DNA of 64,000 nt, taken from the IMG/VR virus record IMGVR_UViG_3300029998_000597. One strand, written 5' to 3'. The translations under genes were made by a program, and so were the position numbers. The notes under the pieces were generated by a model. It did not search any database and was not told the origin of the DNA. It saw only the letters and a list, made by a program, of their open reading frames with translations. Source of the DNA: a virus. Its lineage: Duplodnaviria > Caudoviricetes. This document shows positions 1 through 64,000 of the stretch, one piece after another; positions within the stretch are counted from its first letter, which is position 1, and every line of letters starts with the position of its first letter.

Positions 1-1
1 G

Positions 2-211
2 GTTGCTTTTATAAGCTTAGATGAAATCAAAGGAGTTGAAAAGAGGACTACCTGTACTATGATGGCTCAAGCAAACGACGTTAAAGATGCTTGGGATGTA
101 ATTGCAGATGGAATGAAAGGATCAATGGCCGATTATCAAGTTTGTGGTATTGTAGAAACAAATATTTTAGATGTTTATAAATATGAAGTACCAAAAGAAG
201 AGGAGAAATAA
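2..211 (+). CDS. DUF4494-like protein, 3' part (truncated by window edge)
   Basis: Frame 2 open from the edge: VAFISLDEIKGVEKRTT...GMKGSMADYQV..IVETNILDVY, resembling the Bacteroidota DUF4494 C-terminus. Confidence 0.7.
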   Translation, partial: VAFISLDEIKGVEKRTTCTMMAQANDVKDAWDVIADGMKGSMADYQVCGIVETNILDVYKYEVPKEEEK

Positions 212-214
212 ATT

Positions 215-418
215 ATGTTCGGAAAGAAAAAAGTAGTAGAAAATAGTAGGTTGCTTGAAACGCCTGAACAATTCAATAACAGAATTAAAAAAGAAAAGGA
301 TCAATCATTAAAAATTTCATCTGTTGATTTTGCCTTAAAATTTACAGCTGGGTTTAATATGGATGTAGATCATTTAATCAAATCGTCAAAGAAGATTTAC
401 GAATTTATTAGTAAATAA
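215..418 (+). CDS. hypothetical protein
   Basis: 67 aa ORF, 3 nt after the previous stop. Confidence 0.7.
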   Translation: MFGKKKVVENSRLLETPEQFNNRIKKEKDQSLKISSVDFALKFTAGFNMDVDHLIKSSKKIYEFISK

Positions 419-431
419 TTAAATAAAATCT

Positions 432-544
432 GGTTGGTACTGGGGAAACAATTATCTATAGTGGTGAAGGCTGAAATATGCTACAAGAAGAATACCTAAA
501 TGTCTTAATTTCCTGTTACGTGAAATGGATAGCCAACCTTTTTT
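432..544 (+). ncRNA. candidate structured intergenic RNA / long terminator
   Basis: GC-richer intergenic; GGTTGG 432-437 pairs with CCAACC 533-538, followed by a T-run. Confidence 0.3.
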
Positions 545-570
545 ATAAAATAAATTAATTAAAGTAATAT

Positions 571-1152
571 ATGTATAAGATTACAGAAGAAAAAATAAAT
601 GTAAATTTCGTTAGGTTTATTAAAATGCTAAAGAAATACGGTATATATACCGAAAAAATGGTATTAGATGATGAGTTCGATAATTTATTAAAAATCGCAC
701 CATCACATACAAAAGAAGAAAGTGGTGGTGCTTATATCGGAGGTTTAATTGAACATATTTTATTAATCACTGATTACGCAAAAAAAATAAATGAAACGCT
801 ATTATCAGAGGAAGATAGAATTGAAAATAATTCATTAATGAAAACTTGTTTTTTACATCAAATTGCAAAAACAAAAGAATTTGTAGTAAACGATGTTGAA
901 TGGGAAGTTAAGCGAGGAAATTTTTATAAATTCTCTGATGGATTACCAGCCATAAAAACTGGTGAATATTCTGTTTACCTATGCCAAAAATACGGTATTG
1001 AATTAGAAAAAGCTGAATTTGAAGCTATTTTATCAATTGACAAAGAAGATGATTTACAAACTAAGCTGTTCGGAAATATGTTATCCAGAATTTTAAGGGT
1101 TGCCAACGAATTTGCAAATGTTGAACGCAAGAAGAATTTTATTAAAAAATAA
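571..1152 (+). CDS. HD-domain (YhaM-like) protein with degenerate HD motif
   Basis: AP..GGAYIGGLIEH and CFLHQIAK (HD replaced by HQ). Confidence 0.65.
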   Translation: MYKITEEKINVNFVRFIKMLKKYGIYTEKMVLDDEFDNLLKIAPSHTKEESGGAYIGGLIEHILLITDYAKKINETLLSEEDRIENNSLMKTCFLHQIAKTKEFVVNDVEWEVKRGNFYKFSDGLPAIKTGEYSVYLCQKYGIELEKAEFEAILSIDKEDDLQTKLFGNMLSRILRVANEFANVERKKNFIKK

Positions 1153-2198
1153 TGTTAAATAAAGAAGTTAAGTACGGGTTGATGGATATTGAAATTGTTC
1201 AAGGGCAAGTTTCACATATTAATAGTAGGAGTGAATGTAATCCATATATATCGAATGGTATGCTACCTCTTTTTACCGCCCCAATGAGTAGTGTTGTTGA
1301 TTTAAATAATTATAAACTTTTCCAAGAAAATAAAATTAATCCAATTATACCAAGACATATTGATTTACAAATTCGCAAGGAGATGTGTTCTGAAACTTGG
1401 TGTGCTTTTTCTTTAAGTGAATTCAATAAAATAGTTGAGTTTGGTGAGATTAATAATAACATAAAACACTTTATATTAATCGACGTTGCGAATGGTAATA
1501 TGTTTAAATTACATGAATCAATTCGGAATGGTAAATTAAGTTATGGTGATAATTTAGTTATTATGGTAGGTAATATTGCAAACCCAGAGGCATATATTAT
1601 ACTTAGCGAAGCTGGGGCGGATTATGTTCGCTGTGGAATTGGCGGCGGCGCTGGTTGTATAACTTCCTCAAACACAGGTATTCACTATCCGATGGCGAGT
1701 CTAATCTCAGAATGTTTTGATGCATCTTTAAAGCTGAGAAATCCAGCAAGAATTGTTGCAGACGGGGGAATCAAAGGTTATTCGGATATAAATAAATGTT
1801 TGGCGCTGGGGGCAGATTATGTTATGTGTGGATCTATTTTTAATAAAATGCTTGAAAGTGCTGGGGAAACAATATATACAGATAATACCACAAAAGTTGA
1901 TCAATATTCAAGCACGATTTTAGACGAATTTAAGGAAGGTTATATGTTCGATAAGGTGTTTTATGGTATGAGCACTAAAAAGGCCCAGAAAGAGCTTGGA
2001 AATGCGAAATTAAAGACATCTGAGGGTATAGAGAGAACCTATCGTGTTGAATACACAATGAATCAATGGGTAAATAATTTTACCCACTATTTAAAGTCAG
2101 CAATGTCCTATACCAATTCAAAAGATTTAGATGATTTTATAGGTGAAGTTGAAACTATAATTATTTCACAAGCGGCTCAAAATGCGATAAACAAATAA
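1152..2198 (+). CDS. guaC: GMP reductase / IMP dehydrogenase family, no CBS domains
   Basis: APMSSV, IDVANG, GIGGGAGCIT (catalytic Cys), ADGGIK, GADYVM, FYGMST, SEG, SAMSYT. Confidence 0.85.
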   Translation: MLNKEVKYGLMDIEIVQGQVSHINSRSECNPYISNGMLPLFTAPMSSVVDLNNYKLFQENKINPIIPRHIDLQIRKEMCSETWCAFSLSEFNKIVEFGEINNNIKHFILIDVANGNMFKLHESIRNGKLSYGDNLVIMVGNIANPEAYIILSEAGADYVRCGIGGGAGCITSSNTGIHYPMASLISECFDASLKLRNPARIVADGGIKGYSDINKCLALGADYVMCGSIFNKMLESAGETIYTDNTTKVDQYSSTILDEFKEGYMFDKVFYGMSTKKAQKELGNAKLKTSEGIERTYRVEYTMNQWVNNFTHYLKSAMSYTNSKDLDDFIGEVETIIISQAAQNAINK

Positions 2199-2282
2199 TT
2201 ATTGCTTAACTGGTGGGTTAGATGGTTGAGTAGTTTGTTTTTTGCAACCGCAATCTTCTTTTATTAATAATATAATGTCCAT
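2199..2282 (-). CDS. 27-aa micropeptide MDIILLIKEDCGCKKQTTQPSNPPVKQ
   Basis: Hand-translated; TATTTATA motif 13 nt upstream on the same strand. Confidence 0.5.
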   Translation of the reverse strand: MDIILLIKEDCGCKKQTTQPSNPPVKQ

Positions 2283-2295
2283 AGTTTTATTTTAA

Positions 2296-2303
2296 TATAA
2301 ATA
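2296..2303 (-). promoter_or_regulatory. TATTTATA putative late-promoter motif
   Basis: Same octamer precedes several counter-oriented genes. Confidence 0.5.
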
Positions 2304-2345
2304 CGACCAACTTTATATTTTTTGAATATTTTTATTTAAAAAAAC

Positions 2346-2376
2346 TTGTTTTTCTCACTTTTTATTAGTACATTTG
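2346..2376 (+). promoter_or_regulatory. Bacteroidota-type sigma promoter TTG-N20-TAnnTTTG
   Basis: TTG 2346, TACATTTG 2369-2376. Confidence 0.85.
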
Positions 2377-2389
2377 TTTAAATTGATAT

Positions 2390-2611
2390 ATGATAGAGTA
2401 TATTTTTTGTTTAGTTTTTAAAATAATTCGCAATAGGTATTATATAGTTTTTGAAGATGGAACAAGTGAAAGGATATTTTTAACTCACTCCCCAAATATT
2501 ATATACTTTTCAAAGGAGCATTTATATTACTCAGTTCAAAGTGAGACGAGTGAAGTTATAAATAAAACATTAGTATATAATTGGTTAAAGGTTGAAAAAA
2601 TAGAAAAATAA
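2390..2611 (+). CDS. hypothetical protein
   Basis: 73 aa ORF directly after the promoter. Confidence 0.65.
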   Translation: MIEYIFCLVFKIIRNRYYIVFEDGTSERIFLTHSPNIIYFSKEHLYYSVQSETSEVINKTLVYNWLKVEKIEK

Positions 2612-2614
2612 AAT

Positions 2615-2761
2615 ATGAAACTATATAAAAAGATTTTAGAAAAATTAAGAATAATAAATAGAAGTGACATTATATTTTATAGTAAACTAGCACTAATTTT
2701 AGGTTTATTTGGGTATACCATATTGAGCGTTATAATGACTTTAATTTATTTCCCAATTTAA
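2615..2761 (+). CDS. 48-aa membrane peptide
   Basis: Hand-translated MKLYKKILEKL...LALILGLFGYTILSVIMTLIYFPI; below the ORF track cutoff. Confidence 0.55.
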   Translation: MKLYKKILEKLRIINRSDIIFYSKLALILGLFGYTILSVIMTLIYFPI

Positions 2762-2778
2762 AAACAAATTAAATAAAT

Positions 2779-3081
2779 ATGAAACCAATAGACTTCAAAG
2801 ACAGTAATGTTACATTTGCAAAAGATCAACCAGAATATATACCACTCCCAGCTTTAAGACTACATTCAAATGGTGGTGAAGTTATCTCTTGTTGGAAAAT
2901 GTCTTTTATAGAACGCTTAAAAGTGTTATTTACGGGTAAAGTTTGGTTAAGTTTAATGATGTTCGGACAACCAGTAACTCCAAGTTTTCTATCTGTATAT
3001 AGAAAAAAAGTGTATTCACACCCGAACGACATATATTCAATTAAAAATAAATTAATGAAACTTTTCAAATGCAAGAATTAA
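2779..3081 (+). CDS. hypothetical protein
   Basis: 100 aa ORF in the + run. Confidence 0.75.
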   Translation: MKPIDFKDSNVTFAKDQPEYIPLPALRLHSNGGEVISCWKMSFIERLKVLFTGKVWLSLMMFGQPVTPSFLSVYRKKVYSHPNDIYSIKNKLMKLFKCKN

Positions 3082-3422
3082 TAAAACAAATAAAAGAAAA
3101 GGGTTTTAAACCTATGAAATTCGCCATATTTAATTATATGGATGATAATGGGTATATAACTGAAATGGAAGGTATATTCAAAAGAAAATTTGCAATTTCT
3201 GATTTTGAGTATTTATATTTTGATTTAGAAGTGAATGAAAAAAATGGATTAAAATATAGAACCCATAATATATTGCAAAGGTTCTACGATTTACAAAATT
3301 TAGTTGAAGTTAAAATACAAAGTAATAAAGAACTACCAATGGTAAAATTATTCATATTGAAAGATGAAGGTCAAGTATTTCTTGTGAAATTACTGGACTT
3401 TAATTTAATAGAATTAATATAA
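3069..3422 (+). CDS. hypothetical protein
   Basis: 117 aa ORF overlapping the upstream stop. Confidence 0.7.
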   Translation: MQELIKQIKEKGFKPMKFAIFNYMDDNGYITEMEGIFKRKFAISDFEYLYFDLEVNEKNGLKYRTHNILQRFYDLQNLVEVKIQSNKELPMVKLFILKDEGQVFLVKLLDFNLIELI

Positions 3423-3431
3423 AATAAATAT

Positions 3432-3857
3432 ATGAAAAATTTAATAGAAATAAATATTCCAAATGAATATAAAAAATTAATTAAATATAATGATAATAAA
3501 ATAATTATTGATTTTATCAAAATAGATAAGAATAAAGAAATGGAGGATTTCTTTCGTTGTTTTTTAATCGATTTATCAATTGTTATTAAACCTGAATATC
3601 CTAATTCTGTATTTTATAAAGATAATAAAAATGATGAAGTTATTTTTGAATTATATCAGGATTCAGAAAATAAAGAAAAAAGGTATTTCTATGTTCATTA
3701 TGATAAAATTTGGTCAGTTTTTGGAAGTAACTTCGGTCTTAATTATAATGAAACTCAGTCCTTTATAAAAGACAGGGTGGAAGATACTCTAAAATTAGGA
3801 TCAGTAACACCTTGGAAGACAGGTCGTCGGAAAACGATTTGGTGGAAGATACTCTAA
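3432..3857 (+). CDS. hypothetical protein whose C-terminus is encoded by the mini-array
   Basis: VEDTLKLGSVTP is repeat 1; WKTGRRKTI is spacer 1; the stop lies inside repeat 2. Confidence 0.8.
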   Translation: MKNLIEINIPNEYKKLIKYNDNKIIIDFIKIDKNKEMEDFFRCFLIDLSIVIKPEYPNSVFYKDNKNDEVIFELYQDSENKEKRYFYVHYDKIWSVFGSNFGLNYNETQSFIKDRVEDTLKLGSVTPWKTGRRKTIWWKIL

Positions 3858-3925
3858 AATTAGGATCAGTAACACCAGATGTGGGAGGTAATAGTGTGAG
3901 AGTATGGTGGAAGAAACTCTAAAAT
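3776..3925. CRISPR. CRISPR-like mini-array, type VI-B-like repeat, no cas genes in window
   Basis: Identical 36-nt repeats GGTGGAAGATACTCTAAAATTAGGATCAGTAACACC at 3776-3811 and 3841-3876; 20-nt partial copy (1 mismatch) at 3906-3925; two unrelated 29-nt spacers; period exactly 65. Confidence 0.7.
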
Positions 3926-3964
3926 AAATAATAAATATTAATAAATTAAAAAAAAAGTAAAAAA

Positions 3965-4318
3965 ATGGCAAATTTAAGTTTTTCGGGTAAAATTACAGAA
4001 ATTGGTGTTACACAATCAGGAACTGGTAAAAATGGGGAATGGTCCAATACAACTATCAGAGTAGAAGAAACAGAGGGTGAACACCCAAATTCAATTATTT
4101 TTAGTGCATTAAATAAACAAGAAATTGTAGATACTTTATCAGTAGGTGCTATTGTTGAAGTATTATATAACGCAAAAACAAACGACTACAATGGTAAGAC
4201 ATATAATAGTTTAAATGTGTGGAAAATTAATAACACAGGAGGATCTCAGGAAATGCCTGATACAACACAAAAGACCACAACACAAGCACCATCGGAAGTA
4301 GATGATCTCCCATTTTAA
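3965..4318 (+). CDS. single-stranded DNA-binding protein (DUF3127-like OB fold)
   Basis: GKITEIG..SG..KNGEW, YNSLNVWKI, acidic tail ending DDLPF. Confidence 0.8.
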   Translation: MANLSFSGKITEIGVTQSGTGKNGEWSNTTIRVEETEGEHPNSIIFSALNKQEIVDTLSVGAIVEVLYNAKTNDYNGKTYNSLNVWKINNTGGSQEMPDTTQKTTTQAPSEVDDLPF

Positions 4319-4336
4319 AAAATAACTTTAAATGAA

Positions 4337-4380
4337 AATAACCCAAATCTAATTTATATTATGATTTGGGTTATTTTTTT
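4337..4380 (+). terminator. intrinsic terminator
   Basis: 13-bp stem AATAACCCAAATC/GATTTGGGTTATT plus T-run. Confidence 0.8.
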
Positions 4381-4390
4381 ATATAAAAAC

Positions 4391-4421
4391 TTGTTTTTCT
4401 CATATTTTATTGGTACATTTG
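4391..4421 (+). promoter_or_regulatory. TTG-N20-TAnnTTTG promoter
   Basis: TTG 4391, TACATTTG 4414-4421. Confidence 0.85.
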
Positions 4422-4436
4422 TTTAAATTAAATGCA

Positions 4437-5087
4437 ATGTATAAAGTCATTAAATATAAAGACCTTATCGATGATGTTGAATTGTATGATGTAATCCTTA
4501 TAGGAACGAATACCTACTGTACAATGAACAATGGGTTTCAAGGTAAGGTCAGAAAAAAATTTAAATATGTCTACGATCTAAATTTATCAACAAAATATGG
4601 TGATAAAAATAAATTAGGGAAAAGAGTTACAACAAAAAATACCATCCCATTATTTTCATTATGTTTTATTACTTCTGGATATAATTTTAGACCTGATCTA
4701 TTACCAGTTTATATAGATTACAATGCATTAGAAAACTGTCTTAAAACAGCCAATAATGAGTTCCAAGGATTAAGAGTTGCAACAACTATGATAGGTTGTG
4801 AGGAGTTTGATGGAAACGGGGATAGGCGCAAGGTTATTAGAATGATAAAAAAATATTGCGATAAAATAGACCTTTATGTTTATAATTACCGACAAATTAA
4901 AGGGAAATATGAAAGGGTAGTTGAATTTAAAAAGAATGCCAGTATATGTAAAGGGCATTCGGATGTTTCAAAATCAATCGTAGATAAACAAATTTTTGAG
5001 AGGTCTAAATTGAATACCTTTGAAGAACCAGTAGGAAAAAAAAAGAGAACAAGGAAAGAAATATTAAATTTATTAAAAAGAGATTAG
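4437..5087 (+). CDS. divergent macrodomain-like protein
   Basis: Colinear with 36136-36663 (NTYCTM..GF, KNKLG, DYNALENCL, MIG..GNGD); ATG 4437 preferred because the track start overlaps the promoter. Confidence 0.55.
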   Translation: MYKVIKYKDLIDDVELYDVILIGTNTYCTMNNGFQGKVRKKFKYVYDLNLSTKYGDKNKLGKRVTTKNTIPLFSLCFITSGYNFRPDLLPVYIDYNALENCLKTANNEFQGLRVATTMIGCEEFDGNGDRRKVIRMIKKYCDKIDLYVYNYRQIKGKYERVVEFKKNASICKGHSDVSKSIVDKQIFERSKLNTFEEPVGKKKRTRKEILNLLKRD

Positions 5088-5094
5088 AAAAATA

Positions 5095-5544
5095 ATGATA
5101 AGATTTTCGAAGGAAATACAAGGAACAAGGAATAGTGATGATTATGCTACACCAATTAAATTTTTAAAAGAATTAAATAAAGAATTTAGTTTCGATTTTG
5201 ATCCGTGCCCACTTAAAAGTGAAATTGATGGTCTTACAATTGAATGGAATGGTAATATTTATATCAACCCACCATATAGTAATATTGAACCATTTATCAT
5301 CAAAGGAATTGATGAAATAAAGGCTGGAAGGGCAAACACATGTGTTTATTTAATACCTTGTAGAAGCGATACAAAATATTGGCATAATTTAGTTTTAGAA
5401 TATGCTAGTGAAATTCGTTTCATTAAAGGTAGATTAAACTTTAACGAAAGCAAAAGTCCAGCACCTTTCCCGTGTGTTTTAGTTATATTTGATAATTTAT
5501 TAAATGGGGCTTGTAATTGTATTAGTCATTACCAAAACTTATAA
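5095..5544 (+). CDS. phage N6-adenine DNA methyltransferase (Dam-like)
   Basis: DDYATP, FDFDPCP, NPPY, RFIKGRLNF, APFP. Confidence 0.85.
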   Translation: MIRFSKEIQGTRNSDDYATPIKFLKELNKEFSFDFDPCPLKSEIDGLTIEWNGNIYINPPYSNIEPFIIKGIDEIKAGRANTCVYLIPCRSDTKYWHNLVLEYASEIRFIKGRLNFNESKSPAPFPCVLVIFDNLLNGACNCISHYQNL

Positions 5545-5737
5545 ATATATTATGAAAAGATATCTTATTATTAGCGATGGGTTCGATTTATTTCAAACTG
5601 ATTATTTAAAACGCGAAGACTTTATTGAAAATTGGGTTTACTTAGTAGTAGATACTAAAACTGGTAAAGCGATGAGTGGGGATGCTGATTTTATTATTAG
5701 TGAAAGTTGGTGGAAAATAGAAGACTTTGGGGAATAA
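5504..5737 (+). CDS. hypothetical protein (likely start 5552)
   Basis: ORF in the + run. Confidence 0.6.
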   Translation: MGLVIVLVITKTYKYIMKRYLIISDGFDLFQTDYLKREDFIENWVYLVVDTKTGKAMSGDADFIISESWWKIEDFGE

Positions 5738-6263
5738 AATTATAAAAAATATGGATGTAAAAATTTACAAGGATGGTAAAGGTAATGTAGTGGTTACTGA
5801 AGATTATTTCAGAGACATTATTTATTATTGTAATAATGATGTTATCAGAAATTATGGTAATAGTGTGTTATATCAAAAATATATCGTTGAAACAAGATCC
5901 GATAATTATTTTTTAACAAAAAGGTTCGAACACCAACCAAATACTATATCATGGTATGATGGGGATGCTATTTGTAAAGTAAATGAGTTATTTAAAGATA
6001 CAATTCTAAAACGAGAACCGATTGATATATCTAAATTAAACCCAATTACAGATGATTCGATAATAATGAAAGATGGGCCCAAACCAATAGGTATAAACGA
6101 TAGAGGATGGGTGATATGTGAACCAGAAATCGAACCCTGGAAAATAGAAGTTGCTTTTAGGTCAGAAGGTGATTATTTAACAATATCGGAAGACGGAGTA
6201 AACAATAGGCCTTGGACAAATGAAGAAATTGATAAGATTAACAATAAAATAAATAACATTTAA
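5727..6263 (+). CDS. hypothetical protein (likely start 5751)
   Basis: 178 aa ORF. Confidence 0.75.
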   Translation: MGNKIIKNMDVKIYKDGKGNVVVTEDYFRDIIYYCNNDVIRNYGNSVLYQKYIVETRSDNYFLTKRFEHQPNTISWYDGDAICKVNELFKDTILKREPIDISKLNPITDDSIIMKDGPKPIGINDRGWVICEPEIEPWKIEVAFRSEGDYLTISEDGVNNRPWTNEEIDKINNKINNI

Positions 6264-6267
6264 TAAT

Positions 6268-6945
6268 ATGACAAATACACAACGACACGCAAAAACAGAA
6301 TTGGAACTTTTAAGTAAAATACATTTGGACCCAGATAACCGTCCAATAGTGGAAAATTTTATACCAGAGATATTAGCTTTATGTGAAAAGTTTGGGAATA
6401 GTGGTAAAAGTGGTGCATCGGCACCTTATATAGCTGGAGCAATCGCATCAACCATTAAAAAGCTATTATCATTTAAACCAATTAGCCCAATCAGTGGACT
6501 CGATGAGGAATGGGGAGATGTATCAGATATTGCTGGTGGTTCAGAGGAATTATATCAAAATATGAGATGTGGTGGTATTCTTAAACATAGCAAGGACGGT
6601 CAGGCATCATATGTTGATGCAATTGTTTGGCGAGGGCAATACCCTGGAGATGAAGAATCGGAAAAATGGGATGATACTTTTACAGGTAGAGTATGCGGAT
6701 ATCATAGTTCTCAAAATATAAAATCATTTCCATTCACTCCAAAAACATTTTATGTTGATGTCATTCGAGAACAATTACCAGATGATTGGACAGAAGAGCC
6801 TTATATTGAAGGATCAGATTGGTACGATTCAAAAGAATTTGAAGAAACAGGTATTAAAACCTGGCACAAAAATAATTATCGATATTATATTAAGGATCAA
6901 AAACAATTAGATGAAGTATTTGAATATTATGATAGGAAAGATTAA
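6268..6945 (+). CDS. conserved phage hypothetical protein
   Basis: 225 aa; HAKTELELL, GKSGASA, PISPISG.DEEW motifs. Confidence 0.75.
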   Translation: MTNTQRHAKTELELLSKIHLDPDNRPIVENFIPEILALCEKFGNSGKSGASAPYIAGAIASTIKKLLSFKPISPISGLDEEWGDVSDIAGGSEELYQNMRCGGILKHSKDGQASYVDAIVWRGQYPGDEESEKWDDTFTGRVCGYHSSQNIKSFPFTPKTFYVDVIREQLPDDWTEEPYIEGSDWYDSKEFEETGIKTWHKNNYRYYIKDQKQLDEVFEYYDRKD

Positions 6946-7288
6946 ATATATGAAAAATTTTATAAAAAATATCTTAGGTAAGTGTATTGGTAAAGTTGAA
7001 TTCATAGTTACAATTACAAATGTCTCAGGTTGCGTTGAAAAATATACACTTGATTCAATGAAGAATGTCGAAAGCTATGTATGTGGGATAAACTCAGAAG
7101 CATATTGGATGGTATCTGAAATAGAAAAAATAAGAAGACTTAATTTCAATTTTAATAAAGAAGTAATACACACACCACTACATTTCTCCTTAGATACTGT
7201 CACAGAACGTGATAAATGTAGTGGTTATGAATATAATTTTTTAAAAATAAATGAAAGCCTAAAAAATATTAAACGAAAAGTATGGTAG
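6911..7288 (+). CDS. hypothetical protein
   Basis: ORF in the + run. Confidence 0.65.
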   Translation: MKYLNIMIGKIKYMKNFIKNILGKCIGKVEFIVTITNVSGCVEKYTLDSMKNVESYVCGINSEAYWMVSEIEKIRRLNFNFNKEVIHTPLHFSLDTVTERDKCSGYEYNFLKINESLKNIKRKVW

Positions 7289-7297
7289 AAAAAATAT

Positions 7298-7522
7298 ATG
7301 AAAGAATCAAATGAAATTTCAAACGCATTAAGTGTATTATGTGAAGCACTTCAAAACGACGAAGGCTATAGAATTGGTTGGGTTGTAAATATTGCAATGG
7401 CATATATTGATAACGAACGTTGGTACAAAGAAAAAACTGATAAAGAAGTGTTAGATGATAAAGATAAATTCATAATAGCAAACAATTCAGCAGAATATTT
7501 TATTAATAAACTTTGTAAATAA
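7298..7522 (+). CDS. hypothetical protein
   Basis: ORF in the + run. Confidence 0.7.
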   Translation: MKESNEISNALSVLCEALQNDEGYRIGWVVNIAMAYIDNERWYKEKTDKEVLDDKDKFIIANNSAEYFINKLCK

Positions 7523-7530
7523 ATAATAAT

Positions 7531-7848
7531 ATGAAAAAAGTGACATTTGAAGAATATTTATCAGACGATGGTGATATTGAAATAGCAAAAGAATTAATGG
7601 TTTTAATACAATTGGATAATGGTTGTGTTAACAGACAAGAAAAAGAAAGTTATCCAGAAAAATGGGTTAAAAAAATAAGTAAATCAGCTGGCTACTTTTT
7701 TTATTTATATCCTGAATTTTTGGGTGATACAGCAATATCAGAATTAGCGGGTGATATAAATGAAATTGATTTTATTGATAAATACTCACTTTTGAGCGGA
7801 ATAGGTCAATTAATGGGAGATTTAGAAGAATATTTTAATAATTTATAA
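7531..7848 (+). CDS. hypothetical protein
   Basis: ORF in the + run. Confidence 0.7.
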   Translation: MKKVTFEEYLSDDGDIEIAKELMVLIQLDNGCVNRQEKESYPEKWVKKISKSAGYFFYLYPEFLGDTAISELAGDINEIDFIDKYSLLSGIGQLMGDLEEYFNNL

Positions 7849-7850
7849 AA

Positions 7851-8192
7851 ATGGAAGAAATAAAACCAGGAAAAACAATTATTTTAAACACACATTTGAA
7901 TACAACGTTTATTGCAAGTGGTGGTGATTTAGGTATTTTAGATTATGATAAATATAAAGGTAAATTTGAATGGGCTGGAGAGTTGTCTATCAGTATTAAT
8001 AAAAAAGAAGAGTTATCAGATTTTTTAGATTGGGTACATAACAACTGGTATATTCCGTTTGGAAGTGATGGTCAGTGGAAATTGGATGTGGATAATGAAG
8101 AATATACGTTACCAATCCCTCCCGATGGTTTGAATTGTTTTGATTCTGATTATATTGCTTCAAGATATTTAAATGGGGAGGGTATGTCGTAA
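7851..8192 (+). CDS. hypothetical protein
   Basis: ORF in the + run. Confidence 0.7.
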   Translation: MEEIKPGKTIILNTHLNTTFIASGGDLGILDYDKYKGKFEWAGELSISINKKEELSDFLDWVHNNWYIPFGSDGQWKLDVDNEEYTLPIPPDGLNCFDSDYIASRYLNGEGMS

Positions 8193-8602
8193 TGAAAGAA
8201 ATAATAGGTGGAAATTTAGACTTAACATTTAAAATACTGGGAATTGAAGCCAGCAAAACTCACAATGGTGGTTATTACCAAGTATGGGAATTAGAAGATA
8301 TCGAATATAATAAGTTAGAAGCGTTAGATGATCAAATCTGGGAAGGCAATTGGGGCTGGTGGAGATATAGCGAAGGGTCAAATATAGGATCAGTCAATAA
8401 ACGATTTTCTATTAATGGGCACTGGATTTATGCTTGGAAAGGAGCTAATATTATTAATAAATATAGTAATTTAATTGAATATATAAACACCGAATTGGAC
8501 CTATCATCTGAAAGGAATATTTGTGCTCTAACAGTAGACTTAGCCCAACAAAACAGAGTAACTTTAAGTGAATTATTTAATAAATACCAATCAATAAATT
8601 AA
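8192..8602 (+). CDS. hypothetical protein
   Basis: TAATG coupling to the upstream gene. Confidence 0.7.
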   Translation: MKEIIGGNLDLTFKILGIEASKTHNGGYYQVWELEDIEYNKLEALDDQIWEGNWGWWRYSEGSNIGSVNKRFSINGHWIYAWKGANIINKYSNLIEYINTELDLSSERNICALTVDLAQQNRVTLSELFNKYQSIN

Positions 8603-8609
8603 ATAAAAA

Positions 8610-8996
8610 ATGAAAACAATAGAATTAGAGGATGTATCTAAATTATTAGATAAAGAATGGCTATCAGAAAATATAGAATTATTTGCTACCAATCGTTCAC
8701 CAACACATATAAAATTATTAAAAAGTAATAAATGGTACTGTTTTGATGAACAAAAATTTAATATTGAAGAATTAATATTTAATGAGGTTGAAATATATTC
8801 CTATAGAATTTGTGATAATTTAGATTATATATTTTCAAATGACGGAAATGTTATAGATAATGGGTTTCCAGTCTTTGCACCTACGATTACAGAATTAAAG
8901 ACAAAATTATTAATTGATATTAGAAATAGAATTGATGAGATTGATATTGAGAAAAAAGAGTTACTAAACAGAACTGAAGACATTTGCGAATTATGA
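8610..8996 (+). CDS. hypothetical protein
   Basis: ORF in the + run. Confidence 0.7.
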   Translation: MKTIELEDVSKLLDKEWLSENIELFATNRSPTHIKLLKSNKWYCFDEQKFNIEELIFNEVEIYSYRICDNLDYIFSNDGNVIDNGFPVFAPTITELKTKLLIDIRNRIDEIDIEKKELLNRTEDICEL

Positions 8997-9358
8997 TCGT
9001 ATATTTAGATAAAAAAGGGTTATTATCGCTAGTTAAAGGTACTGAACCACATTATGGAGCTTTCGAACACCCATTAATTAAAAAATATGGTACTTATGTT
9101 GGTGGGATTGGTGATCATTGGGAGTGGTATTTTAGTCAGCTAATTGAAGCAACTGAGGCTGAACTATATGAAATGTATACAATATGTCAAGCTGGGATGG
9201 TTAATATACAACGAGAAATAATAGAAGATGAGTTTCCGATCACAACAGAACAAATGGATAATATGCCAGAATTTAAGTTTATGGAAGATAGATTAGGTTG
9301 GGAAATGGCTACATCAATTAATAACCATGTAATGGGTAATTTATTAAAACTAAAATAA
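8984..9358 (+). CDS. hypothetical protein
   Basis: ORF in the + run. Confidence 0.65.
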   Translation: MRIMIVYLDKKGLLSLVKGTEPHYGAFEHPLIKKYGTYVGGIGDHWEWYFSQLIEATEAELYEMYTICQAGMVNIQREIIEDEFPITTEQMDNMPEFKFMEDRLGWEMATSINNHVMGNLLKLK

Positions 9359-9381
9359 AGAAGTTAAAAACAAAATTAAGA

Positions 9382-10947
9382 ATGAAATTTAAGAAATTAA
9401 CAGAAGAGGATAAGGAATATATTGCAAGTGTTTATAAGAATAAAGATCTTAGTTGGGACGATAGAATGGTTGATCTTTGTAATAAATTTTCAATTTCAGA
9501 AAGACAATTACGTAGGTGGTGTAGTGAAAAACTTGGTTTGAAAGAAAGAGTGGAAGGAACTGTTTCAACAGAACAATTAGAAGTAGCCAAAACGAAGGAA
9601 TTAAATAGCGATAAAAAATTCTTTTTAATTACAGCCGTACAAAATGCCAGTAAGATTAATTTAAGTTTTTGGAATAATTTAAAAACATACGCTGAATATT
9701 TAGATGCGCAGATACTTGTAATTCCATACACATATCATAACCCAACAAACCCATTGGTGATTAAAGAAGATGGTGATATGTGGTGGCCAAAAGAAGTTGA
9801 AGACTACTTAACATTAAATAGGCACAATATAAATGAAAATTTCTCAATACTTTCAGATGTTGTTATTTCACCAACAGCAATTATGCCATTAACCAATTTG
9901 GAAAGTATGACAGGAGAACACTCGTGTTGTGTTGCAAGCCCAAGGATACATATGAAAAGTTTGCCAGTATTTGGTGATAGGCCAAAGTTAATGTTCACAA
10001 CAGGTACTTTATCAAAACCTAATTTCACAAAAACAAAAATTGGAAAAATTTCAGAATTCCATTCAACGTATGGTGCATTATTAATTGAAAAAGATGGTAA
10101 AGAATTTTATGCGAGACAAATAACTGGAAAAGATAATGGTTCATTCAATGATTTATGGTATCACGTAGATAATGAAAATATTTCAAGAAATAAAAGTGTG
10201 CCAGCATTAATAAAAGGGGATACGCATTATCCATTTGTAGATAAAAATGTTCACAGAATGGGATTTGAAGATTTAGTACCAAAATTAAACCCAAATGAAA
10301 TATTTTTACATGATTTAATAGATTTTAGATCAATTAACCATCATGAAGCCAATAATTTCGTTAAAGTTTTTAGAAATCAGGAAGATGGATTAGGATCAGT
10401 CGAAAAAGAAATTGAAGGTGCAATGCAGTTTTTAGAAAAAATCAAACATTTAAATATTCGAATTGTAAACTCAAATCATGATCGTTTTTTAGAATCATTT
10501 ATTATTGATAGTGATATTAAAAAAGCTGGTATGAACACACTACAATATTTAGAATATGCAAAAGTCTTATTAGAAGATAAAGCACCAAAAGGACTGTTAG
10601 CTTATATTATCGAAAAAAGATTTCCAGAAATTAAATGTTTTGGTAGAGATGATAGTTATATTGTTAAAGGAGTGGAACTTGCTTGTCATGGATCTGATGG
10701 GATTGGAGGTTCACGAGGCAACGCCAAACAATTTAAATCGCTAAATATAAAGGTTATTACAGCACATGGACATAATGCACTTAGATATGATGGTAGTGCC
10801 CAGGTGGGGTGTAATTGTGATAAACGATTAGGATATAACCACTCAGCAAGCGCTTGGGTTCATAGTGATATTATTTTACATAACGATGGAAAATTTCAAC
10901 ATATTTTTTATTTGGGACCAAATTCTGAATATACAATATTAAAATAA
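9382..10947 (+). CDS. calcineurin-like metallophosphoesterase with N-terminal HTH-like region
   Basis: GDTH, HDLID, SNHD, CHG, AHGH metal motifs. Confidence 0.7.
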   Translation: MKFKKLTEEDKEYIASVYKNKDLSWDDRMVDLCNKFSISERQLRRWCSEKLGLKERVEGTVSTEQLEVAKTKELNSDKKFFLITAVQNASKINLSFWNNLKTYAEYLDAQILVIPYTYHNPTNPLVIKEDGDMWWPKEVEDYLTLNRHNINENFSILSDVVISPTAIMPLTNLESMTGEHSCCVASPRIHMKSLPVFGDRPKLMFTTGTLSKPNFTKTKIGKISEFHSTYGALLIEKDGKEFYARQITGKDNGSFNDLWYHVDNENISRNKSVPALIKGDTHYPFVDKNVHRMGFEDLVPKLNPNEIFLHDLIDFRSINHHEANNFVKVFRNQEDGLGSVEKEIEGAMQFLEKIKHLNIRIVNSNHDRFLESFIIDSDIKKAGMNTLQYLEYAKVLLEDKAPKGLLAYIIEKRFPEIKCFGRDDSYIVKGVELACHGSDGIGGSRGNAKQFKSLNIKVITAHGHNALRYDGSAQVGCNCDKRLGYNHSASAWVHSDIILHNDGKFQHIFYLGPNSEYTILK

Positions 10948-10955
10948 TTTAAAAT

Positions 10956-10987
10956 AAAAAAAGGAGAACTAAACACTCTCCTTTTTT
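10956..10987. terminator. bidirectional terminator
   Basis: A7-GGAGA...TCTCC-T6 between convergent genes. Confidence 0.75.
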
Positions 10988-12072
10988 ATTATACCAAATT
11001 CAAACAACTTTTCTTCTATATTTTCATCAAATTTAATGATAAGTAAAGGTATTTTGTTATCCTTACAGTAATTAATTTTTATTTTATCTCTTATTTGTTG
11101 AGATTCAAATCCTTTACTACCATTAAATATTAATACTGGTATATAATGTTGTTCTCCATTATATTCAATACAAGTATTTAACGATGGTATATAAAAATCA
11201 AATGGTAACGGATTAATATTTCGACAATCGCTAAATCTATACTCTAAAATATATTCAATATTTTCTTTATCAAGCAAATTTTTAATTTCTATTGCGTTTC
11301 TCGAAAACTTACATTTTGGACACCCCTTACCAGAAAGATGTCCATGTGGTGTTTGCATAAACATACCATGACTTTCATTTGGGCAAATAATTGGTATTTT
11401 TATCTTTGCATTTGTGTAATTAACTAAGGTGTAATCATATCTATAATTATGTTTCAAATTTGCTTTTTCAATAAACTCTTCAGTTGTATAGTTATTAGTT
11501 CCAGCACATTCAATACAGCCATATTTTAAATGATTACTTGGAGTCTGACTAAACATACCGTGTTCTGGACAAATAATATTAACTTTTTCTTTGTTATTCT
11601 TATAATTGGTTAAAGAATAATCGTATTTAAAATTATGCTTAATATTTGATTCAAAAATGAATTGTTCTGTCGTTTTTCTAATATTTCCCCCACAAACTGG
11701 ACATCCCTTACCAGAAAGATGGTCAAGTGGTCTCTGTGAAAAAATACCATGACTAATTATAGGACAACAAATGTTAAGTTTAGTCTCAGAATCAATATAA
11801 ATTGTTGGAGAATAATCATATTTATAATTATGCTTAATATTAGATATTTCTATAAACTCTTCTGTCGTTCTATAATATCCCAAGCATCTTGGACATCCAG
11901 AACCCTTGTTAATATGTAAGTAAGGCTTTTGCTCAAATATTCCATGTTTTGGGCAAATTATTTTTACTGGCGTATCGCAATTTAAATATTCAACTAAAGA
12001 ATAATCATATTTATTTCCGTGTTTAAGTTTTGCTTTTATAATAAAATCACTTATATTTGAAGCTTTTCCCAT
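10969..12072 (-). CDS. CPxHG zinc-repeat homing-type endonuclease, PD-(D/E)xK (DUF559/Vsr-like) C-terminus
   Basis: 4 repeats KYDYS..Y...IICP.HG.F.Q.P..HL.G.GCP.C; LPFDFYIP...IEYNGEQHY. Confidence 0.75.
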   Translation of the reverse strand: MGKASNISDFIIKAKLKHGNKYDYSLVEYLNCDTPVKIICPKHGIFEQKPYLHINKGSGCPRCLGYYRTTEEFIEISNIKHNYKYDYSPTIYIDSETKLNICCPIISHGIFSQRPLDHLSGKGCPVCGGNIRKTTEQFIFESNIKHNFKYDYSLTNYKNNKEKVNIICPEHGMFSQTPSNHLKYGCIECAGTNNYTTEEFIEKANLKHNYRYDYTLVNYTNAKIKIPIICPNESHGMFMQTPHGHLSGKGCPKCKFSRNAIEIKNLLDKENIEYILEYRFSDCRNINPLPFDFYIPSLNTCIEYNGEQHYIPVLIFNGSKGFESQQIRDKIKINYCKDNKIPLLIIKFDENIEEKLFEFGIIKKESV

Positions 12073-12081
12073 CCTTTAAAC

Positions 12082-12222
12082 CTATTTACTTTTTTCTATT
12101 TCTTTAACCAAATAATTTCTAATATTTTGGCTTAGATTAACGCCATTTTCCTTACACCATTTACGGATTGAAAGATATAGCTCTTCATCAATTCTAACTA
12201 AAATTGTTTTTTCTTTATTCAT
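12082..12222 (-). CDS. ribbon-helix-helix protein, 46 aa (not in ORF track)
   Basis: MNKEKTILVRIDEELYLSIRKWCKENGVNLSQNIRNYLVKEIEKSK: alternating strand, helix-G-helix. Confidence 0.7.
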   Translation of the reverse strand: MNKEKTILVRIDEELYLSIRKWCKENGVNLSQNIRNYLVKEIEKSK

Positions 12223-12239
12223 TTGTTTTTATTGTTTAT

Positions 12240-12247
12240 TATAAATA
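12240..12247 (-). promoter_or_regulatory. TATTTATA putative late motif
   Basis: 17 nt upstream of the RHH start. Confidence 0.55.
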
Positions 12248-12329
12248 TATACAATTTTAGTTTTTGACCAGTTTTTAAAAAATTATTTTCATTTATTTTT
12301 TATTTAATATAATTTAACACAAGTAAAAC

Positions 12330-12360
12330 TTGTTTTTTATAAATATTATTCGTATATTTG
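12330..12360 (+). promoter_or_regulatory. TTG-N20-TAnnTTTG promoter
   Basis: TTG 12330, TATATTTG 12353-12360. Confidence 0.85.
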
Positions 12361-12388
12361 TTTTGAAAGATTAAAATTATTTATAACT

Positions 12389-12781
12389 ATGGAAAAATTA
12401 GAAGAAGTCATTGGTTTAGAGCAATATAATAGATTGAATAAAGGTATTCAAAATTTATTAAATATTAAAACAGAAAATTATAATTCCGTCCTATTATCCC
12501 TTGATAATAAAGAATCTGATACAGTATATTTTGTTAATCACGATTCATTCCCATCCTTTGAGCTGGACATTGAAACAAAACAAATAACAGATGAGACAAT
12601 TGGTTATTTTCCAACAGGTTTAGGTTATTATAACCCTATCAAAATATTCAGCCCAATAGCTACCAATGAAAATTTTGAAAGATTATTAATGGTTTCAAAT
12701 GAATATATTTTCGAATTAACAGATGTGTTAATTTCAAAAGAAAATAAAAACCTAACATTTTCATCATCAAAAATTTTATAA
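12389..12781 (+). CDS. hypothetical protein
   Basis: ORF after the promoter. Confidence 0.7.
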   Translation: MEKLEEVIGLEQYNRLNKGIQNLLNIKTENYNSVLLSLDNKESDTVYFVNHDSFPSFELDIETKQITDETIGYFPTGLGYYNPIKIFSPIATNENFERLLMVSNEYIFELTDVLISKENKNLTFSSSKIL

Positions 12782-13050
12782 TGAAAACATTCAATAAAGA
12801 GACAGTTATATTAGTCATTTATGTTGATATCAGTATGCTTGATGCTTTTGATATTCCAGAATATATGGGCTCCGTTTTAAAATATACGAAATTGGGTGGT
12901 AATATCATTCAACACATCATACCAATTTATGGTGAATCCCGTATAGAGTGTGTTTATCCTAAATTTATAGTTTCAGAAGATGAATTTAATAGAGTAAACG
13001 ATGAAATCAAATTAATTGAAGAAAATTTATTAAACATAATAAAAAAATAG
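12781..13050 (+). CDS. hypothetical protein
   Basis: TAATG coupling. Confidence 0.7.
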   Translation: MKTFNKETVILVIYVDISMLDAFDIPEYMGSVLKYTKLGGNIIQHIIPIYGESRIECVYPKFIVSEDEFNRVNDEIKLIEENLLNIIKK

Positions 13051-13083
13051 TTCCGAACAAATAAATAATTAAAAAAATTACAA

Positions 13084-13488
13084 ATGAAAGATTTAGAAAA
13101 GATTTTTGGCTCAGAACGATTTGGGATTATTAAAAATTTAGTTATCAACCCATTGGAGGTTACAATTTTTAATTCGGTTATTTTCAAAAAAGATGAAAAT
13201 GATAATAATCCAATTTATATTACACACACGAATTTACCAGCCATCATTGAAGATGAGAGTGAATTAATTTCGCCATTATCGATAGAGGAAGCTGAAGATA
13301 GTTATATTATTGGTGATTACCTCTGGGACCCAATTGACTACAGTAGTATTATCTTTTCAAATTTAATACCAACTGATGTGTTAGGTGATATTATTCTTTT
13401 AACAAAAAAACAAGTATTCGAATTAACAAATGTGTCGTTGGATGATGATAGGTTATTTTACGATGAAGCTATTGAATTAAACAATTAA
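13084..13488 (+). CDS. hypothetical protein
   Basis: ORF in the + run. Confidence 0.7.
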   Translation: MKDLEKIFGSERFGIIKNLVINPLEVTIFNSVIFKKDENDNNPIYITHTNLPAIIEDESELISPLSIEEAEDSYIIGDYLWDPIDYSSIIFSNLIPTDVLGDIILLTKKQVFELTNVSLDDDRLFYDEAIELNN

Positions 13489-13507
13489 ATAATAAATAAA
13501 TACAAAT

Positions 13508-13825
13508 ATGGAAAAAGATTTTGATAGACAAAAAGTACGTACAAAAAATGAGCCTAATTTAGAACTTGCGGATAATACCTTATTGGGGGATTTCATTTGT
13601 AAACTATCAACGGCTGTAAATAAAAATTGTAGTCTATCCACAGACATAGAAGGCATTGTCGGCCTAATTGCCCCAATGGATGAGAGTGAAATAACAATAC
13701 ATGATAAAATTGATGATTATTATGTCATAAATAGATTAAATGATTTATTATTTATTATTGAATCAGCGAATAGAACACTTGATAACACATTAAATACATT
13801 ACATAAGATAGTACCAAACAAATAA
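13508..13825 (+). CDS. hypothetical protein
   Basis: ORF in the + run. Confidence 0.7.
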   Translation: MEKDFDRQKVRTKNEPNLELADNTLLGDFICKLSTAVNKNCSLSTDIEGIVGLIAPMDESEITIHDKIDDYYVINRLNDLLFIIESANRTLDNTLNTLHKIVPNK

Positions 13826-13837
13826 ATATATAGTAAA

Positions 13838-14131
13838 ATGAGTTTAAACCCAAATTATATTTATACAACCACAAAATCGAAATCCACAAGTGAATTATTT
13901 GAAATTAATGTACCAGAAGGAAAGCAAATTATTAAAACCGAATTGGAAGATGGGTTGTTAATTACATTTGAAGATATTATTAATAAAAAAGATAGTGAAT
14001 ATATAACTTTTGGAAATGGTAGAATGTATACTAGAGTTTTCTGGAAAAAAGCGCTTGAAGAATATATAATAAAATTAAAAAATAACCCTAATTATGGGCC
14101 AGTGTATCATGTGAGTGGAACATTTCTATAA
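13838..14131 (+). CDS. hypothetical protein
   Basis: ORF in the + run. Confidence 0.7.
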   Translation: MSLNPNYIYTTTKSKSTSELFEINVPEGKQIIKTELEDGLLITFEDIINKKDSEYITFGNGRMYTRVFWKKALEEYIIKLKNNPNYGPVYHVSGTFL

Positions 14132-14152
14132 TTAATGATTACTAATAAAACT

Positions 14153-14191
14153 AATAATAGCTCATAAAAATAAATCTTATGAGCTATTATT
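14153..14191. terminator. bidirectional terminator hairpin
   Basis: Perfect 15-bp stem AATAATAGCTCATAA/TTATGAGCTATTATT. Confidence 0.8.
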
Positions 14192-14216
14192 ATTTTAATA
14201 TTTAATTCCAGGATGG

Positions 14217-14555
14217 TTAAACCCCTAAAACGGCAGCAATTTTATTGATTTCTTCATCAGAGAATTTATAAACGCCTGTACCATCCTGTGTTTTTTTCTG
14301 GTGTAACTGCTTAAATGCGTGAGATCTCTTTGCATCATCATCAGATTTAAATCCAAGAGCGTTAGACATTACTTGCGTCGCGTTGATTGTATCGTTCTCT
14401 AAAGCTTTTTGAATTGATTTATATTTCTTTTCGTAGTCCTTTGAAACTTCAACATTATCGTTACCTCTTTTTTTCTCATCTTCAGTAATAGCCTGTTTAA
14501 CTAATTTAGTAATTTTAGCTTCCAATAATTTAAGTAATTCTGGGTTAGTACTCAT
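14217..14555 (-). CDS. hypothetical protein, putatively late/virion-associated
   Basis: Counter-oriented; TATTTATA at 14572-14579; N-terminus LLEAKITKLVKQAITE. Confidence 0.7.
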   Translation of the reverse strand: MSTNPELLKLLEAKITKLVKQAITEDEKKRGNDNVEVSKDYEKKYKSIQKALENDTINATQVMSNALGFKSDDDAKRSHAFKQLHQKKTQDGTGVYKFSDEEINKIAAVLGV

Positions 14556-14669
14556 ATGTTTAGTATTTTAATATAAATAGTTTAATTATTAAAAAAAATA
14601 AATAATTGTATGAAATATTTTTAGTTCAGCATTCAGGTTAAATAAAATCGTTATTTTTATGTTTAGAAC

Positions 14670-14700
14670 TTGCTTTTCTCACATTTTATCGGTACATTTG
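14670..14700 (+). promoter_or_regulatory. TTG-N20-TAnnTTTG promoter
   Basis: TTG 14670, TACATTTG 14693-14700. Confidence 0.85.
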
Positions 14701-14723
14701 TTTTGAGACGATTAAAATAAATA

Positions 14724-15146
14724 ATGGAAAAATTTGAAATGGTTCAATTCCCAATAATAAAGAAAATATCAGCAAAATTATTATCAGATGAAATCACATC
14801 TTTAAAACCAATGTCACTTGAAGAAGCAGCCAAAGGAAGAGAAATTAAACAATATGATAATAGTTATAATAGTATAGACGAAATAAAAGATTTTATTATC
14901 AAAAAAGTTGTTGAATATAAAGGGTTAAATATAGATTGGGTAGACTACAAAACATATCATTCATTACCTTTTAATTTAGATAAGAATATTTATTATATTG
15001 ATAGGATTGGTAGCCTGGGTATTACTTGTTATAAACCAACAGAACACATTTTAGACCACCCCTATGGTATTGAGATTTGTACTTTAGACCCAAGAATCTG
15101 GAGTGAAGATGATATTAAAAAGGTGATCACAGAATTAAAAAATTAA
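14724..15146 (+). CDS. hypothetical protein
   Basis: ORF after the promoter. Confidence 0.7.
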   Translation: MEKFEMVQFPIIKKISAKLLSDEITSLKPMSLEEAAKGREIKQYDNSYNSIDEIKDFIIKKVVEYKGLNIDWVDYKTYHSLPFNLDKNIYYIDRIGSLGITCYKPTEHILDHPYGIEICTLDPRIWSEDDIKKVITELKN

Positions 15147-15149
15147 ATA

Positions 15150-17630
15150 ATGGAAGAAAATAAATATACAACTGAATTAAAAAAAGTATTGGCATTAGTA
15201 ACTAAAGATTTAGTTGAAGACTTTCCTACCAAAAAGATAACCATTGAATATTTTATGCTGGCGATTTTGCAATCAAAACAATCAATAGCATATAAAATGT
15301 TGATAAAATTTTTAGCAAAAGATGATATAAATGATTTGTTAGTTTATTTTTCTGAATTATTAAAAGAATTATCTGCGACCACTTTTAAGCCGAAAGTATT
15401 AAATAATATTGAAAAATCAATAGGATTCGATTTAGTTTTTAGTAATTGTTTAATAGCTGCTAATACAGAAAAAGAAAAATTAAACGATATTAAGATAGGG
15501 TCTGAACACGTATTATTATCAATACTTTCAAATGTTAAAGATATATCAAAACTAACTCACGTTGGTCTAAAATATGATAACCTATTCAATACCATTAATA
15601 CTATAAAACAAGGTGAAATAGCCAAATTTGACGAACAAAATGAAAATACAAACCAAAGCTATGTAGAAACAATACAAGGCCAGAAAAATAAACCATCTGG
15701 TAAAGCAAATATGATTAAATTGTATTGTACTAATTTAAATACATTAGCAAAACAAGGTAAAATAGATCAAATAGTTGGTAGAGAAGTTGAAATTAATCGT
15801 TTAATAAAAATTCTTGGTAGAAGAAATAAAAATAACATAATTTTAGTTGGTGATGGGGGTGTTGGCAAGAGTGCTATAATTTACGGCTTGGCTAATATGA
15901 TAGAAGAGGGTAAGGGTATGTTTCTTAATGGGAAAGAAATTTTATCTTTAGACTTATCATCTTTAATAGCTGGTACTTCATTCAGAGGGATGCTCGAAGA
16001 GAGATTGAATGGTGTTATAAATGAAATAAAAGCCAATAAAAATTATATGTTATTTATCGATGATATTCATTCTGTATTATCATCAAATTCCAATAATGCG
16101 TCTGATATTGGTGGTATATTATCAAAGGCCATGATAGATGGTGATATTCAATTAATAGCAACGACATCCTTTAAAGGATATAAAAATTCGATAGAGAACG
16201 AACCATCTTTAAACAGAAAATTTCAAAAAAGCGTTATTACTTCAACAACAATTGAACAAACAGAGAAGATATTATTTAATTCAAAAAAATACTATGAAAA
16301 GTATCATAATGTAAGCTATACGGACGAAGCCATTAGAGCTTGTGTAACGCTTGCAAATAAATATATCACAGAAAGGCACCTTCCAGACTCAGCAATTGAT
16401 ATAATGGACGAATGCGGCTCAGAAAAAAAGGTTTCTAACCTATACAATGAATCGGAACTTTTTGAATTAAAGAAAGAGCTTGAATTAAATAAGTTAAACG
16501 TCAAAGAAGCATACTCAGAAAATAATTTTGATATTGGTGATGGTTATAATTTAATATGTATTGAAATAGAAGGTAAGATAGTAGATTTAGAAAAAAATAA
16601 AAAATCACAATCTAAGAATAATATTAAAGAAATTACTGAAATCGATGTGTTTAATATTGTATCTGAAATGACAGGTGTCCCAATTAATAGGTTGACTACT
16701 TCGGAGAAGGAACGTTATTTAAACATTGAAAACAAATTAGGTGAAAGTATAATCGGCCAATCGGAAGCGATTAAAAAGGTTGCTCAATCCATGAAAAGAA
16801 GCCGAATGGGACTTGGTAGAAAAAATAAGCCTAATGGAGTTTTTATGTTTGTTGGGGAATCTGGGTGTGGAAAAACTTTTTTAGCTAAAAAATTAGCTGA
16901 AGAAATATTTGGTAGTGAAGATGCTTTAGTTAGATTTGATATGAGCGAATACTCTGACCAAACAGCTGTAAATAAGATGGTTGGAACTGGAAGTGGATTC
17001 GTTGGGTATGATCAAGGTGGTTTATTAACGGAAGCCATTAAAAACAAGCCATATTGTGTATTATTACTGGATGAAATTGAAAAGGCTCATAATGATGTTT
17101 ATAATATATTTTTACAGATTTTTGATGAAAGTTTTGCTACCGATAATACAGGTGTTCGTGTTTCATTTAAAAATGTTATTATTATTATGACATCGAACGT
17201 TGGCGCAAAAGATGCGGCTTCATTAGGTCGCGGAACTGGTTTTCAAATAAATGTGGAAGATAATAAAAAGAATATAATTGAAAAAGCCCTCAAAGGTAAG
17301 TTTCCGCCAGAATTCATTAGTAGACTTAATGACGTTATTTATTTCAACTCATTAACCGAAGACAACTTAAAATCAATTATCGAGTTAGAATTGAGTAAAT
17401 TAAAAAAACGTTTGAATGAGATTAATTTTGATGTTGAATTTGGAGATGATGTTACGGACTATTTATTTAAAACAATCGGTTCAGATAAAAACAGTGGTGC
17501 ACGAAAGATCAATAGGGCCATTGAAAATGAAATTGAAAATGTTATTTGTGATATATACTTGGAAAATGAATTAGAAAATGGATATATATTTAATGTGAAT
17601 ATAAATAATAATAAAATCGAAATTAAATGA
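15150..17630 (+). CDS. clpC: ClpC/ClpB-family AAA+ chaperone
   Basis: Clp_N region, GDGGVGKS, RHLPDSAID, GESGCGKT, RFDMSEY, LLDEIEKAH, GARK. Confidence 0.9.
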   Translation: MEENKYTTELKKVLALVTKDLVEDFPTKKITIEYFMLAILQSKQSIAYKMLIKFLAKDDINDLLVYFSELLKELSATTFKPKVLNNIEKSIGFDLVFSNCLIAANTEKEKLNDIKIGSEHVLLSILSNVKDISKLTHVGLKYDNLFNTINTIKQGEIAKFDEQNENTNQSYVETIQGQKNKPSGKANMIKLYCTNLNTLAKQGKIDQIVGREVEINRLIKILGRRNKNNIILVGDGGVGKSAIIYGLANMIEEGKGMFLNGKEILSLDLSSLIAGTSFRGMLEERLNGVINEIKANKNYMLFIDDIHSVLSSNSNNASDIGGILSKAMIDGDIQLIATTSFKGYKNSIENEPSLNRKFQKSVITSTTIEQTEKILFNSKKYYEKYHNVSYTDEAIRACVTLANKYITERHLPDSAIDIMDECGSEKKVSNLYNESELFELKKELELNKLNVKEAYSENNFDIGDGYNLICIEIEGKIVDLEKNKKSQSKNNIKEITEIDVFNIVSEMTGVPINRLTTSEKERYLNIENKLGESIIGQSEAIKKVAQSMKRSRMGLGRKNKPNGVFMFVGESGCGKTFLAKKLAEEIFGSEDALVRFDMSEYSDQTAVNKMVGTGSGFVGYDQGGLLTEAIKNKPYCVLLLDEIEKAHNDVYNIFLQIFDESFATDNTGVRVSFKNVIIIMTSNVGAKDAASLGRGTGFQINVEDNKKNIIEKALKGKFPPEFISRLNDVIYFNSLTEDNLKSIIELELSKLKKRLNEINFDVEFGDDVTDYLFKTIGSDKNSGARKINRAIENEIENVICDIYLENELENGYIFNVNINNNKIEIK

Positions 17631-17815
17631 AAAACGAAAAAATTATTGCTGGAGTTTTGACTTCTGAAGAATATTGTAAATATCTTGAAGAAAGTAGACA
17701 TTTAATCCTCGTAGAAATTGATAACCTGTCAGAAAGTGGTGAGATAACATAAGAGTTAAGGCATAAAATATTGAATAAAGCTGGAAAATACAAAATAAAA
17801 ATTTTTGGTGAATAA
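17627..17815 (+). pseudogene. small ORF with in-frame TAA at 17750-17752
   Basis: Frame continues ELRHKILNKAGKYKIKIFGE to a stop overlapping the next GTG. Confidence 0.4.
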
Positions 17816-17820
17816 AATTA

Positions 17821-19116
17821 CGAAAAACGAATATAAATACGAAAGCCCTTTAAATAAAGGATATGTACAATTTAAATTAAGTGATCACATATAAATATAA
17901 ACTATATAATAATGTCAAATGGAATATAAAACTCCATGATCTGTGCAGAAGCTCCGCTTTTGTTTGGAATCATTGTCTTGCTCTTCAAAAACGATATTAT
18001 AGTTTATATGGATCTTATATTAACTCATCTAAAATGCAATCCCATTTTGCAAAGAAGATTGTCCCTAAAAACGATTTTCTTAAATTAATGGGGTCGCAGA
18101 CCATACAGGAAATCATACAAAGATTAGATACTTCTTATGTTCGTTTTTTTAAAAAGAAACAGAAAAGACCACCTAAATTTAAATCTGGTTTCAGTTTCTC
18201 TTCCTTTGTTTTTAAACAAGGTGGATACCTGTTGACAGAAAATAAACTTTACATTAATAAACTTAAACATAGTTTTAAGTTCTTTAAATCGAGAGATTAT
18301 GGAACTCCTAAACTAATTAGACTTAAACGTGATAAACTAGGTGACTTTTATTTAACCATCACATCAGAAGAAGATGTTAGAAATAAAAATTTTTACTCAA
18401 AGACACACGATGGTGCATCAGTAGGAATTGATTTCGGATTAAAAACATATCTAACGATGTCCGATGGAGAAAGTAGTATTTCCCCTTTATTCTTTAAAAA
18501 GGATATAAAGAAAATTAAAAAACTACATAATAAACTCTCTTCTAAGGGTAGAGTTAAGACTGGAAAGCAGAAATATAGTACTAAGTGGAAAAAGATGGTC
18601 GATATTACCGTTTTATCTTCAAATGGGAATAAGGCAAGGAAAACCCTTGTCAGAGCCTATAAAAAGATAACAAATCGTCGTTCTGATTATCAGTATAAGC
18701 TTGCTCATGAACTTTGTCGAAAATACGATCTCATTTTTTTAGAAACTCTGAATTTAGATGGAATGAAAAGACTGTGGGGAAGAAAAGTTAGTGACCTTTG
18801 TCACGCTTCATTTATTTATATATTAAAAGAAGTGTCTTTAAAATATAAAAATAATATTTATCAGATAGATCAATGGTACGCTTCTTCAAAAACTTGTAGT
18901 GAATGTGGAAACAAGCATAAAGGACTTAGATTAGAAGATAGAACTTTCATCTGTCCATCCTGCGGAGTGGAGATAGATAGGGATTTAAATGCAGCAATAA
19001 ATATACATCGACAGGGCTTTGTCGAATACCTTAGTAGTTGTAAGACCCCCAGCTTGCTGGTGGCAAACTGCGCCTGACGGTAGAATTCCACTGATTTATC
19101 TGTGGGAGTAAGTCAA
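17821..19116 (+). mobile_element. IS200/IS605-family tnpB-only element
   Basis: tnpB plus right-end hairpin CCAC-TGATTTATC-TGTGG ending GTCAA at 19116; left end approximate. Confidence 0.75.
17881..19077 (+). CDS. tnpB: TnpB RNA-guided endonuclease
   Basis: RuvC triad GIDFG / FLETL / DRDLNAA and CxxC..CxxC zinc finger all intact. Confidence 0.95.
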   Translation: MITYKYKLYNNVKWNIKLHDLCRSSAFVWNHCLALQKRYYSLYGSYINSSKMQSHFAKKIVPKNDFLKLMGSQTIQEIIQRLDTSYVRFFKKKQKRPPKFKSGFSFSSFVFKQGGYLLTENKLYINKLKHSFKFFKSRDYGTPKLIRLKRDKLGDFYLTITSEEDVRNKNFYSKTHDGASVGIDFGLKTYLTMSDGESSISPLFFKKDIKKIKKLHNKLSSKGRVKTGKQKYSTKWKKMVDITVLSSNGNKARKTLVRAYKKITNRRSDYQYKLAHELCRKYDLIFLETLNLDGMKRLWGRKVSDLCHASFIYILKEVSLKYKNNIYQIDQWYASSKTCSECGNKHKGLRLEDRTFICPSCGVEIDRDLNAAINIHRQGFVEYLSSCKTPSLLVANCA

Positions 19117-19136
19117 TTAGGTTATATCATCAAAAA
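18960..19136 (+). ncRNA. TnpB omega RNA (3' of tnpB + right end + flanking guide)
   Basis: Inferred from established IS200/IS605 architecture; 5' boundary approximate; guide would start at 19117. Confidence 0.55.
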
Positions 19137-19350
19137 GATAGGGGTTCATTTATTTCAGATAGTATTAGCTGTAAATCAGAAAAATATACTCAAATAATGG
19201 AAATAATAACAAAAAATAGATGAATAAAACTAAACAAATAATACCAAATCCTGATATTGAATATATCTTTTATAGAAATGGTGCATCAAATGATATTGAA
19301 ATAAAGAAAATTTTAGATAATGAATTTAACCAAATAATAAATTAAAAAAC

Positions 19351-20526
19351 ATGGCTCAACCAATCCCAAAGAAAATTTCTGAAACTCACGAAATACCAGA
19401 AAAAAGCACATACACATTATTTATTGATGGAGATTCGCTTTTACAATTAAGTTGGAATGCCGATACAAAGATAAATACAAAAGGGCAACCATATGGCGGG
19501 GTATTTCAATTTTTACTTCAATTAAAAATTTTATTATCAAAACGCGATTTTGATTTTGCATATGTTGCTTGGGATGAGGGTGTTAGTGGTCAATTAAGAC
19601 ATGATATATATCCAGAATACAAAGAAAATAGGCATAAAAATTTTTCAAATGATAATGTTCATTCAGATTATTATGACCAAATGGATGCATTCGTGAAAAG
19701 AACATTAGAATACAGTAGAAAGAATAAAGAAAAAATTGAATCTAAATTAACAGAGAAAGAAGATTTTCATAGACAGAAAGCAATTTTACAAGCCTATTTA
19801 GAGGAGCTTTTTGTGAGGCAAGTATCAAGTAATAACATAGAAGGAGATGATCATTTAGCGTTTTACTGTTTAAATAAAAAATCGAATGATTTAACTTATC
19901 TTGTAAGCGGAGATATGGACGTATCACAATTAATAAATGAACAAATATGTATATATATTCCGCGATTGAAAAAATTTATATCAACCAAAAATTTCAGTGA
20001 AACATTCGGTTACAATTATAAAAATGTAGCTTTACGGAAAATATTGTGCGGAGATACCAGTGATAACATCAAGGGCGTGAAAGGGTTATCTGAAGATGGG
20101 TTAATGGAAATTATGCCAGAGATAGCCACAAGAGAAGTATATTTATGGGAGGTAATTGCAAGAGCCAAAGAAATCAATCAAAAAAGGGTATCCGAAAAGA
20201 AAAAACCATTTGTAAAATGTTTAAATATTATAAATCAAGAGACAGTTGGAATGCAAGGAAAAAAACTTTTCGAAATCAACGAAAAAATTATAAATTTAAA
20301 AAAACCATTATTGACACCAGATGCTATTGAACAACTAAACAATTTAATGTATTCACCGATAGACCCCGACGGTAGATCATTATCAAATCTATATAAACTT
20401 ATGTTACGCGATGGAATTGACGAACTACTTAACGAAAATAAGTTTGCTTCGTTTTTTTCTACGTTCAACAACTTAAAGAACAATGAGGTAAAAATGTACG
20501 AAAAGTGGGTTAAAGAAAATAATTAA
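19351..20526 (+). CDS. rnh: 5'-3' exonuclease / T4 RNase H-like flap nuclease
   Basis: IDGDS, AWD, YPEYKENR, EGDD, SGDMD, GDTSDNIKGVKG. Confidence 0.9.
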   Translation: MAQPIPKKISETHEIPEKSTYTLFIDGDSLLQLSWNADTKINTKGQPYGGVFQFLLQLKILLSKRDFDFAYVAWDEGVSGQLRHDIYPEYKENRHKNFSNDNVHSDYYDQMDAFVKRTLEYSRKNKEKIESKLTEKEDFHRQKAILQAYLEELFVRQVSSNNIEGDDHLAFYCLNKKSNDLTYLVSGDMDVSQLINEQICIYIPRLKKFISTKNFSETFGYNYKNVALRKILCGDTSDNIKGVKGLSEDGLMEIMPEIATREVYLWEVIARAKEINQKRVSEKKKPFVKCLNIINQETVGMQGKKLFEINEKIINLKKPLLTPDAIEQLNNLMYSPIDPDGRSLSNLYKLMLRDGIDELLNENKFASFFSTFNNLKNNEVKMYEKWVKENN

Positions 20527-20537
20527 CTAAATCAGAT

Positions 20538-21320
20538 ATGATAGAAGAAGAAAAAGAATTATTATATTTCAAGGCTTTCATTCGAGTCGTTAAATCAATT
20601 ATTTCAAAAGATGAATATTTTAGTAGTGGATTTGATACGGTTGAAGTTATTAGGGAGCCAATTATAATGGCAAAAGATAAAGCAGAGGTTAAACAAATAT
20701 TATTAGAAAAATACCCACAATTTTTCCCAACTGGGAAGGTTTACGAAAAAGAAACAAAAGATCAGGCTCAATTCTTTTATGTAATCATATTTCCTCTTTA
20801 TGAATATGAAAAAAAGTTAATTACTGAGGGTTCTTGGGTATGTAATAGCTGTGGTCAAATTCATGAAAATAAATATGTTTCAAAACCAAGGATTAGTGAA
20901 AGATTATTCGGTTCAGAAATATTGTTTTGTAGGAGTGATGATGATATTTGTTTAAATAATTATAAGAAAGATAAATATAAAAACATTGAGTTTCCAGACG
21001 ATGAAAACTACATTAAAACTGATTCACCAAATTACATTTACAAGTGTACCGAAAAATCAACCAATAAATGTTATGTAGGTAAAACACGAAACGCACCATT
21101 TTTTAGGTGGTGGAATCATCTAACGCATTCAAGCAGCCCATTTGGAATATACCTCAGATCAACAAAATTAAGTGATTGGACATTTGAAGTTTTAGAGGAA
21201 TTACCATCAAACATAGGTGATAGTGAAATTTTTAAAGTAGAATCAGAATATATACTTAAATATGATAGTATCAGTAATGGTTTTAACTCTGTAATTAGTA
21301 ATAAAAAAGTTTTATTATAG
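20538..21320 (+). CDS. protein with CxxC and C-terminal GIY-YIG domain
   Basis: YIYKCT...YVGKT..RWW.H; FEVLEE; NGFN. Confidence 0.7.
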   Translation: MIEEEKELLYFKAFIRVVKSIISKDEYFSSGFDTVEVIREPIIMAKDKAEVKQILLEKYPQFFPTGKVYEKETKDQAQFFYVIIFPLYEYEKKLITEGSWVCNSCGQIHENKYVSKPRISERLFGSEILFCRSDDDICLNNYKKDKYKNIEFPDDENYIKTDSPNYIYKCTEKSTNKCYVGKTRNAPFFRWWNHLTHSSSPFGIYLRSTKLSDWTFEVLEELPSNIGDSEIFKVESEYILKYDSISNGFNSVISNKKVLL

Positions 21321-21336
21321 TTTAAGATAAAAATAC

Positions 21337-21367
21337 TTGTTTTATTAAAATATTATTAGTATATTTG
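21337..21367 (+). promoter_or_regulatory. TTG-N20-TAnnTTTG promoter
   Basis: TTG 21337, TATATTTG 21360-21367. Confidence 0.85.
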
Positions 21368-21392
21368 TTTAAAATAAATTAGGAAAATAAAA

Positions 21393-21581
21393 ATGAAAGA
21401 CCAAACAATAAAATATTTAACTATAAAAGAAGTTGCCAATTTATATGGTGAAAGGATCAACTATAAGTGGTTATCTCCAGATGGATGCGACTGGATAGAC
21501 TCTAAAGGGAAAGTAACTGGAAGTATAATTTGTGAAATTGAAGATGAGACCATTAAAGATTGTTATAAAATAAGCAAATAA
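21393..21581 (+). CDS. hypothetical protein
   Basis: ORF after the promoter. Confidence 0.65.
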   Translation: MKDQTIKYLTIKEVANLYGERINYKWLSPDGCDWIDSKGKVTGSIICEIEDETIKDCYKISK

Positions 21582-21959
21582 ATGAAAATAATAGAAGGAA
21601 TATCTTATTACCCTATCACATTACACTATTTAATTGAAATAGATAAAACAATCCCAGTAGATAAATACAAGCCAGCATCGTATGATCAGTGGATAATGCT
21701 TAAAGAATTGGAACCAACTAAATTTGGATATGATTACCAACTTTATATTAATCTTAAAGAAAAAGAATTTAATGAAGAAGTAGAATCATTAAAAAACTGT
21801 GCCTTTAAATTAGAAACTATCACGATAGCAATAGACATTAGAGTAGTTGAAACAATTGAAAAACTTAAAAATAAAATAAAAGAAATTGAAACCAACGTTC
21901 TTTTTAATAGATGGTTGAATCCAATCGAAGTTAAGGATTTATTAACTCTACAATTATAA
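21582..21959 (+). CDS. hypothetical protein
   Basis: Abuts the upstream stop. Confidence 0.7.
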   Translation: MKIIEGISYYPITLHYLIEIDKTIPVDKYKPASYDQWIMLKELEPTKFGYDYQLYINLKEKEFNEEVESLKNCAFKLETITIAIDIRVVETIEKLKNKIKEIETNVLFNRWLNPIEVKDLLTLQL

Positions 21960-21962
21960 AAT

Positions 21963-22478
21963 ATGAAATACGACGTAATTTACGCAGATCCAGCCTGGCA
22001 GTATAGTTTTTCAAAATCAACAAGTAGATCGATTGAGAAAAATTACCCAACAATGACAGTCGATGAAATATGTGCTTTAAATGTGCCTTCAGCTGATAAT
22101 TCAGTTCTCTATTTGTGGGCAACAGCTCCAAAATTGCTTGAGGCCTTAAAAGTCATAGAAGCCTGGGGATTTACATACAAAACGCAGGCCGTTTGGGATA
22201 AAGAAATAAAAGGTATGGGCTATTGGTTTCGTGGTCAACATGAGATACTAATTGTTGCCACAAAGGGTCATTTTTCACCCCCTGAACCAAGTGTCAGAGA
22301 TAGCAGTGTAATACGCGAGAAACGAACGAAACACAGTAAAAAACCATTAATTGTACGCGAAATGATTGAAAAATGGTTTCCAAACGCTAATAGATTGGAG
22401 ATGTTTGCTCGGACCACAGCTGAAAATTGGAGTTCGTGGGGCAATGAAATTGAAGGAGGGGTTGAAATTGGAGATTAA
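21963..22478 (+). CDS. MT-A70 family adenine methyltransferase
   Basis: IYADPAW, LYLWAT, WGF.YKT, HSKKP, LEMFAR, WGNE. Confidence 0.9.
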   Translation: MKYDVIYADPAWQYSFSKSTSRSIEKNYPTMTVDEICALNVPSADNSVLYLWATAPKLLEALKVIEAWGFTYKTQAVWDKEIKGMGYWFRGQHEILIVATKGHFSPPEPSVRDSSVIREKRTKHSKKPLIVREMIEKWFPNANRLEMFARTTAENWSSWGNEIEGGVEIGD

Positions 22479-23247
22479 CAAAAACTATAATGAAGATTGT
22501 TTAGAAACAATGTCACACATGTCAAACGAATTTATTGATTTAACAATAACATCGCCACCATATGATAAATTAAGGACATATAATGGATATTGTTTTGATT
22601 TTGAAAATGTAGCTAAAGAATTATATAGAGTTACAAAAGTTGGTGGAGTTGTAGTTTGGATAGTTGGTGATGCAACAATTAAAGGTAGTGAATCTGGAAC
22701 ATCGTTTAAACAGGCATTATACTTTATGCAATGTGGTTTTAATTTGCATGATACAATGATATATGAGAAACCTCCGCGTGGGGCTTGTGGAAATAACAAA
22801 TCGTATTGGCAGGCTTTTGAGTATATGTTTGTATTTTCCAAGGGTAAAATCGGAACCATAAATCTACTTCTCGACAGAGAAAACAAAGAGTCCAGAAATG
22901 GAGACAATGGGACTAAGAGATTAATAGATGGAACTCTTAAACAGGTTTCTCGTGGTGGATATGGTGAGTTTGGCAGAAGAACTAATATATGGAAGTATAA
23001 AGTGGGAAAAGGTAAAAGCAGCTTAGATGAAGTTGCATTTCAACACCCTGCTATTTTCCCAGAACAATTAGCTAACGATCATATAGTCAGTTGGTCTAAC
23101 GAAGGGGATTTAGTCTACGATCCTTTTATGGGAAGTGGAACGACTGCTAAAATGGCAATTAAAAATAATAGAGATTGGATTGGAAGCGAAATATCAAGCG
23201 AATATTGTGATATAATTAATAAACGTATAGAAAAATATGAACAATGA
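22444..23247 (+). CDS. N4-C/N6-A DNA methyltransferase (beta class)
   Basis: TSPPY, HPAIFP, DPFMGSGTT, GSEIS; start uncertain (track gives 22366). Confidence 0.9.
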   Translation: MKLKEGLKLEINKNYNEDCLETMSHMSNEFIDLTITSPPYDKLRTYNGYCFDFENVAKELYRVTKVGGVVVWIVGDATIKGSESGTSFKQALYFMQCGFNLHDTMIYEKPPRGACGNNKSYWQAFEYMFVFSKGKIGTINLLLDRENKESRNGDNGTKRLIDGTLKQVSRGGYGEFGRRTNIWKYKVGKGKSSLDEVAFQHPAIFPEQLANDHIVSWSNEGDLVYDPFMGSGTTAKMAIKNNRDWIGSEISSEYCDIINKRIEKYEQ

Positions 23248-23425
23248 AAACTATTTAGGAAGCCAACAGGCTATTGAAGATGAAATAAACGAACGTTACG
23301 ATGAAATGGAAAGTTATTGTAAACAACAGGAAAATGAATACTTCAAAGAATGTTATCTTGATATGCAAAACGAATACTATAAAGAACAAGAGGAAGAATA
23401 CTATAAATACTTAAAAAATGTATAA
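23237..23425 (+). CDS. acidic hypothetical protein
   Basis: 62 aa ORF. Confidence 0.6.
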   Translation: MNNENYLGSQQAIEDEINERYDEMESYCKQQENEYFKECYLDMQNEYYKEQEEEYYKYLKNV

Positions 23426-23630
23426 CATAGAAGACGAAAATTTATTAGCTTGGTATTATTAAGGGTTTAGAGATAAATCATATGGAAAAACAACAGTAGA
23501 GTCAAATATTGAACTTGAAAATGTAGCTTATAGGTTTGGTGTATCATTATTACTTGGGTCTGAATATATGGGTATTGATGATTTTCCGAATAGTGATGAA
23601 ATTTTAAAATTAATAAAAAATGGAAAATAA
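23418..23630 (+). pseudogene. small ORF with in-frame TAA at 23460-23462
   Basis: MYNIEDENLLAWYY*GFRDKSYGK...EILKLIKNGK; overlaps neighbours at both ends. Confidence 0.5.
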
Positions 23631-23868
23631 AATAATGGAGTCACTTATCGAAAAGCTAGGTAATTCAAAAGTAACATTCGGATTAAGAGATTCACAAATA
23701 ACATATATTGAAGATGAGTTAAAACGGTTTGGAAGCCGTGAAATTAATGCTAAATATGTTAAATATATTTGGGAAAAGTTAGGTACTGAGTTATACTGGG
23801 AGCCACTTACACTTGCATTAACATATTTTGAATATTTAGATAAAAAAGAACTTATTAAAAAATTTTAA
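23620..23868 (+). CDS. hypothetical protein
   Basis: ORF in the + run. Confidence 0.7.
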   Translation: MENKIMESLIEKLGNSKVTFGLRDSQITYIEDELKRFGSREINAKYVKYIWEKLGTELYWEPLTLALTYFEYLDKKELIKKF

Positions 23869-23885
23869 TAAATAAAATACTAATT

Positions 23886-24350
23886 ATGAAACAAGAAATC
23901 ACATATCAATTTAACGGCATAACAATCAATGACCAACATTTTATAAGCTTAAGTGAAATCATCGAAAAATGTAACTTAGAAAAAATTAAGTTAGATAATT
24001 TACGACTTTTAAAAATGGAGTGGAGAGGTTGGAGAGGTTTTAGTGAGGGTATTATTGAAAGAATAGTTTTACCAGCATCAAACATAGAGACAATTTTAAA
24101 ATACATTATAGGGAAAACCATCTATTTTGGTGAAATCGCGGGTAAACATTCGGATGTATATAACACACTTGATGAAAACGATATTGAAATAATTGATGAT
24201 CCAAAAATAATAGTTGATTTTATGAGTAAATATCCAGATGGACACGAATACAACCATTCTTTTCTACATCATTTTAGCGATAAAGCATATGATGAGGTAT
24301 ATGAGGATATGGGTGAAGAACAAATTGTGGAATTTAACAATTGTTATTAA
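23886..24350 (+). CDS. hypothetical protein
   Basis: ORF in the + run. Confidence 0.7.
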   Translation: MKQEITYQFNGITINDQHFISLSEIIEKCNLEKIKLDNLRLLKMEWRGWRGFSEGIIERIVLPASNIETILKYIIGKTIYFGEIAGKHSDVYNTLDENDIEIIDDPKIIVDFMSKYPDGHEYNHSFLHHFSDKAYDEVYEDMGEEQIVEFNNCY

Positions 24351-24358
24351 TTTAAAAT

Positions 24359-24583
24359 ATGGGAAATAAATATGATTATGATAAAACAATTGATTTAGGC
24401 TGGGAAACATTTTTGGAAGATATGAAAGTTTTCCCATATTTGGAGGATACGACTGATGAACATAAATTAAACGTTGAGAATCTTGTCAAATCTTTTGAAG
24501 AATTTGATGTGTGGTATAATAAAGTAATAAAATTAAAATTAGAAAGTGGTCATTCGGATACTTCATTAATAGGTTTAAAATAA
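24359..24583 (+). CDS. hypothetical protein
   Basis: ORF in the + run. Confidence 0.7.
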   Translation: MGNKYDYDKTIDLGWETFLEDMKVFPYLEDTTDEHKLNVENLVKSFEEFDVWYNKVIKLKLESGHSDTSLIGLK

Positions 24584-24586
24584 ATT

Positions 24587-24967
24587 ATGAAAACAGTACC
24601 ATTTACAAAAGAAGAGGAAAAATTAATTAGGAAGTGGAGAAGAAAGATTAATTATGGGTTTAACGGAATACCAATATCAGAAAGTCTATTTTTGGCTATC
24701 CATTGTGAAAATATGTATAATAAAATTATTGGTGAAAATCGGAATGATTTTAGTTTATTTTACGAAGTAATATTATCTCTTAAGTTATTATATATGCATT
24801 ATTATTCTAAAGAGCCTAATTTAGAAAAATATTTAGAATTTTTTATACCAAGATATGATTTAGTAAAAGATAAAATAGATCGACCACATTATATTGATAC
24901 AGCTGCTTGCCTGGAATGGGGTTCAGCAGAATTATATTATAATACAGTAATTAAAAAAAATAATTAA
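24587..24967 (+). CDS. hypothetical protein
   Basis: ORF in the + run. Confidence 0.7.
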   Translation: MKTVPFTKEEEKLIRKWRRKINYGFNGIPISESLFLAIHCENMYNKIIGENRNDFSLFYEVILSLKLLYMHYYSKEPNLEKYLEFFIPRYDLVKDKIDRPHYIDTAACLEWGSAELYYNTVIKKNN

Positions 24968-25032
24968 ATAGTTTAATATAACCACCAGAACTATATTAAT
25001 AATATAGTTACAGAAACTAATATAAACTAAAT

Positions 25033-25392
25033 ATGAAAAAATGTAAATTAACAATACCACCAGGACAGGAATGGATAGTACTAATCGATGATGAAGAAGC
25101 ATTAGCTAACCCAGGGGAAATATTTTTAACATTTATTAAACCATGTAATGACAAAACATGTTTTAATGAGATAAGTGGATGGATTAATAGTTACTGGCCA
25201 GGATATATATTCAGCAAACGAAAGGAAGGAGTTCCATACAAACGAGACGTTGCTAAAAATGTTCAATTAGAAGATTATGAGACTGAAAATAAGAATAAAA
25301 TAGTTTTTAATAATGCATATTTTAATAATGCTCATAAATTTTCTTTAGATAAACCGATGTTAATAGTATATGATTACTATATTTATATGTAA
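25033..25392 (+). CDS. hypothetical protein
   Basis: ORF in the + run. Confidence 0.7.
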   Translation: MKKCKLTIPPGQEWIVLIDDEEALANPGEIFLTFIKPCNDKTCFNEISGWINSYWPGYIFSKRKEGVPYKRDVAKNVQLEDYETENKNKIVFNNAYFNNAHKFSLDKPMLIVYDYYIYM

Positions 25393-25409
25393 AAAATAAA
25401 AATTTTCGC

Positions 25410-25417
25410 TATTTATA
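25410..25417 (+). promoter_or_regulatory. TATTTATA putative late motif
   Basis: Intergenic, upstream of the structured leader and 25550 gene. Confidence 0.45.
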
Positions 25418-25445
25418 ATAGAATAATAAAATTGAAACCTTGTGA

Positions 25446-25519
25446 TTGAAAAGCTAACGTATAAAATATTAATTTTGGTGCGTTAAGTTGGGGTGATAAT
25501 CCAACAATTAGTTTTTCAA
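25446..25519 (+). ncRNA. candidate structured 5' leader (three-way junction)
   Basis: 12-bp closing stem TTGAAAAGCTAA/TTAGTTTTTCAA enclosing two hairpins. Confidence 0.4.
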
Positions 25520-25549
25520 ATAAAATAATAAATAAAAATAATAAGGAAA

Positions 25550-26422
25550 ATGATTACAAATTCCAAAACAATGGGTAATGCTTGTCCAGTCGCATATATT
25601 GCAGCAAATAAGCAGCGGATTAAACAATATGTTAATAATGTTGTTTACCTGAAGAATAAAAACAATTTCGAAATTGAGTTGTTTAATCCAACACAATTCA
25701 AAGTTCTCGCCACGATTGAACTAAATGGGGTTTCAATAGGCTCTGGAATCATTTTAAGGCCAGCAGAGCGAGTTTTTCTTGAAAGGTATATAAATGAACC
25801 TAAAAAGTTTTTATTTGAAACCTATGGGGTAGAAGGTGAAAACAACGAAGTTATTAAAGCAATAGAAAAGAATGGATTGGTAAGGGTTAAATTCTATAAA
25901 GAATCTATTTTCGCACCAAATATTTCTTGGGGTTCTTTCGAAATTCCAGAAAGAATAATATATGGTGGTCCGCACATAGAAGATAATATTACTTGGCTTG
26001 ATGGCTCAAAATTGACAAATTTTAATCCTTTATTTGGCAGTGCGATAACAACAAGTGCCAGTTGTTATTATAATTCAACAGGATATAATGTGGAAATGGG
26101 ATGTCAAGAACCTAACGGTACGTTAACCGTATCAGGTAATTTAATTTTTAATTCATCAACGGGTGGCCAATCAACCAATTCATTACATTCTAAAAAATCA
26201 ATTGAAACTGGGAGGGTTGGAGAAGGTTCTGATTCTGACCAGAGATTTAACACTGTCGATACCAAATTTGAGATGTTTCATACTTGGAGTAGTGAGTGGA
26301 AACTATTACCAGAATCAAGGAAATTGGTGGTAGCCGAAGATTTGGTTCTTTTTTGTTCTGGGTGTGGTCGACGCTTTAAAACAAAAGAACGCTTTTGTCC
26401 ATCCTGTGGATCTAAAAAATAA
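25550..26422 (+). CDS. conserved large-phage protein with C-terminal zinc ribbon
   Basis: FEIELFNP..LERY; IETGRVGEGS.S.Q; CSGCG..FCPSCG. Confidence 0.75.
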   Translation: MITNSKTMGNACPVAYIAANKQRIKQYVNNVVYLKNKNNFEIELFNPTQFKVLATIELNGVSIGSGIILRPAERVFLERYINEPKKFLFETYGVEGENNEVIKAIEKNGLVRVKFYKESIFAPNISWGSFEIPERIIYGGPHIEDNITWLDGSKLTNFNPLFGSAITTSASCYYNSTGYNVEMGCQEPNGTLTVSGNLIFNSSTGGQSTNSLHSKKSIETGRVGEGSDSDQRFNTVDTKFEMFHTWSSEWKLLPESRKLVVAEDLVLFCSGCGRRFKTKERFCPSCGSKK

Positions 26423-26465
26423 ATAAAATATATATTATCAATTACAAGGTTTAAATAAATTAAAA

Positions 26466-26501
26466 AATGGCTACTGAAATATAAAATTTTCGGTAGCCAT
26501 T
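26466..26501. terminator. bidirectional terminator at the major strand switch
   Basis: AATGGCTACTGAAA/TTTCGGTAGCCATT flanked by A and T runs. Confidence 0.8.
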
Positions 26502-26635
26502 TATTTTTTTATTATTGTTGGTAAAACCCAACGTTAAATATGATTTTTGGTGTTAATGTTGGGTTAAACCAATGTTATTATCAACATATTTGCATTGTTA
26601 TCATATGCTGTGATAATGGTGCAAAAACTATGATA

Positions 26636-28060
26636 TTATAGGTATTTATTTATTAATTCCAATGCTTCATCTTTTGTTAAATCTGGATTTTCATACCAGG
26701 CATCTTGAATAACATCTAATAGTTCACCCATAAAAGGTGATGGCTTAACACCTAATCCAATTAGGTCACTCCCATTAATTGGTAAGTTTCTATTTGAATT
26801 ATTTATTTTAGAAGATAAATTATCAATTCTATCTCTAAGAATACCTATTTGATTAGGCATTGATGCTTCAGCTGTATGCGATATATTATCGGCGTGAATC
26901 AAGTCCAAAACCTGTTCGATATTATCACCAACAGTAGCTTTAAACTTTCGTAATGTTTTATCTAATAATTTATTTCCGTCATCACCGCCTTGTTTTAAAT
27001 ACATATGATTTTTAACTCCGCAAGCAACTATATCGATTATATCATTAGAATATTTTAAACGACTCATTATAGATCGCACTAATACTTCACTTTCTTTCTC
27101 ATGCCCCAAGAAATGAACTTCACCATTTTCGTCTATCGTTTTAGTAATAACCTTACCAATATCATGAAATAAAGCCATTAACCTTGTTTCCAAAACAGGA
27201 GGAGTATTATCCAGTACAGACATAGTATGTCCGAATACATCATTAATATGATATTTATTTTGTTTCATCCCAATAGTAGGGATTAACTCTTCAACAATAT
27301 AAGGTAATAGCCCAGTAACTTTCAATAACCGAATACCTTTAGCTGGATTATCAAATAATAATATTTTATTTAATTCGTCAGAAATACGTTCATTTGAAAT
27401 ATTATTTAACAAATATGCATTGTTTCTCATTACACGAATAGTATCTAAATCCAACTTGAAATTATATTTAACTGTAAACCGAACTGCGCGAAGCATTCTT
27501 AACCCATCCTGTTTAAATATTTCATCTGCATTTGATGTTGTTCGGATGATACCATTTTTAATATCATCGATACCATAACCAGTTAAATCAAGTATTTCAT
27601 TTGTTGAAACATTTTTTAGTAAAGAGTTGATTGTCAGATCACGACGAGAAACATCCACCTTTAAATCACCACCTACCACATCTGGTTTTCTTGAGTTAAT
27701 ATTATTATATGCTTCAGCCCTTGGAGCAACAAATTCTAAATCAATATTTGGTAAATTGAATACATTGTTATTTAAAGATAATTTTGAAGTTCCAAAACGT
27801 GGATAAATAACAGGATTTGAGTCCTCTTTATAATTGCCCAACTTGTTAGCAAGCCAAAATGAAAAGTTAATACCAGCATTGATATCTCCGTTAACTACAA
27901 AGTCAAGATCTTTAGCTGCCTTTCCCATCAACTCATCTCTCACTGCCCCGCCCGCCAAATAGATATTATTATCGTATTCGGTTCCAGCTATAAGATTTTT
28001 TAGGAAATCCAAGACTTCTTGTTCAAGTGTTCCTTCGGTTAAAACTTTTTTAATACTCAT
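26636..28060 (-). CDS. cca: CCA-adding enzyme / tRNA nucleotidyltransferase with HD domain
   Basis: GGAVRD..DLDF, RRDLTIN, DGLRMLRAVRF, ERI..EL, FHDIGK, GHE. Confidence 0.9.
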   Translation of the reverse strand: MSIKKVLTEGTLEQEVLDFLKNLIAGTEYDNNIYLAGGAVRDELMGKAAKDLDFVVNGDINAGINFSFWLANKLGNYKEDSNPVIYPRFGTSKLSLNNNVFNLPNIDLEFVAPRAEAYNNINSRKPDVVGGDLKVDVSRRDLTINSLLKNVSTNEILDLTGYGIDDIKNGIIRTTSNADEIFKQDGLRMLRAVRFTVKYNFKLDLDTIRVMRNNAYLLNNISNERISDELNKILLFDNPAKGIRLLKVTGLLPYIVEELIPTIGMKQNKYHINDVFGHTMSVLDNTPPVLETRLMALFHDIGKVITKTIDENGEVHFLGHEKESEVLVRSIMSRLKYSNDIIDIVACGVKNHMYLKQGGDDGNKLLDKTLRKFKATVGDNIEQVLDLIHADNISHTAEASMPNQIGILRDRIDNLSSKINNSNRNLPINGSDLIGLGVKPSPFMGELLDVIQDAWYENPDLTKDEALELINKYL

Positions 28061-29154
28061 CTTATTAGTTTATTTTTAAATTGTTTCTTAATTTCAGTCA
28101 TTTGGTCATTCGTCCCAAAAATCAATTTATTTAGGACATCTTTGTAATTAGATGAAATCCTATTATCAAGTTCGGAGTATACCATTGGTAAATATTCCTT
28201 CAATATACTTGGGACTGCGAAATAATGCATAAAATTTTCGGCAAACACCTCACTATGTTTACCAATATAATAGGAGCTACTGGCGTAAGTGATTGTTTTT
28301 GCATAACCCTCGTATTCACCTGAGATTCTGTGATCAAAATGGTGGCCAATCTCATGTATTAATGTATCAAGATCGATTATATTAGGTACTGTTATAATGC
28401 CAGCAACGTAATCAGCAAAATTACCTGGGCCGCCATCATATTCCCTTCTCTCAACTTTAAAATCAAAAATTTTTGATAGGTATTCAACATCCTCAACACT
28501 TGCAATTTTACCAGAAAGTTTCATAGCTGGAAATTCTCTTAATTGGAATATTCTATAGGCATATTTAACATAATTATCAAAGCTCATAAAATCATTCTTC
28601 TCTTTAATATTTTCTAAACTTGCATTATCTATAAATGACTGGTCCAAATCAACCGAATCGTAATCTATACCAAATTTATCTTTTAATACTTGTTTATATT
28701 TTCCATATCTTTCATTATTTGGATCTATTGAAATAATATCAATATACTGTTGTGCTTCCTCGTTATCCGATTCGAACCGAGATTCATTTATAGTTAACAA
28801 CCCACTAAATTTATTAAAATTTTCTTTCATTTCAGTTAAACCCTCCGATTTTTCACCATCAAGTTCCTTTTGCGCCCAATTTTTTGGTTTCGAAGCTGTA
28901 TAATAATCCAAGTTTTCTATTAAATGTTGTAATGCAATTATTTTCTGGAACTGAGTGTCCTCTAACGTATGCTCACGCTCTATTTGCTGCCCTATTTTGA
29001 GACTTTTTAATACATCCTTATCATCTACGTCATTTAACTCCGCAATGAGCGATATAGCCTTTGAAATCATTTTTTCAATATAGACCTGGTGAACTCCATT
29101 CTTCTTTGAATTAAAAATCGAATATAAGTAGTCAACTATTTCTTCTTTTGTCAT
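28057..29154 (-). CDS. DUF5661-like N-terminus fused to a zincin (HExxH) domain
   Basis: GQQIEREHT..ALQHL..YY; IHEIGHH..EVFAE; start placed at 29154 because TATTTATA lies at 29177-29184 (track gives 29256). Confidence 0.6.
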   Translation of the reverse strand: MTKEEIVDYLYSIFNSKKNGVHQVYIEKMISKAISLIAELNDVDDKDVLKSLKIGQQIEREHTLEDTQFQKIIALQHLIENLDYYTASKPKNWAQKELDGEKSEGLTEMKENFNKFSGLLTINESRFESDNEEAQQYIDIISIDPNNERYGKYKQVLKDKFGIDYDSVDLDQSFIDNASLENIKEKNDFMSFDNYVKYAYRIFQLREFPAMKLSGKIASVEDVEYLSKIFDFKVERREYDGGPGNFADYVAGIITVPNIIDLDTLIHEIGHHFDHRISGEYEGYAKTITYASSSYYIGKHSEVFAENFMHYFAVPSILKEYLPMVYSELDNRISSNYKDVLNKLIFGTNDQMTEIKKQFKNKLIR

Positions 29155-29271
29155 AATAATGATTGGTATATGTTTATATAAATAGTCATGAAATAGAAAA
29201 AGATACCTTTTTAGGGTATCTTTTGCAAATGTAGTGGAAATTTTTAATTTCGACAAATAAATTAACTTATG

Positions 29272-30747
29272 TTATGTTATTATTGATTCATATGGGTTAA
29301 TTGGTAATATATCCTTAGAAAATAATTCAGTGCTCCAACGTCTACCCATTCTATATTCAGAATTCTCAACTAATATAAATTGTTCTTTATTATAACAATT
29401 CAATAACGTATCATTATATACCCAAATAGCTTCAATTTTATTTATTTCCCCATTTGATTTTGATTTTAATGCTCCCATTCTTATATTTAATTTTCTTGAT
29501 GTTATTCCAATTTTATAATATTTACCATCATTAATTTTTAAATAATACAATATAGCAGGTTTTTCCCCAATTTTGGGATTTTCAATAAATATTGTTGAGT
29601 TATAACCCCCAACTAATTTATTATCTTTAATCAATTGTTCAATTCCACATTCAATACACCCTTGTCCCGATAAATGTTTTTGAGCTGATTTTGTAAATAT
29701 CCCGTGCTCAGGACAACATATTTTAATTTTACTTTTTTTATTTTTATAAATTTTTTCGTTTTCTATTGGATATGTATATTTATCCCCATGTACGATTTTA
29801 ATTTGTTCTATAGCATTAGCATAAGATTTTGTTCTATTTTTTGCCGAACTTTCCTTACCGCATTTGGGGCATCCACAGGTATTATTTAATAAAATTAAAT
29901 TTCTGGCAATAGTCTCAAAATTACCATGTTCTGGACAATAAGCCAAAATATTGGTTTTAGTAAGTCCATGCCATTCTCCTATTAACTTTAATGTTAATCT
30001 ATCCCCATGTTTATCAAAAACCCTTTTTTTTAAATCATCAAAGCTTACAGGTGGTTTAGGTTTTCTATTTTTGATCGATTTATAAGCTGAAGATCTATTT
30101 TCACTCCAGCATTCCATACAACCATATTTACTATTTAAATGTTTATCTGGTGATTGTGAAAATACTCCGTGTTCTGGGCAAATTATATCAACATGTATTT
30201 TTGCTGATATATATTCTACTAAAGAATAATCAAATTTATTACCATGTTTTTTAACTGCATTTTCTATAAATTTTTGTTTTTCTGTTTCATTTTTATGATC
30301 TGTTTCTTTATGAATTTCTTTAAATGAAAAAGCATAACACGATGGACACGGATACTCGGCGTTTAAATGATTTGTTGGTGATTGCTCAAATACTCCATGT
30401 TCTGGACATATAATTTTTACTTTTGTTTTGTAGTGTTGATAGTCAACCAAGGAATAGTCAAACTTATTATTATGTTTTAAATTTGCATTATTAATAAAAA
30501 TATCTTTTTCAATAATTCTTGATTTTTTATTTTTATCATCAATAGCACATTTTGGGCATCCAAAGATATATCTTAAATGATGAGTTGGCGTTTGGGTAAA
30601 AATTCCATGATCTGGACAGATAATATCTACTGGAATTTTAGCTGTTTTAAAATTAACCAAAGAATAGTCAAATTTATTATCATATTTTAAATTTGCATTC
30701 TTAATAAACGTTGCTTTTCTAATTTCTATATTATTACTTCTGGGCAT
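29272..30747 (-). CDS. CPxHG zinc-repeat endonuclease with GIY-YIG-like C-terminus
   Basis: 5 CPxHG repeats; LYYLKI...YKIGIT..R..EQ. Confidence 0.7.
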   Translation of the reverse strand: MPRSNNIEIRKATFIKNANLKYDNKFDYSLVNFKTAKIPVDIICPDHGIFTQTPTHHLRYIFGCPKCAIDDKNKKSRIIEKDIFINNANLKHNNKFDYSLVDYQHYKTKVKIICPEHGVFEQSPTNHLNAEYPCPSCYAFSFKEIHKETDHKNETEKQKFIENAVKKHGNKFDYSLVEYISAKIHVDIICPEHGVFSQSPDKHLNSKYGCMECWSENRSSAYKSIKNRKPKPPVSFDDLKKRVFDKHGDRLTLKLIGEWHGLTKTNILAYCPEHGNFETIARNLILLNNTCGCPKCGKESSAKNRTKSYANAIEQIKIVHGDKYTYPIENEKIYKNKKSKIKICCPEHGIFTKSAQKHLSGQGCIECGIEQLIKDNKLVGGYNSTIFIENPKIGEKPAILYYLKINDGKYYKIGITSRKLNIRMGALKSKSNGEINKIEAIWVYNDTLLNCYNKEQFILVENSEYRMGRRWSTELFSKDILPINPYESIIT

Positions 30748-30883
30748 TTAAATCGTTTTTCATCAAACTTATTATTCTCTTAGATAATGTATACCCATTA
30801 TCATCACAAAAGTTTTTATACTTCTCTTTAAAGTCAACACTTGTTCTGATCACGAAGTGTGTGTTTTTTAATTGTTTATCCAT
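30734..30883 (-). CDS. ribbon-helix-helix protein, 49 aa (not in ORF track)
   Basis: MDKQLKNTHFVIRTSVDFKEKYKNFCDDNGYTLSKRIISLMKNDLNAQK; overlaps the nuclease start; TATTTATA at 30913-30920. Confidence 0.7.
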   Translation of the reverse strand: MDKQLKNTHFVIRTSVDFKEKYKNFCDDNGYTLSKRIISLMKNDLNAQK

Positions 30884-30965
30884 ATTTGTTTTTGTTGGTA
30901 CGATTATTTTAATATAAATACATAAAATATTAATAAAATATCATATTTTCCTGAATTATTTTAAT

Positions 30966-30998
30966 AAAAAAAAGAGTTTACCAGTTAAGATAAACTCT
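30966..30998 (-). terminator. terminator after the NAMPT-like gene
   Basis: AGAGTTTA/TAAACTCT stem with U-tract on the - strand. Confidence 0.6.
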
Positions 30999-31018
30999 CC
31001 CATTATTTTTATTTATAG

Positions 31019-32686
31019 TTACGCTTTATTTATCTTTTCCCGAATTTCTGTTAAAGTTGTCCTTGAGATAAACTCTCCATTTTCAAAGATGAGTTTTAAT
31101 TCGCCTTGTCCTTCCTCTTCCCACGTACATTCATTTTTCAACTTATATGACCCATCAGAATCTTTATAAACTTGAAGTAAACCTTTAGCTGACTTTTTTA
31201 GCCCACGGTCTGTAACTGGATCTTTAAATATATTAACTCCAATTGTTTCAATCTCATTTGTTAAATCATTTATTTTTTCGATTTCGATAAATGTGGATTT
31301 TACAGCCCCTCCTTGATTATCGCGTGTACAGTAACCCATTGAAAATGATCCAGTTCCAAGCGTTATATTAGTAGTCGCAAAGCCTTTTTCTTTTAGTCTC
31401 TTACATATTTGTTCTGCCCTGTCCAGTGTAATGGCATCTCCGTAAACGCACCCGATAAATTTTGAAAGAACTTTAAAACCTTGATCATTTATATTACCTC
31501 CAAATATATCCCAAAGTAATTCAACTAACCCTTTATTCTCAGATATTGGTTCTATTTGGTTCCATGTACAATCAAGATATCCAAATCCTTTTGGTGTAAG
31601 TTCAAAATACACTTTATCAGATGTAACAATAAATTTAGCCCCATCTTTATTCTCATGAATATTCATTAAAGTGTAAACTTCTTTATGTGCTTCTGAATCA
31701 ATAACTAAATCAGATGATTTAAAATCTACTTGGTATGCGTTTCCACAGATAATATCCACTGGATTCCCCGAATCAGGGCGGATAATTAACTTACCATCAC
31801 GAGCAAGAATTGATTCTTTTAATTCTGGTAAAAATTTTGTCACAACTTGCCAAAGATCATATTGGTCTGATACTACAGATAATAATCCAGTTGGGAATAT
31901 TTTGATAAGCCTTTTAAACCCATCTATCTCATTTTCTTTTCCATAGGATGTCATACAGCTATGTTCAGAGGCTGGTATACTGAATCCAATATTCCTATCA
32001 CCATAATAATAAGCTACCGATTGTAATGCTGGAATAGTATCAGTTCCCCAAAATGAGGTTAAAAATCCCATACTTGAACTAATTGCAGCTTCAGGATGTT
32101 GCATTCCGCGAAAACTGAAATCGTGGGCTTGAAAGTTTACTCCAAATAAATTTTCTTTATCAGTTTCTTCAGCATTTTTTAGTAAAATTTGTTTATAAGC
32201 ATAAGCCATAGATGCAGAGTGTATAGTTTTCCAAATTAAACTAGAAACTAAGGTCTCAAGAAAATTAGTTAGCCAAAAGAAATCAGGGTGAGTATTACAT
32301 ATTGTTAGCATTGGGATATTTTCTCCAATTATAGTACCTTCTGGTAAAGCTTTAACCCTGATTGGTAAATAGCCTAAATCATATAATTTTTCAAAATGTG
32401 TAACATCAAAATCAGTACTAAGATATTGTGATAAAAATTCTTTAGCCTCACCAATTACTTTTTCTTTTGGTTGTCCAAAAAAATTGTTGTCATATAAGTC
32501 TTTAATATATTGGATCGTATATTGAATACCGAATACAACTATTTTCTTTGCCTGATCTGGCATTCTGGCTACATTTCTGGTAGTATAGTTAGAATATACT
32601 AAACTGGTACCTTCGGTGTACATTTTTACATGAGAAGTCTTGTATCCATCTTCCATTAGAAGAGGATTTTGAATTAATTTTGTCAT
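31019..32686 (-). CDS. nadV: nicotinamide phosphoribosyltransferase-like (probable NARP1 Namat)
   Basis: DGYKTSH, HDFSFRG, PASEHS, VVSDQYD, IRPDSG, YGDAIT, FKDPVTD..KKSAKG. Confidence 0.9.
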   Translation of the reverse strand: MTKLIQNPLLMEDGYKTSHVKMYTEGTSLVYSNYTTRNVARMPDQAKKIVVFGIQYTIQYIKDLYDNNFFGQPKEKVIGEAKEFLSQYLSTDFDVTHFEKLYDLGYLPIRVKALPEGTIIGENIPMLTICNTHPDFFWLTNFLETLVSSLIWKTIHSASMAYAYKQILLKNAEETDKENLFGVNFQAHDFSFRGMQHPEAAISSSMGFLTSFWGTDTIPALQSVAYYYGDRNIGFSIPASEHSCMTSYGKENEIDGFKRLIKIFPTGLLSVVSDQYDLWQVVTKFLPELKESILARDGKLIIRPDSGNPVDIICGNAYQVDFKSSDLVIDSEAHKEVYTLMNIHENKDGAKFIVTSDKVYFELTPKGFGYLDCTWNQIEPISENKGLVELLWDIFGGNINDQGFKVLSKFIGCVYGDAITLDRAEQICKRLKEKGFATTNITLGTGSFSMGYCTRDNQGGAVKSTFIEIEKINDLTNEIETIGVNIFKDPVTDRGLKKSAKGLLQVYKDSDGSYKLKNECTWEEEGQGELKLIFENGEFISRTTLTEIREKINKA

Positions 32687-32714
32687 TTTATTTTAGTTTT
32701 TTTATAATTTTAAT

Positions 32715-33671
32715 TTAATAATTAGATAATAATTTACTTGGGTGAACTGAGTTCACGCCGATTGATTTATATTTTTCAAGCACTTGGTGGTCATCATCAA
32801 CAACCATACAATCACATACATTTAACTTAAGTTTTTTAATTAGCTGTTGTAGAAATACGTGTTTGTACTTACGGTTTCCAACAAAGTATATGTTTTCCAT
32901 TTTGATAAAATTTGCATTCCAATAAAGCCATTCCATTTTTTCGTTATTAGCAATACTATTTGGGGAAGCGCTGACAACATAAATTTCTTTACCGCTATCA
33001 GATAGTTTTTTAATTTTTTCAATAACTTCTTTTACTGGTTTCCCTTTCAGGAAAACCGAATATTGAACGAAGTCAATATTACCATATGTATCAGCTTGTA
33101 AATTCTGATATTCAGCAAGGGTTCCGTCCAAATCCACAAATATATGACTGTCAGTGAAGTAGTCAACCTGTTCAAACTCATCCGCTAACAGTTTTAATTT
33201 CACAACAGATACTTGTAGTTTATATGCCTTATCAATGATAGCATCGGCTTTTACAAAACGTTCACCATATTCATACCTATATTGGTTTCTTTCAATACAT
33301 ACTTCAACTGGTGTATTGATAAAAACAACCTTGATATGATAATCTAACTTTTTTAATTCAGCAATGATATTAACAGTATAGTTATTATTAATACCACCAC
33401 CATCCATAACCAAATTGAATCCTCTTTCAGCAACTTCAAACACCTTTTCTTTTGCCAATTTCACACATTCTTCATGAATTAACTCTGGGTGTTCTGGGTC
33501 ATAGTCTGGATGATTTAATCTAATTTCATCTGCTGAAACCAATACATATTGGTTTTCTTGCAAAATAAAAATTTTACCTAGTGAACAGCTGTTAACAACT
33601 GAAAGTTTGGATTCTATAAGTTTAGTTTTCCCACTTCCTGGCAATCCAAGCATAAATATTGCTTCTTTCAT
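32715..33671 (-). CDS. pseT: polynucleotide kinase/3'-phosphatase-like (P-loop + HAD)
   Basis: GLPGSGKT; DLDGTLA; VDDD; T4 PseT domain order. Confidence 0.7.
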   Translation of the reverse strand: MKEAIFMLGLPGSGKTKLIESKLSVVNSCSLGKIFILQENQYVLVSADEIRLNHPDYDPEHPELIHEECVKLAKEKVFEVAERGFNLVMDGGGINNNYTVNIIAELKKLDYHIKVVFINTPVEVCIERNQYRYEYGERFVKADAIIDKAYKLQVSVVKLKLLADEFEQVDYFTDSHIFVDLDGTLAEYQNLQADTYGNIDFVQYSVFLKGKPVKEVIEKIKKLSDSGKEIYVVSASPNSIANNEKMEWLYWNANFIKMENIYFVGNRKYKHVFLQQLIKKLKLNVCDCMVVDDDHQVLEKYKSIGVNSVHPSKLLSNY

Positions 33672-34495
33672 AGTTTTAAATTAAATATTTTTACTCGTTC
33701 ATTTTCAATATTACATCTGCTGTCAGTTGTAAATATCATTTCAAATTCTTTTAATAAGTCTTCAACTGGATCACTAAAACCACCGTTATTTAAAACTCCG
33801 TGAGAAATTGCTAGATAACACTTGTTTTTAATCTGTGTTTTTATTTTCAAAAATGTTCGGCCACCCAAAGCAATATCATCTAAAATCAAAACAGTTTTAT
33901 TTTCATCAAATACAGGAACTTTTGTTGTAATTTCACCATTATCTCTGGATTTTGAACACGACTCAATTTGTCCTTGAAAATTAATTTTCTTACATAATTT
34001 AAATATTTTTTTGTAAGAACCAGCATCGGTTGCGAGAATGATCATATCTTGTTCAGCAATGTCATTCTTGTTTAAAATATAATCTAAAACATTCTCAACG
34101 AATTCCGAATTATCAATCACCTCACAATTATTTAATAATGCTGGAGTAACCTCCGAATGAGGATCGAAGACATACACTTTATTTAATTCCATCGAATTAA
34201 TTAAGTTACAAACAGTTTTCAGGCTGAAACATTCGCCAACACCAAAATTTCTATCCGCTTGTTGATATGCCATATATGGAATAAACAAATTTATTTTAAC
34301 ACGATTATTATCTTTTTTAATTGTATCAACAACCAATAATAGAAACATAATATCATCTGAAGATTTTAAATTCGCTTTTATTGTTATATCTTCAATAATT
34401 CTAATTTTTAATTGAAAATGAATTTCACCTCCTGGAAATTTCCAAGCCTTATACTGCAAATTCTCGCAGATCCCGTTCGTTAAATCTAATACCAT
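33668..34495 (-). CDS. prs: ribose-phosphate pyrophosphokinase-like (probable NARP1 Adps)
   Basis: KFPGGE, PYMAYQQADR, FDPHS, TDAGS, ILDDIALGGRTF, SHG. Confidence 0.85.
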   Translation of the reverse strand: MVLDLTNGICENLQYKAWKFPGGEIHFQLKIRIIEDITIKANLKSSDDIMFLLLVVDTIKKDNNRVKINLFIPYMAYQQADRNFGVGECFSLKTVCNLINSMELNKVYVFDPHSEVTPALLNNCEVIDNSEFVENVLDYILNKNDIAEQDMIILATDAGSYKKIFKLCKKINFQGQIESCSKSRDNGEITTKVPVFDENKTVLILDDIALGGRTFLKIKTQIKNKCYLAISHGVLNNGGFSDPVEDLLKEFEMIFTTDSRCNIENERVKIFNLKL

Positions 34496-34524
34496 TATTT
34501 TATTTATTTTAAATTATTATTTTT

Positions 34525-34971
34525 TTAAACTAAACATGGCTTAATCCATGATTTTTCTTCATCATCTTTGATATATATTATTTCAGATTTACCTAAATGT
34601 GTTACAACCTCATAGTAATCTGTGTTTATATTTGTTATATATTTTTTAGCTTCCAACGTAATAGCAAAAAAACAATCGACTGGAAACCAATATTCTTTTA
34701 AATGTTTTTCATCTTCAATTGAATAAAAACACATCCCACTTCTAATATATGTTATTTTTAATAAACGAACGCATTCAAATTCACAGTCAAAATAATAAAA
34801 CTCACCACCAACCTTCAGATATTCTTTTGACATATACTTATGTGGCTTTATTTTAATTTTTTTCTCGTCATTAAAAATAAACATCATTTTATCAACATCA
34901 TTTAAATCTATTTCCATAACTATTCTGTTTTTAAAATGTTTTTTTGAAATTACAAGTAAAGCGAATAACAT
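34525..34971 (-). CDS. hypothetical protein
   Basis: ORF in the - run; start uncertain. Confidence 0.6.
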   Translation of the reverse strand: MLFALLVISKKHFKNRIVMEIDLNDVDKMMFIFNDEKKIKIKPHKYMSKEYLKVGGEFYYFDCEFECVRLLKITYIRSGMCFYSIEDEKHLKEYWFPVDCFFAITLEAKKYITNINTDYYEVVTHLGKSEIIYIKDDEEKSWIKPCLV

Positions 34972-35113
34972 CTATCCTATCATGATAATCATCTGTTTTA
35001 TAATCGGAGCAGTGTTCACAACCAGCAGTATAACCCGCACTACCAATAAATTTACCATCCACGTTTGGACATATTTCTGGTGTCCCATAAGGACTTAATT
35101 CATATTTTTTCAT
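34931..35113 (-). CDS. small Cys-rich protein
   Basis: 60 aa; CP...CEHC. Confidence 0.6.
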   Translation of the reverse strand: MKKYELSPYGTPEICPNVDGKFIGSAGYTAGCEHCSDYKTDDYHDRIDVIRFTCNFKKTF

Positions 35114-35114
35114 C

Positions 35115-36155
35115 TTAAATTATTTCTTTATATTCAGTTTTTGGTAAATTTCCACTTAAAATAGCATTTCCACAGGTGATTAATCCATTATCTTCATCAT
35201 AGCTTGGTACAAATACAATAACATCAAAACCAACACGTTTTAACTCAGTTTCTTTTTGTTTATAGGGTGTAAATGCATCATATCCACCTGTTGTTTCAAT
35301 ATTGTTTTCAATACAACTGTTTGTTTTATGTAATGGTGTTAGTTTGCATATGAATTTATTAGGATCAAACAATTTAAGTAATACATCAGCATCCAACGTA
35401 TATTCATCGGCCAATGCAAAATTCAAAGCATATTTTCTTCCAACTGGTTCTGGTAACATTTTACCTATTTCAGATATTTCTTCTAATGACAGACTATTAT
35501 TAGAGAACATATCATTCCTTTGTTCGTTATCGGTTGAGTTTATTGAAAATTGTAACCCAGCATCCCCATTATATAATTTATTTTTAATATCATTACACCA
35601 AATCAATAAAAATTTAATCAAATTTTTATTCGCTTTTGGAAGCATTGTTGATATTACTGGGTGAATTGCACCAGAACCTTCCCAAAAATCATAGATATTT
35701 CTATGTAAACAAGTTGCAAGATCCAGTACGTTACCATTCCACGTCGGCTCTCCCATACGAGCCAGATGTAAATTTAATCGTTTAGTTGATTTAATCTCTG
35801 GGTGTAAAGCTAAAGCAGATAATATTTGATCCAGCATATCATGATAGGTAGCATTTAATCCAGGCCCAACCTTTGGAACATCACAAAACTTGCAATTCAT
35901 AGAGCAACCATATTGGGTGCTTATGGTTATAACAAATTTTTCTGTTAACGGCATTATTTCACCATTTGGAACACCATTCAATTCTCTTGAAATACCAAGA
36001 AAATCAGCTTTTATATTAGCGTTTTTACCATAATCACCAACAGTTAAAAACTCTAACAAGCCTTTTTCACCTTGCATAATACAAATGTTTCCCGTTGGGA
36101 CTTCAATGTTTCTTAAAACTTTATTAATCATTAATTTATTTTTTATATAAGACAA
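35115..36155 (-). CDS. RlmN/Cfr-like radical SAM enzyme
   Basis: ISTQYGCSMNCKFC, MGEP, IST, QFSINS, C-terminal TCG. Confidence 0.75.
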   Translation of the reverse strand: MSYIKNKLMINKVLRNIEVPTGNICIMQGEKGLLEFLTVGDYGKNANIKADFLGISRELNGVPNGEIMPLTEKFVITISTQYGCSMNCKFCDVPKVGPGLNATYHDMLDQILSALALHPEIKSTKRLNLHLARMGEPTWNGNVLDLATCLHRNIYDFWEGSGAIHPVISTMLPKANKNLIKFLLIWCNDIKNKLYNGDAGLQFSINSTDNEQRNDMFSNNSLSLEEISEIGKMLPEPVGRKYALNFALADEYTLDADVLLKLFDPNKFICKLTPLHKTNSCIENNIETTGGYDAFTPYKQKETELKRVGFDVIVFVPSYDEDNGLITCGNAILSGNLPKTEYKEII

Positions 36156-36663
36156 GTGTTACATAACAATCTTTTAATTCTATCTCTATAATTTGACGAA
36201 TGATATTTATATCACCACCAGCAAGGCCACCACAAATTAAAGGCATTACAACTTTCAATCCTTTAAATTTATAATTAATTTTTCTAAGACATAAAGTTAA
36301 TGCTTCATAGTCTGCAGGTCTATCAGTCCAATCTAAATGATTTTTACCATAGTGAAATTGCGAATAGCAATTAACGACATATAAATCACGTCCTTTAGTA
36401 CTATCTGGTAGCCAAGTATTAGGTTCGCCATCAACAATAGTGAATAATTGCCAATCAATTTGACCAAGCTTATTAATATCACCTTTACCAGTTAATTCCA
36501 TTGGAAACGTATCTGTACCAAAATACTTCTTGAATGGTATTACTATTCCAGCCCCCTGGGTACAAAAAGCGTTAACTCCTTGAAGTGTAACATCATACTG
36601 TTCACTAAATATTTCTTTAAATAAATCTCCCTCTATTTCTTTATATTTTTCTTTATTCTCCAT
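36136..36663 (-). CDS. macrodomain protein (ADP-ribose binding/hydrolase)
   Basis: EGDLF, GVNAF..QGAGI, VVNCYSQ, DYEAL, MPLICGGLAGGD. Confidence 0.8.
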   Translation of the reverse strand: MENKEKYKEIEGDLFKEIFSEQYDVTLQGVNAFCTQGAGIVIPFKKYFGTDTFPMELTGKGDINKLGQIDWQLFTIVDGEPNTWLPDSTKGRDLYVVNCYSQFHYGKNHLDWTDRPADYEALTLCLRKINYKFKGLKVVMPLICGGLAGGDINIIRQIIEIELKDCYVTLVLYKK

Positions 36664-36923
36664 TTCAAAATTTTTATAATTATTTTATAGGAATATGATT
36701 TATTTACTTTTGGTCTATTTTTAAGTAAATCCATTAATAATTCCAACACTTTATCGGGGTTTTTCACATAAAACGCTTGTGGAATAAACAAAATATTCCT
36801 AACCCATATTTGGAAATCAGTTGGTATGATATAATTCCAAATAAAATATAAAATACCCAGTAAGAATGGTATGATAACAAACGTCCAAAAAATCATTCCT
36901 GTTATAATTAAAAATTGTTCCAT
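36633..36923 (-). CDS. membrane hypothetical protein
   Basis: N-terminal hydrophobic helix. Confidence 0.65.
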   Translation of the reverse strand: MEQFLIITGMIFWTFVIIPFLLGILYFIWNYIIPTDFQIWVRNILFIPQAFYVKNPDKVLELLMDLLKNRPKVNKSYSYKIIIKILKWRIKKNIKK

Positions 36924-36925
36924 TA

Positions 36926-37201
36926 TTAATCAGGAATGTAATCTTCAATATATGCAGTTGCTTCTATTCCTTGCATAACAGATGCTCTTGTATTTGATAC
37001 TATTGCAGCACAATTTGGATTATATTTTTCTGTATTACCTAAATGAAGCATTAAAAATCTTGATGCAAATTCAAAATCTTTCATTTCATTATCAAACCAT
37101 ATTTCAAAATCTACTTCAAGTTTTTCCTGTTCACTTGCTTCTAAATTTGAAGCATCTGATTTCGAATTAAAGAAATTATTTAATACATTAATTTTTTTCA
37201 T
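36926..37201 (-). CDS. hypothetical protein
   Basis: ORF in the - run. Confidence 0.7.
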   Translation of the reverse strand: MKKINVLNNFFNSKSDASNLEASEQEKLEVDFEIWFDNEMKDFEFASRFLMLHLGNTEKYNPNCAAIVSNTRASVMQGIEATAYIEDYIPD

Positions 37202-37259
37202 ATTATTTATTTTTTTAGTTTATTTTGTGTAGTTAATCGGTTTATTATCGATTATCGTG

Positions 37260-37811
37260 TTATAATTTACTAACATCAACATTATACTCTTTAATAATTG
37301 TATTTAGTGGTACGTGAATTATTGTTTCACCATCTTTAGAAAAGAATTTGTTTTTAAAGATTATTTTTGCAAACCAATTTATGTGTACGGCATTATATTT
37401 TGTAAATTCAATGAATGGTTTATTATTAATTTTAATATCTTCTTTAACATATGTGTTACCATCATTTTCAAGTTTAGATATTTTATAACCAAATTCTGAA
37501 TTTGATATATAATAGTAATAATCTTTGTTTTCGATACGCCCAGAGCCTAAAAAGAAATTACCACTAATTGAAGAATTAACTGATAATGAATTTATATAAG
37601 TCACACCAAATTTCGGGCATTTCTCATATTTAATATTGATAGATGAAAAGCAAGAAATAATAAGAAAAATACCAAGTGTAATACCAAAAGTACCAATAAA
37701 AGCTAAAAATCCAGCATCAAAATCCCAATTATCGTCAGTAATTTCTTTATATATTAACATAAAAACACCCAATATGATTGAGATAAAAATAATAATTCCA
37801 AATATTGTCAT
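37260..37811 (-). CDS. two-TM membrane-anchored phage protein
   Basis: Two N-terminal TM segments; SGNFFLGSG..YYY. Confidence 0.7.
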   Translation of the reverse strand: MTIFGIIIFISIILGVFMLIYKEITDDNWDFDAGFLAFIGTFGITLGIFLIISCFSSINIKYEKCPKFGVTYINSLSVNSSISGNFFLGSGRIENKDYYYYISNSEFGYKISKLENDGNTYVKEDIKINNKPFIEFTKYNAVHINWFAKIIFKNKFFSKDGETIIHVPLNTIIKEYNVDVSKL

Positions 37812-37822
37812 AACTTTAGTTT

Positions 37823-38065
37823 TTAATTTAAAATGTTTAATAGTTCTTTTAATTTATTAATTTCAATTGAAAATAAATCTTCCTTGGTTGGGTTACAATT
37901 TAATATAATTGAGATAATTTTATTTAGTATTTCACAATCACAATCGTAGTTCTCAAATGTGCCACTAATTTCCTGGATCATTGACCCAACATCCGATATT
38001 TCATATTGGACGACTATATTTTTAAATTCTATATCAATTTCCTGTGTAAGTTTAACTTTTTTCAT
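37823..38065 (-). CDS. hypothetical protein
   Basis: ORF in the - run. Confidence 0.65.
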   Translation of the reverse strand: MKKVKLTQEIDIEFKNIVVQYEISDVGSMIQEISGTFENYDCDCEILNKIISIILNCNPTKEDLFSIEINKLKELLNILN

Positions 38066-38077
38066 AATTTGATTAAT

Positions 38078-38644
38078 TTAAAATGGTAAATCATTAATTT
38101 CGTTTTCAGTTGGTTTTGGAAAATGTTGATTAAAATATTTCAATTCAGCTTCGGTTGTGATTATTTTATTAGCTTCTAAATCAAATTCGTGTTTTGTATA
38201 TCCCTTGTATGCATATTCTTTCTTCTTAAACCAAATATCCTCTTCATCTTGTAATTTAAGTGATATTCCATCAATTATAATGGTAGTATAATCGACTTTT
38301 CCAGTCCAGGTTAATACGTCATATAATTCACCATTTAGGCCCTCAAAACAATATTTTGAATCTCCTTGGTGTGATGTACTAGGACAATCATTCAAATCTT
38401 CAAAAAATTTAATTATTTTACCATTGTCAAAATCATTAGTTGATATAATTAGATCAACCTCAATAATTGGTCTTCTAATGTCATAACCATATAACCTCAA
38501 AGCAAGTGATCCACCAATAATGAAACCAGCATTATTTAATTCGGCTAATTTTTGTGGAGTAAAGACTTTGTTTGTGTCTGTATTTTGTAAACAAAGCGAA
38601 TCAAGTAATAAACATTGTGAGAGGAGGGAGTCTAAATAATCCAT
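38078..38644 (-). CDS. Pol-beta-superfamily nucleotidyltransferase-like protein
   Basis: IIGGSLAL..EVDLII; K..HE.DL; ends NDLPF. Confidence 0.55.
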   Translation of the reverse strand: MDYLDSLLSQCLLLDSLCLQNTDTNKVFTPQKLAELNNAGFIIGGSLALRLYGYDIRRPIIEVDLIISTNDFDNGKIIKFFEDLNDCPSTSHQGDSKYCFEGLNGELYDVLTWTGKVDYTTIIIDGISLKLQDEEDIWFKKKEYAYKGYTKHEFDLEANKIITTEAELKYFNQHFPKPTENEINDLPF

Positions 38645-38670
38645 ATTTCAATTTTATTTATTTTTTTTAT

Positions 38671-39144
38671 TCAAAATTTAGCACTTAAATGTATGATATA
38701 TGCTGTATAACTTTCACATGAAAATGTAGTTCCATTCCAACTTCTACAAGTTATTTCTACATTTTTAAATCCTTGTGATTCAATTTGCTTACATAATGTA
38801 TCAAAATAATCTTTCCCTTTCTTATTCATTATTATATCATATAAGTCTCCCAAGCATACTCCTGTTATATTACGGCAATCTGATGTCATATCATAATCTT
38901 TTTCTGATACATTTCTACCTCGTTCATCTAATATAACACTAAAATAGGTTTCACCATCCAAGGCTGCTTTATTAGCTTCTTTAAGCCAATTACTTTCAAA
39001 ATGATTGTAAGTTTTTTGGATTATTAAGTTAATTCTATCTTGTTCTAGTTTTTCCTTATCCAAAGCAATTAACTCTCTTTCATTTTTCAATTCAACTGCT
39101 CTATTTAAAGAGGTTTCTTTTAATTCTTCTGCTAATGTTTTCAT
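38671..39144 (-). CDS. hypothetical protein
   Basis: ORF after the promoter at 39194-39224. Confidence 0.7.
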   Translation of the reverse strand: MKTLAEELKETSLNRAVELKNERELIALDKEKLEQDRINLIIQKTYNHFESNWLKEANKAALDGETYFSVILDERGRNVSEKDYDMTSDCRNITGVCLGDLYDIIMNKKGKDYFDTLCKQIESQGFKNVEITCRSWNGTTFSCESYTAYIIHLSAKF

Positions 39145-39193
39145 ATTATTAATTTTTTATCCCCTCGGATCGGGATTTATTTTAATTTCACAA

Positions 39194-39224
39194 CAAATGT
39201 ACTGATAATAATTTAATAAAACAA
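39194..39224 (-). promoter_or_regulatory. TTG-N20-TAnnTTTG promoter
   Basis: + strand CAAATGTA 39194 and CAA 39222. Confidence 0.85.
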
Positions 39225-39280
39225 GTTTTAGGCTAACTTTTTGTTTAAAAAAATTCATTTAAAGCGATAATATTAAGTAT

Positions 39281-39595
39281 ATGGGGTTCATTTATCTAAT
39301 AAACGAGGCTGGCACTTCCAATTATAAAATTGGAGTAACAAAAGCCAAAACAGTCAACAAAAGAAAGTTAGAGCTTCAAACTGGGAATTCTAATGAACTT
39401 ATTTTGTGTAGAAAGTTTGAAACAGATTATCCATATAAGTTAGAAAATATGCTACATAATCATTATCATTTAAAACGGTTGATGGGGGAATGGTTTAATT
39501 TAACCGATGCTCAGGCAACAGATTTTATAAACATCTGTGAGTCTAAACATCGGTTAATTAGGTATTTATTGGAGAATAATGAATTTTATAACTAA
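39281..39595 (+). CDS. GIY-YIG T5orf172/MUG113-like protein
   Basis: GFIYLI...YKIGVT..R..LQTGN; LE..LH; GEWF. Confidence 0.8.
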   Translation: MGFIYLINEAGTSNYKIGVTKAKTVNKRKLELQTGNSNELILCRKFETDYPYKLENMLHNHYHLKRLMGEWFNLTDAQATDFINICESKHRLIRYLLENNEFYN

Positions 39596-39840
39596 GTTGT
39601 TTTTGGAAATATTTTTTTAGATAGGTTATATATAGCAAATTGATTTTTAACATCGGTAATTGAAGAATCCAAGGTATCATTGTGATTACCTTTTTTAGTT
39701 ATAAATCTTGGAATCCCATTCTCTAATATGATTAATCGAACCTTTAATCTATTTTTAGGACCTATTTCAATTACAATACGTAAATTAGAACTTTCTTTAA
39801 TCCAATTTAACCAAATTTGGTTTTCTTCTGAAATATTCAT
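39592..39840 (-). CDS. hypothetical protein
   Basis: ORF in the - run. Confidence 0.65.
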   Translation of the reverse strand: MNISEENQIWLNWIKESSNLRIVIEIGPKNRLKVRLIILENGIPRFITKKGNHNDTLDSSITDVKNQFAIYNLSKKIFPKTT

Positions 39841-39892
39841 TATTTTTAGTTTTTATAATATATCTAATATATAAGCGTGACAAATTAATTGT

Positions 39893-40123
39893 TTATTCAA
39901 AGCTTTTTATCCAATTTTTAGCTTTTCCAGATATTTTATTTGTAAATATGATAGCAGATCTTTCAGATTTAAACACTTCATATTCTCCTGTTAATTTTAT
40001 CATAGCTGACCAATACCCATAATTACGTTCTTCCAATTTATCACCAAATTCGTTGGTTAAAGTATTATAATGGGTAGTTGTTAAATCTCTTTTTTGGTTA
40101 ATTAAACGATCTCTATTTTTCAT
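39893..40123 (-). CDS. hypothetical protein
   Basis: ORF in the - run. Confidence 0.65.
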   Translation of the reverse strand: MKNRDRLINQKRDLTTTHYNTLTNEFGDKLEERNYGYWSAMIKLTGEYEVFKSERSAIIFTNKISGKAKNWIKSFE

Positions 40124-40135
40124 ATGTCTAATTGA

Positions 40136-40351
40136 TTAAATAATTGTATATTCACATGCTGTTTCATTAATTTCAACAGATTGACCAGGTTTTAGTTTTG
40201 ATACTGATAAAACATATTCTTTATATGTTGGTTGTAGACACCCATAATGCGGCTCATTATCCCTATAATCGTATTCTTCCTCTATCTCTTTTTTTAATTC
40301 TTCGTAAGTGTAGGTATTTATGATTTCTTCATAAGATTCATCGTTGTACAT
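40136..40351 (-). CDS. hypothetical protein
   Basis: ORF in the - run. Confidence 0.65.
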   Translation of the reverse strand: MYNDESYEEIINTYTYEELKKEIEEEYDYRDNEPHYGCLQPTYKEYVLSVSKLKPGQSVEINETACEYTII

Positions 40352-40368
40352 AATTTAAATTTTTATTA

Positions 40369-41517
40369 TTAATTTTCTTCGTCGTTCAAAACAACATATA
40401 TGGACATTCCAAGGTTAAATACGAATATTATTATTAACGTCCACATAAATTGAGTTCCTGTTAATTGAATATCAATATAATTGAAGTCTTTAAATTCTTT
40501 TCTTTTCCAGTATTGTGGTATCGCTGCTTTTGTCCAATTAGCAAATTCTATGAAATCTAACTTTTCCTTACCATTAAAATATGATTTTAAATTAACCTCA
40601 TATGTTGGTTTATCGCACCAAGAAAATGCATCAACCCACAAAATTTTTTTACTTGTGGAATCCAAACAAATGCAAGTAACCAACTCGTTTTTATTTCCAC
40701 CCTCCCAATAACTCCTTTGATCTTGAACTATCGAAAGTGGTTTATTATAAAATACCAGATTATAGGTTCTAAACTGATTTCTATGACCATAATAACCATT
40801 AATGAATCCCCATTGGACTAATTCATCCTTTGATGGTTTATACCCCAAAAACGGGCTTTGATTTGAGTCGTTATCGCTATTGAAAAACCCACCATTGCTT
40901 TGGTTATATAAACTTGGATAATCATATAATCCCAATATTTTCGCTTCATCTGGCGTTATATTTTCAAATCCAAATATAGATTTGGAACCTTTTATTTTAT
41001 TCTCATATTTATGGTCGATTGTTCTAGTTTTTGAGTGACTTATATTACCGTCCCATAATTTTGAATAACAATCACCATCTTGCGAATCGTAATTTCGATG
41101 CATATCAATAAATGAATTTTCAGTATTCCAAAGTGAGAATAAACGATTATATTCCTTATTTGAAATACTATACTCATAACCATTATTCAATGTTTGCTTC
41201 CATTCAGGTCCATGATTTTCAACATAGGAACAATCATAAGACTCAGTTGTTTGGTTCTTACCGCTACCAACTGTTCTTGTACAAGTTCTATGGATATATT
41301 CATCCCAAGGTTCATAATATTTTATTCCAGTCACATAATTACCATAATATTCTGTATCTGAAGTTGTATATGAAATCATCCCGAAATATAAACACCCAGC
41401 AATAAACATCGATGGAAGTACAATAATAAGATATTCCCACCATACAACCTTCTGTCTAAAAAAGACAAGAAGGAAGATGGCGAAAATAAGAGGTATAATA
41501 AACGCTATGGTTGTCAT
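40369..41517 (-). CDS. membrane protein (2 N-terminal TM, large extracytoplasmic domain, C-terminal TM)
   Basis: Hydrophobic segments; YYEPWDE..C..HGPEW; WEGGNKNEL. Confidence 0.75.
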   Translation of the reverse strand: MTTIAFIIPLIFAIFLLVFFRQKVVWWEYLIIVLPSMFIAGCLYFGMISYTTSDTEYYGNYVTGIKYYEPWDEYIHRTCTRTVGSGKNQTTESYDCSYVENHGPEWKQTLNNGYEYSISNKEYNRLFSLWNTENSFIDMHRNYDSQDGDCYSKLWDGNISHSKTRTIDHKYENKIKGSKSIFGFENITPDEAKILGLYDYPSLYNQSNGGFFNSDNDSNQSPFLGYKPSKDELVQWGFINGYYGHRNQFRTYNLVFYNKPLSIVQDQRSYWEGGNKNELVTCICLDSTSKKILWVDAFSWCDKPTYEVNLKSYFNGKEKLDFIEFANWTKAAIPQYWKRKEFKDFNYIDIQLTGTQFMWTLIIIFVFNLGMSIYVVLNDEEN

Positions 41518-41529
41518 AAATTGATGTTA

Positions 41530-42060
41530 TTATAATTCAACGTTATCATCAATACCAGATACCATTACTTCTTTAGTTCTAGTGCTTGAAATGGTAGTAT
41601 ACTGAATATGTGTCTTATTAGTAATAAAGAATTTACTTGGTATAGTACTTAATAACGTTTCATGCTGACGAATAATATCCAACATACGCGTCTGCTGTGT
41701 CACAAACCCTTGACGTTCGATATTTATGGCATCCATAACGCGAGTATACATTTGAGGTGATAACGTTGGATTTTGCTCAACAACCAATTTCATCAAACTA
41801 CCATCACCTTTAGCATATCGGCCTTCCATAATACCTTTAACGGTTTCTTTAAAATCAGATGAATAACTGTTTTTAACCTCATTCGTCTGGTGAATAACTT
41901 TCCACATATTATCATAAACAATTTCCACTTTTCCACGTTGTGCTTCAGCTTCTTTTCGAATTGATACATCCTGGTTGTTATAATTAAAATACATTGCGGT
42001 ATAAATAACACCACCAAAAATCAAAATACCCAATACAATAGCTGCAATAATTTTTCCCAT
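41530..42060 (-). CDS. LemA-like single-TM helical protein
   Basis: N-terminal TM then coiled coil; EQNP; I.IER.GF. Confidence 0.5.
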   Translation of the reverse strand: MGKIIAAIVLGILIFGGVIYTAMYFNYNNQDVSIRKEAEAQRGKVEIVYDNMWKVIHQTNEVKNSYSSDFKETVKGIMEGRYAKGDGSLMKLVVEQNPTLSPQMYTRVMDAINIERQGFVTQQTRMLDIIRQHETLLSTIPSKFFITNKTHIQYTTISSTRTKEVMVSGIDDNVEL

Positions 42061-42144
42061 TCTTTTTCTTTTTTTAATTTATAGTTTATATTAATTTTAT
42101 TTAATTCTGGTACAAAAGTAATGTAATTTACTTATTAATGGAAA

Positions 42145-42393
42145 TCACTTAACAATTTTTTCGATATCTTCTTTATTAAATACGATATTCCCTTTATATT
42201 CTGAACATGCCCAATATATTTTAGTATAGTCCATTAAACCTTCGTAATGGCAATCATTACAACGAGGATATCCTTGATTTCTATGTATATAATCAGTTAT
42301 TTTTACAATTACAATACTCGTTTTATCACTTCCGCATTTTGGACATGCGGGGTGGTTTTCTATTGTTAAAGAGGTGAAATCTTTTCTACTCAT
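42145..42393 (-). CDS. zinc-ribbon protein
   Basis: CPKCG...CNDC. Confidence 0.65.
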   Translation of the reverse strand: MSRKDFTSLTIENHPACPKCGSDKTSIVIVKITDYIHRNQGYPRCNDCHYEGLMDYTKIYWACSEYKGNIVFNKEDIEKIVK

Positions 42394-43526
42394 TGTTTAA
42401 TTTCTTCATTTAATATTTCATCAATTATTTTATTAGAATCAAATGGAAGGCTTTTGGTTGATATTATATTAATATCATCAATTGGCATTTTCCTAATCTT
42501 AAGTAATAATTCTTTTACAAATAGTGGATCAACTTTTTCTGGTAAATTTGATTTATCATACAATTCCTGTAAACCAGCGATATCGCGTTCTGCATCTTCA
42601 ATTATTTTATCTAAAGGAACTTCACCACGTTTGATTGAAAGTAAATAGTCGGCATTTGGGCGTTTAACGGTAAAAGTGCCTGTAGTGGCAATCGAAACCC
42701 CCACATCGATGAGCCTCCGACAATGCAATAGGTTCTTACCATCTATAAATGAACCACTTAGAGTTTGTCCGTGCTTTTTAACATCAACATATCTTTGGGT
42801 GTTCCTATTTTTTAACCATTCATTATACTCCTTCCACTCCTTCATGAACTTTGAATATGCTTCAACATTATAATATATCATCACAAATGGCGTTTCTCCT
42901 TTTTTAATAGATGACAATCTAACCTCATTACTATTTTCACCAATTATTCCTCTATAACCATCATTATTGTAATCATAATAAACGGCATAACAATCTTTCA
43001 TATGATCCAATCGAACTAAGCCACATTTTTCTTGTAATAGCCCATTGTCGTTCAAATATTCTTTAAAAGAATATGTTTTACCATTATTATAAAAATATAT
43101 AAAATCTAAAGGTGTCTTTAATTTATAATCATTTTCATTGTAATTTAATTTTTTACCCAACGAATTTGCCTTTGAAATCTGACTGTAACCATATGAAGTA
43201 AAGGCATTTGCGCATTTTTTTGTTACAAACACATCCCTATTTTCACGTATTAGTTCAAATTGAGGTGATGTATGTAAAATATATTCATCATCAGAAAATA
43301 GCAATTCTAAACAGGTCGGATTTCCGACAGAACATAATTCTAAAAATCGACGAACCTCATAGTACGTTTCATCTTTAGTTACATTAATTTGCTCGGTATA
43401 GCCAAATGATAATAAATTATCAATAGGGCATAAAAAAATACCCTTTTTATCTAAATCACTGGTTTCAATATTTGTACCATAAGCAACGCTACCAACAATA
43501 GCTTCAAAAATTAAATTTTCAATCAT
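42390..43526 (-). CDS. RlaP-like (Nuc-transf) nucleotidyltransferase
   Basis: VGSVAYGT..SDLDKKGIF, NPTCLELL, DGKNLLHCRRL, LLSIKRGE. Confidence 0.8.
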   Translation of the reverse strand: MIENLIFEAIVGSVAYGTNIETSDLDKKGIFLCPIDNLLSFGYTEQINVTKDETYYEVRRFLELCSVGNPTCLELLFSDDEYILHTSPQFELIRENRDVFVTKKCANAFTSYGYSQISKANSLGKKLNYNENDYKLKTPLDFIYFYNNGKTYSFKEYLNDNGLLQEKCGLVRLDHMKDCYAVYYDYNNDGYRGIIGENSNEVRLSSIKKGETPFVMIYYNVEAYSKFMKEWKEYNEWLKNRNTQRYVDVKKHGQTLSGSFIDGKNLLHCRRLIDVGVSIATTGTFTVKRPNADYLLSIKRGEVPLDKIIEDAERDIAGLQELYDKSNLPEKVDPLFVKELLLKIRKMPIDDINIISTKSLPFDSNKIIDEILNEEIKQ

Positions 43527-44805
43527 AAATTTCTTTATTTAATATTTCTTCTATATTATTAAATTCCGTATAAGGAATTCTAATTAACTTAATATTATTA
43601 TCAAGGCAATATTGGGTTTTTATTTTATCATTTCTTTGAATTGATTCAAAACCTTCTATTCCACCAAATCTATCTACTTGTTTATAATGTTGTTCCCCAT
43701 CGTATTCAATACAAGTATTATATTTAGGAATATAAAAATCAAATGGGAGAGAATATTTATATCTACAATCATCAAATTTATGTTCCCGAATAAATTTAAG
43801 TTTAAAATTTGTTAATGTTTGATTTACAATTTTTTCACCTTTACTTTCATTACATTTAGGACATCCCTGACCTTTTAAATGATTATGAGGTGTTTGCCAA
43901 AATTCTCCGTGAATAGGGCATATTATTTTAACCTTTATATTGGTTCCTTTATATTCTACCTTTGAATAATCATATTTATCTCTATGAATTAGTTTTGTTT
44001 TTTCAATAAAATAATTATAATCCATATAACTACCTGAACACTTAGGGCATCCTTTACCATCTAAATGACTATTTGGTGTTTGCCAAAATTCGCCATGAAT
44101 CGGGCATGTTATATCTACTTTAATTATTGAATTTATGTAATCAACATTTTCATATGTGAATTTATTATTATGTTTTTCTTTAGATTTTTCAATGAATGTA
44201 TCTAAATCCATAAAGTTTCCGCCACATTTAGAACATCCATAACCAATCATGTGTGAATTAGCTTTTTGATAAAACTCCCCATGTTCTGGGCAAACTATAC
44301 ATACGTCACTCTCACTATTTACATAATTAGTCTTGGAATAATCATATTTAAAATTATGTTTTTTATTAGATTTTTTAATAAAGTATTCAGTATTATTAGT
44401 TTTGCTTAAAGATCTATTAACATTTCCACACATAGAACATCCCCTACCTTGTAAATGATCACTTGGTGTTTGCCAAAATTCACCATGTATAGGACAAATG
44501 ATACATACTTTAGTTTGAGCATTTTTATAATCTATCTTAGTATAATTATATTTATCTCCATGTATCACAATTGCTTTAGAGATAAAAATATCATTGTTGT
44601 GCCTAAGTTTATCACTTTTTAATTTTATTCCACATTTGTTACACCCATTACCCACCAAATGGGAATTTGGTAATTGTAAAAATTCGCCATGTTCTGGACA
44701 AATTATGATTACTTTGATATTTGATTTTACATATTCAACCAGTGAATAATCATATTTGTCACCATGTTTTGCTTTTGCTTTTTTAATAAATTCATCTTTC
44801 GTCAT
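43519..44805 (-). CDS. CPxHG zinc-repeat endonuclease, PD-(D/E)xK C-terminus
   Basis: 5 CPxHG repeats; SKGE; LPFDFYIP..IEYDGEQHY; LIRIPY. Confidence 0.75.
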   Translation of the reverse strand: MTKDEFIKKAKAKHGDKYDYSLVEYVKSNIKVIIICPEHGEFLQLPNSHLVGNGCNKCGIKLKSDKLRHNNDIFISKAIVIHGDKYNYTKIDYKNAQTKVCIICPIHGEFWQTPSDHLQGRGCSMCGNVNRSLSKTNNTEYFIKKSNKKHNFKYDYSKTNYVNSESDVCIVCPEHGEFYQKANSHMIGYGCSKCGGNFMDLDTFIEKSKEKHNNKFTYENVDYINSIIKVDITCPIHGEFWQTPNSHLDGKGCPKCSGSYMDYNYFIEKTKLIHRDKYDYSKVEYKGTNIKVKIICPIHGEFWQTPHNHLKGQGCPKCNESKGEKIVNQTLTNFKLKFIREHKFDDCRYKYSLPFDFYIPKYNTCIEYDGEQHYKQVDRFGGIEGFESIQRNDKIKTQYCLDNNIKLIRIPYTEFNNIEEILNKEIYD

Positions 44806-44965
44806 TCTTTAAATTGTTAATACTCTTATTTTCTTCACACCATTTTCTAATAAAATTAGAAATCATTTTAGATCTATTAAAACCAAATTCATCACTAATT
44901 TTAATAAAATCATATTTTAGATCTGGATCAATCGTAAAATTAATTGTTGTTTTTTTATTTTTCAT
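44792..44965 (-). CDS. ribbon-helix-helix protein, 57 aa (not in ORF track)
   Basis: MKNKKTTINFTIDPDLKYDFIKISDEFGFNRSKMISNFIRKWCEE...; overlaps the nuclease start; TATTTATA at 44979-44986. Confidence 0.75.
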   Translation of the reverse strand: MKNKKTTINFTIDPDLKYDFIKISDEFGFNRSKMISNFIRKWCEENKSINNLKNDER

Positions 44966-45055
44966 ATTCATTTCTATTTATAAATATACGGGAATGGAAT
45001 TTATTCACGTTTTTATTTAAATTAATTTCCAAAAACTTGTTATTTATAAATTATT

Positions 45056-45736
45056 CTAAATAGCCTTAATTAATAGTGGGGTTACTCCTCCTTGAAAACA
45101 GCCACATATGGGCAGTAATCCGTCACCCCTGGCATCACAATTAGGTAATTTAGTTATACCATTATAATAAGTCTTTTTATATTTATCTTCAATCTTTGAT
45201 ACTTCAATAAGAACGTGAAATCCCCCGTGAGTTTGCACAAAAGTTATTGCACTCTCGTTAATTACTTCAACAATACTTGACTTCATTTCTTCAATAGTTG
45301 TATTATCAAAGTCAAAATCCATAAAAACAGTTCTACTACAAGCTTTTTGGATAGCTGTTAATGCTTCAGCTTGTGGGTTATATCCGCTATATTTATCAAA
45401 ACATAAATCTATTAACTTTTTAGCTAAATTCTTACCAGCTTTCTCGTAACTTCTTGGGTTTGGTGTGATATATAAACACATTGATTCAACAGGAATTGGT
45501 TCACCTTTGTATTTATATGTGCCAAGTTCACATTCCATTTGTTTAATTTTATCAAATAAAAATTCTTTATTTGATGTTATTCTCTTCAATTGAACCTTAT
45601 CTTTTAATAATTTATCGGTATATTTATTACGACATAATAATGTAACATAGTATCCCTCCCCATCTTCTAACTCTGGCAACCAATCTATAAAATTACACAA
45701 AGCAACTTCGTCAGTGATTATCTTATAATTTTCCAT
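45056..45736 (-). CDS. hypothetical protein with AEP/PrimPol-like motifs
   Basis: MDFDFD (DxD) and QTHGGFHV. Confidence 0.4.
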   Translation of the reverse strand: MENYKIITDEVALCNFIDWLPELEDGEGYYVTLLCRNKYTDKLLKDKVQLKRITSNKEFLFDKIKQMECELGTYKYKGEPIPVESMCLYITPNPRSYEKAGKNLAKKLIDLCFDKYSGYNPQAEALTAIQKACSRTVFMDFDFDNTTIEEMKSSIVEVINESAITFVQTHGGFHVLIEVSKIEDKYKKTYYNGITKLPNCDARGDGLLPICGCFQGGVTPLLIKAI

Positions 45737-45739
45737 ATA

Positions 45740-45979
45740 TTATTTGTATTTTCTAATTAGTTTAAATATTTCATTCAAATCACTAAATTTAAAATCCCCA
45801 TCACGTTTTATTGGATAATAACCAAGTGTAAAACCATGATTTGCTTGGAATTTTTCAACAACTTTTTTATTATTAATTTTATCAATATAAATCCACGGAA
45901 AATTAGCACATAAATTAAGATTAATACCAATCTTTTTTAAACGATCAACGAATTTAGTTAATTCAATGAAGTTTTCCAT
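45740..45979 (-). CDS. hypothetical protein
   Basis: ORF in the - run. Confidence 0.7.
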   Translation of the reverse strand: MENFIELTKFVDRLKKIGINLNLCANFPWIYIDKINNKKVVEKFQANHGFTLGYYPIKRDGDFKFSDLNEIFKLIRKYK

Positions 45980-45982
45980 AGA

Positions 45983-46231
45983 TTATTTTTGAAGTGAATA
46001 TAATTTAATTTCATTTAAACAGTTAGGACATTGCACAATACGATAATTAACATCTTCTTTTGTTTCAATTTGTACACCTGTTTCATCAAAACCAATTGTT
46101 TTAACCGAGCATTTATATGTATCTAAATGTTCACCATTTAATGGTATAATAGTTTTACAAATTTTACATTTTTTTTGAGCTGGAACATCCAATCCCATAA
46201 GAGATCGTAATAAATAAGATAGTGAATTCAT
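45983..46231 (-). CDS. zinc-ribbon protein
   Basis: CKIC...CPNC. Confidence 0.65.
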   Translation of the reverse strand: MNSLSYLLRSLMGLDVPAQKKCKICKTIIPLNGEHLDTYKCSVKTIGFDETGVQIETKEDVNYRIVQCPNCLNEIKLYSLQK

Positions 46232-46235
46232 AATT

Positions 46236-46478
46236 TTATTTTAGATTTTTAATTTTAAGTTTTTTATTTATTTCAACTAATCTACTATAATTATCTATAG
46301 TAGCTGAATAATATGTGGTATCAATTTTAATAATAACTATATAATCGAGTATAGTTCCATAACCATTTTTTGCGACATAAGTTGTATCAATAACCTCATA
46401 GTCATAAACTTTTGATAAATCCTTTGTACACGAGGAAAATAGTAAAATAGCAAAAATAAGTGGTATTAATTTTTTCAT
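46236..46478 (-). CDS. small lipoprotein
   Basis: MKKLIPLIFAILLFSSC signal peptide II. Confidence 0.7.
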   Translation of the reverse strand: MKKLIPLIFAILLFSSCTKDLSKVYDYEVIDTTYVAKNGYGTILDYIVIIKIDTTYYSATIDNYSRLVEINKKLKIKNLK

Positions 46479-46738
46479 GACATTAATAGTTTTAAAATTG
46501 AATCTTCATCTATAACACGTTCGATATGATAACCACCAGCCCTAACACCATCGTATTCTATTTTTTTATCTATTAATTTAGCATTATTTATCGCGTCGGA
46601 TACGCCCTGATTATAAACGTCTTTCATAACATCAATTACCATTTCGGCATATTTTGAATCTACAGGTGCTAAACTCCAATACGACTTTGTATCGCGATAT
46701 CTATTTTGGAGCATTTCTTTAAGTTTTTCTTCTGTCAT
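46475..46738 (-). CDS. hypothetical protein
   Basis: ORF in the - run. Confidence 0.7.
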   Translation of the reverse strand: MTEEKLKEMLQNRYRDTKSYWSLAPVDSKYAEMVIDVMKDVYNQGVSDAINNAKLIDKKIEYDGVRAGGYHIERVIDEDSILKLLMS

Positions 46739-46756
46739 ATTATATTATATAATCTA

Positions 46757-47029
46757 TTATTTTATTATTAATAAGTTATTTTTATTTTCAGTACTCAAAT
46801 GAGTATCTACTTTGGGTTTAAATGTAAAAAATATTAATTCATTTAATTCATATACTGGTCCAGCAACTGATTTTATTTTAATAACTGGTTTAAACATTTC
46901 CCATTTGGAACCTCTACATTCTTGGATTATTATACAATTTTCAACAGTTCCAATCCAGTCACATTCCTTCTTATCACCATATTTGGAGATATATTTGAAG
47001 TTTTTACCTATTAAATCGTTCAGCTCCAT
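46757..47029 (-). CDS. hypothetical protein
   Basis: ORF in the - run. Confidence 0.65.
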   Translation of the reverse strand: MELNDLIGKNFKYISKYGDKKECDWIGTVENCIIIQECRGSKWEMFKPVIKIKSVAGPVYELNELIFFTFKPKVDTHLSTENKNNLLIIK

Positions 47030-47225
47030 ATATTATTATTTTGGTTTACAATTAATAAATTCTTTAGTATACACTACTTTATCGAATGAATATTCAGTAA
47101 TAAATTTACCGTAATTTCTTCGGTTATACCGTCTCCAACATATGGTATTTTTCGCTTTGAAATGTCACATATTAAACAAATATCAGTAAGTTCATCAAAT
47201 TTATGATAGTATTTCTCCTGACCCA

Positions 47226-47504
47226 CTATTCTTCAATTTTTAAAGCATAAACAGACGCATATTCATATAAGAATTTTGTTTTAACCATATCTGGATGCAT
47301 TTCAGGAAATTTTTCTTCCAAAGTGTTAATACATGAATGAAACCAGTTTTTATATTCATTTTCTGTTAATGTATAATTCTCTTGCCAATGAACACCGTTG
47401 ACGGATGCATTTTTAAACTTTTTAATGTCCTTAACGGTAATACTGTATTTTTCTAATGACTTGTTAATAATCAAATTCCTGATTTCTTCACATACAAACT
47501 CCAT
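47226..47504 (-). CDS. hypothetical protein
   Basis: ORF after the promoter. Confidence 0.7.
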   Translation of the reverse strand: MEFVCEEIRNLIINKSLEKYSITVKDIKKFKNASVNGVHWQENYTLTENEYKNWFHSCINTLEEKFPEMHPDMVKTKFLYEYASVYALKIEE

Positions 47505-47554
47505 AATGTTTTAATTTTTTAAATTGTTTTTATCTGTTTAATAATTTTATAATA

Positions 47555-47585
47555 CAAAGATAAGTAAATTAATTGATTTAAGCAA
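47555..47585 (-). promoter_or_regulatory. TTG-N20-TAnnTTTG promoter
   Basis: + strand CAAAGATA 47555, CAA 47583. Confidence 0.75.
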
Positions 47586-47596
47586 AACAATTAACC

Positions 47597-47857
47597 CTAA
47601 AATTGTTCTAATAATGAAATTATTTTTTTAGGTAGTTTCATATCTTGCATATCTTGTTTTATTATGATATTATCATCTTTTCGAACAATCATATATTCTA
47701 AACCAGCAGTTGGTAAAACTCTATATGTAACAATATAAAATTCATCCGTTTCATAGTAATGCTCATATAAATATATTTTGGTTAACTTTATCCACTTACC
47801 AATAATTGAGTCAGTTATAACCCTATCAGATTTTATTTTCTTCTTTATTAATTTCAT
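47597..47857 (-). CDS. hypothetical protein
   Basis: ORF in the - run. Confidence 0.65.
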   Translation of the reverse strand: MKLIKKKIKSDRVITDSIIGKWIKLTKIYLYEHYYETDEFYIVTYRVLPTAGLEYMIVRKDDNIIIKQDMQDMKLPKKIISLLEQF

Positions 47858-47866
47858 TAAAATTAT

Positions 47867-48052
47867 TTATTTTTCAAATATTACAATCATTTCATATGCA
47901 TTACTTGTTACATTTTTAAAAGGCTTCAATTGACTTGAAATAACCTTATAACCCATATTTCCCATTTCATTTAATTTATCCTCTAATATTTGATTATAAC
48001 GGGTTGTACCGTAAGGATATTCGAATATATGATATTTAAAATTACTTTCCAT
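47867..48052 (-). CDS. hypothetical protein
   Basis: ORF in the - run. Confidence 0.65.
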   Translation of the reverse strand: MESNFKYHIFEYPYGTTRYNQILEDKLNEMGNMGYKVISSQLKPFKNVTSNAYEMIVIFEK

Positions 48053-48055
48053 ATT

Positions 48056-48685
48056 TTAGTTTTCTAATTTTTTAAAATCTGTTTCTTTGATCATTTTACT
48101 GATTTTATTAGTATATTGTGGATCACTACCATAAACACCTGTTGATAAAAATCTTAGATATTCAGCCTGTGAAAGTGTATTTAAATTATTTTCAAACCCA
48201 TATATAATATAGTCCGTTACCGATTCTTTCCAATTACTATATTTCTGAAATTCACCGCTTTCTGCACCACCAACACAAACTCTTGAATTCGATATTTTCA
48301 TACCAAACAAGTTATTTGCTCTTAAATATAAAGGTGAACTGTAAGAAGATGATTCATGTTTAGCTTGACAAAATATAATTTCAGGGTTTCCAACCCTTGT
48401 TTTAAGAAGATACTGGTATAGTTTAGCATCCGAAATAGTCGAATCTTTTTTTATTGTTGTTAAAAATTCTTTAGGTGCCTTTATGACTAAATTTAATTTT
48501 TCATTCACCTCACTCGCTTTACCTATTAATAAGATAAAATTTGAAAGTAATAATACACCAAGACCAATAAATAACCAATTAGTCAAGGAAATTTTTTTAA
48601 CTAAAAAAGTAAAATACCCAAGTATGTATAATACCGAAACTGTTAGTACGCATAGTACCGTGAAAACTATAAATAAATTATTCAT
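48056..48685 (-). CDS. membrane-anchored glucosaminidase (GH73-like) peptidoglycan hydrolase
   Basis: Two TM segments; QAKHES, NNLFGMK, Y.NW.ESV.DY, Y..DP.Y. Confidence 0.75.
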   Translation of the reverse strand: MNNLFIVFTVLCVLTVSVLYILGYFTFLVKKISLTNWLFIGLGVLLLSNFILLIGKASEVNEKLNLVIKAPKEFLTTIKKDSTISDAKLYQYLLKTRVGNPEIIFCQAKHESSSYSSPLYLRANNLFGMKISNSRVCVGGAESGEFQKYSNWKESVTDYIIYGFENNLNTLSQAEYLRFLSTGVYGSDPQYTNKISKMIKETDFKKLEN

Positions 48686-48727
48686 TCTATATTTTTTATT
48701 TTTTAAATTAATACTATATCAATATAT

Positions 48728-49141
48728 TTATATTGACTTTTTGATTTCTCTGATTTGTTTTTCTAATTCTATGATTTGTTTTTCTTTCTCTTTTTCTGAT
48801 TTTTCATATTTAATATGCATATCTATCTCATCAGGAGTTGATCGTCTAATTTCTAATCCAATAAGCTCACAACACAAATGATCAGAATGATATACTATTT
48901 GGGCGAAATTACAACCATCTTCTTTAATAGTGGTAAGTATTTTAATCATTTCATCGATATAAACAGGGCAAATATGTTTATATAACCCACCGTTAATATC
49001 AATTTCAAAAAATGTGGAATCTTCATTCCTAGTATCTAAAGCATTCTCGACAGCTTCAAAATATTCGGTAGTTGCAATCACATCCGTCAAAGATGTTCTT
49101 GTTACAAAATAATCTGTTTTATCTTCATCTATTTTTTCCAT
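48728..49141 (-). CDS. hypothetical protein
   Basis: ORF in the - run. Confidence 0.7.
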   Translation of the reverse strand: MEKIDEDKTDYFVTRTSLTDVIATTEYFEAVENALDTRNEDSTFFEIDINGGLYKHICPVYIDEMIKILTTIKEDGCNFAQIVYHSDHLCCELIGLEIRRSTPDEIDMHIKYEKSEKEKEKQIIELEKQIREIKKSI

Positions 49142-49149
49142 AATATAAA

Positions 49150-49398
49150 TTATTTTTTTAATTCACTTTGATATGATTGAAGTAATTCATTCTCATATAC
49201 TAATAGTTCTTTAGCATATTCTGATGCCATATTAGCTGAATGTTTTTGTGAAAGAGTAGGTTTATTTGGCTTAACAGGATATTCACATATTGATCGTTCT
49301 ACATAAGTTAGTAAACCACTAAAACTATAATGAGAACCTTCGTTCGTGTACCACCAATTCTTTATTTCTTCAACCGTTTTAAATACTTTTTGTTCCAT
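49150..49398 (-). CDS. hypothetical protein
   Basis: ORF in the - run. Confidence 0.65.
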   Translation of the reverse strand: MEQKVFKTVEEIKNWWYTNEGSHYSFSGLLTYVERSICEYPVKPNKPTLSQKHSANMASEYAKELLVYENELLQSYQSELKK

Positions 49399-49412
49399 AA
49401 CATTTTTACTTT

Positions 49413-49661
49413 TTATTTGTTTAATTGATATAAATTTTCTAAAGCATCGAAAAATTTACCTTCATCAACTGTAGCTATATTATTATATGTGTTAACATAG
49501 CTAATAAGTCCACCACCAAAATCTCTTCGTTCATATCTCATATGAACCATTTCACCAACCAATACATTATGAGGTTCATACCATTCAATATATGTTCTTG
49601 GTCTATTTTCAATAACTATTTTAGCCTCTTCAAATACCCATTTAATTTCTTCTTTTTCCAT
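49413..49661 (-). CDS. hypothetical protein
   Basis: ORF after the promoter. Confidence 0.65.
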   Translation of the reverse strand: MEKEEIKWVFEEAKIVIENRPRTYIEWYEPHNVLVGEMVHMRYERRDFGGGLISYVNTYNNIATVDEGKFFDALENLYQLNK

Positions 49662-49688
49662 AATAAGTTATTATTTAATTTTATAATG

Positions 49689-49719
49689 CAAAGATAATTT
49701 AAATAATCGATTTAAGCAA
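49689..49719 (-). promoter_or_regulatory. TTG-N20-TAnnTTTG promoter
   Basis: + strand CAAAGATA 49689, CAA 49717. Confidence 0.75.
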
Positions 49720-50269
49720 TTATTTTAACATTATTTAGAATATCAATTACCTTTTGTGTACATATATCTGTTAAACCGTAACCGTAATCTATTTTATCTA
49801 TGTGATCATGGTTTTCGCTACATTGAACATAGTTATCTTTTTGGTTAAATAAAAAATCTGTGTCGTCGTCAACACAAGCCCACGATTCAATTTCTCCAAA
49901 TTTTTCACTTTCGTGATTGAGCCAATATTCTATTTCACACCCTCTTGGTATTGAATATCCACCAATTGATTCTGTTGGGTGCCTTGATAATTTATCATTC
50001 CAAAATTGAATAGAACCACCTTTTTGTAACCGTAGTGTAGGTGTCACATCAAGTATTTCCCCTGGATAATTTCTAAATCCCCACATATCTTGAATAAATT
50101 TTAAACCACTTTGTCTCCAAGAAGATGTAATTATGATCTTACAATCAGTCTCATCAATTATTCGTTTAAGATTTGACACAAAATGTTTATGAAATATCGA
50201 ACCAAAATCATCAAATCCTTCGGGTATAACGTTTAAAACACCATCAAAATCAAGAAATAGGTACTTCAT
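49712..50269 (-). CDS. HAD phosphatase, Swiss-Army-Knife RNA-repair type (HAD_SAK_2-like)
   Basis: FLDFDGVLN, ITSSWR, RGCEI..WL, VDDD. Confidence 0.8.
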   Translation of the reverse strand: MKYLFLDFDGVLNVIPEGFDDFGSIFHKHFVSNLKRIIDETDCKIIITSSWRQSGLKFIQDMWGFRNYPGEILDVTPTLRLQKGGSIQFWNDKLSRHPTESIGGYSIPRGCEIEYWLNHESEKFGEIESWACVDDDTDFLFNQKDNYVQCSENHDHIDKIDYGYGLTDICTQKVIDILNNVKIIA

Positions 50270-50295
50270 AAATTTTACATATTTAAATTATATTA

Positions 50296-50326
50296 CAAAT
50301 GTACTTTAATTTATTGGTTAAAACAA
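50296..50326 (-). promoter_or_regulatory. TTG-N20-TAnnTTTG promoter
   Basis: + strand CAAATGTA 50296, CAA 50324. Confidence 0.85.
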
Positions 50327-50341
50327 GTCAATTAACTTTAT

Positions 50342-51328
50342 TTAAATAATATGCTCTTTTCTATTTCCTTTAGCATCAAAAATAAGAAATTCATGCGGAA
50401 AGCCACCTCTGATAACGGCATCTTCTTTCATTTTAATTAAATCAACGTTTAATTTTATTGTGTAAGTTGATTTTACTTCGTATATTTTATTCTCACTTTT
50501 AATATAAATGTCTGGAAAGTATCTTCTATTCTTATTTACTTTTAAATCGTAAAACATAATTTTTCCTATTATATTTTCGATTTCTTTATTACCTATCACA
50601 ATATCATCTTCTACATATCCATTGGCTAACAAATATTGTAACCCATAATGTTCATAACCTTGATAACTTACTATTCTTCCAGATGGAAGAGTATATTTTT
50701 TTGCACATATTCCAGTTAAAAATTTTTTATCCATAATTTCCGCAACTTGACTAATATTAGTAATATTGTCTCCATATTTTAATTGTAATTTCTTAATTAT
50801 TTTATTCTTAATCTTAGTAGACTGGAGCGCATATTCGACACCGTAGTGTAATTTACAAGTAGTGATTTTCTGTTTTTTAATAATCTCAGATTGTGATATA
50901 TTATCAACACCATAAACCCTAAGTGAAGATTGTTTTTTCTGTTCTTTAATTTCTTTAGATTGCGAAATATTATCAACACCATATTTTTTTATTGCTGATT
51001 GTTTCTTTTTTTCTTTAATTTCTTTTAATTGAGAGAAATTAGTAACCCCAAATTCATCTTTTAAATTTCTATTTGTTTTTCTCATTTTACATTTACTAGA
51101 ACATACAAATCCCTTTTTACAGTTCATATATTGTTTAAAAGGTACATCCACAATTTTTCCACATTCAGAGCAAACACACTTAACTCTTTCAGATGTTGAA
51201 GGGTTTAGATTACTTGAGGTTACAGTTATAATTTCGCCATAAACACAATTATACCCAATTTTTTTATAATAGCTAATATTTCTTCCATATATTTTTATTT
51301 GATGCGTTTGTTCTATTAGATTATCCAT
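50342..51328 (-). CDS. KYGVDN-repeat homing-type endonuclease, PD-(D/E)xK C-terminus
   Basis: About 23-aa repeats (K/V/H)YGV.N.SQ; YFPDIY..EVKS; TATTTATA at 51342-51349. Confidence 0.65.
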   Translation of the reverse strand: MDNLIEQTHQIKIYGRNISYYKKIGYNCVYGEIITVTSSNLNPSTSERVKCVCSECGKIVDVPFKQYMNCKKGFVCSSKCKMRKTNRNLKDEFGVTNFSQLKEIKEKKKQSAIKKYGVDNISQSKEIKEQKKQSSLRVYGVDNISQSEIIKKQKITTCKLHYGVEYALQSTKIKNKIIKKLQLKYGDNITNISQVAEIMDKKFLTGICAKKYTLPSGRIVSYQGYEHYGLQYLLANGYVEDDIVIGNKEIENIIGKIMFYDLKVNKNRRYFPDIYIKSENKIYEVKSTYTIKLNVDLIKMKEDAVIRGGFPHEFLIFDAKGNRKEHII

Positions 51329-51472
51329 AATTTTCTTTTACTATAAATAGTAAGAAAATTATTTTTCTTCTAAATCATCATCAATTATTATATACTATTT
51401 TTACACATAAAAAAGACTCACAAAAGCAAGTCTATTAAGTAATTTTAATATTTTATTTTAATAATGATGATA

Positions 51473-52345
51473 TTATAGCGGTGTGTTGTCTGTTCCAGAA
51501 TAAAGAACTATTTTATCAATAACAGCTTGGGTTATTTCATCAATGGTTTTCATTGGTTTATTTTTTCCTTTGATTTTAATATAGTTTGTTTTATTTACAT
51601 ATCTTCCGCCCATTGGTGAAAAAGACATTTCAGTATCGACATTCTTTTGGTTAAAAACAATATAAAAATCACCGCTCATATAATCTAAGATTGGAAATCT
51701 ACCTGTAAGTATATTTTTTAAACTAAGAAATACTTGATCGTGAATTTGTGTAAACATAGCTTCCGATACAACCCTTGGTCTATTTTTATTCTGAGCTCTT
51801 GCAACCTCAATATCATTAATTATCCATACAATATGAATATTTTCCATTGAATAACCATATTCAACAACTTGATTTGAAACATATTCTAATTTTGCTAAAT
51901 TTGCGAGGGTAACATCAAAAATCAAATTAGGTTTATTTTCTCTTCCAACCATTGCATTTAATAAATTTTCAACTTGCTTATCGGCAATTTGTAGTTCTTT
52001 GAATACATCGTGTAGAAATGAAACGTCATAAGGATTACGTAAATCAAGTTCAGTAATATCTCTACCTGTTAAACTTAAAACCTTGTCTTTAATCAACTTA
52101 CTTCTTATACCAAGAGATTTTAGTTGGTCTACATCAAAAACTTTCCCCTGTATACCAACAAGATTATTTAATACAAATCCTTTACCAACCCCCGTACCAC
52201 CAGCTAAGATAACAACCTGATCGTAATTAGGTCTTCCACTACCGAATGTGATAAGGTCTTCAGTTATGAATTGTTTTTCTTTTATTTCCTGAATTCCGCT
52301 TCTAACAAGTTTTGCTATGTTTTCTCTTAAGGTTTCTTTTTTCAT
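51473..52345 (-). CDS. P-loop kinase (zeta/AAA_33-like)
   Basis: ILAGGTGVGKG, FDVD, LIFDVT, RAQN..RPRVV. Confidence 0.65.
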   Translation of the reverse strand: MKKETLRENIAKLVRSGIQEIKEKQFITEDLITFGSGRPNYDQVVILAGGTGVGKGFVLNNLVGIQGKVFDVDQLKSLGIRSKLIKDKVLSLTGRDITELDLRNPYDVSFLHDVFKELQIADKQVENLLNAMVGRENKPNLIFDVTLANLAKLEYVSNQVVEYGYSMENIHIVWIINDIEVARAQNKNRPRVVSEAMFTQIHDQVFLSLKNILTGRFPILDYMSGDFYIVFNQKNVDTEMSFSPMGGRYVNKTNYIKIKGKNKPMKTIDEITQAVIDKIVLYSGTDNTPL

Positions 52346-52378
52346 GGTTTGTTTTATTTGTTATTATTTTTAATGTTA

Positions 52379-52409
52379 CAAATTTATTAATAAATACTCA
52401 ATAAACCAA
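52379..52409 (-). promoter_or_regulatory. TTG-N20-TAnnTTTG promoter
   Basis: + strand CAAATTTA 52379, CAA 52407. Confidence 0.65.
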
Positions 52410-52424
52410 ATAAATAAACACATT

Positions 52425-52814
52425 TTAAAATAATGCTAAAATTTCAATATCCAATGCGATATTAATAGCCTGTTCCATTCCTTTATATCTATCTTCATCG
52501 GGATAAGTTTCGTTAATTTCAACAACATCTTCCAATGCCATTGTTGAAACACATACGAATCCTTTCCATTCATTTAATGAAACAGTTTCAACACCAACAA
52601 TTAACTTATACTCATTGTATAACCAATTAATCACTTGTTGATGTAATGGAGCTGAACACATTAAAGTTTCAGTTCTATTATAGTTTTTAGAGTTAAAAAT
52701 ATCTGAATACGTTGATAGCATACCGCAGTTATCGTAACAAGCAAAACAAGGTTCAGTAAAACCAAGCCTTTTTAGTTTCTTTGCAATTTCAAGTGAGACA
52801 AATTCTTTATTCAT
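52425..52814 (-). CDS. conserved phage hypothetical protein
   Basis: VSLEIAKKLK.LGF.EPC; SAPL.QQV..W. Confidence 0.75.
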   Translation of the reverse strand: MNKEFVSLEIAKKLKRLGFTEPCFACYDNCGMLSTYSDIFNSKNYNRTETLMCSAPLHQQVINWLYNEYKLIVGVETVSLNEWKGFVCVSTMALEDVVEINETYPDEDRYKGMEQAINIALDIEILALF

Positions 52815-52826
52815 ATATTTATTTTA

Positions 52827-53150
52827 TTATTTTTTCATTCTTTTTGAATTATCAAATAGTCTAAAGTATTTCATACCATCAACCCCTGGGTTACAAAATA
52901 TCATTGTAAAATCATCACCAACATAAACCCATTGGTTGTAAAATCTTTGCTTGTAAATTTCATCAACATAGTAGCCACCATCTTCAGAGTCAAACTCCTC
53001 ATATGTGTCAGCATAATATACACTATCACCATCCTCATCCCAATACCTATTTAATTGATCATCTAAAGGATAAATCACCCAATCTTCTACAAACCCAACA
53101 TGATCGTATATTTTCTGTAATGATTCTAAATAATTTTTAATTAATTCCAT
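52827..53150 (-). CDS. hypothetical protein
   Basis: ORF in the - run. Confidence 0.7.
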   Translation of the reverse strand: MELIKNYLESLQKIYDHVGFVEDWVIYPLDDQLNRYWDEDGDSVYYADTYEEFDSEDGGYYVDEIYKQRFYNQWVYVGDDFTMIFCNPGVDGMKYFRLFDNSKRMKK

Positions 53151-53490
53151 GATTTATTTTATTATTTTTATAATATTTTGTTATTTGTTTAAAACGCTCT
53201 GGCCAACGATCAATTAGATGTATGTTATCAAAATCAATTTTTATTTTTATTGCTGGATGGTTAACGTATTTGGTGATGAACCTTTTTCTTCTATCAATTG
53301 AGTTTACTGTATTTGTAAAATTACAATTTATATCACAACTATAAATAAATACAAATTCACTATACCTTGAAATGCCAGTTTTTAAATCATGTAAATTAAC
53401 GAATCCCAAATCATGTTTACCTAATTTTATCATTCCCAGGTAATTAGATTCAAATATTTTACGATATTCAAGGTATTTTTCCTTTTTCAT
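53137..53490 (-). CDS. hypothetical protein
   Basis: ORF in the - run. Confidence 0.65.
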   Translation of the reverse strand: MKKEKYLEYRKIFESNYLGMIKLGKHDLGFVNLHDLKTGISRYSEFVFIYSCDINCNFTNTVNSIDRRKRFITKYVNHPAIKIKIDFDNIHLIDRWPERFKQITKYYKNNKINHGIN

Positions 53491-53498
53491 TATTATTA

Positions 53499-54200
53499 TT
53501 ATAGTTCTAATATTAGACAGTTTTCTTTATAGCCTAAGCAATCAATAAAATATATTTCACCATAATTTTTATTTATATAATATGAAATATCTTTAACTCT
53601 ATTATGCCCAACAACCTGAATAACTCCTTTTAATGATTTATTAAGTTCACTTTTATCAGCCCAAAATATACCACCAACATCTTTCCACCCACCCCTAATT
53701 TTACCAACTTGATATAATGCATTTAACTGATTTTCATCTTTCGGATTATTTAGTTGATCAGCTACGTTTAGTGTGATATCACCTTTAAACTCGTTTATAA
53801 ACCAATTATGTTGTATTCCAGCGTGAGTCGCAACCACATTTTTATATTGCCAAGCGTTTTGGAATAAATCTTTATTGAAAGAATATAGGTCGTTTAGTTC
53901 CATCGCAATACTTTCCCTAAAACGAGAACATTTAAATATTGGATAGTTTAAATACCAGTAACTTAAATCGTGGTTCCCTTTTAGGACAATAACACTATTC
54001 ATATTTTTACGTTTGAAATCAATAATGTCTTGAAAATTTTCAATCATTTCTTCATCAGAAATAACCATACCCATATCATTATCAACATAGTCACCAGAGA
54101 ACACGAAAAAGTTAATGGTTGGATCTTTTATGAATTTTTTCCAAACAGATTTTCCGTGGATGTCCCCTATGAAACATATTTTAATAGTGTCGTTATTCAT
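53499..54200 (-). CDS. metallophosphoesterase
   Basis: GDIHG, GDYVD, GNHD, THAG, VGH. Confidence 0.85.
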   Translation of the reverse strand: MNNDTIKICFIGDIHGKSVWKKFIKDPTINFFVFSGDYVDNDMGMVISDEEMIENFQDIIDFKRKNMNSVIVLKGNHDLSYWYLNYPIFKCSRFRESIAMELNDLYSFNKDLFQNAWQYKNVVATHAGIQHNWFINEFKGDITLNVADQLNNPKDENQLNALYQVGKIRGGWKDVGGIFWADKSELNKSLKGVIQVVGHNRVKDISYYINKNYGEIYFIDCLGYKENCLILEL

Positions 54201-54414
54201 TACAGATAGTTATAATTGGGTCTGTATTAGTTTCAATAACGCCAATACCAGCTTCCTTCATTAATCTTTTAGCTCTTTCCATATATACTGACATATGTTT
54301 CATACCAACTGTTGGTGGGCCAATAATTAATTCTAATTCAGTTGGATTAATCCCATTTGATAATATATTATCAATATCGATTATTCCAGTTTTAATATTA
54401 TTATTATTTTTCAT
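54193..54414 (-). CDS. hypothetical protein (possible helicase fragment)
   Basis: GI..ID.IL..G....EL.LI.GPP.VG resembles a RecA/DnaB Walker A lead-in but is truncated. Confidence 0.5.
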   Translation of the reverse strand: MKNNNNIKTGIIDIDNILSNGINPTELELIIGPPTVGMKHMSVYMERAKRLMKEAGIGVIETNTDPIITICNE

Positions 54415-54416
54415 TA

Positions 54417-54662
54417 TTATAATTTTCTTAATTCATTTAATTGGTTCATAGCATCCATAATTTTTTTATTAAATTCTACGGAATAGCAATCAGAACCCCA
54501 AGTATCTGGATTAATAACCACCAATAATGACTTATAGGCATCTAATATGTGTTCTCTTGCATTTTCCAATGCATCATCTGCTGTCGTCCTTACGCTCATA
54601 ATATTTATTTTTTTATAATTTATTTTATGTGACAAAAGTAAATAATTTAATTGATATATCAA
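54417..54662 (-). CDS. hypothetical protein (likely start 54599)
   Basis: ORF in the - run. Confidence 0.6.
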   Translation of the reverse strand: MIYQLNYLLLSHKINYKKINIMSVRTTADDALENAREHILDAYKSLLVVINPDTWGSDCYSVEFNKKIMDAMNQLNELRKL

Positions 54663-54687
54663 AATATTTTAACAAATATCATATAAT

Positions 54688-55092
54688 TTAATCAGTCCAC
54701 ATTTGGTCACAGGATTTACATTTCGTGTGTTTTAATACAAATGAGTGAAGGTGTTTTGAATTACAAAATGGGCAAGTATCATTATAGTTTAATACTTCTT
54801 TTTTATATATTTCGATTAAATCTGATATTTCTAATTTTTTCGGTGGTGTGATTGTTGTGTTATAAATATTAAATTCTCCAACATAATTTTTTTCAAGCCA
54901 TCTACCGAAATCACCCATTTGTACATCGCTAATAGCTTGTTTGTTTACTTTTTTTTGTATTTTAATCACATTTAATTTAGTAAAAAATCGTTTAATTGGA
55001 AATATTTCAAAACTTGCACCACCTATTGATACTTTAACACCATACCAAGAGATCACCAAGATAAGTCCTATAAATATTATTAGTTCTATCAT
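54688..55092 (-). CDS. TM protein with C-terminal zinc ribbon
   Basis: N-terminal TM; CPFC..CKSC. Confidence 0.65.
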   Translation of the reverse strand: MIELIIFIGLILVISWYGVKVSIGGASFEIFPIKRFFTKLNVIKIQKKVNKQAISDVQMGDFGRWLEKNYVGEFNIYNTTITPPKKLEISDLIEIYKKEVLNYNDTCPFCNSKHLHSFVLKHTKCKSCDQMWTD

Positions 55093-55808
55093 TTTTCTAA
55101 TGTATAATAAAATGGATGATAGATTGGTTGGTAATCTTCATCTTTGATCGAAACGTTTACACATTTTCCACCATTAAATTCATATGGTATATGGCTACCA
55201 CTATGTATATGACCACAGCATAGAAATTTATATTTGATTTGTTGCAATCTTTTTGCTAAAGGTTTATTTCCAATATGCGTGATTGGTTCATTTAAATTAT
55301 ATTGTTCCAAAATAACATCAACTTCACCAACACCATAAGGCGGGTCATGAGAAATAATTATATCAACTTCATCTGGAATTTTCAGAAATTTGAAATACAT
55401 ATTATCATCTGGTATCATAAATACCCAACCAGAACTAAATATGTGACAATAAGGCGTTCCAAAAATCACCCAAGAACAACCGTTATCATCAACGTGGTTA
55501 AATGTTTCGTTTTCTAAATATTTAAGTTTTCCGCCAAATAATTTTTCAAAAAAATATTTTTCAGTATCAGATAAACCCTCTAACGCAAAATCATGATTAC
55601 CAGCCACAAGGAATACTTTCTTAACTGGTAAATTATTGACCCATTCGAGAAACGTTGTTTCAAGCCAAATTTTCGTTTTAGGTTTATTACGTTGAATATT
55701 TAAAGGAGAAATATCCCCACCGATGATCATTATATCAGCTTCTTCGGTTATTTCAGGTAGATACCCGTGAAGGTCGGAAATTGCAACAATTGAAAGTTTA
55801 TTTTTCAT
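55089..55808 (-). CDS. metallophosphoesterase
   Basis: SDLHG, GGDI, AGNHD, SHDPP, CGHIH. Confidence 0.85.
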   Translation of the reverse strand: MKNKLSIVAISDLHGYLPEITEEADIMIIGGDISPLNIQRNKPKTKIWLETTFLEWVNNLPVKKVFLVAGNHDFALEGLSDTEKYFFEKLFGGKLKYLENETFNHVDDNGCSWVIFGTPYCHIFSSGWVFMIPDDNMYFKFLKIPDEVDIIISHDPPYGVGEVDVILEQYNLNEPITHIGNKPLAKRLQQIKYKFLCCGHIHSGSHIPYEFNGGKCVNVSIKDEDYQPIYHPFYYTLEK

Positions 55809-56509
55809 TAATATTTTAACAATTTATGATATAATTCGTTTATTGTATTTTTTAATTTCGAAAACTTAATCTCATTACCCAAATAAATATTTTTATTTAC
55901 TTCAATCATAATAGATTTTAAGTTTTTATTTAAATATTTTGATGGATATATTGATCCTGAAAACGGATAATTTATCTTAAATTTATACCCATTATCAATA
56001 AAATGATTTATAATAGACCATAATGTTTCAGGACCTGGGTCATTTTTATCATAATTAACCCCAATACATATATCTGGCTCATTTTCATTCGTTGGTGTAA
56101 AAGAATGACAATCAATGATTAAACAAGAACCATTTTCCGCAATAAGTTTTTGGGAAATATAGTTTAATTTTGAGTGATGCTCATTGTAAACTAATTTAAT
56201 ATCATCCTTTGAGTCGGTTCTATTAATTAATGAACCATCAGAATATTGTTTATAATATACACCCTGTCCAATTAGTGACATTGGTTCTTTTTTGTCATCC
56301 CAATATCTTTCCACATCACAATAAAACCGACTATAAATAAATTTTAATGTTTTAACATTTGTAGTTACTGGGTGGTAAAATAAGTCATCAACTAATAAAT
56401 CTGTTTGAATAACAACATTTCCCATTAATGTGTAGTCATTAATATTTCCAAAAGAATCTGGAATGTAAGTACTTGAATGGGGGATGTGTAATAATAGGCT
56501 TTGAAACAT
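55808..56509 (-). CDS. N-formylglutamate amidohydrolase family
   Basis: HIPHSS, SRFYCDVER, IDCHSF, DICIG, MIEVN. Confidence 0.85.
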   Translation of the reverse strand: MFQSLLLHIPHSSTYIPDSFGNINDYTLMGNVVIQTDLLVDDLFYHPVTTNVKTLKFIYSRFYCDVERYWDDKKEPMSLIGQGVYYKQYSDGSLINRTDSKDDIKLVYNEHHSKLNYISQKLIAENGSCLIIDCHSFTPTNENEPDICIGVNYDKNDPGPETLWSIINHFIDNGYKFKINYPFSGSIYPSKYLNKNLKSIMIEVNKNIYLGNEIKFSKLKNTINELYHKLLKY

Positions 56510-56529
56510 TATAAATTTAAATTTTTATA

Positions 56530-57276
56530 TTATAGTGAGCGATACACAACATCTGGCATTCCAGAACCATATAAGTTAATTTCCTGTTTTAATTCTGGAG
56601 TAATTTCATTTTCACTTGGGAATTTCTTCAATGTATTTGCGTAAATCGAGCTATCAGGGTTAAATATGTCTACAGGTACGTATTTCCAATCAGATGGGGA
56701 ATAATCATCGTTCCATTGATCTGAATTAACAACATTAAACCCATTTTTTGAATATAATCCTGTTAAAAATCCATCAAAATGATCCATTTTAGTGCCACCT
56801 AATGATACAGCTGATTTAACTAAAGCTCCACCTAACCCACCAATACCACTATTATTATGAAGTGAAACTATGTCACCATCCAACTTAATAGCAAACCCAA
56901 TATTATAACCTTTCAGTTTATATGTTTTCATTTGTCCATATTCATCTTCGGTGTAATCACTTAAAAATTCACCACGATTACCATATTTTAATGAATTCTT
57001 AAATTCAATATTATTATTAACATCATATTGGTTACTACCGATTAAATCCAAGACATTTTGTTGATCACCAGATTCGGTTAAATTTGTAGCATCCAACTCC
57101 ATAGACAACGATTCAGATAATCTATGTGAATATCGATTTATTTCCGATATGGTTACAAATGATTCAAATAACCTTTTTTGTGTGTTTTTTAGATTATAAT
57201 CGTACTCGCTTAATATTTTAAATTGCTTTAATTCTTTTTTCATTATATATTTTGTTTTTTTAATAATTAGCCACAA
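56530..57276 (-). CDS. GNAT-like domain protein of the phage polyvalent-protein type (likely start 57243)
   Basis: GDIVSLHNN.G..GLG..LV..A...GG.K.DHFDG.L..LY...GF. Confidence 0.5.
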   Translation of the reverse strand: MWLIIKKTKYIMKKELKQFKILSEYDYNLKNTQKRLFESFVTISEINRYSHRLSESLSMELDATNLTESGDQQNVLDLIGSNQYDVNNNIEFKNSLKYGNRGEFLSDYTEDEYGQMKTYKLKGYNIGFAIKLDGDIVSLHNNSGIGGLGGALVKSAVSLGGTKMDHFDGFLTGLYSKNGFNVVNSDQWNDDYSPSDWKYVPVDIFNPDSSIYANTLKKFPSENEITPELKQEINLYGSGMPDVVYRSL

Positions 57277-57304
57277 AGGTAATATTTAAACCGCAATAAC
57301 CCAA
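57274..57304 (-). promoter_or_regulatory. TTG-N20-TAnnTTTG promoter
   Basis: + strand CAAAGGTA 57274, CAA 57302. Confidence 0.7.
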
Positions 57305-57316
57305 ATTAATTAACTT

Positions 57317-58348
57317 CTATTCGAAATTATTTATTTTAGCCAACAACCAATCTCTACCTTTTTTTGATATACCACCTGTAACGGCTTTTGGTTCCAAATT
57401 ATTCCCAATCAAAACATCTGTTTCTTCTTTAATAATATCATTAGCTAACCATCTCAAGAAATCACCCATCTTCTCAATAAACAAAACTCCGTTACCGTAT
57501 ATTTTTTCAAGCCCTTGGTTTAATCTATTTTCAGTAACAGCATACTCAATAAATTCATTAATTGAATTCATTCTATCTATATCGATTGCAACCAATTCCT
57601 TCGTTTTTGAAATTTTACTTTTTTCGGCTTTTACTTTAAACCTAAGTTTTTCACCAGTTTCAGTAAAGAAAGTGTAAACTATGCCTTCTCCCCTACCTTC
57701 AACACCCATAGCGTCACCAAATGGGCATTTAATACCAACTTGGGTAGTTATTTCAGTTAGTTTATCTAAAGCTGCCTGAGGCTCGTTAAAATCAATTTCA
57801 ACTTCAAACGTTGGGAAGTCATATATGTTATAAATATCATTTTCAGGTGAACGCAATAGTTTAATTTGATCTATTGGCGCATATTTATTATCACCTTTTG
57901 AATTATCTTCATATGATCGCTTAATGTCATATATAACAAATATTCTTGGAAGCTGACATACGGCCATTCCAGCCTGTATCCCTTTTCCTGCAAATTCACC
58001 AAAAATAGTTATGTAATCATATCCTTTGAAATCAATTTTATTTAGTAGATCTTTAAAAACATCTTTTTTTGATTCTAACGTGAAAGCAAAATTATAATTA
58101 TCATTCTTTAAAGTCAATATATTGTCTTTTGATTGAGCCCAGATTTCACCATTTTTATTCATTGAAATCCCTCCGTTTGTTCCATCAATTTTTATTGTAC
58201 CTGAAACTTTGATAATTGGAAGAGGAATTGTTGTATCATACATACAGTCCCCATTTTCATCCTTACCAATGTATTGCGTTCTATGTTTAATTGTTGAATA
58301 AATTTCCCTAAATTGACCTATGTCCGAGAATTTGCAAAGTTTTTTCAT
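57317..58348 (-). CDS. RNA ligase (Rnl2-like nucleotidyltransferase)
   Basis: KIDGTN motif I, IFGEFAG, FVIYDI, EGIVY, FKVK. Confidence 0.8.
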   Translation of the reverse strand: MKKLCKFSDIGQFREIYSTIKHRTQYIGKDENGDCMYDTTIPLPIIKVSGTIKIDGTNGGISMNKNGEIWAQSKDNILTLKNDNYNFAFTLESKKDVFKDLLNKIDFKGYDYITIFGEFAGKGIQAGMAVCQLPRIFVIYDIKRSYEDNSKGDNKYAPIDQIKLLRSPENDIYNIYDFPTFEVEIDFNEPQAALDKLTEITTQVGIKCPFGDAMGVEGRGEGIVYTFFTETGEKLRFKVKAEKSKISKTKELVAIDIDRMNSINEFIEYAVTENRLNQGLEKIYGNGVLFIEKMGDFLRWLANDIIKEETDVLIGNNLEPKAVTGGISKKGRDWLLAKINNFE

Positions 58349-58349
58349 A

Positions 58350-58640
58350 TTATCTATTTTGTGAGTGTATATGGTTAATTCTTAATTTTAAACTTGTGTT
58401 TTCATACGTAAGTATTTGATTTCTCTCTTTTAATTTGTTATTTTTGTTTTCCAAACCTTTAATATGATTATTTTTTCGAACATCATCTTCAATTTTAGAG
58501 TGTTTTTCTTCTAATTTATTTAAATCGTGTTTTAATTCCAGTATATAGGCATTGGCTTTTCCTAGTTCAATTCTCAATTCTTTAATAATAACATAATCTG
58601 GAACTTTTAATAAATCTGGATAATTTTCAGCATCTTTCAT
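58350..58640 (-). CDS. coiled-coil hypothetical protein
   Basis: ORF in the - run. Confidence 0.7.
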   Translation of the reverse strand: MKDAENYPDLLKVPDYVIIKELRIELGKANAYILELKHDLNKLEEKHSKIEDDVRKNNHIKGLENKNNKLKERNQILTYENTSLKLRINHIHSQNR

Positions 58641-58664
58641 AAATATGCAAGCTAATTAATTAAA

Positions 58665-59228
58665 TTATACATAAATTATATTTTCATTTTCATAATTATT
58701 CATATCACTGACCGTTCCTTCTAAAAAGAAATCACGTTCAATTCTGCAAGTATGATATTTTTCCCACTCTATTGGTAACATCAATTTCTGACATTTTGAT
58801 AATGCTTCTAAGGATTGTAGTAATTCGTATTTTGAATCAACCCCAGTCGATAATCCTAAATGTTCGAGCGACTTAGGTTCAAATCCCAATTTTTTAACAT
58901 CCAATTCTCTTTCGGAATACTCATCAAAGAAACAATTTGAAATCCAGCATTTTAATGGCCTATAACCTTTAACCCAAGAACGATAACTAACATCACTCTC
59001 TTTTTCAACCGAAAATTCATACCAATCAAAAATTATCTTCTCTTCAACATTTTCATCAATATCAAGTCGTATATCATCAAAATTAAAATAATAATCACCA
59101 ATCATTATAATATCCCCAATTTCTTTACCAACCCAATAACCATCTTGAATGTTAAATTCGTGTTTTTCACAAAAAAGTTGAAGATATTTATTAACAATTT
59201 TCTCGTAAGATTCTTTTAATTTTTTCAT
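58665..59228 (-). CDS. hypothetical protein
   Basis: ORF in the - run. Confidence 0.7.
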   Translation of the reverse strand: MKKLKESYEKIVNKYLQLFCEKHEFNIQDGYWVGKEIGDIIMIGDYYFNFDDIRLDIDENVEEKIIFDWYEFSVEKESDVSYRSWVKGYRPLKCWISNCFFDEYSERELDVKKLGFEPKSLEHLGLSTGVDSKYELLQSLEALSKCQKLMLPIEWEKYHTCRIERDFFLEGTVSDMNNYENENIIYV

Positions 59229-59447
59229 TTATTTAATTTTTATTGGTTTAATTATTATATTATCAATACTATCAATGGTATAACAATTAGGGCAATAATG
59301 CTTTCCTTCATCTTCTATCCAACCACTTTCAGATGCATCATCCCAGGCCGTCGATTCGTCATTCCAACACGAATAATCTGAATCTTGTCCACTAAACTTT
59401 TTACAATTATCACACTGTACTGTAAACATTTTAACTTCTATTATCAT
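59229..59447 (-). CDS. zinc-finger protein
   Basis: CDNC...HYCPNC. Confidence 0.7.
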   Translation of the reverse strand: MIIEVKMFTVQCDNCKKFSGQDSDYSCWNDESTAWDDASESGWIEDEGKHYCPNCYTIDSIDNIIIKPIKIK

Positions 59448-59809
59448 AAACTATCAATTTTAAATTTTATTGGGTCTTTTCTATATTCTCTAAGTGATTT
59501 TGATAGTAATTTTAAATATCCTTCTGGATCTCCACCAATATATCCATCACAAATACCTATTCCCATTATATGGATTATAAATGAGTCATCCGTCATTTCT
59601 TCACTTATTTTCATATCATAGTAATATGAACCATTCACCATTGAGTAGTAATCACAATCAGGCTCAAAATTTACATTATATCTTTTTAGTATTCGTTTAT
59701 GTTTATTAATAAATATTGCTGTTTTCATATATATATATATATTATTTTTGAATTTACTATTTAAAATTATCTTGTTTCGTAGTATCGTACATATCCGCAA
59801 TGTGGACAA
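59444..59809 (-). CDS. hypothetical protein (likely start 59728)
   Basis: ORF in the - run. Confidence 0.6.
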   Translation of the reverse strand: MSTLRICTILRNKIILNSKFKNNIYIYMKTAIFINKHKRILKRYNVNFEPDCDYYSMVNGSYYYDMKISEEMTDDSFIIHIMGIGICDGYIGGDPEGYLKLLSKSLREYRKDPIKFKIDSL

Positions 59810-59979
59810 CTAATAGTACCATCGGCATCATCATAAGAATAATGTCCACATCTACTACAAGTAGGTCTTAACCATCTTTCACAAATATATATCAGTAACC
59901 TTATTTTACGGGTTAAACGTTTTATTTTTCGCATTATTGAATACATAAAATAATTATTCTCATTGATTTTTTGCTTCAT
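59767..59979 (-). CDS. zinc-ribbon protein
   Basis: CSRCG..CPHCG. Confidence 0.6.
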   Translation of the reverse strand: MKQKINENNYFMYSIMRKIKRLTRKIRLLIYICERWLRPTCSRCGHYSYDDADGTISCPHCGYVRYYETR

Positions 59980-60214
59980 TAAACCATTTATTTATTTTTT
60001 GTTTATATTTTTCCACCCTAATATTATAATCTTCCAGCATCTGATTTTCAGGATTAAATCTTATAGTGTTTGTTTCAAATCTATTAAAACTATTATCTAA
60101 ATCCTTACATATAAAACTTAAATTTTTAAACATAGAATCTTCTTCAAATTCAAACATATATGGCCTTTTCATAGATTGAACCTTCATGATAAATTCTTTT
60201 TTAGTTTTTACCAT
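59960..60214 (-). CDS. hypothetical protein
   Basis: ORF in the - run. Confidence 0.65.
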   Translation of the reverse strand: MVKTKKEFIMKVQSMKRPYMFEFEEDSMFKNLSFICKDLDNSFNRFETNTIRFNPENQMLEDYNIRVEKYKQKINKWFNEAKNQ

Positions 60215-60217
60215 ACG

Positions 60218-60520
60218 TTATTTTTGATTGTTAATTAAACGTTCTAATATATTTGTGATAAAATAGTCAATGCTTTCTAAATCAAATAAACGAATATCAG
60301 TATCACACTTTTCACCATCTTTAAAATGGTTTGATATAACCGAAATAGTACTTTCTTCACAAATTAATTTTGTTATGAAAAAACCATAGTCCAAGGTTGT
60401 CTCAATACAAAGTTTTTCGTTAATATCAATATCCACAATACCATCTTTATTTAAAGAAAGTAAACGACCCATATTCTCTTTTATAATTTGGGTTTTTAAA
60501 GCCGTAATCCGTTTATCCAT
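60218..60520 (-). CDS. hypothetical protein
   Basis: ORF after the promoter. Confidence 0.7.
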   Translation of the reverse strand: MDKRITALKTQIIKENMGRLLSLNKDGIVDIDINEKLCIETTLDYGFFITKLICEESTISVISNHFKDGEKCDTDIRLFDLESIDYFITNILERLINNQK

Positions 60521-60544
60521 TTTACATATTTTTTTATTTCAAAA

Positions 60545-60575
60545 CAAATGTACAAAAAAAATCCCTAAAAAACAA
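60545..60575 (-). promoter_or_regulatory. TTG-N20-TAnnTTTG promoter
   Basis: + strand CAAATGTA 60545, CAA 60573. Confidence 0.85.
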
Positions 60576-60610
60576 GTTTCTTAGGGTATTTTAACATTAA
60601 ATGTTTTATT

Positions 60611-61099
60611 TCAGATTACCTTTTTAATATATTCCATCAATAAATAATTTATATTTGACTCAATTAATTTTGATTCAAAATATGGTTCATTAGCTAACTT
60701 GTTACTCGACCTTTTTATACCAGAATAGTATTTATCAAAATCAGATTGCGCTTTCTGTTTCCAATCATCTGGCCGATTTATTATCGGTAAACTTTCTTTA
60801 GGTACATTATTTTTTTCGAGTTCTTTGGGGTCAAAATTTTTATATTTATCTCCGAATATATCAATAGTATCTTGTAAGTTATTTTTCTCAATCAACTTAA
60901 TATATTTATCCAAATTACGATTTACTAAATCCCTATTAGACCTACCGTAAATACGTGTAAGCGACCTTCGCATATATTCAATATAATTAATAGCAGCCTG
61001 TGTTTTAGACTCACCAAAAGACTCTGTTATAATTTTTTTAACCAAATTAGTAAGTTGGCTCTCATTTAGACTTATTAATGTTTTATTTTCCATTAGCAT
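60611..61099 (-). CDS. hypothetical protein, putatively late/virion-associated
   Basis: ISLNESQLTNLVKKIITES leader; TATTTATA at 61100-61107 and 61115-61122. Confidence 0.7.
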   Translation of the reverse strand: MLMENKTLISLNESQLTNLVKKIITESFGESKTQAAINYIEYMRRSLTRIYGRSNRDLVNRNLDKYIKLIEKNNLQDTIDIFGDKYKNFDPKELEKNNVPKESLPIINRPDDWKQKAQSDFDKYYSGIKRSSNKLANEPYFESKLIESNINYLLMEYIKKVI

Positions 61100-61159
61100 T
61101 ATAAATATTTTTAATATAAATAGTGTAGAAAAATAAAAAAGATTTAGTTTATTAATTTT

Positions 61160-61471
61160 TTATTTGACAATACCAAGGTTTCCCCAACGACTTTTTAATA
61201 TTTTTGTTTTGCCATCTTTATCAACAAAAATAACCAATTCGGCTTTCATTGGTTTTCTAAGAGGTGATATACTTGGGTTATTATCAAAAGAGAAATGTTT
61301 TAAAGATAGCTCTTTAATAAGTGTTTTTCTATTTTCATAACGTAGATTATCCCTAAACAAAACGATTGTTATAACATCTTCAATCATCCCATTATCATAT
61401 TTTGGTAAAAGATAAGATGATAATTTATCCACCGAAATAAGATCCTCTTTAATTAATTCTTCTGCTTTCAT
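61160..61471 (-). CDS. hypothetical protein
   Basis: ORF in the - run. Confidence 0.7.
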   Translation of the reverse strand: MKAEELIKEDLISVDKLSSYLLPKYDNGMIEDVITIVLFRDNLRYENRKTLIKELSLKHFSFDNNPSISPLRKPMKAELVIFVDKDGKTKILKSRWGNLGIVK

Positions 61472-61741
61472 ATTTGTTTTTTAAATAGCTAATTATTATA
61501 TAATAGATTAAAAAAAGAATTACCGATTTTCACAAACTGGCAATTCTTATTGGTTGTGTAAAAAAAACAGTAAAAGTTGTGTAAAATATGATTTGAATTA
61601 CAAACAATACAACCAATTTATTTTACAACTTATTTCACCCCGAATTTTTGTATTAAAAACATATCAGAAACAACTAAGATTAGTTTTTAAATTGTTAATT
61701 ATTTTAGTTTAACTTTTCAGGGTAAAATAAGTATTTTTTCA

Positions 61742-62119
61742 CTATTGAAGCATCGATTCAAGTTCTTCGATAGACTTCTCTCCAAGTTGAAGTTCTTTTT
61801 TAGCAGCTATAAGCTCGATAATTTTCTTATTGTTAAGCCTTTTGGCAGCTTCAGTTCTTGCAGTTTCTTCTTCCGTTTCAATAGTATCTAACACATCTGA
61901 AACGATTGATAATTTCAATTTTAAAAGCTCAACATTCTTACCTCTAACTCCAGTAGACCTTCTTGATACCTTACCAAGCTTTTCAACTTGATCAGTTAAA
62001 CTCTCTTCCGCTAAAATAAGAGTTTCCTTATCTGTTCCAAACAACTGTTCTACCGACAAAGGGCCTTTAACAGTAACAATTCGTAATCCCAGCTTTGCAG
62101 CTTCTTTGTACATTTCCAT
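61742..62119 (-). CDS. conserved phage coiled-coil protein
   Basis: AAKLGLRI.T.KG.LSVEQL; KSIEELE. Confidence 0.75.
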   Translation of the reverse strand: MEMYKEAAKLGLRIVTVKGPLSVEQLFGTDKETLILAEESLTDQVEKLGKVSRRSTGVRGKNVELLKLKLSIVSDVLDTIETEEETARTEAAKRLNNKKIIELIAAKKELQLGEKSIEELESMLQ

Positions 62120-62156
62120 AATAATTAATTGTTTTAATTTTGTTAGTTAATAATTT

Positions 62157-64000
62157 TTAAAATTTAATTTTGATAACTCTTTTAAATGAACCTTGTAGTC
62201 TAACTACTATCTCATCCCTTACAGTGGCATTAAATCCAAGACCTGATAGCTGTTTATCTGTTGGCTTAATCATATTAGTCGCACCAAGTACCTCCAATAC
62301 TTTTCTATGTTCAGCCAATTCAGGTAATAGGTTTTCATTATGAAAACTTCTAATATCTGTTGGACATTTACAACCATCTAACATAAATAAATAGTGCTTA
62401 TTACCAACATTATTATCACCCCAATGGTTAGGTGAAAGGCATACTAAGTTAACCTTATGAAAATTATTTGTTTCCAACCCATAAACTTCTTTTGATAAAT
62501 TTGTACTTTCCTTTAAAGTCATATAAGCATCAGGATGTAATTCAAACATACCATTTTTAACTACAATATTACCGACCTCAGCTTTATTACCTGAATGATT
62601 CCTATCATATGTTAATGTTGTAATATCACCCTCAATTTCAATTTCAATATCAAATGGAACTCTTAATCCTCTTTGTGAGTAATTTTCAACCCAAATTTTT
62701 ATATTTCCATTTTTTATTTTTGATTTATCTGTAAATATTATGTTTTCTACTCTTTTTTCTGGGGTTTGAGCACCGTCTACACCTTGAGCATCTAAATCTA
62801 GCATTCCAGAAGAGTTGTGTTTTTGTCTTACATTTGAATAATAAATATGGTTTCCATCAGTATCTTGTACGTGAAGATCGTAGTCATCAGTAGTTAGAGG
62901 GAATGCCAAACTTATTCTAACATCACCAATCACATTTCCACCACGTCCTTTAACAGCTTCTTTGATTTGAGATTTACCTGCTAAATTACCATTAAAAGTC
63001 CAAGAGTAGTTATTATTCCATTTAAAAATAGGCTTACTTTCAGACTTGTTTGAAGTGGTAAGTGAAACCAAATTACCCTCATGTTTACTTAACAAAAAGG
63101 CTTCCACAGAGGTACAATTAGGTAGAATATCAGACATAAACTTATCAATTGTAACTTCATCAATACCATCGAATTCACTCCTCTTGTGTCTTGTCGAAGT
63201 AGATTTTACATTATCGAATATTGAAACATTTTTAATAGATCCATCCCCCATATTAACGTGAAGTATTTCGGATGCCTTTATATCATCAATGGTAGCAAAC
63301 CTTCTATCAAAAGATTCGACAAATCCATTTTCCTCTACAAATAATTTTGCCTCCTCAATTTGTTTCTTGGTAATAGGGGTAGTTGTTTTCATATAATTAA
63401 TTGGATCAACACGTTTATTCCAAGATTTACAAGCTTCGTTAAGTTCCTTACCCTCAGACAATTCACTACAAAGTACACCAATCAGTTCGTTACGGAACTT
63501 AGCAAGCTGATTATTATATGAAGCCACCCAGCAATAATTATCTTTCTCTTTTTGAGATTTAGACTCATATTCTGTTTTAAACGTGATCATTTTTTCAACC
63601 TTAAATAAATGAGTTTTACCATCAAGTAGTGACTCCTGATTGATTAAATCTTTTACAAGTATCAATGTATCTAATGAAATTTCTTCCATCCCACGTTGAA
63701 AAACATTTTTTGAATCTCTATAATTACCAATTATACTTTCAACTGAAGAACCAGTTTGATCAACGAATTGTTTTGATATAGATAAATTGAAATGGTCGAA
63801 AGTTATTTCTTCATTTGGCTTTACAACACCGAACATTTCAGCCTCCTCTTTCGTATACCTTTTTGTATTTTTTTCAACACCTAATTTAAATGTAGCTTGT
63901 GTTTTAGTACAATTCTTTTCATAAGGTAATGAGTTTAATTCATTATATGTTTCAAAGAATACCTCAACTATTTTAGAATTTGCTATTAAATTATTTAATG
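62157..64000 (-). CDS. large conserved phage protein with YfaP/DUF2135-like domain (5' end beyond window)
   Basis: Frame stays open from 63836 to the edge; DDYDLHV..G..IYY, LDLD, VENI; SPNHWG..GNKH. Confidence 0.75.
   Translation of the reverse strand, partial: LNNLIANSKIVEVFFETYNELNSLPYEKNCTKTQATFKLGVEKNTKRYTKEEAEMFGVVKPNEEITFDHFNLSISKQFVDQTGSSVESIIGNYRDSKNVFQRGMEEISLDTLILVKDLINQESLLDGKTHLFKVEKMITFKTEYESKSQKEKDNYCWVASYNNQLAKFRNELIGVLCSELSEGKELNEACKSWNKRVDPINYMKTTTPITKKQIEEAKLFVEENGFVESFDRRFATIDDIKASEILHVNMGDGSIKNVSIFDNVKSTSTRHKRSEFDGIDEVTIDKFMSDILPNCTSVEAFLLSKHEGNLVSLTTSNKSESKPIFKWNNNYSWTFNGNLAGKSQIKEAVKGRGGNVIGDVRISLAFPLTTDDYDLHVQDTDGNHIYYSNVRQKHNSSGMLDLDAQGVDGAQTPEKRVENIIFTDKSKIKNGNIKIWVENYSQRGLRVPFDIEIEIEGDITTLTYDRNHSGNKAEVGNIVVKNGMFELHPDAYMTLKESTNLSKEVYGLETNNFHKVNLVCLSPNHWGDNNVGNKHYLFMLDGCKCPTDIRSFHNENLLPELAEHRKVLEVLGATNMIKPTDKQLSGLGFNATVRDEIVVRLQGSFKRVIKIKF

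Follow-up and report, generated by a model that had tools for sequence, protein, structure and literature searches.

The window analyzed, a stretch of 64,000 nucleotides from the IMG/VR virus record IMGVR_UViG_3300029998_000597 (a 147-kb contig with 28% GC, estimated to be 41% complete, the whole genome being roughly 350 kb), contains a short array of direct repeats at the 3' end of an orphan gene. Two exact copies of the 36-nt sequence GGTGGAAGATACTCTAAAATTAGGATCAGTAACACC are located at 3776-3811 (repeat 1) and 3841-3876 (repeat 2), for which 0 matches were expected in 100 shuffles. A third, truncated copy at 3906-3925 matches 19 of the first 20 nt and then breaks off into AT-rich intergenic sequence. 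The repeats are arranged with a period of 65 and are separated by two unrelated spacers of 29 nt each, spacer 1 (3812-3840, 45% GC) and spacer 2 (3877-3905, 41% GC). The repeat was not found elsewhere in the 147-kb record. The complementary ends GGTG/CACC and a short central hairpin are present in the repeat. The arrangement of repeats and spacers described in the sequence-only reading was therefore confirmed. That reading, however, did not mention that repeat 1 lies inside an open reading frame and is conserved coding sequence of a large gene family, and this changes how the conservation of the repeat should be read.

The orphan gene at 3432-3857 (plus strand) encodes a protein of 141 aa. Bases 2-36 of repeat 1 are read in frame as VEDTLKLGSVTP, of which the last residue is P(CC), and with this motif the conserved domain of the protein ends. 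The reading frame continues through spacer 1, which supplies the protein tail, and enters repeat 2 in the -1 frame, where it reads WWKIL and stops at a TAA codon. No Pfam or PHROGs assignment was obtained for the protein, and the single marginal PADLOC hit (RT_UG24, E 0.0015) was not counted. The AlphaFold2 model is fairly confident (pLDDT 77.5), and in this model the motif forms the end of the last helix while the tail after residue 127 is below 50 and predicted to be disordered. Fold searches against PDB and AlphaFold clusters returned only uncharacterized proteins. An Rfam scan of 3000-4600 at E<=10 gave no CRISPR-DR family nor any credible RNA family.

The gene directly downstream of the array (3965-4318, plus strand) encodes DUF3127, named a single-strand DNA-binding protein (SSB) in PHROGs (phrog_4932), and the same gene is the downstream neighbor in three other lineages (L014/L069 and L018; L numbers refer to the loci of relatives). 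Further downstream are a Dam methylase (5095-5541) and, 2.4 kb from the array, a 225-aa protein (6268-6942, plus strand) that matches the Thoeris inhibitor Tad3 (Pfam PF25185, E 2.8e-22), and thus the region 1-3 kb downstream of the array looks like an anti-defense neighborhood.

Twelve close homologues of the 141-aa protein all keep the C-terminal motif, which is followed by about nine variable residues and then, in several of them, by the frame-shifted reading of a second repeat. The DNA of these relatives shows the same anatomy each time: the end of the gene forms repeat 1, the spacers are 29-30 nt, one to three further repeats follow, and the last repeat is truncated after 19-24 nt or is degenerate. 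The repeats next to the gene are identical within a phage but differ by 2-6 nt between phages. A profile search of 1.84 billion representative proteins identified 1,159 clusters at E<1e-3, among them 312 at E<1e-10. Among the 99 C-termini that could be scored within a set of 159 proteins (the top 150 hits and the 12 close homologues, which overlap), at least 39 show a second repeat copy, either in frame or frame-shifted. Distant members at about 30% protein identity, in phages of 28-43% GC, again carry arrays built from the last 36 nt of their own genes, in which the ends GGTGGAAGA and ACACC are kept. One homologue (L066), however, has the motif without any array. A broad alignment of the family was too diverse to be used for finding loci. 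The family was not detected in 401 Bacteroidota genomes, in 50,697 GenBank phage records, in PHROGs, in Pfam, or by features in the ESM Atlas, and is so far known only from metagenomes.

One relative carries, just upstream, a tandem paralogue of the gene (L016:4327-4833 and L020:9635-9670), which ends in a solitary 35-nt repeat-like element sharing both ends with the repeat but differing in the middle. In a 148-kb contig with 43% GC, a 760-aa ORF (L075:4001-6283) consists of six tandem copies of the domain, each followed by two or three in-frame 66-nt repeat units, and thus reads like a polyprotein. Together with the observations that some other relatives translate two or three in-frame copies and that both spacers of the window are free of stop codons in the frame of the motif, this might suggest that the units are alternative or tandem C-terminal peptide cassettes, reached by recombination, frameshifting, or read-through. 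This reading is considered very unlikely, because periods of 65 and 66 nt are mixed and the frames are not kept, the spacers in L004 and L016 carry stop codons straight after the motif, the spacer-encoded peptides show no conservation, and spacer 1 is copied from unrelated DNA (see below).

Several lines of evidence point to the acquisition of spacers rather than simple tandem duplication, in which the intervening segments should be homologous to each other, a possibility that had been named beforehand as a ground for rejection. First, spacers are unrelated within and between lineages, even where the flanking repeats are identical at 36/36 positions. In the window, and likewise in 10 related lineages, the array fits the general definition of CRISPR, that is, two or more near-identical direct repeats of 23-50 nt separated by unique spacers of similar length. 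Second, the mismatches of successive repeats to repeat 1 never decrease with distance from the gene in these 10 lineages, being, for instance, 0, 0, 4, and 16 in one lineage, while another holds three identical copies followed by two decayed ones. The distal repeats decay quickly and drift toward AT. Third, 20 of 22 spacers are GC-richer than their locus, with a mean difference of +0.106 (Wilcoxon p=3e-4), and one spacer of 70% GC sits in a phage of 42% GC. Fourth, spacer content differs between close strains. In one peat run, a strain about 5% diverged carries a different 29-nt spacer, with its terminal repeat cut at 24 nt, and two contigs that encode the identical protein (L014:1783 and L015:543) are 100% identical up to the exact end of repeat 2 and unrelated beyond it, indicating a rearrangement breakpoint at the repeat boundary. 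The truncation of the terminal repeat after 19-24 nt, rather than even decay or complete loss, was observed in most lineages, including the window, L014, L016, L017, L018, and a variant in peat run X3.

Fifth, a source was found for spacer 1. The phage occurs in about 20 peat metagenome runs, and in all of the eight runs examined, namely X3, X4, X6, X10-X12, X14, and X16, a separate contig of 583-598 nt matches positions 3812-3841, that is, spacer 1 together with G3841, at 30/30, whereas its flanks match neither the repeats nor the phage. In one of these runs (X16), the match was obtained although the phage's own array was not among the aligned sequences at all. The depth ratio of this contig to the array ranges from about 0.4 to 1, pointing to a separate replicon. 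The 90 nt visible are 42% GC and open in one frame on each strand, and thus give no decision on the coding strand. A 30-aa translation of this source gave no match among GenBank phages, and the resemblance between its 3' flank and the start of the repeat was not significant (P=0.055) and was dropped. For the other spacers tested, no source was found: spacer 2 gave no match, the cores of five spacers gave none in IMG/VR, the whole array of the window gave none in GenBank phages, and comparison of the spacers with the phage's own genome and all retrieved loci gave chance matches only.

The regular spacing of the repeats, followed by an AT-rich stretch next to an SSB gene, and the breakpoint falling exactly at a repeat end could also be taken as signs of DNA-level binding sites, such as iterons of a replication origin or partition site, or of a recombination hot spot. 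This possibility is also considered very unlikely, because GC skew does not switch at the array, the only switch being about 22 kb away, and because iterons explain neither the decay of distal copies nor foreign, GC-rich spacers with an exact source elsewhere.

The similarity of the repeat to those associated with Cas13b, as proposed from the sequence alone, was then examined. Type VI-B repeats are defined as 36 nt long with GUUG and CAAC ends and a poly-U loop, are separated by 30-nt spacers, and give a mature RNA of 5' spacer plus 3' repeat (bioRxiv 10.1101/092577). Real arrays were taken from the sample of 401 Bacteroidota genomes, of which one, in genome G326, lies beside a protein that matches Cas13b in PADLOC at E 4e-181, and another, in genome G120, lies beside Cas9 and served as a type II-C control. 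In global alignments against shuffles of the interior bases, the minus strand of nine phage repeats gave a mean z of 3.5 against the G326 repeat in the cas13b orientation (p<=0.005 in seven of nine lineages), 1.6 against the same repeat in the reverse orientation, 2.25 against the repeat of G130, a second type VI-B-like repeat, and 0.1 against the type II-C repeat of G120, these two type VI-B-like repeats being the only ones compared. The length of 36 nt and the spacers of 29-30 nt agree with the type VI-B format. The ends, however, are GGUG and CACC in the lineages read, except for GGUA in L077 and UACC in L017, and not GUUG and CAAC, although they are still complementary to each other. A terminal stem, internal loops, and a short central stem with a U-rich loop are predicted on the minus strand in the clade of the window, but this fold is lost in L076, the strand preference conflicts between lineages, only the plus strand folding (with G-U pairs) in L018, and the window's own repeat folds no better than shuffles on either strand (z -0.37 and -0.27). 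In addition, the decayed repeats lie at the downstream end of the transcript in the real type VI-B array, but upstream in the phage arrays when read in direct-repeat sense. The resemblance is thus real but partial, and the repeat was not assigned to the type VI-B family.

No host array with this repeat was found. Two degenerate patterns scanned over 185,579 species genomes and one over the JGI metagenome contigs detected only phage relatives or unrelated protein repeats, the 45 genome hits to the triple GGTGGAAGA pattern being all unrelated protein tandem repeats, and exact or degenerate scans of IMG/VR detected only phage relatives. The closest real repeat is only about 60-70% identical, and thus the repeat is not a near-identical copy of any host CRISPR repeat in the collections searched. 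No cas1, cas2, or cas13b was identified in the 147 kb of the record or among its large ORFs, but this record is only about 41% complete, and the Cas13b model matched nothing in the control genomes either, so that this search shows little on its own. A scan for promoters and terminators was no better than shuffles, and no RNA runs were found to contain the phage.

Within repeat 1, synonymous conservation (0.675) equals that of the preceding 50 codons (0.677), and therefore most of the conservation of repeat 1 is explained by the protein. One signal at the nucleotide level remains: the codon before the motif always ends in G, which is base 1 of the repeat, although it encodes R, E, Q, V, M, or T. 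The lack of extra constraint raises the possibility that the arrays are neutral scars of off-target spacer integration. In this view, the coding sequence of the C-terminal motif resembles a host repeat by chance, host Cas1-Cas2 occasionally inserts a spacer there during infection with duplication of 36 nt, the gene-proximal copy is kept intact only by selection on the protein, and the array has no function for the phage. The rapid decay of distal repeats, the disordered and non-conserved tail that often holds early stops, the presence of the motif without an array in L066, and the absence of a conserved RNA structure across the family agree with this view, and the reversed polarity would be no problem if the protein-constrained copy is the only lasting target. 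On the other hand, arrays occur in at least about 40% of scorable family members and turn over faster than point mutations, which would need very frequent accidents in genomes that still get packaged, and neither the conserved G at a third codon position across six different codons nor the repeated cutting of the terminal repeat at 19-24 nt, rather than anywhere, is expected. This by-product reading remains possible but doubtful, and is held somewhat less likely than use of the array through host Cas13b.

These observations altogether indicate, with high though not full confidence, that the locus is a CRISPR-type mini-array with acquired spacers, anchored in the 3' end of a conserved phage gene, into which units of about 65-66 nt are repeatedly inserted by a ruler-type integration process. 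What the analysis shows directly is that the repeat unit is the last 36 nt of the conserved coding sequence, that the gene-plus-array layout recurs across a large family of phage genes, that copies decay away from the gene, that the spacers are 29-30 nt long, unrelated to each other, GC-richer than the phage, and different between close strains, and that spacer 1 is an exact copy of DNA lying in another contig of the same habitat. It is, in contrast, only inferred that new spacer-plus-repeat units are inserted next to the gene by a CRISPR integrase, most likely the Cas1-Cas2 of the host because none is seen in the phage, that minus-strand transcripts would give spacer-then-repeat RNAs that host Cas13b can bind, and that such RNAs would act either as decoys (an RNA anti-CRISPR) or as guides against the source of the DNA. 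Use through host Cas13b is favored by the strand-specific resemblance, the family-wide retention, the fast turnover, and the anti-defense neighborhood, but can be proposed only tentatively, and if the array were used as a guide, the collateral RNase activity of Cas13b would also harm the phage. The interpretation given in the sequence-only reading, that of a Cas-less array with a Cas13b-style repeat by which the phage may guide or decoy host Cas13b, is thus supported in part, namely for the array character, the minus-strand resemblance, and the absence of cas genes in the sequence examined.

An alternative is a phage-autonomous module, in which the small protein and the array, co-transcribed on the plus strand, would work together, the protein binding the repeat hairpins in its own mRNA either to regulate itself or to use the spacers as antisense guides, and spacer insertion being carried out by an unidentified phage function. 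The strict linkage of gene and array in changing genomic neighborhoods (apart from L066), the co-variation of the repeat with each gene, the failure to find a host array with this repeat, and the plus-strand fold in L018 agree with this model. It is nevertheless unlikely, because the protein has no recognizable nucleic acid-binding fold, no integrase candidate is linked to the locus, only the minus strand shows significant similarity to type VI-B repeats, and distal repeats are not maintained.

The array can be compared with four systems. Type VI-B (Cas13b) arrays of Bacteroidota share the repeat and spacer lengths, complementary 4-nt ends, the predicted central hairpin on the minus strand in the window's clade, and significant sequence similarity to a repeat beside a verified cas13b, but the phage arrays differ in the sequence of the ends, the absence of a nearby cas13b, the coding nature of repeat 1 on the opposite strand, the reversed polarity of decay, and the small number of spacers (1-4). 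Virus-borne mini-CRISPR arrays and solitary repeat units, including RNA anti-CRISPRs (PMC6858448; PMC10651486), are likewise short Cas-less arrays or single repeats in viral genomes, thought to exploit or block host CRISPR-Cas, and here the array also sits close to an anti-defense gene (Tad3), but the reported cases copy a host repeat and lie in intergenic DNA behind a promoter, whereas here the repeat is the end of a conserved protein-coding gene and no matching host array was found, and a published survey found viral solitary repeats for every CRISPR type except type VI. De novo ('neo') arrays from off-target spacer integration, as reported from work on E. coli Cas1-Cas2 and from surveys of orphan arrays, also arise by duplication of a non-CRISPR sequence of repeat length around an inserted spacer without cas genes in cis, but here the same site has been used again and again across a gene family of more than 1,000 clusters, in phage genomes and with strain-level turnover. 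In Flavobacterium columnare, type VI-B arrays acquire 30-nt spacers in trans through type II-C Cas1 even though leader and repeat sequences differ (PMC8092290), but both loci are in the host chromosome, while here the recipient would be the DNA of the infecting phage itself.

What is new is the anchoring of the repeat in the coding end of a large phage gene family, its resemblance to type VI-B repeats on the antisense strand, and the direct evidence of a spacer source, and no viral mini-array is known to us with its repeat embedded in a conserved protein-coding gene across more than 1,000 clusters. If the arrays are used, they would be a new way for phages to disarm or redirect Cas13b, and if they are by-products, they would be a natural record of host spacer integration into phage DNA, linking uncultivated phages to hosts with active adaptation. 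Either way, the locus gives a direct test system for how type VI-B arrays, which lack cas1 and cas2, acquire spacers. It is conceivable, though doubtful on present evidence, that a widespread family of uncultivated phages carries a gene whose 3' end serves as a built-in first repeat and recruits a CRISPR integrase to write spacers into the phage's own genome, in which case the resulting antisense RNAs would be the first viral type VI guides or RNA anti-CRISPRs, or alternatively that the spacers are inserted by a so far unknown mechanism that does not depend on cas genes.

Two further genes were observed in the genomes examined. Upstream of the array region, the window encodes a protein of the IMP dehydrogenase/GMP reductase family (1152-2198, plus strand; Pfam PF00478, E 8e-37). 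At locus L072 (3368-5884; G000:C1:43368-45887), a DnaB-like helicase is interrupted by a LAGLIDADG homing-endonuclease domain, which is probably an intein.

Follow-up and report, generated by a model that had tools for sequence, protein, structure and literature searches.

In the TnpB and IscB systems, the guide-RNA scaffold (omega RNA) overlaps the 3′ end of the gene of its own protein, a 400-aa nuclease that uses the RNA. A single stretch of DNA is there both the end of a coding region and an RNA-guide element, and the phage locus described here is alike in this respect. The omega RNA carries one guide and forms no repeat–spacer array, however, whereas the phage gene is joined to such an array and codes for a 115-residue domain without nuclease features.

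[quoted passage not shown] 2019, PMC6858448), which hold one to a few spacers, occur in viruses without cas genes and turn over between close relatives. Their spacers resemble the genome of the carrier or of its relatives with point differences, which at the carrier's own site have been read as a sign of interviral targeting, and the adaptation and interference proteins are presumed to be those of the host. The phage arrays are alike in their small size, turnover, lack of cas genes and presumed use of host proteins, and five of their spacers resemble the carrier's genome with differences of 1–4 bases. They differ from the archaeal mini-arrays in their setting: the latter are intergenic and lie behind a non-coding, host-like leader, whereas here the 'leader' is a conserved protein-coding gene, the first repeat is predicted to code for part of a folded protein, and spacers lie in coding sequence. 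The phage arrays also differ in belonging to a family of more than 1000 protein clusters, often with several copies per genome, and in that some of their spacers match the carrier perfectly (four, with five more that differ by 1–4 bases).

Racr and Cracr elements (bioRxiv 10.1101/2024.10.29.618823) are likewise Cas-less repeat units or small arrays in phages, sometimes located beside anti-defence genes. They have been reported for types I and V-A, with spacers directed against toxin genes or the promoters of host cas genes; unlike the arrays described here, they neither overlap coding sequence nor turn over by fresh integration of phage DNA.

Type VI-B (Cas13b) arrays of Bacteroidota have a 36-nt repeat, 30-nt spacers, complementary 5′-GUUG/CAAC-3′ repeat ends and a poly-U open loop (Smargon et al., bioRxiv 10.1101/092577). 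In Flavobacterium columnare, type II-C Cas1–Cas2 fills such arrays in trans, and many of the spacers that they accept are self-derived (Hoikkala et al. 2021, PMC8092290). A first repeat inside a gene, or translated spacers, were not found in the literature searched on virus-borne mini-arrays, RNA anti-CRISPRs and crRNA-like arrays.

RESULTS

A CRISPR-type repeat forms the last conserved codons of a phage gene

The window (the whole 64,000-nt stretch of DNA that was analysed) is part of a 147-kb IMG/VR virus record (G000) of an uncultured giant phage; the record is ~41% complete and has a GC content of 28%. It contains a 141-aa ORF with an ATG start (3432..3857, + strand; present in the program-made ORF list), which belongs to a large uncharacterised family of uncultured-phage proteins. 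A 263-kb ENA contig codes for an identical protein. The gene body (3432..3775, +) codes for a predicted folded domain and is followed by repeat 1 (3776..3811, +), a 36-nt element in dual use as a CRISPR-type repeat and as codons 116–127, which read VEDTLKLGSVTP. Base 1 of the repeat is the third base of codon 115, and codon 127 takes the first base of the spacer. Spacer 1 (3812..3840, +; 29 nt, with 45% GC compared with 28% for the genome) has the predicted translation WKTGRRKTI (codons 128–136). Repeat 2 (3841..3876, +) is identical to repeat 1, but the 65-nt period gives it a different reading frame (WWKIL), and the ORF accordingly stops within it (TAA, 3855–3857). Spacer 2 (3877..3905, +; 29 nt, 41% GC) is untranslated, and only the first of the two spacers lies in coding sequence. 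The array is closed by a terminal repeat remnant (3906..3925, +) that consists of the first 20 nt of the repeat with one mismatch.

Two exact 36-nt copies and a 20-nt remnant, separated by 29-nt spacers, identify this element as an array. The 36-nt repeat occurs in exactly two full copies where shuffled sequences are expected to give 0 matches, and apart from these copies and the remnant no other copy is present on either strand of the 147-kb record. The gene body lies where a CRISPR leader would be expected: the intact repeats follow directly downstream of it, and the truncated terminal repeat is at the opposite end of the array. Each element that the preliminary description had read from this sequence, namely the ORF, the in-frame first repeat, the WKTGRRKTI spacer and the stop placed in repeat 2 by the 65-nt period, is present as described. 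The two spacers match nothing in the 147-kb record or in any fetched relative locus, and an exact-match search of IMG/VR, from which the record of the window and those close to it may be missing, did not identify them either. A blastn search with the locus gave no match, and Rfam models identify nothing in the window and nothing at E values up to 10 on 3700–3960.

It had also been suggested that the mRNA contains anti-repeat sequence and could sponge its own guides. The mRNA has the same sense as a guide RNA from this array, and no reverse-complement copy of the repeat exists in the window; the mRNA therefore could not sponge its own guides by pairing.

Genome neighbourhood

The next gene, which codes for a DUF3127 protein (3965..4318, +), is on the same strand as the array. 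No terminator-like site lies between the two, and the array is therefore placed within a co-directional block of genes. This block of small genes also includes a Dam-like methylase (5095–5544) and, 2.4 kb downstream of the array, a homologue of the type I Thoeris inhibitor Tad3 (6268..6945, +; Pfam PF25185, E 2.8e-22), which is the one homologue of a known anti-defence protein in the block.

An A/T-rich motif of ~30 nt is common to positions 3420–3451, 6938–6969 and 7286–7317, where it overlaps the start codons of three genes; it may represent a common translation-start or promoter context. Elsewhere in the window are an IMP dehydrogenase/GMP reductase-like gene (1152–2198) and a gene for a ClpB-like double AAA+ ATPase (15150–17630). 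A DnaB-like helicase gene (L024:3368–5887, corresponding to 43368–45887 of G000) is interrupted by a LAGLIDADG homing-endonuclease domain, which is probably an intein.

Predicted structure of the repeat-encoded region

AlphaFold, supplied with an alignment of 71 relatives, gives a confident model of the protein (pLDDT 93.1). In this model, repeat 1 codes for the end of a helix formed by residues 105–120, and a strand (residues 126–129) spans the repeat–spacer junction. The repeat-encoded residues are thus predicted to be part of the fold.

The fold has no counterpart in the collections searched. Foldseek against the PDB gave a best E value of 0.03 and no relative outside the family, a VIA-wide structure search gave a best Z of 4.2, and the Atlas returned viral hypotheticals only. 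At the sequence level, neither Pfam, PHROGs nor the PDB, the last also queried with a sequence profile, contains a relative of the 141-aa protein, and tblastn of two family members against GenBank phages produced no match. PADLOC gave the ORF a faint match (E 0.0015, 14.8 bits) to a model for DRT reverse transcriptases, which was judged to be noise. Neither the model nor the structure searches revealed marks of a nuclease or an RNA binder on the 115-residue domain. The protein had been put forward as the natural partner or effector of the array, and a comparison with RNA-binding folds had been proposed as a check. The confident model matches no such fold and no nuclease, paralogues without arrays exist, and linkage is what connects the protein to the array; the proposed role is not borne out.

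The gene–array fusion recurs across a large protein family

The motif is present at the end of each of eleven homologues with 49–67% identity, and the tails that come after it are unrelated. Several of these tails finish in an out-of-frame reading of the second repeat, and two hold a second in-frame copy. At the DNA level the layout is common to the homologues, but the spacers differ and the repeats vary slightly. A profile search with the protein recovers 1159 protein clusters (312 at E 1e-10), and nearly all of the 133 family representatives that were aligned at their C-termini have the 12-residue motif and a variable tail. A second in-frame copy is present in 34 of these representatives, and 35 have an out-of-frame W-K reading of repeat 2. 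The tail lengths of the 133 profile matches (71% with tails of at least 10 residues) were disregarded, since tail columns in the query profile bias them. The coding fusion persists down to ~25% protein identity. Motifs resembling VEDTLKLGSVTP, followed by variable tails and further DNA repeats, are thus found both among the closer homologues and across the 1159-cluster family, in agreement with what the preliminary description had expected of homologues. Its refuting case, a one-off insertion that happens to be fused in frame, is excluded by this recurrence.

Of the 34 gene ends that were parsed, in whole phage records and in loci, 24 have one or more spacers, with 36-nt repeats and 27–33-nt spacers, and the arrays contain 1–7 full repeats. 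Among 64 spacers, 37 are 30 nt and 20 are 29 nt in length (range 27–33 nt), and their GC content, with a mean of 39%, is mostly above that of the carrier. Single phages can hold many members of the family (9 copies in G001, a 212-kb record, and 8 in G006), and different repeat variants are present together within one phage. Paralogues without arrays have kept the domain and lost the repeat-end motifs. One carrier (G008, the record behind locus L043) is a complete 51-kb phage with 50% GC and terminal repeats, which has two copies of the family, each with its own type of repeat; the design thus extends beyond AT-rich giant phages.

Some members extend the arrangement. The proteins P0013 (760 aa), P0021 (588 aa) and P0015 (346 aa) are single ORFs with 3–6 tandem copies of the whole domain, each followed by in-frame repeat–spacer units that lead straight into the next domain. 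Three regions of G006 (the record behind L040), near 31–33 kb, 43 kb and 70–71 kb, contain 'fossil' arrays with 3–6 repeats that have diverged at up to 9 of 36 bases. All spacers of these arrays are exactly 30 nt, and the arrays read as ORFs of up to 555 aa; it seems that they have turned into ordinary protein repeat regions.

Spacer turnover and constraint at the DNA level

Comparisons between close relatives show that the spacers are replaced rapidly. In one pair of loci (L005 and L057), the genes are 97% identical over 330 nt and the downstream flanks are 85% identical, yet the arrays, with two and three spacers, have no spacer in common. In another pair of contigs (L017 and L018), the genes are identical and one spacer is present or absent. 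Gain or loss of spacers had been predicted to rewrite the protein tail, and the first pair bears this out: wholly different spacers behind nearly the same gene give different tails. The arrays are also polar, with the truncated copy always distal to the gene, both in the window and in relatives.

The repeat is constrained as DNA as well as protein. Base 1 of the repeat occupies the third position of a codon whose amino acid is free to vary, yet 24 of 27 genes have G there. The valine that opens the repeat is encoded by GTG in 19 of 27 genes, whereas the conserved valine of the WSVF motif, twenty codons upstream, is encoded by GTT in 25 of 27. In a pair of genes with 70% identity (L049 and L050), the repeats are identical at 35 of 36 positions. 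Arrays go together with the terminal motifs (26 of 33 genes with the motifs carry an array, compared with 3 of 18; p 2.5e-5), and three of the 'array-less' rows in this count are register errors of the parser.

For nine spacers in four phages (G002, G003, G008 and G010), a match was found in the carrier's own genome, outside its arrays. Four of the matches are perfect, three are at 29/30, one is at 28/30 and one more is at 26/30. Each of the three 29/30 matches differs by one transition, at spacer position 10 or 13. Relative to the ORFs that they match, the self-like spacers are oriented in sense in four cases and in antisense in three, and at least one perfectly matching spacer is antisense to an 811-aa ORF. 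An A is found four bases downstream of the protospacer in 8 of 9 cases, and may tentatively be regarded as a motif. Among the eleven phages, the self-like spacers match no phage other than their carrier, and ~80% of all spacers have no identified source. G003 (the record behind L052) contains two neighbouring arrays in which 6 of 9 spacers, the three with 29/30 matches among them, derive from the same phage's genome; the protospacers are located at 1821, 3406, 27607, 65268, 67881 and 160646, all six with an A at the +4 position downstream.

Together, these features provide good support for the gene end being a genuine CRISPR-type integration site that is built into a coding gene.

Similarity to type VI-B arrays and absence of cas genes

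The repeat looks like that of a type VI-B (Cas13b) system. As in type VI-B arrays, the repeat is 36 nt long, the spacers are ~30 nt (29 nt in the window, with a mode of 30 nt in the family), the repeat ends are complementary over 4 nt and the array is read from the leader side. The locus is also alike in having no cas1 and cas2 of its own and in its self-derived spacers, which are tolerated in F. columnare. The repeat of one relative has the same first 10 nt as the PspCas13b repeat, the latter as printed in a primer.

Several properties differ from those of type VI-B arrays. The repeat ends in the window are GGUG/CACC rather than GUUG/CAAC. Across 21 repeats, positions 1, 3, 4, 33, 34 and 36 are nearly invariant, and the 2/35 pair varies without co-variation. 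The phage loop is A-rich (AAAAUU in the window) instead of poly-U. RNAalifold finds no consensus structure for the 21 repeats, and the folds of single repeats have z-scores from −3.7 to +1.7; the repeat in the window folds with −5 kcal/mol and a z-score of −0.37. The array is located in a phage and inside a gene, with no cas13b or csx27/28 nearby, and no host array with this repeat was found. A search of JGI metagenomes with a degenerate pattern of the 36-nt repeat returned four gene-fused phage arrays and one chance match, and no host-type array. Membership in type VI-B is unproven, given the A-rich loop and the lack of an effector gene, a consensus fold and a host array.

None of ten phage records, including the complete 51-kb genome, contains cas1. 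Searches with Pfam, PADLOC and PHROGs identify no Cas effector, cas13b and csx27/28 included, in the large ORFs of the 147-kb record, which is only 41% complete. Integration is presumably carried out by host enzymes, most likely host Cas1–Cas2, since the phages carry none.

Modest signs that the arrays are kept translatable

Weak to moderate signs in the sequences suggest that the arrays are kept translatable. In the coding frame, as set by the preceding repeat, 47 of 64 spacers are free of stop codons; for the two remaining frames the count is 71 of 128 (Fisher p 0.018). When only first spacers are counted, the difference is not significant (17 of 24 and 26 of 48). ORFs traverse 24 spacers, whereas 15.8 ± 3.7 are traversed after spacer shuffling (p 0.02). 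Where arrays are read in frame and their repeats have diverged, codon position 3 accounts for 54 of 118 differences (p 0.003), and proteins of 555–760 aa read through several units of domain plus array. The signals agree in direction but are of modest strength (p 0.02 to 0.003); they derive from ~25 arrays, and a single phage (G006) accounts for part of them.

DISCUSSION

Rewriting of a protein tail by spacer integration

The explanation that we prefer, without regarding it as probable, is that rewriting of the tail by spacer integration is the retained function, in which a conserved scaffold displays a fast-changing C-terminal peptide. It is preferred because it is the only reading that needs the coding fusion and because the positive statistical signals speak for it. 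In this mechanism, the 3′ end of the gene would be a working acceptor for spacer integration, with the gene body in the place of the leader and the last 36 nt of the conserved coding region as the first repeat. An integrase, most likely host Cas1–Cas2, would insert a 29–30-nt fragment between the gene body and the repeat and duplicate the repeat. The duplicated repeat would restore the C-terminal helix and strand of the domain, and the new spacer would provide the next ~10 codons. A 30-nt spacer would bring the next repeat into frame and add a 22-residue module, whereas a 29-nt spacer, as in the window, would shift the frame, so that the next repeat supplies a stop and the tail has 14 residues. 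We infer both the identity of the integrating enzyme and that the peptide, rather than an RNA, is the selected product.

Some observations speak against this explanation. The first spacer contains an in-frame stop in 7 of 24 cases, and many tails are consequently only 2–9 residues long. The diverged repeats contain 64 non-synonymous and 28 synonymous codon differences. We know of no function for a random 10-residue peptide.

Alternative explanations

The strongest alternative, which we nonetheless consider unlikely, is that the array is a source of guide RNAs. Gene and array would share a transcript, from which a host effector (Cas13b-like, or Cas9 together with a host tracrRNA) would process the guides, for use against co-infecting relatives or to occupy the effector, and translation of the first units would be incidental. 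The type VI-B-like features of the array (36-nt repeat, ~30-nt spacers, complementary 4-nt ends), the 10 nt shared with the PspCas13b repeat in one relative and the nearby Thoeris inhibitor homologue are consistent with such a role. So is the absence of cas genes, as in the archaeal virus mini-arrays, and the resemblance of spacers to the carrier's genome, five of them with 1–4 point changes, is the pattern that was attributed to interviral targeting in those viruses (Medvedeva et al. 2019, PMC6858448). Four spacers match the carrier perfectly, however, at least one of them antisense to the 811-aa ORF, and the 21 repeats have no consensus RNA fold, with z-scores that extend to positive values and that of the window close to zero. 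In the type VI-B format a spacer is followed by a full repeat, and a last repeat of only ~20 nt would therefore leave the final guide disabled. Different repeat variants coexist in one phage, and the JGI metagenomes yielded no host array with the repeat. A guide function would also leave the coding first repeat unexplained across the whole family.

The gene end could instead act as a sink for spacers, mimicking the host leader–repeat junction on a high-copy phage genome; host Cas1–Cas2 would then be diverted, and the arrays would be the scars of this diversion. All spacers traced so far derive from the phage's own genome and were taken in both orientations, as would be expected of a decoy of this kind. 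The many family copies per genome (9 in G001, 8 in G006), the DNA-level constraint on the repeat ends, the fast turnover of spacers and the anti-defence gene in the neighbourhood also agree with it. It would not account for the conserved, well-folded domain or for the signs of translational constraint, and its benefit would go to the phage population rather than to the infecting genome. The ~80% of spacers without an identified source also weigh against a sink for phage DNA, and we regard this explanation as quite improbable.

We give little credence to a neutral origin, in which the protein motif is by chance close to a host repeat and off-target insertions are tolerated, altering only a dispensable tail. 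Stops in a third of the first spacers would be expected on this basis, as would array-less paralogues in which the domain is kept and the terminal motifs are gone. In E. coli, Nivala et al. (2018) reportedly observed that non-canonical integration can give rise to new arrays. A chance resemblance is difficult to reconcile with the synonymous positions of the repeat ends, which are conserved against the codon preference of the genome (GTG versus GTT, and G at the third base of the variable codon), with a repeat identical at 35 of 36 positions where the gene is 70% identical, and with a fusion that persists to ~25% protein identity.

A decoy made of RNA, of the Racr or crRNA-like kind, in which the repeats soak up a host Cas protein and the content of the spacers is irrelevant, is very unlikely. 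Phage-borne repeat units and crRNA-like arrays that inhibit CRISPR–Cas are documented for types I and V-A (bioRxiv 10.1101/2024.10.29.618823), and an anti-defence gene is present in the neighbourhood here, but the same study reports none for type VI-B. An RNA decoy would need neither the rapid and complete turnover of spacers nor spacers derived from self, and it leaves the coding fusion unexplained.

Explanations that do not involve CRISPR were rejected as scarcely credible. Iterons for replication or partition can lie inside or beside the gene of their initiator protein, as in lambda O, and some family members are predicted to translate whole arrays as 22-residue repeats, as a tandem-repeat protein or a multi-core peptide precursor would; but the spacers (27–33 nt) are not confined to multiples of three, 27 of 64 are not 30 nt and the period in the window is 65, they have no sequence relationship to one another and are copies of other parts of the genome, repeats are identical within an array while the genes diverge, the terminal repeat is truncated, and the whole spacer set is replaced between genes that are 97% identical.

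Implications

CRISPR arrays are treated as non-coding, whereas the first repeat of the array described here is also the end of a folded protein, across more than 1000 phage protein clusters. Under the preferred explanation, tail rewriting, these phages may have turned CRISPR adaptation into a protein-engineering device, in which 10-residue peptides are taken largely from their own DNA and selection keeps the cassettes readable. We offer this broader proposal tentatively. If true, it would constitute a new, integrase-driven form of protein diversification that differs from both diversity-generating retroelements and shufflons. With functional tails, the integration of spacers would be an engine of protein mutagenesis and a new use of the adaptation machinery, and it may serve as a tool for recording or diversification.

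The alternatives would carry other consequences. If an RNA is the product, the loci would be the first example of a large family in which phage arrays have type VI-B-like repeats but no cas genes, and in which the leader is a gene. If the gene end is a decoy, it would be a phage strategy for diverting spacer acquisition by the host, which was not found described in the literature searched. Whichever reading applies, integration into phage genomes is frequent in nature and often uses the phage's own DNA, which is relevant to the competition between host and phage over adaptation.
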